From a candidate division WOR-3 bacterium (GTDB lineage Bacteria > Hydrothermota > 32-111 > QNBC01), in NCBI GenBank assembly GCA_015486655.1, contig WFRF01000194.1, positions 1 to 30,661 on the forward strand: a DNA stretch of 30,661 nucleotides, in the 5' to 3' direction. Below, piece by piece: positions 1 through 30,661 of this stretch; the first letter of the stretch is position 1; each line of letters opens with the position of its first letter. The notes under the pieces are model-generated. The model did no database searches. It was not told the origin of the DNA and was given only the letters and a program-made list of their open reading frames with translations. Both the position numbers and the translations under genes were made by a program.

Positions 1-655
1 ACAGAGGTTCCATATCCACTCCCAAAGAGTATTTTTCATTGACGTAATCACATAGTTTGAAAGCGACAAGACATCCGGCTATTTCACTGAAAGGATATTT
101 GGAATCCTTTCTCTTTGGATTTACCACAGCTAAGGCATTTGGTATATGTTCCTTTGTCTCGTGATGATCGGTAATAATTACATCAATTCCGGCATTATTC
201 GCTCTGGTAATCTCCTCAAATGCTGTTATCCCGTTATCAACAGTTATTATTAATTGGATTCCCTCGGATATGGCGTGTTGTATTCCATCGGATGATATGC
301 CATACCCTTCGGATGTCCGGTCGTTAATATAACTTTCTGCCTTTACGCCGATTTTTTTCAAGAAAAGTGACATAATGGCAGAAGCTGTGATACCGTCAGC
401 GTCATAATCTCCGTAAATCATTATTTTTTCATTATCGGATATAGCCTTATAAAAACGGTCTGCTGCTTTTTCCATATCAGGCAGTAATTTTGGGGAGTGT
501 ATGGAATTCAGATCGGTATATATAAATTTCAGGATTCTTGATTTTGTATCAATGCCGCGTGAGACCAGTATATCTACAACCAGCGGATGTAAATCTTCGA
601 TATAAATATCTTTTGAATGCGGATTTCTAAATTGCCACTTAGAATAGCGAGGCAT
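1..655 (-). CDS. recJ: Single-stranded DNA exonuclease RecJ (DHH family), 5' part; runs off the window start
   Basis: Manual translation from ATG at 655 (MPRYSKWQFRNP...). It contains HSPKLLPDMEKAADR, IYGDYDADGITAS, ITVDNG, IITDHHE and YPFSEIAGCLVAFKL, which are RecJ motifs. Not in the ORF track because it is truncated. Confidence 0.93.
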   Translation of the reverse strand, partial: MPRYSKWQFRNPHSKDIYIEDLHPLVVDILVSRGIDTKSRILKFIYTDLNSIHSPKLLPDMEKAADRFYKAISDNEKIMIYGDYDADGITASAIMSLFLKKIGVKAESYINDRTSEGYGISSDGIQHAISEGIQLIITVDNGITAFEEITRANNAGIDVIITDHHETKEHIPNALAVVNPKRKDSKYPFSEIAGCLVAFKLCDYVNEKYSLGVDMEPL

Positions 656-660
656 TACTT

Positions 661-1542
661 CTATTTGAATTTAAAGAGTTTTTGCCCGTTGGCAACTATC
701 TCATTCAGAGCATCTTCAAAATAGGTTGTATTCTGCAAAATTTGCGGAGATACTTTCTGTTGATAAAATTTCCAAGATTTCTTAATCTCAGAACCTATAA
801 GCTCAACAAGATTCCCCTGCTCCAATCCTTGTTTTACTTTATCTCCGTGATAGAGTTTTATATCCTTAGCCAGGGCGCGAGCAAGTTTTTTAGCTTTTTC
901 ATATTCTTTATTTTCTTCTTCCGTTCCTGCCGTCTCCAAAGTTGGCTCCGGTGTTTCGACAGGGGGTTCGATTGTTGTAGGAGCACCTGTTCCGCCGGGC
1001 ATTCCTCCGGTATTACTTTCAAACGAGGGAGTAGATTCCGGAGGCGCAGATTCTGTCTCCGTTTCACTTGTCTCATTCCCGGATAACGACTTAAATTTTT
1101 CCCAAAGAGCGGAAATTTTATCATTTGATACTGCGGGCTCAGGAGTGGGAGGTTCTTCAACTGCAGTTTCTTCGGGCTCTTGTTGGGGTTCCGGTGCAGT
1201 GGAAGTGTTTAATAAATCTTCAAAGTCGTTTGCAATTTTACTTTCATTGGAAAACTCTTCCGAATCGGCGGTCTCCGTTTCCATCTCAGGTTTTTCCATA
1301 TCGGGAAATTCTCCGGATTTATTTATGCCATACATGCTTTCGGTTGCCGTTCCTACGCTTTCATGCTCTTCCGTTGCTTCTGCCGCCATACCTTCGTAAG
1401 GAAGCAATTGTATGTTTGAAACCTCTTTATATATAGTAAATACATTGCCACAATTGGGACATTTTACGGCTGCTCCTCCTGCGGGAACTTCGTTCTCATC
1501 AACAATATATTTTTTATTACATTTAGGACATTGTACAATCAT
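661..1542 (-). CDS. MJ0042-type zinc-ribbon protein with an acidic Pro/Glu/Thr linker and a C-terminal helical domain
   Basis: N-terminus MIVQCPKCNKKY...VKCPNCGNVF (two CxxC), a low-complexity acidic middle, and a C-terminal AKKLARALAKDIKLY... segment. SD AGGAGA at 1547-1552 on the minus strand. Confidence 0.8.
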   Translation of the reverse strand: MIVQCPKCNKKYIVDENEVPAGGAAVKCPNCGNVFTIYKEVSNIQLLPYEGMAAEATEEHESVGTATESMYGINKSGEFPDMEKPEMETETADSEEFSNESKIANDFEDLLNTSTAPEPQQEPEETAVEEPPTPEPAVSNDKISALWEKFKSLSGNETSETETESAPPESTPSFESNTGGMPGGTGAPTTIEPPVETPEPTLETAGTEEENKEYEKAKKLARALAKDIKLYHGDKVKQGLEQGNLVELIGSEIKKSWKFYQQKVSPQILQNTTYFEDALNEIVANGQKLFKFK

Positions 1543-1559
1543 AATATCTCCTTTTCTCT

Positions 1560-1588
1560 ATTCTATTAAATATACATAAGAATGTCAA
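1560..1588 (-). promoter_or_regulatory. sigma70-like promoter for the zinc-ribbon/recJ unit
   Basis: Minus strand TTGACA (1588-1583), 17 nt, TAGAAT (1565-1560). Confidence 0.7.
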
Positions 1589-1641
1589 TAAGATTGCTTG
1601 ATTCCGAGGAGACAGGTATAACTCGCACATCTCCACTTCTC

Positions 1642-1670
1642 TTGACATTAGCCCCTTAATTGAATATACT
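1642..1670 (+). promoter_or_regulatory. sigma70-like promoter for the M6 protease unit
   Basis: TTGACA (1642-1647), 17 nt, TATACT (1665-1670); SD AGGAGG before ATG 1699. Confidence 0.75.
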
Positions 1671-1698
1671 CGTTTTATGATTATTTTCAGGAGGGCAA

Positions 1699-4600
1699 AT
1701 GTTTAAAAAATCAATTATTACGGTTATGGCATTTGTAATAATGTCATTTATTGCTACGAGTTTGTTTGCAAGTTTATCGTCTTTGGAGAAATTGAAGAAG
1801 AAGGATGTTTATAAAGTTCAACGTAGATATTACAATAAACTTATGGAGTTGTTTGAAAAGAATCCGGAGGCGAGAAAATATATAGAAGTTCCATTCAGAC
1901 CGCCGACATATTTACGAGGGAAAGAGCAGATTGTAAAAAGAGCGACCAATGTGGATACAATTAAAGTACTTGTTATAAGAGTGGAATTTCAGAAAGATAC
2001 CACTACATTAACCACAGGGGACGGAACATTTGCCGATACCGCTTATGGTAGCCCTTTTATTATAGATTCAACAACACACGACAGTTCGCGAAATCTTGCA
2101 TATGACCCGCCGCATGATTCACTTTATTTTCATGACCAAATGCTGGCGTTAAGAAATTACTATTTGAGCGATTTTAACGGACAGTTGTATATAGAATGGG
2201 ATCAATATCCCAAAACCCGGTTCGGCGGATACAAGTTACCGCATAAAATGGCATATTACGGTGATTTATACGATGTTGCCGGAGGGCTTTTTAAATTAAT
2301 GGATGATGCCGTGAGAGAAGCCGATCAGGATACAACGGCAAATATTCAATTCAGTCACTATGATTCATATATAATCTTTCATGCCGGCAGTGCCTGGCAA
2401 AGTGATTTGGGGGATTCTCCCAATGATATTCCCGCCGTTTACATAAGTAATTCGGAAGTTATAGGCGCCCCCGGGAGAGGAGAGAGATATGCCACAAAAG
2501 ACGGGGTTACGGTAAATGATGCCATTATTTATCCGGAAACAGCCCGTCAAGACGGGGACACGTTGTCCGGTTTGCAAGGAGGATTGGCCCATGAGTTCGG
2601 ACACCAGCTCGGTATGATAGATCTTTACGATGTATCAAACCGGACAATGGGTTGCGGGGGCTGGGCTTTAATGGGAACGGGCAATTGGAATGTAAACGGA
2701 CTTATTCCACCGCATCACATGGCTTGGCACTCGGCAATGCCGTTATATGTTCATCCTCATACGAATCCCAACTACAGAAGAGTATTTATCGATCCCGTTG
2801 TATTGGACCATGATACAAGCGGTGTTAAAATATTGCGAAGAGGAGAAAATGATAACGACAGTATTCCCAAGATATATAAAGTTCCGATTAATGCCCACGA
2901 ATATTATTTGATTGCTGACAGAATTGCATATATTTCACCGGATACAATATCGGCAAATCCCGATTCCAATGGGCTTAGAGTATGGAAAGACGGAGTACTT
3001 GTCAAATTAAACGATTATGACCAGGGCCTCCCTCCCGATTATGGCAGAGGCGGACTCGCTGTATGGCATATAGATGAAAACGTTATCGATTCTACAATCG
3101 GAGAAAATGCCGTAAATGCCGGTCCCGTCCATGGTATTAAAATGGTGGAAGCCGACGGTATACAGGATTTCCAACTCCCTTTAAGTGAGGTTACAAACGG
3201 AGAAGATGCATTTTACGGTTCTCCTTATGATCTGTATTTTTCGGGCAACAATGACAGTTTAACGAGAAACAGCTTTCCAAAGAGTTTGGATAATGAGGGT
3301 GGGTATACAAGGGTTGATATTAAGAATATAAGTGTTGACAGGAGTATAATGACATTTGACCTGAAGTTTAACTGGAAACAAAAAGGATTTCCCATTAAAA
3401 TTGATACTGTAGTGGATGTTAACTCTCCGGTTGTATGTGATCTTAATAATGACGGAGTTAATGAGATTCTGCAGAATACCGTTTCAGGAGGTGTATACAT
3501 ATTTGAACCCGATGGTACGCCGTATACCGGACATAATAACGGACTTGCCGCAAAAATGAGTTCCAGTGAAGCCTATACCGGTGATGCCATAGGGGATATA
3601 AACGGAGATGGGAGAAAGGATATCGTAACCGCTTCCACGGACGGTAAAATCTATGCCTATTATGCGGATTCATTTAATCTTGCCCATTATCTTGTTAAAA
3701 TAAACGGATTTCCGTTTTCCACGTCTGATATGATTCTCGGAGCTCCATTGCTGGCAGATGTTGACGGGGATTCCGTCGATGAAATAATCTTCGGTTCAAA
3801 TGATAACTATCTGTACTGTCTTGATTATAACGGCAATGAACCTGTTGTTAAATGGAAAGTTTATATGACCCAATGGATGTGGGGAACCCCTATCTACTAC
3901 AAAGGTTATATCTTTGCGTTGTCCGGGGACGGCAGATTATTCAAGATTAATGCGGAAACGGGGGATACATTATGGACAAGAGGCGATGCATCCATATGGC
4001 AGACGACAACGAGTCCGGTTATGGCAAATTTAACATCCAATGATACCATGGACATATTCTATACAAATGCCGATGGGAATATGTTGCTGTACGATGAGTA
4101 CGGAAATTTAAAATGGAAGAAACCCATACAGGATACTTCCGTATATACGACTTTCTACTCATCACCTGCTGTAGCGGATATAAACGGAGACGGGAAACCG
4201 GAGATAATCTTTACAGCCGGAGGCAAGGTTTTCGCTGTTTATCCCAACGGAACATTTCTATCGGGATTCCCTGTTCAGATTGACACCTCTTCAATTCAAT
4301 CCTCAATTACAGTGGGTGATATTGACGGAAATGACACCGCGGATGTTGTTGTTGCATCTTTGGGGGGTAAATTACATGCGATAAATTGCCATGGCAAGGA
4401 CGTGGTAAATTTCCCGTTCAGTCTCGGAGATTCATGTTTTTCAACACCTGCAATAGCTGATGTAGACGGTGACAGGGATATGGAGCTTATTGTGGGAGAT
4501 GAGGGTAAAATGCTTAATGTTTTTGATTTATCCGTACTCTATGATTCTGCCAGGGTTACATCACCTTTTCAACATAAAGATTTGAAACATAACGCCGTAT

Positions 4601-4929
4601 ACACGTTTAATCTAAGTCCCGAACAAACCGGTGAGGGGTTACCCATATTAAAGAAAAACAGTTTCTATCTATATCCTAACCCGGTAACAATTGATAATTT
4701 TAAAATAAGATTTACATTGAACCATCCTTCAAAAGTAACATATAGAATATTTGACGCTTCCAAAAATTTGAGAAAAAAAGAATCCGTTGATGTAAACGAA
4801 ACAGGATTTCCGTATGAAATACCCGTAGATGTTTCAAAGCTGGGGAATGATCTGTATATCGTTCAAATAACCCTTGAACACAATGGAAAAACAGAAAAAT
4901 ATTATAAAAAGCTCTTGGTGGCAAGGTAG
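1699..4929 (+). CDS. Secreted M6-family (immune inhibitor A-like) zinc metalloprotease with FG-GAP/VCBS repeats and a T9SS type-A-like C-terminal domain
   Basis: Signal peptide; HEFGHQLGMIDLYD zinc motif; repeated DxNxDGxxD/E motifs (GDINGDGRKD, ADVDGDSVDE, ADINGDGKPE, GDIDGNDTAD, ADVDGDRDME); C-terminal YPNP...LYIVQI...KKLLV. Confidence 0.85.
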   Translation: MFKKSIITVMAFVIMSFIATSLFASLSSLEKLKKKDVYKVQRRYYNKLMELFEKNPEARKYIEVPFRPPTYLRGKEQIVKRATNVDTIKVLVIRVEFQKDTTTLTTGDGTFADTAYGSPFIIDSTTHDSSRNLAYDPPHDSLYFHDQMLALRNYYLSDFNGQLYIEWDQYPKTRFGGYKLPHKMAYYGDLYDVAGGLFKLMDDAVREADQDTTANIQFSHYDSYIIFHAGSAWQSDLGDSPNDIPAVYISNSEVIGAPGRGERYATKDGVTVNDAIIYPETARQDGDTLSGLQGGLAHEFGHQLGMIDLYDVSNRTMGCGGWALMGTGNWNVNGLIPPHHMAWHSAMPLYVHPHTNPNYRRVFIDPVVLDHDTSGVKILRRGENDNDSIPKIYKVPINAHEYYLIADRIAYISPDTISANPDSNGLRVWKDGVLVKLNDYDQGLPPDYGRGGLAVWHIDENVIDSTIGENAVNAGPVHGIKMVEADGIQDFQLPLSEVTNGEDAFYGSPYDLYFSGNNDSLTRNSFPKSLDNEGGYTRVDIKNISVDRSIMTFDLKFNWKQKGFPIKIDTVVDVNSPVVCDLNNDGVNEILQNTVSGGVYIFEPDGTPYTGHNNGLAAKMSSSEAYTGDAIGDINGDGRKDIVTASTDGKIYAYYADSFNLAHYLVKINGFPFSTSDMILGAPLLADVDGDSVDEIIFGSNDNYLYCLDYNGNEPVVKWKVYMTQWMWGTPIYYKGYIFALSGDGRLFKINAETGDTLWTRGDASIWQTTTSPVMANLTSNDTMDIFYTNADGNMLLYDEYGNLKWKKPIQDTSVYTTFYSSPAVADINGDGKPEIIFTAGGKVFAVYPNGTFLSGFPVQIDTSSIQSSITVGDIDGNDTADVVVASLGGKLHAINCHGKDVVNFPFSLGDSCFSTPAIADVDGDRDMELIVGDEGKMLNVFDLSVLYDSARVTSPFQHKDLKHNAVYTFNLSPEQTGEGLPILKKNSFYLYPNPVTIDNFKIRFTLNHPSKVTYRIFDASKNLRKKESVDVNETGFPYEIPVDVSKLGNDLYIVQITLEHNGKTEKYYKKLLVAR

Positions 4930-4937
4930 AGGTGATA

Positions 4938-5576
4938 ATGAGAGGTAAGAAATTGGCAATAGTTCTGATTTTAACACTTGTAAGTTTTTTCCCTATGTAT
5001 GGGAAGAATAAACCTTTGGCGATTACGATGTCGCTTATATTACCCGGATCGGGCAACCTGTATATGGGAGACAGAGAATCCGCCATATATCATTTCGGTG
5101 CCGAAGCCCTTATTGTCAGCGGTATATTACTGACAAACAATTATCATAATTCGTATATTGATAATGCTCTTAAGTATGCCAATATGCATTCAGGTGCCGC
5201 ATATAGAAATGACAATGATTATCTTACAGGGCTGGAATGGTACATGAATAATAATGATTACAATGAGCGGATAAGAGAAGATGCAAGATCCATGTATCCG
5301 GACAATCTCGAACAGCAAAAAACGTATATAGCGGAGCACTCGATTCCGGATTCTTTGGGATGGTCCTGGCAGAGCACGGATAATATGGACACATTTGCGA
5401 AATTGATGGAAAATTCGAGAAAAATTAAGATTGCAACCTACGCCATTGCCGCGGGTTTTGTAATAAACCGGATAGTCAGCGCTTTTATAACGATGCCGGA
5501 AGATCAATCGGTAAGAGTACGGGTTACAAATAATGTGACAGGGATAAAAGGTGAGATTATCTATACCTTTAAGTAA
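4938..5576 (+). CDS. Hypothetical exported/membrane protein, DUF5683/TM2-like
   Basis: Signal peptide, SLILPGSGNLY motif, hydrophobic segments. ATG 4938 is preferred over GTG 4932 because GAGGTG at 4929-4934 fits as the SD. Confidence 0.55.
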   Translation: MRGKKLAIVLILTLVSFFPMYGKNKPLAITMSLILPGSGNLYMGDRESAIYHFGAEALIVSGILLTNNYHNSYIDNALKYANMHSGAAYRNDNDYLTGLEWYMNNNDYNERIREDARSMYPDNLEQQKTYIAEHSIPDSLGWSWQSTDNMDTFAKLMENSRKIKIATYAIAAGFVINRIVSAFITMPEDQSVRVRVTNNVTGIKGEIIYTFK

Positions 5577-5961
5577 AATATGGAATCGAATAGTATACTT
5601 CTTTAGAGCGAACTATAAAATAATACTAATCTGGATAGGAATCCTTGTTTTTATAAAGGTAGCTTTCTACTATCATCTTCAAAAATCGGTTATAGCTTTC
5701 TTTGTTATTGTTTTTGGTTTGATTGCTCAGGCATTTACGGGATTACTGAGTTTGGTCAGTTATATACCTTTTATCGGCCCCATGATTACCAAGGTTATAA
5801 GTCTTCCCCTTTTTCTGCTGATAAACGGTATAACTTATACTACTACGATCTTTTTCATGAGAAAAAGAAAAGGAAAAAGGGATATTGTAATATCAAGGAG
5901 TTTAACAAATGCGTTACTTATCGGAATCGTTATCGGGTTCATACTCGGCAAGCTTTTCTAA
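5551..5961 (+). CDS. Small multi-pass membrane protein of unknown function
   Basis: 136-aa ORF with about 4 hydrophobic stretches and a basic loop (MRKRKGKRD). It overlaps both neighbours. Confidence 0.7.
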   Translation: MRLSIPLSKIWNRIVYFFRANYKIILIWIGILVFIKVAFYYHLQKSVIAFFVIVFGLIAQAFTGLLSLVSYIPFIGPMITKVISLPLFLLINGITYTTTIFFMRKRKGKRDIVISRSLTNALLIGIVIGFILGKLF

Positions 5962-8773
5962 GATCATTTTTCTGGTCTTATTATTTTCATTACCCATGTC
6001 CGGCGTTTTTGGACAGTATTTCGGGAAAAATAAAGTTAAATATAAAAATATGCATTGGAAAATGGTGGAAACTCCCCATTTCAACATATATTATTACGAA
6101 GGGGGAGAATATCTTGCTGAGTTTGCCGCTAATATAGCTGAGGACTCATACAGGGAGATTTCGGATAATCTGTCCTGGGAGTTGAAGAGGAAGGTACCTA
6201 TTTTAATTTATGATTCGCATAATGATTTTGAACAAACCAATGTAACACCGGGAATAATCGAAGAACAGGTGGGAGGATTTACCGAAATTTATAAGAGCAG
6301 GGTTGTGGTTCCATTTGACGGTTCTTATGAGGAGTTTAGGCATGTTATTAATCATGAACTGACGCATGCTTTCCAATATGATATACTGTACGGGAAGAAT
6401 TTGGCGGGGAATATAGTGACTCAGGTTACCACAAACGTCCCTTTATGGTTTATGGAAGGGATGGCGGAGTATGAATCGAGATGGATGGATCCGGAAACGG
6501 ATATATTTATGAGAGATCTGCTTTTAAACGGACAGTATGTTAAAATACAGGATCTGTGGATGTACGGAGGTTACTTAATCTATAAAGAGGGGCAGATGAT
6601 AGAATATTATCTTACCCGGACGTTCGGTAAAAAAGTACTTGGGGATATATTGTTTAAGTGTAAAACAGAGAAATCATTTGAAAAAGCCGTGCAAAGTTCA
6701 ACGGGGCTTACACTTAAACAACTTGATGAGGAGTTCCAGGATTATCTTAGAAAACGTTACTTTGGTTATTACGATAAAAAATCCGAATATAAAGATTTCA
6801 GTACAAGGCTTACAAAATGTGACAGTACCTATTTTCTAAATGCAGGGGGTTCTATTAGTCCCGACGGAAATTATGTTGCCTTTTTCTCGGACAGAACGGG
6901 AAGATACAGTGTATTTCTAAAAAACATATTCACTGACAAAACACATTTAATTATTGGAGGGGAAAAGACAAGGGACTATGAACAGATGCATATATTACGA
7001 CCGTATATCGGATGGTTCCCGGACAGCAAAAAATTCGCATTTATAACAAAAGCCGGAGCCAAAGATTGTATACACATTTACAGTTTATCCAAACACAAGG
7101 TTATTAAAAGGATATCGTATAATCTTAATGCAATGTATTCTCCTTCGATTTCACCAAACGGTAAAAAAATTGTTTTTACCGGAATAAACGACGGAATGGA
7201 AGATATCTATATCACGGATCTGTCCAATACAAAGGAATACGAGAGGTTAACATTCGATAAATATGATGACAGAGAGCCGGTATTCTTAAATGATTCCATT
7301 TTAATATTTGTATCAGACAGACCCATTGGGAAAACAAAGGAATGGAATTACGGTAATTATTCAATATGGGCATTTAATTTGAATAACGACTCAATGTTCA
7401 CTGTAATGTCGAGAAAATTCCACAATATATCAAAACCTGCCGTTTATAAGGATAATATCTATTTCACGAGTAATGATGAAGGGTTTGGAAATATATTCAG
7501 ATTATCTTTTACAACGGGTAGAGTAACCAAAATTACGGATGTTCTTTTCGGAATAAGTAATATAAGTATTTCCGGAGATGGGAAATGGTCCGTTTTTGAT
7601 GGGGTAAAGGGAATGCGAAAAGATCTTTACCTGCTTAAAAATATCGAAAGTCTCGGCGAGAAACAGTATTCGCAGGTCTCTTATGTCACAAGATACACCA
7701 AGAATGTAGGGCTGCATTATAAAAAAACAAAGGCAAAAACTGTTTTTAGTGCGGATATAATGACAGGGTATCTCGGATACTCCTCTTACGGGGGAACATT
7801 CGGACAGGGTATTTTCCTGTTCTCGGATCTTTACGGGGACAATGAACTCCTCGCTCAATTGGATTTGGGAAGTTACAATATAATGAACGGTAATTACTAT
7901 TTCCAATACATGAACAGAAAATTCCGATTCAATTTGGGCGTGGCATTAAGCAAGTATAATGATGTTTATTACTATTCAAGCCCCATTGCGGCGGTGGTTA
8001 AAAATACATATGGAATATCGGGGTATGCGGACTATCCTTTTGATAAATATACTAGGATTGAACAAACAATAAACTATAATTACTATGTTGATTCTCTCTA
8101 CATTTACTATCCCGAAGAAGGACAATATTTCCTCTCGGGAAGTTATTCCTACCATGGATTGTATCCCGGGGTTGCATTTGTTTATGATGATGCACTCGAC
8201 AGTTATATGGGATATATTTCGGGAAATTTATTCAGGTTGGATTTACAAAGATCACTTGTCTTTAACGGCAATATGATGGATTTCTATTATATTTTCCTCG
8301 ATTACAGACATTATTCAACATTTTTTAAAAAATACACTTTGGCCACAAGGGTGATTGGCGATGCCGGCGGCGGTTTGGATGCAAACAGATTTACTGTTAG
8401 CGGCGCAGACGGTTTAAGAGGATTTGATTACGGTGAAGTTAACGGCAAGTATGTCTGGTTAATACAGAATGAATTGAGATTCAGATTATTAAAAGACATA
8501 ATTTTTGATAATCCCATACCGATCAAATTCGGCAGCGTATACAGCGCCCTGTTTCTTGATATGGGGAGCGGATTTAATGACTTTAATGCGTACCAGCCAT
8601 TTTCCAGAAGCACAAACGGATGGCAATTGGAAGATATTAAAGCCGATGCAGGCATAAGTTTCAGAATCAATCTCGGAATCACGCTGCTTCAGTTTGATAT
8701 AACAAGACAATTGAATCTGATGCACCTGGAAGGAAACACGAGATACACGTTGAAACTTGGGGGACTATATTAG
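5909..8773 (+). CDS. Outer-membrane Omp85-family protein with N-terminal MA-clan peptidase domain and PD40/TolB-like propeller
   Basis: SD AAGGAG 5895-5900; signal-like segment then QYFGKNKV; HELTH plus downstream PLWFMEGMAEY; PD40-like repeats (ISPDGNYVAF, WFPDSKKFAF, ISPNGKKIVF, ISGDGKWSVF); C-terminal LRGF and FLDMG Omp85 motifs ending ...LGGLY. Confidence 0.8.
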   Translation: MRYLSESLSGSYSASFSKIIFLVLLFSLPMSGVFGQYFGKNKVKYKNMHWKMVETPHFNIYYYEGGEYLAEFAANIAEDSYREISDNLSWELKRKVPILIYDSHNDFEQTNVTPGIIEEQVGGFTEIYKSRVVVPFDGSYEEFRHVINHELTHAFQYDILYGKNLAGNIVTQVTTNVPLWFMEGMAEYESRWMDPETDIFMRDLLLNGQYVKIQDLWMYGGYLIYKEGQMIEYYLTRTFGKKVLGDILFKCKTEKSFEKAVQSSTGLTLKQLDEEFQDYLRKRYFGYYDKKSEYKDFSTRLTKCDSTYFLNAGGSISPDGNYVAFFSDRTGRYSVFLKNIFTDKTHLIIGGEKTRDYEQMHILRPYIGWFPDSKKFAFITKAGAKDCIHIYSLSKHKVIKRISYNLNAMYSPSISPNGKKIVFTGINDGMEDIYITDLSNTKEYERLTFDKYDDREPVFLNDSILIFVSDRPIGKTKEWNYGNYSIWAFNLNNDSMFTVMSRKFHNISKPAVYKDNIYFTSNDEGFGNIFRLSFTTGRVTKITDVLFGISNISISGDGKWSVFDGVKGMRKDLYLLKNIESLGEKQYSQVSYVTRYTKNVGLHYKKTKAKTVFSADIMTGYLGYSSYGGTFGQGIFLFSDLYGDNELLAQLDLGSYNIMNGNYYFQYMNRKFRFNLGVALSKYNDVYYYSSPIAAVVKNTYGISGYADYPFDKYTRIEQTINYNYYVDSLYIYYPEEGQYFLSGSYSYHGLYPGVAFVYDDALDSYMGYISGNLFRLDLQRSLVFNGNMMDFYYIFLDYRHYSTFFKKYTLATRVIGDAGGGLDANRFTVSGADGLRGFDYGEVNGKYVWLIQNELRFRLLKDIIFDNPIPIKFGSVYSALFLDMGSGFNDFNAYQPFSRSTNGWQLEDIKADAGISFRINLGITLLQFDITRQLNLMHLEGNTRYTLKLGGLY

Positions 8774-8774
8774 T

Positions 8775-9191
8775 TTACAGCAGTTCAACTTCGTAAGTTA
8801 AATTGACTCCTCCGTTTTTCAGCATTGCGGAAACGGAACAATACTTATCCTGAGAAAGATTTACCGCTTTTTCTATTTTTGTCCTGTCGTTTTCAGATGC
8901 ATGCATTCTGTATTTAAGATGGATATCCGTATAAACCTTTGGGTGTTCGGGGGCTTTTTTATATGTTATTTCTATCTCAAAATTTGAATACCGGACCTGC
9001 ATTTTATTCATAATTGACAATACATCTATTCCCGTACAACCTCCCAGGGAATGAAGGAGTAGTTCCATGGGCCAAACAGCACTATTTGTACCGTTTTGGT
9101 AGTTTGAATCCATAACAACGGAATGTCCTGAGGGGCCAAGTCCGATAAGTCTGTAAATATCAACATTTTTTACTATTACTTTATTTTCCAT
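8775..9191 (-). CDS. OsmC/Ohr family protein (YhfA-like)
   Basis: PMELLLHSLGGCTGIDV and KYCSVSAML with the two conserved Cys; SD GGAGG upstream. Confidence 0.9.
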   Translation of the reverse strand: MENKVIVKNVDIYRLIGLGPSGHSVVMDSNYQNGTNSAVWPMELLLHSLGGCTGIDVLSIMNKMQVRYSNFEIEITYKKAPEHPKVYTDIHLKYRMHASENDRTKIEKAVNLSQDKYCSVSAMLKNGGVNLTYEVELL

Positions 9192-9212
9192 ATAACCTCC
9201 TTACTCTTTTGA

Positions 9213-9240
9213 ATTATACAATAATAATTGAGAATTTCAA
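9213..9240 (-). promoter_or_regulatory. sigma70-like promoter for the OsmC gene
   Basis: Minus strand TTGAAA (9240-9235), 16 nt, TATAAT (9218-9213). Confidence 0.55.
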
Positions 9241-9308
9241 GCTGATGTTTGTGTATTGCCCTTTTGCAAAGAGGTACTGCGAAACAGTGGTATGTTTTTC
9301 TCCTAATA

Positions 9309-9657
9309 TGTCATTCTGAACTCGTTTCAGAATAAAGCTACATTATTGAATTCCCCTCGGCAAGAGGGGTGGGCTAACGAATGTTAGGACGGGGTGTTCT
9401 AAAATAAGTAAGAACTGAGAAATTAAAAGTGAGAAGTGGGAACTGAGAACTAAGAATTTAAATCGGAAGTGATCTTATTATATTTATCTCTTAAAATGAC
9501 CCCTCAGCCCGGCAAAACCGGACAGCTCCCCTTAAAGTGGAGCAGCTATGTTCAGAAATAAATGGGAATAGGGGATTGAGAAATTAAATATTTAATTGCT
9601 TTTATTGAATTCTCTTTATTTCTTACTTATTATGTCTATGCTACCTACATTATCTAC
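9309..9657. repeat. Composite intergenic repeat element, copy 1 (GTCA hairpin, CCCCTC/GAGGGG double hairpin, heptamer array, inverted CCCC module, TATCTAC end)
   Basis: 9309-9333 matches 19530-19554 at 24/25. 9340-9409 aligns with 19586-19653. Seven heptamers at 9409-9457. Ends in TATGTC...TATCTAC like copy 2. Confidence 0.85.
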
Positions 9658-9711
9658 TCGAATTTTTATTTTTGACTTGATTTTTTGTGTGATTGTATTA
9701 TTAAATAGTAG

Positions 9712-9739
9712 TTGAAAAAAAAATATTATGTGCTATAAT
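9712..9739 (+). promoter_or_regulatory. Extended -10 sigma70-like promoter for the sucCD-like/kor operon
   Basis: TTGAAA (9712-9717), 16 nt, TATAAT (9734-9739) preceded by TGc; SD AGGAG 9749-9753. A second candidate is TTGACT 9672-9677, 18 nt, TATTAT 9696-9701. Confidence 0.65.
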
Positions 9740-9758
9740 CCACGCTATAGGAGTTAAT

Positions 9759-10604
9759 TTGGAAAGGTTAGCCGAGATTTTTTTGGAAATGGGGTATAGA
9801 CGATTACCCGCTATGACGGTTACTTCCGTTGAAGGGATAAAGGGCTTTATCGAATTATACGAATATCCTGTTTTTATTGAGGTTGGAAAACACCAGTTCG
9901 TCGTAAAAGATCAAATGAGTGTTGAAGCCTTCGATAAAGTTAAAATAGATGAAGCATTTGTAAAAAAATATTTTGAGAACGGCATTGGTCTTGAAATAGA
10001 ATATCATTCCGAGTATAACATTGTTTCCCTTGTTATCGAAAAGGGAGATAAAAAGGCCGATTTTCAATTAAATCCTCTTGTATCGCTTACGGCATACAAA
10101 ATAAAGAAGAATGCCCCGGAGGTCGGGGATTTTGTGGAGCAGATATGCGACTGCTATAATATGTTTTTGGATAATAATTATAAATCAATGTTAATAGATC
10201 TGTACAGGGAAAAGGGTGAAATATACTTTTCCTTAAGAAAAATGGACAAAAAAAGGGATGAGAGTTATGATGACATAGCGATTATTTACAATGTTAAAAC
10301 CGCCGGGGAGTATGTAAATGATCTTTTCAAACGGTACGGAAAACATGCTCATCTTGTTCCCATTGACCGAATTGAGAATGCACTGTCCCATTCTACGCAT
10401 ATTTTTATAATTATTGTGAATGACAGTGAGTCAAAAACCGAAAAGTATATGGATATTCTTCGTAATATCTCTTCATTTGAAAAACAATTTTACTGCATGT
10501 TTGAAGGGATTGATGACAAAAAGGTTAAGGGAATGCTTATGAAAAATAATATTATTTTCATGAATGATCCTTATACCTTTATTAAAACTGTAATCAACGG
10601 ATAG
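9759..10604 (+). CDS. Highly degenerate succinyl-CoA synthetase beta-subunit-like protein (catalytic motifs absent)
   Basis: Colinear resemblance to SucC by eye: EIFLEMG..VTSVEG..YPVFIEV; LNPLVSLTAYKIKK vs LDPLTGPMPYQGRE; DDIAIIYN..YVNDLFKRYG vs GNIGCMVN..TMDIVKLHG; FEGIDDKKVKGML vs LEGNNAELGAKKL. TTG start with SD. Position before a SucD-like gene supports the call. Confidence 0.65.
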   Translation: MERLAEIFLEMGYRRLPAMTVTSVEGIKGFIELYEYPVFIEVGKHQFVVKDQMSVEAFDKVKIDEAFVKKYFENGIGLEIEYHSEYNIVSLVIEKGDKKADFQLNPLVSLTAYKIKKNAPEVGDFVEQICDCYNMFLDNNYKSMLIDLYREKGEIYFSLRKMDKKRDESYDDIAIIYNVKTAGEYVNDLFKRYGKHAHLVPIDRIENALSHSTHIFIIIVNDSESKTEKYMDILRNISSFEKQFYCMFEGIDDKKVKGMLMKNNIIFMNDPYTFIKTVING

Positions 10605-10610
10605 GAGTAT

Positions 10611-11363
10611 ATGAAAGCATTAGAACTTCTCGATGAAAACAGCAGGGTAATTTATATCGGAGAAAATTCCGATACCATATACTCCAATGTGAAATTCGAT
10701 AAATACGGTTCATTATCCAAGAATCTTGTTTTTGAACGGTACGATCTGTGGTACATTGAAAATTTTATAAAGGATGAAAACGATATTTTGGAAATAATAG
10801 ATTCCAAACCGAAAATAATAATCTTTGGTAATACCGTTCTAAACGAAATTTATAAGAGAAGGATTGCTCAATTTTCTATTTTTAAGAAAGTTCCCATATT
10901 AGGGCCGCATTCGAGCGGTGTTTTTACAAATAATTTCTATTTTGGTAAAATAAACCCCGCTTTATTTAAAAACAGAACGGGAGTTTGTGTTATTTCCAGC
11001 AACCAGTATATACCGTATATGATTGAAAAAGAATTAGCCTGGTATGATTGGGGAATTTCACAATGTGTAACCATCGGTTCGGGAGAGGGCTTACTTACAT
11101 CATATGAGGGAACGCTTGATAAAGTATGTGACGTAAATAGTTGTGTGGGTGTTATTTTACACATTGATTTAAACAATTATATACTACCTTCAATAGCAAA
11201 TTACATAAAAAAGAATTTTCATAAACCTATAATTGTTTTTGTGACGGGGAGAAGTGAATTTCCCGTTAAAGGTTATGAGCTTGTCAAATATTTTCGTGAT
11301 GTTAATATAGATGTTGCCCTTGATATAGGGGAAATTGTTAAAATGTTGAAGAAGATAATTTAA
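10611..11363 (+). CDS. Highly degenerate succinyl-CoA synthetase alpha-subunit-like protein (phospho-His loop absent)
   Basis: LLDENSRVIYIG vs LIDKNTKVICQG; VPILGPHSSGVFT vs VRMIGPNCPGVIT; GVCVISS vs VGIVSR; WGISQCVTIGSG vs FGQSTCVGIGGD; NYIKKNFHKPIIVFVTG vs AYIKEHVTKPVVGYIAG. No MGHAGA. SD AGGAG 10603-10607. Confidence 0.8.
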   Translation: MKALELLDENSRVIYIGENSDTIYSNVKFDKYGSLSKNLVFERYDLWYIENFIKDENDILEIIDSKPKIIIFGNTVLNEIYKRRIAQFSIFKKVPILGPHSSGVFTNNFYFGKINPALFKNRTGVCVISSNQYIPYMIEKELAWYDWGISQCVTIGSGEGLLTSYEGTLDKVCDVNSCVGVILHIDLNNYILPSIANYIKKNFHKPIIVFVTGRSEFPVKGYELVKYFRDVNIDVALDIGEIVKMLKKII

Positions 11364-11374
11364 GGAGATGTATA

Positions 11375-11623
11375 ATGGCTAAATTCAATATTTTTGTTGA
11401 AAACAGGTTGTGCAAAGGTTGTAGCTTATGTGTTTCGGTTTGTCCTAAAAACGTATTGGAACTGGATCCGTTAACGGATAAATGTATACCCGTTAGACAG
11501 GATGACTGTATAGGGTGCAAAATGTGTGAAAATATGTGTCCTGATTTTGCAATAGCAGTTGAACCGGAGGGAAAGGACAGCCCTTATAATGGAATAAGGT
11601 TGAAATCAGAACAGGAAGATTGA
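11375..11623 (+). CDS. korD: 2-oxoacid:ferredoxin oxidoreductase delta subunit (2x[4Fe-4S] ferredoxin)
   Basis: CKGCSLCVSVCP and CIGCKMCENMCP; directly before korA. Confidence 0.88.
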   Translation: MAKFNIFVENRLCKGCSLCVSVCPKNVLELDPLTDKCIPVRQDDCIGCKMCENMCPDFAIAVEPEGKDSPYNGIRLKSEQED

Positions 11624-11670
11624 TCTGATAATGAAATGAAAAGGTATGTATAATATAAACAGGAGCTTTT

Positions 11671-12798
11671 ATGAGTAATGCGAAATTGGTTCAGGGAGAT
11701 ATAGCATGTGCTATGGGTGCTATTGATGCCGGTTGCAGGTTCTTTGCCGGTTATCCGATTACACCTGCATCAGATATAGCAGAAGAGATGTCCAAATTGT
11801 TGCCCATGGTCGGCGGAAAATTCATTCAAATGGAAGATGAGATTGCAAGTATGGCGGCAATAATAGGCGGGAGTCTTGCCGGAGCTAAATCAATGACAGC
11901 AACCAGTGGTCCCGGATTTTCGTTGAAACAAGAAAATTTGGGATTTGCAATAATGGCTGAGATCCCTACTGTAGTCGTCAATGTACAGAGAGGGGGACCT
12001 TCAACAGGTTTACCGACCCTTCCATCACAGTCAGATATGATGCAGGCAAGGTGGGGAACGCACGGCGACCATGAAATAATTGCAATTATTCCTTATACCG
12101 TCGAAGAAGTCTATTATGAAACGATAAGGGCTTTTAATCTCGCTGAAATGCTTAGAACCCCCGTTATTTTACTAATGGATGAGGTAATAGGGCATATGAG
12201 CGAAAATTTCAAAAGACCGGACAAGAGCAAAATAGAAATAATAAACAGAAAATTCCCTACAAAAACCCCGGAAGAGTATTTTCCCTATGATGAGAATGAA
12301 GGTCTTGTACCACCTCTTGCCCCCTTCGGAAAGGGATACAGATATCATGTTACCGGTTTGGCGCATGACAAAACAGGTTTCCCTTCAACACACGAAGAAA
12401 GTGTAAAGAGGCTTATGGAACGCATGAGGGACAAAATACTGAATAATCGGGCAATAATCGATAAGTGTGATATCAGAAAAGAGGGGAATGAGGAGATAGG
12501 CATTTTTGCATATGGAAGCTCAGCGAGAACATCAATTGAGGCAATTGATAATTTGAAGGAAAAAGGAATCGATGTGGCATTGATGAGACCTGTTACCATA
12601 TGGCCGTTTCCCAAAGAGCAGTTGCTCGAATTTGCCAAAGGCTTAAAGAAAATCGTCGTTCCCGAAATGAATTTTGGTCAGATTGTCGGAGAGGTAAAAA
12701 AATATTTAAGCGATGATGTTGAAATTATTCCGCTTAACAAATATACGGGCAGACTTATCACTCCCGAAGAGATAGTAGATAAGATTTTGGAGGGTTAG
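11671..12798 (+). CDS. korA: 2-oxoacid:ferredoxin oxidoreductase alpha subunit
   Basis: FFAGYPITPASDI, QMEDEIAS, TSGPGFSLKQE, QRGGPSTGLPT motifs. The 2-oxoglutarate specificity is inferred. Confidence 0.93.
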   Translation: MSNAKLVQGDIACAMGAIDAGCRFFAGYPITPASDIAEEMSKLLPMVGGKFIQMEDEIASMAAIIGGSLAGAKSMTATSGPGFSLKQENLGFAIMAEIPTVVVNVQRGGPSTGLPTLPSQSDMMQARWGTHGDHEIIAIIPYTVEEVYYETIRAFNLAEMLRTPVILLMDEVIGHMSENFKRPDKSKIEIINRKFPTKTPEEYFPYDENEGLVPPLAPFGKGYRYHVTGLAHDKTGFPSTHEESVKRLMERMRDKILNNRAIIDKCDIRKEGNEEIGIFAYGSSARTSIEAIDNLKEKGIDVALMRPVTIWPFPKEQLLEFAKGLKKIVVPEMNFGQIVGEVKKYLSDDVEIIPLNKYTGRLITPEEIVDKILEG

Positions 12799-13626
12799 AT
12801 GGATACAGATACAAAACTTAAATATCTTAGAACGGAAAAACTGCCACATATATGGTGCCCGGGATGCGGACACGGAATTATATTGGGAGCATTACTGAAG
12901 AGTTTTGATAAATTGGGATGGGAGAAGAATGACATAGTAGTCGTATCCGGAATCGGTTGTTCGGGGAGAACCCCCGGCTATATAGATGCCAATACGCTGC
13001 ACACTACACATGGAAGAGCGTTGGCTTTTGCAACGGGCATAAAAATGGTAAACCCAGCATTACACGTTGTAGTAGTTATGGGTGACGGTGATGCATCTGC
13101 AATAGGAGGGAATCATCTGATTCATGCTGCCCGAAGAAATATAGATCTTACCGCAATCGTTTTTAACAACAACATATACGGTATGACCGGCGGACAATAC
13201 TCACCTACCACTCCTTTCGGTGCAAAAGCCAGTACGGCACCCTACGGAAATATCGAACCGAATTTTGATCTCGTGGAACTTGCCATGGGGGCAGGAGCAA
13301 CGTATGTTGCAAGAGCGACCTCCTACCATGAGGCGATTCTTGAAAAATATATACAAAATGCGCTTCTGCACAAAGGTTTTTCATTCATCGATGTATATAC
13401 CACATGTCCGACACAATTCGGCAGATTGAATAAAATTAAATCTCCTATTGATAATATTTTCATGTTGAGGGATAAAGCGATCATGAAATCAAAAGCGGAG
13501 AAAATGTCGCCTGAAGAGATAAAAGGAAAGGTTTTAATAGGTGAGTTTCGTAATGACAAAGAGAAACGTGAATATACGGAACTTTATGATGAGATTATAC
13601 GCAGAGCGACGAAAAAGGAGATGTAG
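12799..13626 (+). CDS. korB: 2-oxoacid:ferredoxin oxidoreductase beta subunit (TPP-binding)
   Basis: WCPGCGHG, SGIGCS, HGRA, GDGD...NNNIYGMTGGQYSPT. Confidence 0.93.
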   Translation: MDTDTKLKYLRTEKLPHIWCPGCGHGIILGALLKSFDKLGWEKNDIVVVSGIGCSGRTPGYIDANTLHTTHGRALAFATGIKMVNPALHVVVVMGDGDASAIGGNHLIHAARRNIDLTAIVFNNNIYGMTGGQYSPTTPFGAKASTAPYGNIEPNFDLVELAMGAGATYVARATSYHEAILEKYIQNALLHKGFSFIDVYTTCPTQFGRLNKIKSPIDNIFMLRDKAIMKSKAEKMSPEEIKGKVLIGEFRNDKEKREYTELYDEIIRRATKKEM

Positions 13627-14157
13627 ATGAAACTGGAAATTAGACTTTGCGGCTTTGGCGGGCAGGGATTAATTCTTGCCTCTAAATTGTTGTCGCAGGC
13701 TGCTATTATAGACGGAAAAATTGCGACACAATATCAGACATACGGAGCGCAGGTGCGTGGCGGAACGGTAAAAGGGGATGTTGTAATTTCAGATAAACGA
13801 ATTGACCACCCTACCGTAATTAAACCGGATATGTTGGTGATTATGAGCCAGGATGCATATAAAAAATACGGAAATTTTGTTAAAGACGACGGGATTATTA
13901 TAACGGACCCTTTTTATGTCAAAGGAATTGAGAGAGAACATATAGAAGTGCCTTTTTATGAAACCGTTAAAGAAGAATTACACTCCACATTACCTTTGAA
14001 TATGATGATTATTTCCTTTTTAGCAAAATACACAAATACTGTTTCCGAAGAGTCCATTAAAAAGGCAGTTCTTGAGAAGATACCGCCACATACCGTGGAG
14101 ATTAATACAAAAGCTCTTGAAATAGGTGCAGAGTTTGGTGAAAAATTCAAAAAATAA
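13627..14157 (+). CDS. korC: 2-oxoacid:ferredoxin oxidoreductase gamma subunit
   Basis: IRLCGFGGQGLIL, YGAQVRGG; abuts korB. Confidence 0.92.
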   Translation: MKLEIRLCGFGGQGLILASKLLSQAAIIDGKIATQYQTYGAQVRGGTVKGDVVISDKRIDHPTVIKPDMLVIMSQDAYKKYGNFVKDDGIIITDPFYVKGIEREHIEVPFYETVKEELHSTLPLNMMIISFLAKYTNTVSEESIKKAVLEKIPPHTVEINTKALEIGAEFGEKFKK

Positions 14158-15802
14158 AATAGTGATTACTTTTAACGGTAAAAATTACGAGTTTCATGCT
14201 CCCGTAAAAGGAACAGAACTTGCGAAAACTATCTTTGAAGGGAAAAAAGGTGACGTTGTCGCAATAATTAAGGATAATCACTATATCCGTTTGAATGATA
14301 CAATAGAGGGTGATGCAAACGTGGATTTTGTCTATCTGAACAGTGTAAAAGGGATGCGTATATACACATCAACACTGTTTCTCGTTCTCCTGAAATCCTT
14401 TTATGAGTTGTATCCCAACGGAGATTTGATAATTGACCATTCCATATCAAAGGGATACTACTGTTTCGCTGAAATCGGACGTGTTTTTGACTCCCGAGAT
14501 ATTAAGAAATTAAAATCGAGGATGAGCGAGCTGATTGATAAAGATATACCAATCGAGAGTTCGAGAATGGGTGTGGAAGAGGCAAGGGAACTGTTTAAAT
14601 CGAAGGGTTATTTCGATACATACGAGTTGCTTAAGTATAGAAATTCAGGTGCGATTGATGTTTATTCGTTGAAGGATAACTGCGAGTTTTATACGGAACC
14701 GCTTCTCCCGTCTACGGGATATGTTAAGGATTTTGATTTAAGAGCATACCCTCCTGGGTTCATTTTACGGGTGCCATATTATACAAATAACGGAAAAATC
14801 CCGGAATTCAAAGAGGAGAGGAAGCTTTTTACCATATTCAGAGAAACTTTTTACAGGAACAAAATAATCGGTATAAGCAACGTTGTTGAGTTGAATAAAT
14901 CCATTGAAGACGGTAAAATAAGCGATATTGTAAAAATATCAGAGGCATTTCACGAGAAAAAGATACATGATATTGCAAATGAAATCAATTCAAGAAGAAA
15001 TTATCTTAAATTTGTTCTCATATCCGGACCTTCATCGTCGGGTAAAACGACATTCTCAAAACGCTTATCAATTGCTCTTAAATTGTATGGAATCAATACA
15101 ATTACAATATCGCTTGATGATTATTTTCTTGACAGGGACAAAACGCCTAAAGACGAGAACGGCAATTACGATTACGAATCGTTGTATGCACTTGATCTGA
15201 ATCTTTTTAACGAACAGATATTCTCACTTTTAAGAGGAGATGAAGTTGCTTTACCTAAGTTTAATTTTAAACTGGGGAAACAGGAATTCGGCAAGAAGAT
15301 TAAACTTGAAAAAAATCAGATGTTGGTAATCGAAGGAATTCACGGACTTGATCCCAAACTGACAGAACAGATACCCGGTTATTTGAAATTTAATATATAT
15401 GTCAGTGCACTTACACAATTGAATTTGGATTACCATCACAGAATGCCCACCACCGATGCTCGCATACTGAGAAGAATCGTAAGAGATAATCTTTACAGAG
15501 GACATTCGGCGCTTGCAACAATTCAAATGTGGGCGAGTGTGAGGAAGGGAGAAGACAGGAATATATTCCCTTATCAAGAAAATGCGGATGTAATGTTTAA
15601 TTCCGCTCTCAGCTATGAATTAGCAGTTTTGAAAAGAAAGGTGGAAGGACTTTTGCTTGAGATAGATGATTCAAGTCCGGAATATCCCGAAGCTCAGCGA
15701 TTATTGCAACTTCTCAGTTTTTTCAAAACAATTGACGATAAAGAGGTCCCGCCGACATCAATATTAAGGGAATTTATAGGCGGTTCAAGCTTTAAATATT
15801 AA
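14138..15802 (+). CDS. Nucleoside (uridine) kinase family protein with N-terminal TGS/ThrRS-N-like domains
   Basis: P-loop ISGPSSSGKTT, SLDDYF, IEGIHGL, RRIVRD...RG; N-terminal half resembles the ThrRS N-domain. Start uncertain (GTG 14138 chosen; ORF opens at 14126). Confidence 0.85.
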   Translation: MKNSKNKIVITFNGKNYEFHAPVKGTELAKTIFEGKKGDVVAIIKDNHYIRLNDTIEGDANVDFVYLNSVKGMRIYTSTLFLVLLKSFYELYPNGDLIIDHSISKGYYCFAEIGRVFDSRDIKKLKSRMSELIDKDIPIESSRMGVEEARELFKSKGYFDTYELLKYRNSGAIDVYSLKDNCEFYTEPLLPSTGYVKDFDLRAYPPGFILRVPYYTNNGKIPEFKEERKLFTIFRETFYRNKIIGISNVVELNKSIEDGKISDIVKISEAFHEKKIHDIANEINSRRNYLKFVLISGPSSSGKTTFSKRLSIALKLYGINTITISLDDYFLDRDKTPKDENGNYDYESLYALDLNLFNEQIFSLLRGDEVALPKFNFKLGKQEFGKKIKLEKNQMLVIEGIHGLDPKLTEQIPGYLKFNIYVSALTQLNLDYHHRMPTTDARILRRIVRDNLYRGHSALATIQMWASVRKGEDRNIFPYQENADVMFNSALSYELAVLKRKVEGLLLEIDDSSPEYPEAQRLLQLLSFFKTIDDKEVPPTSILREFIGGSSFKY

Positions 15803-15804
15803 AT

Positions 15805-16842
15805 TTAAGCCAACCTTTTAATCCTTTCGAAATCGGCTTTAACCATAATGTTGACCAGTTCTTCAAATGTAATTTTGGGTTTCCACCCAAGTTCCGTTTG
15901 AGCTTTACTGCTGTCCCCTATAAGTATATCTACCTCCGAAGGCCTGAAGTAACGGGGATTAACACCGATTATCTCTTTACCCGTGTTCTTATCTATTCCA
16001 ACCTCGTTAACACCTTCTCCTTTCCATTCTATTTCAATGCCTAAAGCTCTGAACGTGTGCTCGCAAAATTCTCTAACCGAATGCGTTTCCCCCGTTGCTA
16101 TGACGTAATCATCCGGGGTTTTGGACTGTAACATAAGCCACATCGCATAGACGTAATCTTTTGCGTATCCCCAGTCCCTCTTTGCATTGAGGTTACCGAG
16201 GAATAATTTATCCTGTAATCCCAGTTTAATTTTAGAGGCGGAAATTGTTATTTTTCTTGTAACAAAATTTTCCCCGCGTCTAGGGGATTCGTGGTTAAAT
16301 AATATGCCGTTTACGGCAAACATATTGTATGCTTCCCTATAATTTTTAACTATCCAGTAACCGTATAACTTCGCGACACCGTAAGGACTTCTGGGGTAAA
16401 ACGGTGTTTTTTCCGTTTGAGGAATTTCCTGCACTTTCCCGTATAACTCCGAAGTCGAAGCCTGGTAAAATTTTGTATTAACACCTGTTTCCCTTATTGC
16501 GTCTAGAAGCCTGAGAACACCTACGGCATCTGTTTCTGCGGTATATTCCGGTACCTCAAATGAAACTCTTACATGGCTTTGAGCGGCGAGATTGTATATT
16601 TCATCGGGGTTCACCTTCTCGATTATCCTATTTAAATTGCTTGAGTCGGTCATGTCTCCGTAATGCAGAAAAAAAGTCTTATTGTAGAGTTCACGATTCA
16701 TTGTCAGGTGATCGATTCTCTGCCTGTTTAGGCTTGAGGAACGTCTTATTATACCATGAACTTCGTATCCTTTTTCCAATAGCAATTCTGCCAGATAACT
16801 GCCGTCCTGTCCCGATATGCCTGTGATTAGAGCTTTTTTCAT
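15805..16842 (-). CDS. gmd: GDP-mannose 4,6-dehydratase
   Basis: [53 protein letters not shown]. Confidence 0.97.
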
Positions 16843-17396
16843 ATTTCACCTCTTAAAAGTATTTCTTTTATCTCATTTAACGTTTTTCCCTGTCTGTCCT
16901 TATCTGAAATTACAGGGTTATCTATGGGCCATTTTATACCTACTGTAGGATCGTCCCATAAAAGTATGATTTCCGATTCCGGATTATAGTACTCCGTGCA
17001 TTTATAGTTTAAGATTGTATTATCTTCAAGGGCAGCGAAACCATGGGCAAACCCCGGAGGAATGAAGAGCTGTTTATATTCTATGTCGTCCAGCTCAATT
17101 GAGAAGTACTTGCCGAATGTCGGAGAATTTAAACGTAAATCAACTGCAACGTCAAATATTTTCCCCCTGACAACACGGACGAGTTTTCCCTGAGCAAAAT
17201 TTCCTGTTTGAAGGTGCATTCCTCGTATGGTTCCTACCATTGACATTGATTCGTTATCCTGAACAAAGCGGGAGACAACACCGCTTTTCGTATATCTTTT
17301 GAGGTGGTAAGTTTCAAAAAAATAACCTCGTTTATCCTTAAAGATCTGCGGTGTTATTATTAAAAGTCCTTCAAAATCGGTTTTATCTACATTCAT
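16839..17396 (-). CDS. rfbC: dTDP-4-dehydrorhamnose 3,5-epimerase
   Basis: [43 protein letters not shown]. Confidence 0.95.
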
Positions 17397-18469
17397 TATT
17401 CACCATAAGTGTCTTTATAGTATAAATTATATTCTTTATCCGTTGAGTTTTCAAGCCATTTGCGATTATCGATATACCAGCGCACGGTTCTTTCCAGAGC
17501 GGTTTTTAATTCTGTTTCCGGTTTCCAATTCAGTAGGCTCCTTATCTTATCTGTCTTCAATGAATAACGTTTGTCATGCCCTTTTCTGTCTTTTACAAAT
17601 CTTATCAAGGAATAATCAATGTCTGAGTTAGTATAATTTTTAACAAGGTCAATTATAATCTTAGCAATTGCGATATTGGAGATTTCGTTTCCACCACCGA
17701 TGTTATATATTTCACCGCTCTTACCTCTGTTTATAATAATATCAATTGCTCTGACATTATCTTCCACATAAAGCCAGTCTCTTATATTGCCGCCGTCTCC
17801 GTATATGGGAATTGGTTTTTTGTTTAAACAGTTGTTAACGATCAGAGGTATGAGTTTTTCGGGATATTGGTAGGGACCGAAATTGTTGGAGCTTCTTGTA
17901 ATAATTACAGGTGCTTTGAATGTTCTTACAAAGGAGTATGCCAAAAGATCGGCAGAAGCTTTTGAAGCGGCATAAGGACTGCTGGGGAAAAGGGGGGAAA
18001 CCTCGGAAAAACTCTCTTTATTTTTTGTTTCTCCGTAAACTTCATCTGTTGAGATTTGAATAAAACGTTTGTTTGGAATCCATTTTTCATCTTTGTAGAA
18101 ATTGTCTTTAAAATGTTCCAATAATTTGAATACGCCGAAAGTATTTGTTTGAATGAAATTTTCAGGCGATTTAATACTCCTGTCTACATGGGATTCTGCA
18201 GCGAAGTTTACAATTATATCTGGAGAGTATTTCTTGAATATTTCTGAGAGAGTTACATCATCTGTTATATCTACCTTTATAAATTTATAATTATCATGAA
18301 AATCCTTTTCTATATCAGATAAATTATTCTCGTTACCGGCATATGTTAACTTGTCCAAATTAATTACACGAATACCATTACCGTATCTTTTAAACAGAAA
18401 CCTTATAAAATTGGATCCTATAAAACCGGCTCCGCCTGTAATAAAGTATGTGTTCTTATTTATATTCAT
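17396..18469 (-). CDS. rfbB: dTDP-glucose 4,6-dehydratase
   Basis: ITGGAGFIGSN, DKLTYAGN, AAESHVDRSI, STDEVYG, SPYAASKAS, YGDGGNIRDWLYV. Confidence 0.95.
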   Translation of the reverse strand: MNINKNTYFITGGAGFIGSNFIRFLFKRYGNGIRVINLDKLTYAGNENNLSDIEKDFHDNYKFIKVDITDDVTLSEIFKKYSPDIIVNFAAESHVDRSIKSPENFIQTNTFGVFKLLEHFKDNFYKDEKWIPNKRFIQISTDEVYGETKNKESFSEVSPLFPSSPYAASKASADLLAYSFVRTFKAPVIITRSSNNFGPYQYPEKLIPLIVNNCLNKKPIPIYGDGGNIRDWLYVEDNVRAIDIIINRGKSGEIYNIGGGNEISNIAIAKIIIDLVKNYTNSDIDYSLIRFVKDRKGHDKRYSLKTDKIRSLLNWKPETELKTALERTVRWYIDNRKWLENSTDKEYNLYYKDTYGE

Positions 18470-18479
18470 AGTCTAAGGG

Positions 18480-18508
18480 ATTATATTTAATTTATATGTA
18501 TGCGTCAA
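18480..18508 (-). promoter_or_regulatory. sigma70-like promoter for rfbB-rfbC-gmd (very short leader)
   Basis: Minus strand TTGACG (18508-18503), 17 nt, TATAAT (18485-18480); only 10 nt to the ATG and no SD. Confidence 0.7.
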
Positions 18509-18542
18509 GGAGATTGTTGAAAAGACGGTTTAAAATTATACG

Positions 18543-18854
18543 CTAAGTAATGTCTTCCAATTTAATTTCAAGAAACTCGAATATATCTTCGAATAATTCC
18601 TTCAAGAGTTCAATGTTTACTTTAAATATAACATTCTTCCCCTCTTTTCTTCTATGTAGAAGGCGTGCACTTTCTAACACTTTGAGATGATGAGAGGCAA
18701 CGGATGCGCTCATATCAAATTCTTGTGCAACGTCACCTACACAGAACTCCTTATTGGAGAGATAACGCAATATTTCAAGCCTTCTCTCTTCAGAGAGAGC
18801 TTTGAATATACGAGCCTTTTCTCTTAAAGTTAATTTCATAATACTCAGTTTCAC
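18543..18854 (-). CDS. ArsR/SmtB family transcriptional regulator
   Basis: FKALSEERRLEIL, FCVGDVA...SVASHHLKVLESARLL...EGK. Start may be ATG 18839. Confidence 0.9.
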   Translation of the reverse strand: MKLSIMKLTLREKARIFKALSEERRLEILRYLSNKEFCVGDVAQEFDMSASVASHHLKVLESARLLHRRKEGKNVIFKVNIELLKELFEDIFEFLEIKLEDIT

Positions 18855-18940
18855 AATATTTATAGTAATACTTATAACTTAAAACTCCGTTTAAATCAAT
18901 ATGATAATAATGGAAGGGGATATTTTTGAACATTTTACTA

Positions 18941-19264
18941 TTAAGCCTCCTCTTTTTTAAGAGCGGCATAAATTCCGACGATTAGTATTATAATACCTGA
19001 GATGAGATCATTCCATAAATTGCCGCTTTTACTTCCGACTATGCCGGGTATAAAGGCGGCTATAACTAGCCAGATGCCCATGATTGCGTTAATCCAGCAG
19101 ATTGCCTTTTTAGCACCGACTGCCATGAAAGCGAAAATAGCGACCAGAATTCCTACGATGAGGTCATTCCACAAACTCCCGGACTTACTAGCAATGATTC
19201 CGGGAATAAAAGCAGCGATTACAAGCCAAATTCCTAATGCGAAGTTAACCCAATTTTCCCACAT
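18941..19264 (-). CDS. SPW-repeat membrane protein (two internal repeats)
   Basis: WxNxxLGIWLVIAAFIPG...LWNDLIxGI occurs twice; SD GGAGG. Confidence 0.8.
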   Translation of the reverse strand: MWENWVNFALGIWLVIAAFIPGIIASKSGSLWNDLIVGILVAIFAFMAVGAKKAICWINAIMGIWLVIAAFIPGIVGSKSGNLWNDLISGIIILIVGIYAALKKEEA

Positions 19265-19331
19265 TATGTGCCTCCTTTTAGTTTATCGTTCCCCCTTCCA
19301 TTATCATTCATTATAACATTCATACAATTAT

Positions 19332-19359
19332 ATTATAATGAAAATATGAAAAAATGCAA
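19332..19359 (-). promoter_or_regulatory. Candidate promoter for the SPW gene
   Basis: Minus strand TTGCAT (19359-19354), 16 nt, TATAAT (19337-19332). An 8-bp inverted repeat CATTATAA (19309-19316)/TTATAATG (19333-19340) overlaps the -10. Confidence 0.45.
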
Positions 19360-19403
19360 GTGTTTTTTTTAAAAAAATTAAATAATTGAGATAGGAGGAA
19401 TTT

Positions 19404-19463
19404 TTGGAATATAAGCCCTTATTGGTTATAGGTATGGGCATATTTACCACTTTTATACATTGA
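19404..19463 (+). CDS. Candidate 19-aa hydrophobic small protein (MEYKPLLVIGMGIFTTFIH)
   Basis: SD AGGAGG 19393-19398, 5 nt, TTG start, TGA at 19461-19463. No homology evidence. Confidence 0.25.
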   Translation: MEYKPLLVIGMGIFTTFIH

Positions 19464-19529
19464 AATTGATAGAGATATATCATGCAGAGTTTCCATAATT
19501 GAAAACTATAAGCGGGATTATTTGTAATC

Positions 19530-19828
19530 TGTCATTCTGAACTTGTTTCAGAATCTCATTAATGCCTTGAATTTTATTCAAGGTTACATTACTAAATTCC
19601 CCTCGGAAAGAGGGGGGCTGACGGATGTCAGGACGGGGTGTTCTAAAATAAGTGAGAAGTGGGAACTAAGAAGTTAAGTCGGAAGTTATTATCCTATTTC
19701 TTTATTTCTTAATTCTAACTTCTTATTTGATAACTTGCGACGAAGTCGTCCTACTTGAGACGAAATCCCGTTAATTGCAGCGTAGTCGTTTAGGCCGTCA
19801 GGTGGTAAGTATGTCCGTACCTATCTAC
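19530..19828. repeat. Composite intergenic repeat element, copy 2
   Basis: GTCA hairpin 19530-19558; double-hairpin module 19586-19653; forward heptamers 19653-19673; reverse heptamers about 19695-19730; CTTGCGACGAAGTCG 19734-19748; CCTATCTAC 19820-19828. Confidence 0.85.
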
Positions 19829-19848
19829 TACATAAAAGGATTGCTTCA

Positions 19849-19876
19849 TTGACATAATTAAAAATCGGATTATAAT
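19849..19876 (+). promoter_or_regulatory. Consensus sigma70 promoter, leaderless configuration for the DUF89 gene
   Basis: TTGACA (19849-19854), 16 nt, TATAAT (19871-19876), 6 nt, ATG 19883; no SD. Confidence 0.75.
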
Positions 19877-19882
19877 ATACCT

Positions 19883-20704
19883 ATGAAATTATTTCCCGAA
19901 TGTGTTCCCTGTGTTTTGAATCAGGGGATAAGGACTATAAAGAAAGTTACAAACAGCCCGGATGAGCAATGGCGGTTATTGAGAACCGTCTATGATAAAA
20001 TGGGTGAAAAGTGGCATCAGGGTATGTCCCCTATCGAGTTATCATTAATTGTAAATGATATAATTGTAAAAAATTCCAATAAAAGTGATCCTTATTTAAA
20101 AGATAAAGATTTGCAAAACGAACATGCCCTTGAATATTATGAGCAGATTAAATCCAATGTCATGAATGCCGCAAATCCGATTAAAGAGGGGGTAAGGTAT
20201 GCAATATGCGGGAACAAGATCGATCTCGGTATTTTTGCGGACATTGATGTGAAAGAAACAGTGGATTTATGCAGCAACATAAATATCTCGGATGACGATG
20301 TTAATAATTTTACAAAAGCAATCGAGGGGAAGGATAAAATTCTCTATTTAACGGATAATGCAGGTGAAATTGTTTTTGATAAGATATTGATAGATTTGAT
20401 GATAGATGCCGGCAAGGATTTGTATGTCGGAGTGAGAGAGTCCCCTATTATAAATGATGTTACCGAAAGAGAAGTGGAAAAACTCGGTTTTGATATGAAG
20501 AGGATTTTACCTGTAAGAATCGGAGATTTTCAAACCCTGCAGGATTTTCCGCTTGTTATCTCAAAAGGGCAAGCGAATTTTGAAATGTATCACGGTATGA
20601 AAAATACATATTTTTTATTTATGGTTAAATGTCAAATTTTGGCAAAGGCACTAAAAATGCCTGTTTATTCGATATTTTTTGGAAAATACGGAGATGAAAT
20701 ATGA
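19883..20704 (+). CDS. DUF89/ARMT1-like damage-control metal-dependent phosphatase
   Basis: ECVPC, GNKIDLG, DNAGEIVFD, IINDVT, ISKGQANFE, MVKC. Confidence 0.88.
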   Translation: MKLFPECVPCVLNQGIRTIKKVTNSPDEQWRLLRTVYDKMGEKWHQGMSPIELSLIVNDIIVKNSNKSDPYLKDKDLQNEHALEYYEQIKSNVMNAANPIKEGVRYAICGNKIDLGIFADIDVKETVDLCSNINISDDDVNNFTKAIEGKDKILYLTDNAGEIVFDKILIDLMIDAGKDLYVGVRESPIINDVTEREVEKLGFDMKRILPVRIGDFQTLQDFPLVISKGQANFEMYHGMKNTYFLFMVKCQILAKALKMPVYSIFFGKYGDEI

Positions 20705-21879
20705 AAAAAAGAGCGTTTATTCTCGTATATGACGGCGCAGGAATAGGTGAGCAGGAAGATAGTTATAAATTTGGTGACGAGGGTAGCAATACTTTGAAAC
20801 ATACAATTGAGTATAAAAAAGGGCTTAAAATTCCCAATCTTGAAAAAATGGGGCTCGGCAAAATAATTCCCATCAAAGGAGTAAAAGGGAATATCAAAGC
20901 AGTAGGCGGTTACGGGAAGATGAGAGAAAAATCCAACGGGAAGGACAGTGTTACGGGACATTGGGAAATAGCCGGACTTATTCTTGAAAAAGGGTTCAGA
21001 ACTTATCCCAACGGTTTTCCAAAAGAGTTAATTGACAGATTTAAAAAGGAAACCGGTGTAAAGGGGGTTTTAGGGAATAAAGTAGCTTCGGGAACAGTTA
21101 TAATTGAAGAACTGGGGTTGAAACACCTAAAAACCGGATTTCCCATTGTATATACATCTGATGATTCAGTATTTCAGATTGCATGTCATAAGAGCATTAC
21201 TCCGGTTGAGAAGCTTTACGAATATTGCGAAACAGCGAGAAAAATATTGGACGACGGATACGATGTTGCCAGGGTGATTGCAAGACCTTTTGAGGGAACA
21301 TTGGGACATTTTGTAAGGACATATGAGAGGAGGGACTTTGCAGTGCCACCTGTAGGGGAAACAATTCTCGATAAACTTAAAAAGGATGGAAAGGATGTTA
21401 TTGGTGTCGGGAAAATAGGAAACCTGTTTTCGGGCAGGGGGCTTACAGAAGACCATCACACACACGGAGATGAGGAGGGGCTAAAACTGACGCTTGATTT
21501 GATAGCCAGAAAAGATTGGGAAGGATTGGCGTTTATTAACTTAGTTGATTTCGACACGAAATACGGACACAGAAACAATGTGGAAGGGTATAGAAAAAAC
21601 CTGGAGTTCGCAGATACGTATCTCGGAAAAATTTTGGCAAAACTACATAAAAATGATCTGTTTTGCCTTACAGCAGATCATGGCAATGACCCTACCACGC
21701 CGAGCACCGATCATTCCAGAGAATTTGTTCCTTTGCTCTGTTATTCACCTATGGGGCAGAGCGATGTTTCTCTGGGTATTAGAGATACTTTTGCCGATTT
21801 GGGAGCGACAATAACCGATTATTTCGGCATAAAATCAGATAACGGCAGGTCATTTTTGAATCTGTTGGTAGGAGAATGA
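20701..21879 (+). CDS. deoB: Phosphopentomutase
   Basis: ILVYDGAGIG, GDEGSNT, GKDSVTGHWE, YTSDDSVFQIA, RVIARPF, NLVDFDTKYGHR, TADHGNDP, DHSRE. Confidence 0.96.
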   Translation: MKKRAFILVYDGAGIGEQEDSYKFGDEGSNTLKHTIEYKKGLKIPNLEKMGLGKIIPIKGVKGNIKAVGGYGKMREKSNGKDSVTGHWEIAGLILEKGFRTYPNGFPKELIDRFKKETGVKGVLGNKVASGTVIIEELGLKHLKTGFPIVYTSDDSVFQIACHKSITPVEKLYEYCETARKILDDGYDVARVIARPFEGTLGHFVRTYERRDFAVPPVGETILDKLKKDGKDVIGVGKIGNLFSGRGLTEDHHTHGDEEGLKLTLDLIARKDWEGLAFINLVDFDTKYGHRNNVEGYRKNLEFADTYLGKILAKLHKNDLFCLTADHGNDPTTPSTDHSREFVPLLCYSPMGQSDVSLGIRDTFADLGATITDYFGIKSDNGRSFLNLLVGE

Positions 21880-22334
21880 AATTACTTTTCACTCCTGGAG
21901 AATATAAGAAATATTTTAAAAAAACACTTAAAAAGCTGTTTGAGGAGAATAAAGATCCGCAAAGCATAGCCATAGGTGTTGCCATAGGAGTTGCAATTGC
22001 CATAATACCGGTTTACGGCTTTCAAACGGTTTTAGCTGTAGCTGTAGCAACTCTCTTTCGCCGCTTTAAAATAAATAAAATAGCGGTAATTCTCGGTTCC
22101 CAATTGTCAATCCCGCCCATTGCCCCCTTTATATTTGCCGTTGATTACGGAGTGGGAAATGTCATTACGGGGAAAAATTGGGTTTGGATAAAGTTGGGGA
22201 ATGATATTTTCTCGCAAATAGGGAGGATTTATATTTTAATTCTGCTGGGTAGCTTTATTGTTGCGCCGGTAGCATTTTTTATATCCTATAAAATTACAAA
22301 AAAGTTAATTTACTCCTTGAAAAAGACTCAATAA
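21876..22334 (+). CDS. DUF2062 family membrane protein
   Basis: PQSIAIGVAIGVAIAIIPVYGFQT...LSIPPIAPFIF pattern. Confidence 0.8.
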   Translation: MKLLFTPGEYKKYFKKTLKKLFEENKDPQSIAIGVAIGVAIAIIPVYGFQTVLAVAVATLFRRFKINKIAVILGSQLSIPPIAPFIFAVDYGVGNVITGKNWVWIKLGNDIFSQIGRIYILILLGSFIVAPVAFFISYKITKKLIYSLKKTQ

Positions 22335-22346
22335 ATTGTGTAAAAT
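22317..22346 (+). promoter_or_regulatory. Candidate promoter, leaderless configuration for the histidine kinase
   Basis: TTGAAA (22317-22322), 18 nt, TAAAAT (22341-22346), 6 nt, ATG 22353; no SD. Confidence 0.5.
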
Positions 22347-22352
22347 AAATAT

Positions 22353-24095
22353 ATGAGCAATGAAATTCATTTTGCAATTCTGATTTTGTCAGGTTTGCTG
22401 AGTTTGGTTTTATTTTTATATTCTCTTATGCGTGTCAGATTAAAAACAATATATATACCTTTGGCTTTTTTTGCTCTAGGTATCACTTTTATGTCTTTTT
22501 CGGATGCTGTATATTATAATTATTCTTCTATTTATCATTACAAGATTGCAATATTTGAGTATATTTTTATAAATATGATATCAATTTCATGGTTTAGTTT
22601 GATGATTGAATTTACCGGATATTTAAAAAAGTGGTTTAAACAACTTGTTATTGTTGCCGTTATATTTTCCTTTAGCGGTTATTTAGGGGTTATTACAAAT
22701 CCGTTTCACCATCTTTTTTATAGATATTCTACAATATTCTTTAGTTCGAATGAAGTTTACGGACCTTGGTTTTGGTATAATTCCGTAATTAATTATATAT
22801 TAATTATTACCGGTATCGGACTGGTTGTATATAAGGATATGAGAGAAGTGAGTAAGAGAAACATATTGCTTGTGATAGGAGTAGTTATTCCGATTATAGC
22901 AAATATTATATATATATTTGATTTGGCTAATCTGCATTACGATATTACTGCCGCTGCTCTTTCGATTTCGGCAGTTGTATTTCTATATGTGACGATACTT
23001 GAACATGAAATGGAAAAAGATCTGATAGAGCCCGCATATCTAATGAATAATATAGATATAGGTGTTTTTTCAATATCAGGTAGCAAAGTAGTGGCACAAA
23101 ATTCCGCATTCAATGAGATTTTATCCCATAAAGGGAAATTTTATAAAGTTACGGACATCATACAATACCTTAATGAGTATACAGTTGCTTCAAATGAAAT
23201 AATTGAAAATGCTCTCCTTTCACATGGGAAAAATGTATCTAAGGAAATAAAATTAAAGGGAAGCGGAAAAATAATAAGGGTTGATGTTAAGTCTGTTTAC
23301 AAAGAAAGCAGAGAAATTGGAAAGATAGTAACATTAATGGATCTAAGCGATTTGGAGAATGTAGAAAAATTAAATAAAGCTCTTCAGGAAATGAATGCTC
23401 AGTTAGAGGAACAAAAGGAAAAACAAATCAGAATATTGGGGCATCTGTCACACGATTTAATGACCCCCGTTACGTCTATAGAAGGATATATCAAATATAT
23501 ACTGGAGGGGAAACTCGGAGAGATATCGGAAAAACAGAGAAAATCTCTTTTAATTGTCGATAAGAATATGATTAGACTGCAAAAAATGTTGGAAAATGTT
23601 CTTTTAATTACTAAGTTGGAAACCGCTAAGGATATCTATAATAAGAAATTGTTTGATATTAAAGTACTCATAATTGAGATTTATGAGGAGAGAAATATGC
23701 TGGCGGTAGAAAAGGGGTTTGACTTTAAATTAAATATTGAATTAAAAGACACTATGATTTTGGGCGACAGAGAAAAAATTCATACCGTTATCGATAATTT
23801 ATTGGACAATGCATTTAAATATACGGAGCCGTTTGGTCAAATTATTTTATTTGCGAGAAACGAAGCCGAAAACATCATTTTCGGAGTAAAGAACAAAGGA
23901 AAATATATCGATAAGGAGTATATAGAGAGGATAACGGAACCATTTGTGCGTTTAAAGTCCGTCACCGATAAAAAGGGAGTAGGATTAGGGCTTGCCATAG
24001 TTAAATCAATTGTGAATGCCCATAACGGAACATTCAAAGTAGAAAGCTCTAAAAGCGGTTTTAATACTTTCTCCGTTACAATACCTCAGTACTAA
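22353..24095 (+). CDS. Sensor histidine kinase with N-terminal 7TM (HisKA_7TM-like) region, PAS-like linker, HisKA and HATPase
   Basis: About 7 hydrophobic helices; H-box LSHDLMTPVTSIEGY; N-box NLLDNAFKYT; G-box GVGLGLAIVKSIVNAHNG. Confidence 0.9.
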   Translation: MSNEIHFAILILSGLLSLVLFLYSLMRVRLKTIYIPLAFFALGITFMSFSDAVYYNYSSIYHYKIAIFEYIFINMISISWFSLMIEFTGYLKKWFKQLVIVAVIFSFSGYLGVITNPFHHLFYRYSTIFFSSNEVYGPWFWYNSVINYILIITGIGLVVYKDMREVSKRNILLVIGVVIPIIANIIYIFDLANLHYDITAAALSISAVVFLYVTILEHEMEKDLIEPAYLMNNIDIGVFSISGSKVVAQNSAFNEILSHKGKFYKVTDIIQYLNEYTVASNEIIENALLSHGKNVSKEIKLKGSGKIIRVDVKSVYKESREIGKIVTLMDLSDLENVEKLNKALQEMNAQLEEQKEKQIRILGHLSHDLMTPVTSIEGYIKYILEGKLGEISEKQRKSLLIVDKNMIRLQKMLENVLLITKLETAKDIYNKKLFDIKVLIIEIYEERNMLAVEKGFDFKLNIELKDTMILGDREKIHTVIDNLLDNAFKYTEPFGQIILFARNEAENIIFGVKNKGKYIDKEYIERITEPFVRLKSVTDKKGVGLGLAIVKSIVNAHNGTFKVESSKSGFNTFSVTIPQY

Positions 24096-26539
24096 ACAAC
24101 AACTATATTGGCTATTTTGCCCTTTATGTAGATAAATTTCTTTATTGTTTTTCCGGTTGTGTAGTGAAGTACCCTTTCGTTTTTGAGTATTAATTCCTTC
24201 ACATCGGATTCATTACTGTTAATGTCAATTTCAACGGTAGTCCTTAATTTACCGTTTATTTGAACTGCAAGTGAAATCTTTTCCTCTTTCAGTATATCCT
24301 CATCATACTTGGGCCATTCTTCATCAAATATGGAAGATTCTTTTCCCGTGAAGTGCCATAATTCCTCGGCAAGATGCGGAGCGTAAGGAGAAAGAACAAT
24401 TAGGAATTTATCAAGGGTATTTTGTAAAAATTCAGTATTAATCTCCTTTTTAACATAATCATATGCATCATTTACAAATTCCATCATTCTGGCAATTGAT
24501 GTATTAAAACTGAAACGTTCCGTATCCGTTTCAACACTTTTAATGGTGTAATGTAATCTTTTCTTAAGAGATTTACTTTCCTCTTTCGTTTTCCCTTCTG
24601 TAAAGTAATATGTTTTGTACAATCTGTATATCCTCGATAGAAATCTGTGTATACCGTTTATTCCCTTATCATCCCAGTCGCCCCCTTCTTCATAGCTTCC
24701 CATGAACATCATATACATACGGAAAGTGTCGGAACCGTATTTTTCGACAAATTCATCCGGATTGACAACATTTCCTCTGGATTTGGACATTTTAGCGCCG
24801 TTTCTCGTTATGGTGCCCTGATGAAAGAGGTTTGTGAAGGGTTCATCAAATTGTATTTCTCCCGCATCGTATAACATTTTTGTTACGAATCTGGCATAAA
24901 GTAAATGCATTGTAGCATGTTCGGCACCGCCGATATATTGATCCACGGGCAGAAGCTTATCCACCATCTCTTTATTGAAGGGGTAGTCGTCAATGTGAGG
25001 ATCGGGATATCTGAGATAGTACCATGATGAGCAGACAAAAGTGTCCATTGTATCGGGATCTCTTTCGGCATCTCCTCCGCATTTGGGACATTTAACGTTC
25101 ATGAATTCCGGAACAGAGGCAAGGGGCGATTTCCCTTTGGGATTAAAATCAACATTTTCGGGAAGTTTTACCGGGAGATCATCAACAGGGACGGGAACCG
25201 TACCACATTTGGGGCAGTGTACAATGGGAATCGGCGCTCCCCAATAACGCTGGCGTGATATTAACCAATCTCTCAATCTGTAATTTATGTGCCGTTTTCC
25301 TATACCTTTTTCTTCAAAGTAATCTACAATTCTCTTTTTAAAATCTATAGAAGATATACCGTTAAAATCACCTGAATTGATCATAATACCGGGTTCCGTA
25401 TAAGCATCACTCATACTTTTTGAATCGATTGTCACATTTTCCGGTTGTATAACTATTTTTATAGGAAGATTAAACTTTTTTGCGAATGCAAAATCTCTTG
25501 TATCATGTGCGGGAACAGCCATCACCATTCCTGTTCCGTAGCTTGCAATAACATAATCGGATATCCAAATGGGAATCTCTTCTCCGTTGACTGGGTTAAT
25601 TGCATAGCTGCCCGTAAAAACCCCGGTTTTTTCATGTTCGGTGGATTGCCTTTCAATTTCGTTTTCCGTAAGTGTTTTGTTAATGTACTTTTCAACTTCA
25701 TTTCTCTGGGCATCTGTGGTCAATTTGCTTACAATGGAGTGTTCGGGAGCAACAACACAATAAGTGACGCCGAAAATTGTATCCGGCCTTGTTGTGAAAA
25801 CCGTTAGTTTCAGGTCTTTATCTTTCACGGGGAATTCTATCATAGCCCCTTCACTTCTGCCTATCCAATTTCTTTGCATTATCTTTGTCTTTTCCGGCCA
25901 GTTGATCCTTTCCAACCCTTCCAGTAATCGGTCTGCATAATCGGTAATTTTGAAAAACCACTGTTTCAGGTTGCGTTTTATCACTTTTGTTCCGCATCGT
26001 TCACACTCTCCGTCTGCTGTTACCTGCTCATTTGCAAGAACCGTTTGGCAGTGGGGACACCAATTAACGGGAGCTTCCTTCTGATAAGCCAGTCCCATTT
26101 CGTACATTTTGAGAAAAACCCATTGTGTCCATTTATAGTATTTCGGATCACTTGTGTCTATCTCATAATCCCAATCGTACATCGCACCTATTGCTTTCAA
26201 CTGTTTTTCCATATATTCAATATTGTTACGGGTGCTGATAGCTGGGTGTATCCCGTGTTTTATAGCATAATTTTCCGCGGGAAGTCCGAATGCATCAAAT
26301 CCCATGGGCTCGAAAACGTTAAAACCTTTTAATCTCTTATAACGGGCAAACGTATCGGCCGGTCCGTAGTTGTACCAATGTCCTATGTGCAGTTTATTCC
26401 CTGAAGGATAACTAAACATAACAAGGTTGTAGAATTTGGGTTTGTTGCTGTTTTTATTAAATTTATATGTTCCCTTTTCTTCCCACCATTTTCTCCATTT
26501 AGTCTCTATTTCCGAAGGATTGTATATCATATTATTCAT
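24092..26539 (-). CDS. leuS: Leucine--tRNA ligase
   Basis: MFSYPSG..LHIGH, GFDAFGLPAEN, FTTRPDT editing domain, DWLISRQRYWG, KMSKS. Confidence 0.98.
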   Translation of the reverse strand: MNNMIYNPSEIETKWRKWWEEKGTYKFNKNSNKPKFYNLVMFSYPSGNKLHIGHWYNYGPADTFARYKRLKGFNVFEPMGFDAFGLPAENYAIKHGIHPAISTRNNIEYMEKQLKAIGAMYDWDYEIDTSDPKYYKWTQWVFLKMYEMGLAYQKEAPVNWCPHCQTVLANEQVTADGECERCGTKVIKRNLKQWFFKITDYADRLLEGLERINWPEKTKIMQRNWIGRSEGAMIEFPVKDKDLKLTVFTTRPDTIFGVTYCVVAPEHSIVSKLTTDAQRNEVEKYINKTLTENEIERQSTEHEKTGVFTGSYAINPVNGEEIPIWISDYVIASYGTGMVMAVPAHDTRDFAFAKKFNLPIKIVIQPENVTIDSKSMSDAYTEPGIMINSGDFNGISSIDFKKRIVDYFEEKGIGKRHINYRLRDWLISRQRYWGAPIPIVHCPKCGTVPVPVDDLPVKLPENVDFNPKGKSPLASVPEFMNVKCPKCGGDAERDPDTMDTFVCSSWYYLRYPDPHIDDYPFNKEMVDKLLPVDQYIGGAEHATMHLLYARFVTKMLYDAGEIQFDEPFTNLFHQGTITRNGAKMSKSRGNVVNPDEFVEKYGSDTFRMYMMFMGSYEEGGDWDDKGINGIHRFLSRIYRLYKTYYFTEGKTKEESKSLKKRLHYTIKSVETDTERFSFNTSIARMMEFVNDAYDYVKKEINTEFLQNTLDKFLIVLSPYAPHLAEELWHFTGKESSIFDEEWPKYDEDILKEEKISLAVQINGKLRTTVEIDINSNESDVKELILKNERVLHYTTGKTIKKFIYIKGKIANIVVV

Positions 26540-26574
26540 AGTGCCTCCATGTCCCGTTTTGTGCTATTTTAATG

Positions 26575-28209
26575 TTAAAATCGTTTTTTGTAAAGTAGTT
26601 TATTTCCCACCTGATCTTCGCATTTAAATATAAATATCCCTTTGCTCGGGATATCTTTGTTTGATATGAATTTAAATCCCTTTTTTATAGGTATTGCCAG
26701 TAGTCTGTATCTGTTAAAGTAACCTTTTCCTGAATTAATGTTTATTCCGGAAGTGCTATCGGATGCTGCAACAAATATAGTATCCGCTACCCTGTAAACA
26801 GTGTCCGCATAAGGCGGGATTGTATCCGATTTTGTCCCTATGCTTATGTCCCGGGAAATATATACTCTTTTAGTGCCAAGGTAACCGTTGGTTTCAGTGT
26901 TATAAAATATCATTTTCTTTTTGTATCTCTTGTTTGTAACCACGATAGGTGACTCAAAGGGAGTATCAGAGAATGAAAAGTTAAGAATTCCGTTTTCATA
27001 TCTGATATGCGCTACAACGTTCTCTCTAACAGCATTTTGTTTAAGTTTGATGTTAAAATTCCCCTTATCTATGGACATACCTTTAGGAGAAAATCTGTAA
27101 AATGTGTCTGATGTGATAAAAACCGTATCCGATTTCGGTGAAAAGAAAAAATGGTACTTTCCATTAGTTTCTATCGATTTAAGCAAAAGGGTGTTCCTAA
27201 ACGGCAGCCTTTTCTCGTCCGAAATTATTTGAATAATGCCGTTGGGGAAAAGAGTGTCTGAGTTTAATGCGACAGTATCTCTTTTGCATGTTTTTTTATC
27301 TATGAAGAATGTAAAAGTATCCGCATTGCCTGAAAAATCTTGAGCCGTTATGACTATTGCGGTTTTTCGGGGGAGGGTTGGCATATCGATGTCGGGTAGT
27401 TTCGGGCTGTCGTATAATCGTATACCAGGTTCATTTTTGTCACTTATAAAATACCAGGCTGCCGAATGATTATTGTAATATGAAAAACGGTTTGCCGTAA
27501 AAAGCGCTTTTATTTTATTCCCGATTTTTGTTTTGATTAAATAGGGAATTGTCGCATATTTTTTATCATCGATGTTGTCCTTGCAGTAAACTGCAATCCC
27601 AAATTGTCCCGCTAAATTGATTGTATCGTTTTTGTGTACGACAACCGGTATAGGAAGTGACGAGGCCTGGGAGCTGTCATTCAAAGGAATGATTAATATT
27701 GAATCTATCTCCGGAGGAATCGTGTCTTCAATGTCCAAAAAAACAAGGGGGTTTATGGGATTATTCAGTGAATCACGCATCTCAAAATGAAGATGGGGGC
27801 TTCCTATACCTGTGGCTCCCGTATAAGCTATGACTTCGTTTTTTGTCACGGGAAATTTGTGGTTGAAGTAAAGGCTTTGAGTGTATTTGAATGTCCTGAA
27901 TTGCTTCTTTAATACGTATCTGTTTATATCATACCTGAATCGTGACAGATGGGCGAATACATATATTTTGCCCGATCTACCTTTCATATAGATAGCTTTC
28001 CCGTATCCGCCGTTAAATATGTGAATGTGGTAGATTTCACCGTTTTCGGGAGAAATCACGGGAAAACCGGTTTTCATATATGTACCGAAATCGATTCCCG
28101 CATGATATCTCATAGGCCTGGGTTCCATAAATCCGGAAGTCACGTATGTATTTTGAGGAAGCGGATAATAGAGGATTAGAGCCGTTAAAATCGGGTAAAG
28201 AATAATCAT
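26575..28209 (-). CDS. M23 family metallopeptidase with a long C-terminal extension
   Basis: YHAGIDF (HxxxD) and SPHLHFE (HxH) motifs near the N-terminus; N-terminal hydrophobic segment. Confidence 0.85.
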   Translation of the reverse strand: MIILYPILTALILYYPLPQNTYVTSGFMEPRPMRYHAGIDFGTYMKTGFPVISPENGEIYHIHIFNGGYGKAIYMKGRSGKIYVFAHLSRFRYDINRYVLKKQFRTFKYTQSLYFNHKFPVTKNEVIAYTGATGIGSPHLHFEMRDSLNNPINPLVFLDIEDTIPPEIDSILIIPLNDSSQASSLPIPVVVHKNDTINLAGQFGIAVYCKDNIDDKKYATIPYLIKTKIGNKIKALFTANRFSYYNNHSAAWYFISDKNEPGIRLYDSPKLPDIDMPTLPRKTAIVITAQDFSGNADTFTFFIDKKTCKRDTVALNSDTLFPNGIIQIISDEKRLPFRNTLLLKSIETNGKYHFFFSPKSDTVFITSDTFYRFSPKGMSIDKGNFNIKLKQNAVRENVVAHIRYENGILNFSFSDTPFESPIVVTNKRYKKKMIFYNTETNGYLGTKRVYISRDISIGTKSDTIPPYADTVYRVADTIFVAASDSTSGININSGKGYFNRYRLLAIPIKKGFKFISNKDIPSKGIFIFKCEDQVGNKLLYKKRF

Positions 28210-28264
28210 GATTATAAATAACAGATTTTTATATGGGCGTCAAATCGGAAATATAAATTTAATC

Positions 28265-28293
28265 TTGATAAAATATAATAATTATAATACAAT
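28265..28293 (+). promoter_or_regulatory. Promoter in leaderless configuration for the REC protein
   Basis: TTGATA (28265-28270), 17 nt, TACAAT (28288-28293), 7 nt, ATG 28301; no SD. Confidence 0.6.
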
Positions 28294-28300
28294 TAACTTA

Positions 28301-30379
28301 ATGAAAAGAAATCTGTTAATGATTGATGATGACCGTTATAGTTTGGATACTACGGAGGAGATTATCCATACATATATGGATAATGTTAATGTGTTTACTG
28401 CTTTAAATGGAAAAGAAGGGATAAGATTGGCTAAAAAGCATAAGATGGATGTTGTTTTGCTTGATTTGAATATGCCTCAAATGAACGGTATAGAAGTTTG
28501 CAAGATTTTAAAGGATATGGATGAAACAAAATATACACCTGTTATATTTTTTACGGGAACGGATGTGGATTCTTCAGTCAGATCGCAAGCCCTTGCTGTT
28601 GGCGGAGATGAGTTTATATCAAAACCCATTCAGGTGGTTGAGCTTGTAGCGAGAATAAATGCTATGCTTCGGATTAAAAGAATGAGAGATAAGATAGAAG
28701 AAGAAAAGAAGATAGCGGAAGATAATTTATCTTATATGAAAATGTTTTGGGAATTTTCTTCGGAAATGTTAAAAACCGACGATTTATATGAATTGGCTGA
28801 TAAAATAACTCGTAACGGGGTTAGTCTTACAAATGCTTCCGGAGGATTTATAAATATATATGACAATATAGAAGATAAGTTTGTAAATCTATCCTTATTT
28901 AAAAAGGATTATAAAAAGGAATATACGTCATCTTTCGAAAAATTAAAATTCGTTGGTTTTACGGGATTGTCCTCTTTGATTGTTAATGATGTGAAATCAT
29001 ATTGCAAGAAAAATAAAATCGATGAGGCAAAACTTCCATTTAAAAACATGATAATAATACCGATTATTGCTAAAAAATATATTTTCGGTGTCCTGGTTTT
29101 ATTTGATAAAGAGAAAGGTTTTGATAAAGAAGATGTAATGAGAATGGAAACGTTTTCTAATTTTGCTTCCGGAGTTTTATATAATTTTTATTTCTCCCGA
29201 AAGCACCTTTCTCTATATGAACAACGTTATGAGTCGTTATTTAATTTAATAGACACTCCGCTTTTTATTGTTGATGACAAAGGGGAGTTTGTTGATTTAA
29301 ATGATGCTTTTGCCAGATTATTCGGGTGCAAGAACAAATACGAGCTTGATGCAAATAATTTTTTCGATCTAATTGAGGATAAGAGTGATGTGCTTTTTAT
29401 CAAAAGAGGCTTGGAAGTTAAGGACAGTATAAAAGGATTGCAAATTACATTAAAAGTTAATAAAAACGAGAAATTGAACGTTGTTTTGAATGTGGAGAAA
29501 GAAGGTGCTGTAAGCGAAGGAAAATATTACATAAAGGGAAGCTTATCCGAGTTATTAAAAATGACCGAAATTGAACGGAAAGGACAATTGTATAAAAGAA
29601 TAAACGATTTTCATACTATACTTGATAGAGAATTTTTAAATGAACCGAATAGAATATATCAAAATTGTGCGGAAATAATAAGAAAGGTTCTGGGATTTGA
29701 CGGCGTCATAATAGCTGTTTTCAATAGATATAATAAGGGATATAAAACATTGGGATCTTCCGGTTTAAAAGTCGAAGACGGTAGATATGATTTTAGTGAT
29801 GATGTATTAAATAAGATAAAATCCGGGGAGAAGAGTATATATAAATTTCAACAAAACTTATGGGGAACAAACAACATAGTAATACCTTTAAAAGAGAGAA
29901 AATCAAAGGTTGTCAGAGGATTTATTTCAATAATTTACAACGAGGATATTAAGGATAAAAGCACTTTAATGGAATCGATAATTACATTCGGAAATAGATT
30001 AATGAGTGAAATAGAACGACGTGAACTTGAAGAAAACATCGAATTCTACAGTTCATTGATAGATGTGCTTTTAAATGAGCATGAATCACCCATAGTTGTT
30101 ATAGATAAACTGTATACGATAAAGTATGCTAATTATGCGTTTAGGAAACTGATCGGAGTTGTTGATACAGAGGGAAAACATTGCTTTAAGTTTGTTCACA
30201 ATACGGATTTACCGGTAGATTTTTGCCCGATAGCCAAAGGGTTTATCGGGACGACAAAAAAGGAAGAAAAGTATTTCGAACCGTTTTTAAATAAAAATAT
30301 AATTGAATCTATCATACCGATTATAGGGACTAAAGGGAATTGGGGATATATATTGGAATTCAGAGACGATAAGAAATAA
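28301..30379 (+). CDS. Response-regulator receiver protein REC-GAF-PAS-GAF-PAS with no recognisable output domain
   Basis: LLMIDDD, VLLDLNMPQMNG (phospho-Asp), VIFFTG, FISKP; GAF-like IIIPII..YIFGVLVL and IVIPL..RGFI; PAS-like LFNLIDTPLFIVD..LNDAF and PIVVID..YANYAF..GKHCF. Start revised from 28208 to 28301 (in frame). Confidence 0.8.
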   Translation: MKRNLLMIDDDRYSLDTTEEIIHTYMDNVNVFTALNGKEGIRLAKKHKMDVVLLDLNMPQMNGIEVCKILKDMDETKYTPVIFFTGTDVDSSVRSQALAVGGDEFISKPIQVVELVARINAMLRIKRMRDKIEEEKKIAEDNLSYMKMFWEFSSEMLKTDDLYELADKITRNGVSLTNASGGFINIYDNIEDKFVNLSLFKKDYKKEYTSSFEKLKFVGFTGLSSLIVNDVKSYCKKNKIDEAKLPFKNMIIIPIIAKKYIFGVLVLFDKEKGFDKEDVMRMETFSNFASGVLYNFYFSRKHLSLYEQRYESLFNLIDTPLFIVDDKGEFVDLNDAFARLFGCKNKYELDANNFFDLIEDKSDVLFIKRGLEVKDSIKGLQITLKVNKNEKLNVVLNVEKEGAVSEGKYYIKGSLSELLKMTEIERKGQLYKRINDFHTILDREFLNEPNRIYQNCAEIIRKVLGFDGVIIAVFNRYNKGYKTLGSSGLKVEDGRYDFSDDVLNKIKSGEKSIYKFQQNLWGTNNIVIPLKERKSKVVRGFISIIYNEDIKDKSTLMESIITFGNRLMSEIERRELEENIEFYSSLIDVLLNEHESPIVVIDKLYTIKYANYAFRKLIGVVDTEGKHCFKFVHNTDLPVDFCPIAKGFIGTTKKEEKYFEPFLNKNIIESIIPIIGTKGNWGYILEFRDDKK

Positions 30380-30427
30380 AATAATCGATTGGAAGGTATT
30401 TTGTATGCATTTATCTGTCCCGCTTTA

Positions 30428-30559
30428 TAACTCGTGACGAAATCGTTTACTTCTTACAATCGGTCATTCCGAACTTGATCCGGAATCTCAATGAGCCCCA
30501 ACTTCCTACTTCTCACTTCTTACTTGAAAACTTGCGACGAAGTCGCTATACCTATCTAC
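30428..30559. repeat. Composite intergenic repeat element, copy 3 (short form)
   Basis: TAACTCGTGACGAAATCG 30428-30445 (15/18 to 19731-19748); GTCATTCCGAACTTGATCCGGAATCTCA 30463-30490; reverse heptamers 30500-30527; GCGAC-GAA-GTCGC 30534-30546; CCTATCTAC 30551-30559. Confidence 0.85.
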
Positions 30560-30579
30560 TCCGTTATACTTCATATAAC

Positions 30580-30608
30580 TTGATTTATGGCGTTCATTAT
30601 GCTATATT
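30580..30608 (+). promoter_or_regulatory. Extended -10 promoter in leaderless configuration
   Basis: TTGATT (30580-30585), 17 nt ending in TGc, TATATT (30603-30608), 7 nt, ATG 30616; no SD. Confidence 0.55.
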
Positions 30609-30615
30609 CAAAACT

Positions 30616-30661
30616 ATGAAAAATTTTAGATATTTTGTTCTTCTTTTCATTTTTACAACTG
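30616..30661 (+). CDS. 5' end of a probable exported protein (truncated by window end)
   Basis: MKNFRYFVLLFIFTT..., signal-peptide-like and open to the end of the window. Confidence 0.5.
   Translation, partial: MKNFRYFVLLFIFTT

Follow-up and report, generated by a model that had tools for sequence, protein, structure and literature searches.

At the head of a korDABC operon in an uncultured TA06 bacterium lie two intact genes (operon order: beta-like, alpha-like, korD-korA-korB-korC), whose products descend from the beta (SucC) and alpha (SucD) subunits of succinyl-CoA synthetase (SCS) and have lost all of its catalytic and ligand-handling motifs. We consider it very probable that the two proteins form a heterodimer, maintained by selection and dead as an SCS. 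The overall explanation that we favour, with some reserve, is that this SCS-dead descendant of SucCD assists the downstream-encoded 2-oxoglutarate:ferredoxin oxidoreductase as a partner without catalytic activity of its own; that the pair works with this oxidoreductase, read solely from conserved operon linkage, is a tentative proposal. SCS is a central and heavily studied enzyme, and the pair is a rare two-subunit pseudoenzyme. A natural SucC/SucD pair that has been stripped jointly, yet is under selection, is new, and we have found no earlier report of one: “succinyl-CoA synthetase” combined with “pseudoenzyme” gave no result in full-text searching, and nothing relevant was found in the literature on SCS pseudoenzymes, SCS-OGOR channelling or TA06 metabolism.

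Organisation of the locus

The window, i.e., the whole stretch of DNA that was analysed, is 30,661 nt long. The pair and its surroundings comprise the following features.

9712..9739, + strand: putative sigma-70-type promoter, TTGAAA-16 nt-TATAAT with a TG-extended -10 element (consensus match)
9749..9753, + strand: Shine-Dalgarno sequence AGGAG, with a TTG start 5 nt further on (sequence reading)
9759..10604, + strand: SucC-derived beta-like gene, 281 aa, TTG start, degenerate ATP-grasp plus C-terminal flavodoxin-like domain (ORF, Foldseek, hhalign)
10611..11363, + strand: SucD-derived alpha-like gene, 250 aa, ATG start, two-domain SCS alpha fold (NCBIfam, PDB, hhalign, AF2)
11375..11623, + strand: korD/oorD-type 2x[4Fe-4S] ferredoxin subunit (Pfam Fer4_7; NCBIfam OorD, E 3.4e-15)
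11671..12798, + strand: korA, 2-oxoacid:acceptor oxidoreductase alpha subunit (NCBIfam PRK08659, 557 bits, above cut-off; Pfam POR_N, PFOR_II)
12799..13626, + strand: korB, TPP-binding beta subunit (Pfam TPP_enzyme_C; NCBIfam 2-oxoglutarate ferredoxin oxidoreductase beta, 342 bits, cut-off 364)
13627..14157, + strand: korC, gamma subunit (Pfam POR; NCBIfam gamma subunit, E 4e-49)
14126..15802, + strand: 558-aa protein with a C-terminal uridine-kinase/PRK-type P-loop domain (Pfam PRK, E 2.9e-19; NCBIfam uridine kinase, E 1.9e-21, under cut-off)

The promoter match obtained the top score in our promoter scan (11/12 matches, with the TG), and the beta-like gene starts ~20 nt downstream of it. The Shine-Dalgarno sequence of the alpha-like gene (AGGAG) shares nucleotides with the beta-like stop codon; the two genes are separated by a 6-nt gap in the window and overlap by 4 or 14 nt in orthologous loci. 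We would expect the strong putative promoter to drive expression of the pair, and translational coupling may join the two genes with one another as well as with korD, yielding a stable alpha-beta heterodimer. The gene for the 558-aa protein overlaps korC by 32 nt and directly follows it in all orthologous loci of sufficient length; the N-terminal half of its product (~270 aa) received no domain assignment from Pfam or NCBIfam. An Rfam scan of positions 8700-16000 detected no RNA families, and repeats in the 567-nt upstream spacer were limited to short AT-rich matches. Reads with the locus sequence came only from DNA runs of a hydrothermal-vent metagenome, with no RNA run among those listed.

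Homology to SCS and loss of its catalytic motifs

A preliminary description of this DNA had proposed that the intact 281- and 250-aa reading frames are colinear with SCS beta and alpha; Foldseek and hhalign bear this out far beyond chance, with structural similarity to SCS found for both proteins. The alpha-like protein matches the NCBIfam SucD models (TIGR01019 / PRK05678; E 1.9e-9) with 37.2 and 36.8 bits, about one tenth of the respective cut-offs of 336 and 353. It further matches SCS alpha chains in the PDB (E 7.5e-7 as a single sequence, 9.1e-11 as a profile) and the TA06 SucD profile (hhalign: 98.4%, E 1e-14). Its AF2 model (pLDDT 86.6) aligns with E. coli SCS alpha (2nu9_A) over 244 of 250 residues, with Z 25.6 and an rmsd of 2.5 Å; as SucD rows were present in the AF2 input alignment, this fold match does not count as evidence separate from the sequence homology. 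Pfam returned only noise for both proteins, and the ESM Atlas features of the alpha-like protein comprised just weak CoA_binding/Succ_CoA_lig clusters (<=0.85), those of the beta-like protein being of no use.

In SucD, the phosphorylatable histidine lies in the sequence G-K-R-M-G-H-A-G-A (His246 in E. coli numbering), and the CoA-binding Rossmann unit consists of a Q-G-x-T-G loop, helix A, strand 2 and G-V-T-P-G-K-G-G. Each of the losses that had been ascribed to the alpha-like protein (phospho-His loop, GEIGG and CoA segment) is visible in a 20-row alignment (A5) of five alpha-like and 15 canonical TA06 SucD sequences. The phospho-His loop, K-R-M-G-H-A-G-A...G-T-A, kept in 15/15 canonical rows, is deleted (15 residues) in 5/5 alpha-like rows, where the remnant reads SEFPVKG. 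GEIGG is replaced by H-I-D-L-N-N and SRSGTLTYE by SSNQYIPYM, and the CoA-binding beta-alpha-beta unit, from Q-G-I-T-G-R-D-G to G-V-T-P-G, has undergone a 27-residue deletion; in the model, residues 13-49 form only short strands in place of this N-terminal unit. A repositioned catalytic histidine is unlikely: H184, the sole invariant His of the alpha-like protein, is fixed in the strand preceding the former GEIGG position, the ATP-grasp nucleotide motifs are also gone, leaving no nucleotide site to which a histidine could shuttle, and a His in the shortened loop, found only in one of the two genera described below (g2), is not conserved in the other (g1).

For the beta-like protein, no sequence-level match was found in Pfam, NCBIfam or the PDB, a TIGR01016 search of the genome did not recover it, and an exhaustive hmmsearch of 1.84 billion representatives recovered members of its own family only. 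Its model has a pLDDT of 57 when predicted singly and 81 within the complex run described below. All of the 21 best Foldseek matches of the model (E 2.8e-10 to 2e-6) are full-length alignments with SCS beta or ATP-citrate lyase, and VIA aligns residues 8-281 with 12-393 at Z ~10, taking in both the ATP-grasp domain and the C-terminal CoA-ligase domain. The model is of low confidence, and generic flavodoxin-like folds score equally when the C-terminal domain is compared alone; the VIA match is insufficient by itself. Against the TA06 SucC profile, hhalign gave E 2.6e-4 for a colinear alignment of 2-280 with 6-374, compared with 0.65 and 0.22 for the cross controls; the full colinear alignment was obtained in local mode, at low mact. 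In the PDB, the beta-like profile matched the ATP-grasp enzyme PurK (E 0.0016), with a 6-residue gap at the position of the SucC Gly-rich loop.

The ATP-grasp site of SucC comprises the V-K-x-Q-V lysine, the G-G-R-G-K-A-G-G loop and the Mg ligands of E-I-N-P, and its C-terminal domain carries the site I motifs N-G-A-G-L-A-M and N-I-F-G-G-I. The hhalign alignments contain the losses that had been listed for the beta-like protein (VKxQV-HAGGRGKAGG, EINP and NGAGL): the VK-x-Q-V...GGRGKAGG segment is deleted and the ATP-grasp lysine replaced, EINP has become L-I-D-L, NGAGLAM has become N-V-K-T-A-G-E, and N-I-F-G-G-I, with its GG-I loop, V-N-D-S-E, so that just two Asn remain of the site I motifs.

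Compared with active SCS (EC 6.2.1.5; E. coli 1jkj and 2scu; Campylobacter jejuni 6mel), the pair thus keeps the alpha fold, the beta architecture and the predicted interface between alpha and the beta C-terminal domain, in proteins that are 38 and ~100 residues shorter. The retained core consists of GP..G, a K-P ahead of the last strand and the SucC residues N178, D188, K191, G194 and N221 of the beta-like protein. On the alpha side it lacks the phospho-His loop, the CoA beta-alpha-beta unit, GEIGG and SRSG, and on the beta side the ATP-grasp Lys/Gly loop, EINP, NGAGL and the GG-I loop. With the ATP-, CoA- and phosphoryl-handling parts gone, the pair would be unable to run the SCS reaction, as far as can be judged from its sequence. 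Since the deleted parts include both the canonical CoA-binding unit and the ATP-grasp loop, the earlier suggestion of a CoA or nucleotide sensor loses weight.

Orthologues, selection and gene order in TA06

We have found eight orthologous loci, in two genera (g1 and g2) of one TA06 family (f1). Reading frames are intact in 8/8, and the motif losses are identical in all orthologues of both genera. Scans of genomes and metagenome contigs for further family members recovered only loci of g1 and g2, and the family amounts to two 50%-identity clusters among the 1.84 billion representatives. In unsaturated pairs, dN/dS ranges from 0.047 to 0.163 overall (beta-like, 0.08-0.16; alpha-like, 0.05-0.09), resembling korD and korA: the comparison of G002 with L005 yields 0.079 for the beta-like gene, 0.047 for the alpha-like gene, 0.024 for korD and 0.052 for korA, and that of G003 with G004 yields 0.163, 0.091 and, for korD, 0.075. 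Between the two genera dS is saturated, yet there are no stops or frameshifts. The proteins of the pair change 2-3 times faster than those encoded by canonical sucCD (dN between G000 and G002: 0.31 vs. 0.12 for sucC; 0.17 vs. 0.08 for sucD). With an overall identity of 30-43%, 22% of the positions in the beta-like protein and 37% in the alpha-like protein are invariant. The pair combines two traits of a pseudoenzyme, i.e., homology without the essential catalytic elements and a degenerate state conserved under purifying selection. That both subunits would have lost catalysis jointly while keeping their frames, as proposed in the preliminary description, agrees well with intact orthologues that share the same losses at such dN/dS ratios, which is not the pattern of decay.

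In a SucD tree, the alpha-like clade has a deviant composition and is found on a branch of ~10 substitutions per site, so its origin cannot be placed by the tree and synteny was used instead. Contiguous canonical sucC-sucD-korD(-korA) genes occur in six other TA06 genomes (L023, L031, L032, L033, L040 and L042), and in the f1 loci the degenerate pair, likewise in beta-alpha order, occupies the sucCD slot ahead of korD. The canonical sucC-sucD-korD-korA cluster at the same position in other TA06 families identifies the pair as the positional descendant of sucCD. The order sucC-sucD-oorDABC is presumably also that of Campylobacter jejuni. Searching the literature for the two gene names together turned up a single paper, on Caminibacter (PMC3236049). 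The pair is adjoined by korD in every orthologous locus, including those of g2, in which korA is set apart from korD by inserted fumarate hydratase genes. Sister family f2 has the arrangement korD-fumAB-korABC, without the pair and without SCS.

Canonical sucCD, the presence of which had been raised as a question in the preliminary description, is located elsewhere in the source genome (C50:2253-4258; 429 and 423 bits), behind a TPR-GGDEF gene. It coexists with the pair in genus g1, where G002 likewise has a canonical copy. In the g2 genomes G003 (87% complete) and G004 (84% complete), the pair is present and canonical sucC/sucD were not found; neither were the CoA-transferase families PF13336, PF01144 and PF02515 in these incomplete MAGs. 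TA06 therefore provides a natural experiment, with an active pair in the slot in other families and complete loss in f2, and, within f1, a dead pair alone in g2 and a dead pair plus an active copy elsewhere in g1. For annotation, an alpha-like protein mislabelled as SucD could wrongly complete the TCA cycle in TA06 reconstructions, and the beta-like protein is left without a detectable family.

The predicted heterodimer and its possible roles

Complex prediction for the alpha-like and beta-like proteins gave an ipSAE of 0.86 in three runs (best control, 0.00), a score that may show likeness rather than binding, since the model may remember solved SCS structures; in calibration, the ipSAE mark was reached by 58/80 solved complexes and 2/110 mismatched pairs. 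In the predicted interface, which is made of conserved blocks, the alpha-like protein contacts the C-terminal domain of the beta-like protein. Invariant residues are enriched there in both proteins (beta-like, 10/19 vs. 52/262 in the rest, p 0.002; alpha-like, 14/25 vs. 78/225, p 0.03). The prediction supports the heterodimer that the preliminary description had envisaged.

We suggest that in the ancestor of the one TA06 family, both subunits would have lost their ATP-, CoA- and phosphoryl-handling parts, and that the folds and the contact between alpha and the beta C-terminal domain would have persisted despite these losses. The most likely role of the pair would be that of an accessory, assembly or docking module of the 2-oxoglutarate:ferredoxin oxidoreductase, by which an ancestral physical association of SCS with the oxidoreductase would be preserved. 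The KorD proteins of f1 have a conserved, f1-specific C-terminal tail (S-P-Y ... E-D), and a family-specific insertion as a possible docking site was found in none of f1 KorA, KorB and KorC. Such a partner is not generally needed by the oxidoreductase, as the f2 operon lacks both the pair and SCS. The testable question that follows is whether SCS has a structural role beside catalysis, e.g., contact with the oxidoreductase in organisms with sucCD-korDABC.

The g2 genomes, which carry the pair and in which no canonical SCS or CoA-transferase was found, leave room for a retained metabolic role. The pair could be a remodelled enzyme or ligand module, in which a rebuilt site I binds or converts a dicarboxylate or an acyl-CoA without ATP, for instance by succinyl-CoA hydrolysis or transfer, filling the succinyl-CoA/succinate step in lineages devoid of SCS. 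Fumarate hydratase in the g2 operon would fit this, as would new residues, invariant in both genera, at SCS catalytic positions: H184, D186 (at the position of Glu208), N188, N189 and S130-N131 in the alpha-like protein, and E184, Y185, N187, D222 and E224 in the beta-like protein. We nevertheless consider it unlikely. With the canonical CoA-binding unit deleted, a new mode of CoA binding would be needed; most invariant residues are in the predicted interface, which can explain their conservation without a ligand, and several of those in the beta-like protein are the retained SucC residues named above. Moreover, f2 shares the metabolic gap without having the pair, so the gap does not demand it, and the absences in g2 are called from incomplete MAGs. 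More specifically, the rebuilt polar pocket of site I might be a new active or ligand site for an ATP-independent succinyl-CoA/succinate step, or for sensing, coupled to the oxidoreductase and fumarate hydratase; we regard this as improbable, but if true, the SCS scaffold would host a new chemistry, and the gap would be closed in those TA06 bacteria in which neither SCS nor a CoA-transferase was found.

Regulation of canonical SCS by subunit exchange, through inactive alpha-like/SucC or beta-like/SucD hybrids, would account for the co-occurrence of canonical sucCD and the pair in g1 and for the partial conservation of the alpha/beta interface blocks of SucC and SucD. It is very improbable, given that the pair is under selection in g2, where canonical SCS was not found, that the degenerate genes appear translationally coupled and the model pairs their products with each other, and that the pair is unlinked to the canonical sucCD locus. 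Finally, functionless relics in slow decay, open by chance or for the sake of the operon promoter or translation start, might be suspected from the extreme divergence from SucCD, the very narrow family and the outright gene loss in the sister family, but the low dN/dS ratios rule out decay for all practical purposes, alongside saturated dS between genera, 0/8 loci with stops or frameshifts and the invariant residues.

A non-catalytic partner of the oxidoreductase, which remains our preferred reading, can be set beside known systems. Two enzymes that act in the reductive TCA cycle, citryl-CoA synthetase (CcsAB) and ATP-citrate lyase, are likewise two-subunit modules that descend from SCS and are encoded in TCA-type clusters, and they occur among the structural matches of the pair (6hxq, 6hxj and 6znw); they are, however, active, with the phospho-His, CoA site and ATP-grasp site, none of which the pair has. 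The nearest precedent is the protein acetyltransferase Pat/PatZ (YfiQ), known from Salmonella and E. coli, which is one fused polypeptide and belongs to a different branch of the superfamily; its NDP-forming acyl-CoA-synthetase-like N-terminal domain lacks the critical histidine and hence is unable to synthesise acyl-CoA (PMC3195501). Like the pair, this domain comes from the SCS superfamily and has been turned into a non-catalytic module, but Pat is fused to a GNAT domain, belongs to the ADP-forming acetyl-CoA synthetase branch and still handles acetyl-CoA, whereas the pair consists of two separate SucC- and SucD-derived subunits that have degenerated jointly, have lost the CoA unit and are encoded in an oxidoreductase operon. 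The PatZ chains 9isq and 9it0 are structural matches of the beta-like C-terminal domain (Z 8.5-8.9).

Operon layout and expression signals

In the window, two genes, one SucC-derived (beta-like) and one SucD-derived (alpha-like), precede the genes for 2-oxoglutarate:ferredoxin oxidoreductase (kor):

9712–9739, + strand: promoter-like site (TTGAAA, 16 nt, TG-n-TATAAT), the best-scoring of the region
9759–10604, + strand: beta-like ORF (TTG start, 281 aa)
10611–11363, + strand: alpha-like ORF (ATG start, 250 aa)
11375–11623, + strand: KorD/OorD-type 2x[4Fe-4S] ferredoxin (family scan)
11671–12798, + strand: KorA (NCBIfam 557 bits, above the cut-off)
12799–13626, + strand: KorB (family scan)
13627–14157, + strand: KorC (family scan)
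14126–15802, + strand: 558-aa protein with a uridine-kinase/PRK-type domain, overlapping korC by 32 nt

An OsmC gene lies upstream in the opposite orientation, across a 567-nt spacer. The promoter-like site is ~20 nt 5′ of the beta-like TTG, and AGGAG occurs 5 bases 5′ of that start. The beta-like stop is separated by 6 bases from the alpha-like start and overlapped by a second AGGAG; in orthologues, the two frames overlap by 4 or 14 nt. Good Shine–Dalgarno sites are also present at korD and korA. The pair and the kor genes thus appear arranged as a single operon with translational coupling.

The spacer (9192–9758) is AT-rich and unusually long, its length varying between orthologous loci. It includes a GC-rich hairpin near 9355–9375 and two imperfect 23-nt direct repeats (9406–9428 and 9434–9456); an Rfam scan covering it matched no family. 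A terminator-like GC-rich hairpin with a T-run inside the beta-like coding region (10114–10128, + strand) is probably a chance match. The 558-aa gene is found 3′ of korC in all sufficiently long loci of f1, the TA06 family with the pair, and not in its sister family f2. The C-terminal half of its product is a uridine-kinase/PRK-type P-loop kinase that scores below the family cut-offs, while the N-terminal 270 residues gave zero matches in our searches.

Two stripped subunits of succinyl-CoA synthetase

The alpha-like protein is matched by NCBIfam SucD models (E 1.9e-9; 37 bits, cut-off 336) and by alpha chains of succinyl-CoA synthetase (SCS) in PDB (E 7.5e-7 with the single sequence, 9.1e-11 with a profile). 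With hhalign, a six-sequence alpha-like profile aligned to the TA06 SucD profile at 98.4% (E 1e-14, 46–250 on 71–288). Superposition of its AlphaFold model (pLDDT 86.6; input alignment containing SucD rows) with E. coli SCS alpha gave Z 25.6 and rmsd 2.5 Å over 244 residues. The sequence-level methods are concordant, and we identify the protein as a stripped SucD. The preliminary description had claimed loss of the phospho-His loop, the GEIGG motif and the CoA-binding segment, and all three losses are seen in a 20-row alignment (A5). A 27-residue deletion removes the Gly-rich loop Q-G-I-T-G-R-D-G, helix A, strand 2 and G-V-T-P-G; in SCS, this beta-alpha-beta unit holds the ADP part of CoA. A 15-residue deletion takes out the phospho-His loop, K-R-M-G-H-A-G-A...G-T-A. 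Elsewhere, I-F-G-N-T-V-L replaces I-T-E-G-I-P, G-P-H-S-S-G replaces G-P-N-C-P-G, S-S-N-Q-Y-I-P-Y-M replaces S-R-S-G-T-L-T-Y-E, and H-I-D-L-N-N replaces G-E-I-G-G, with Asp at the catalytic Glu position.

The beta-like protein gave zero matches in Pfam, NCBIfam and PDB sequences, and HMMER over 1.84 billion representative proteins returned only itself and one sister-genus cluster. Four lines of evidence nevertheless identify it as a stripped SucC. Its AlphaFold model is poor (pLDDT 57, from three sequences), yet the top 21 Foldseek matches are all SCS beta or ATP-citrate lyase over the full length (best E 2.8e-10), followed further down by other ATP-grasp enzymes over the N-terminal half only; VIA gave Z ~10 (residues 8–281 on 12–393). 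Aligned by hhalign with a 27-sequence TA06 SucC profile, it is colinear (2–280 on 6–374; E 2.6e-4, 42%), the cross controls giving 0.65 (beta-like with SucD) and 0.22 (alpha-like with SucC). A PDB profile search found the ATP-grasp enzyme PurK (E 0.0016), and the gene occupies the exact sucC position of related genomes. Both predicted models match SCS in the structure search proposed earlier. The alignments with SucC also bear out each loss claimed for this subunit: the V-K-x-Q-V...G-G-R-G-K-A-G-G stretch is deleted and its lysine replaced, L-I-D-L stands opposite E-I-N-P, and N-V-K-T-A-G-E replaces N-G-A-G-L-A-M. In addition, Ser stands opposite Asp of the L-D-x-K strand, and V-N-D-S-E replaces N-I-F-G-G-I. 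The C-terminal-domain residues N178, D188, K191, G194 and N221 are retained.

Orthologues, selection and origin

Orthologous loci number eight (the window, G002, an ENA contig, a Logan contig, G003, G004 and two JGI contigs), all from hydrothermal-vent or sediment metagenomes; they represent two genera within a single family of candidate division TA06. Both frames are intact in 8/8 and the deletions are identical, at identities to the window as low as 30% (beta-like) and 42% (alpha-like); 62/281 and 92/250 positions, respectively, are invariant. Nei–Gojobori dN/dS, calculated for unsaturated pairs only, is 0.163 (beta-like), 0.091 (alpha-like) and 0.075 (korD) for G003 against G004, and 0.079, 0.047, 0.024 and 0.052 (korA) for G002 against locus L005. 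Between the window's genome and G002, both proteins evolve 2–3 times faster than canonical SucC/SucD, but both are clearly constrained. Simple decay, for which the preliminary description had proposed this comparison, is rejected by the intact frames in eight loci, the shared deletions and dN/dS of 0.047–0.163.

Canonical sucC-sucD lies directly 5′ of korD (then korA, where the locus is long enough) in six other TA06 genomes, representing five further families, with one genome from f2. Since the degenerate pair fills this slot in f1, it is the positional descendant of operonic sucCD. With a stem of ~10 substitutions per site, the alpha-like clade cannot be placed in the SucD tree. A search of the window's own genome (G000, a MAG 77.5% complete) for canonical sucCD, also suggested beforehand, located it outside the pair locus, on contig C50, where both genes exceed the cut-offs (429 and 423 bits). 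There (C50:53-4258, L022), as in G002, it sits directly behind a gene for a 667-aa TPR-GGDEF diguanylate cyclase, a location other than the ancestral one next to kor. In G000, the alpha-like protein shares its last five residues, L-K-K-I-I, with canonical SucD.

Possible role beside the oxidoreductase

The SCS mechanism requires an ATP-grasp site, a swinging phospho-His loop and a CoA/succinate site. All three are removed in the pair, so that, judging from sequence, the SCS reaction is ruled out. Folds, interface, operon position and selection are retained; therefore, we interpret the two proteins as a non-catalytic heterodimer. In the multimer prediction that had been proposed, run on each protein's own six-row alignment, ipSAE was 0.86 in 3/3 runs and 0.00 in three controls (the mark is reached by 58/80 solved complexes and 2/110 mismatched pairs), a score that may partly be model memory, as solved SCS structures exist. 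The predicted interface (beta-like 179–197, 220–223 and 249–251; alpha-like 113–118, 130–140, 157, 186, 188, 212–218 and 237–239) is the counterpart of the contact made around site I in SCS by alpha and the C-terminal domain of beta, and it is enriched in invariant residues (p 0.002 and 0.03). The prediction suggests that the pair still resembles the SCS dimer, which is likeness and not binding.

The job of such a heterodimer would be tied to the genes constantly made with it, korD above all, and, going by the linkage, its most likely role is to serve the oxidoreductase as an accessory, assembly or docking partner. Against this, KorA, KorB and KorC carry no f1-specific insertion, KorD alone among the Kor subunits having an f1-specific conserved tail, and f2 manages without any such partner. 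The tail (S-P-Y ... K ... E-D; 11560–11623 in the window) could be a docking peptide; KorD tails of other TA06 families are variable and Lys/Glu-rich.

In the chief alternative reading, site I has been rebuilt, and its new invariant polar residues would serve ATP-independent chemistry or ligand sensing. This reading is sustained by G003 and G004 (87% and 84% complete), the genomes of the second f1 genus, in which a search for the SucD family matched the alpha-like gene alone and a search for sucC came back empty. In these incomplete MAGs, as in G010 and G017 of f2, the kor operon is present, and we found neither canonical sucC/sucD, nor CoA-transferase/acetyl-CoA hydrolase families (PF13336, PF01144, PF02515), nor an ACD-type ligase (PF13607). 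However, f2 has the same gap without the pair (canonical SCS found in 1/14 genomes), and the interface alone could account for the residue conservation. That the pair regulates canonical SCS through hybrids is unlikely because the second genus carries the pair without SCS.

Among known systems, the pair derives from and is likened to SucCD, differing from it in every functional test of membership and scoring below the family cut-offs. Pat/PatZ offers the nearest precedent in the SCS superfamily for a dead module: its N-terminal domain is without the critical histidine (PMC3195501), but that domain is part of a fused single chain of the acetyl-CoA-synthetase branch. Our literature search turned up no description of a SucCD pair without the His, and we rate this one as an SCS-derived two-subunit pseudoenzyme, so far confined to two TA06 genera.

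In the second genus, the operon runs beta-like, alpha-like, korD, fumarate hydratase alpha and beta, korA, korB, korC; most f2 genomes, including a two-contig one, have korD-fumA-fumB-korA-korB-korC without the pair. These class I subunits (Pfam Fumerase, Fumerase_C), absent between korD and korA in the window's genus, lie at L021:7303-8690 (G004), L012:1-1193 (G003) and, in f2, loci L081-L086.
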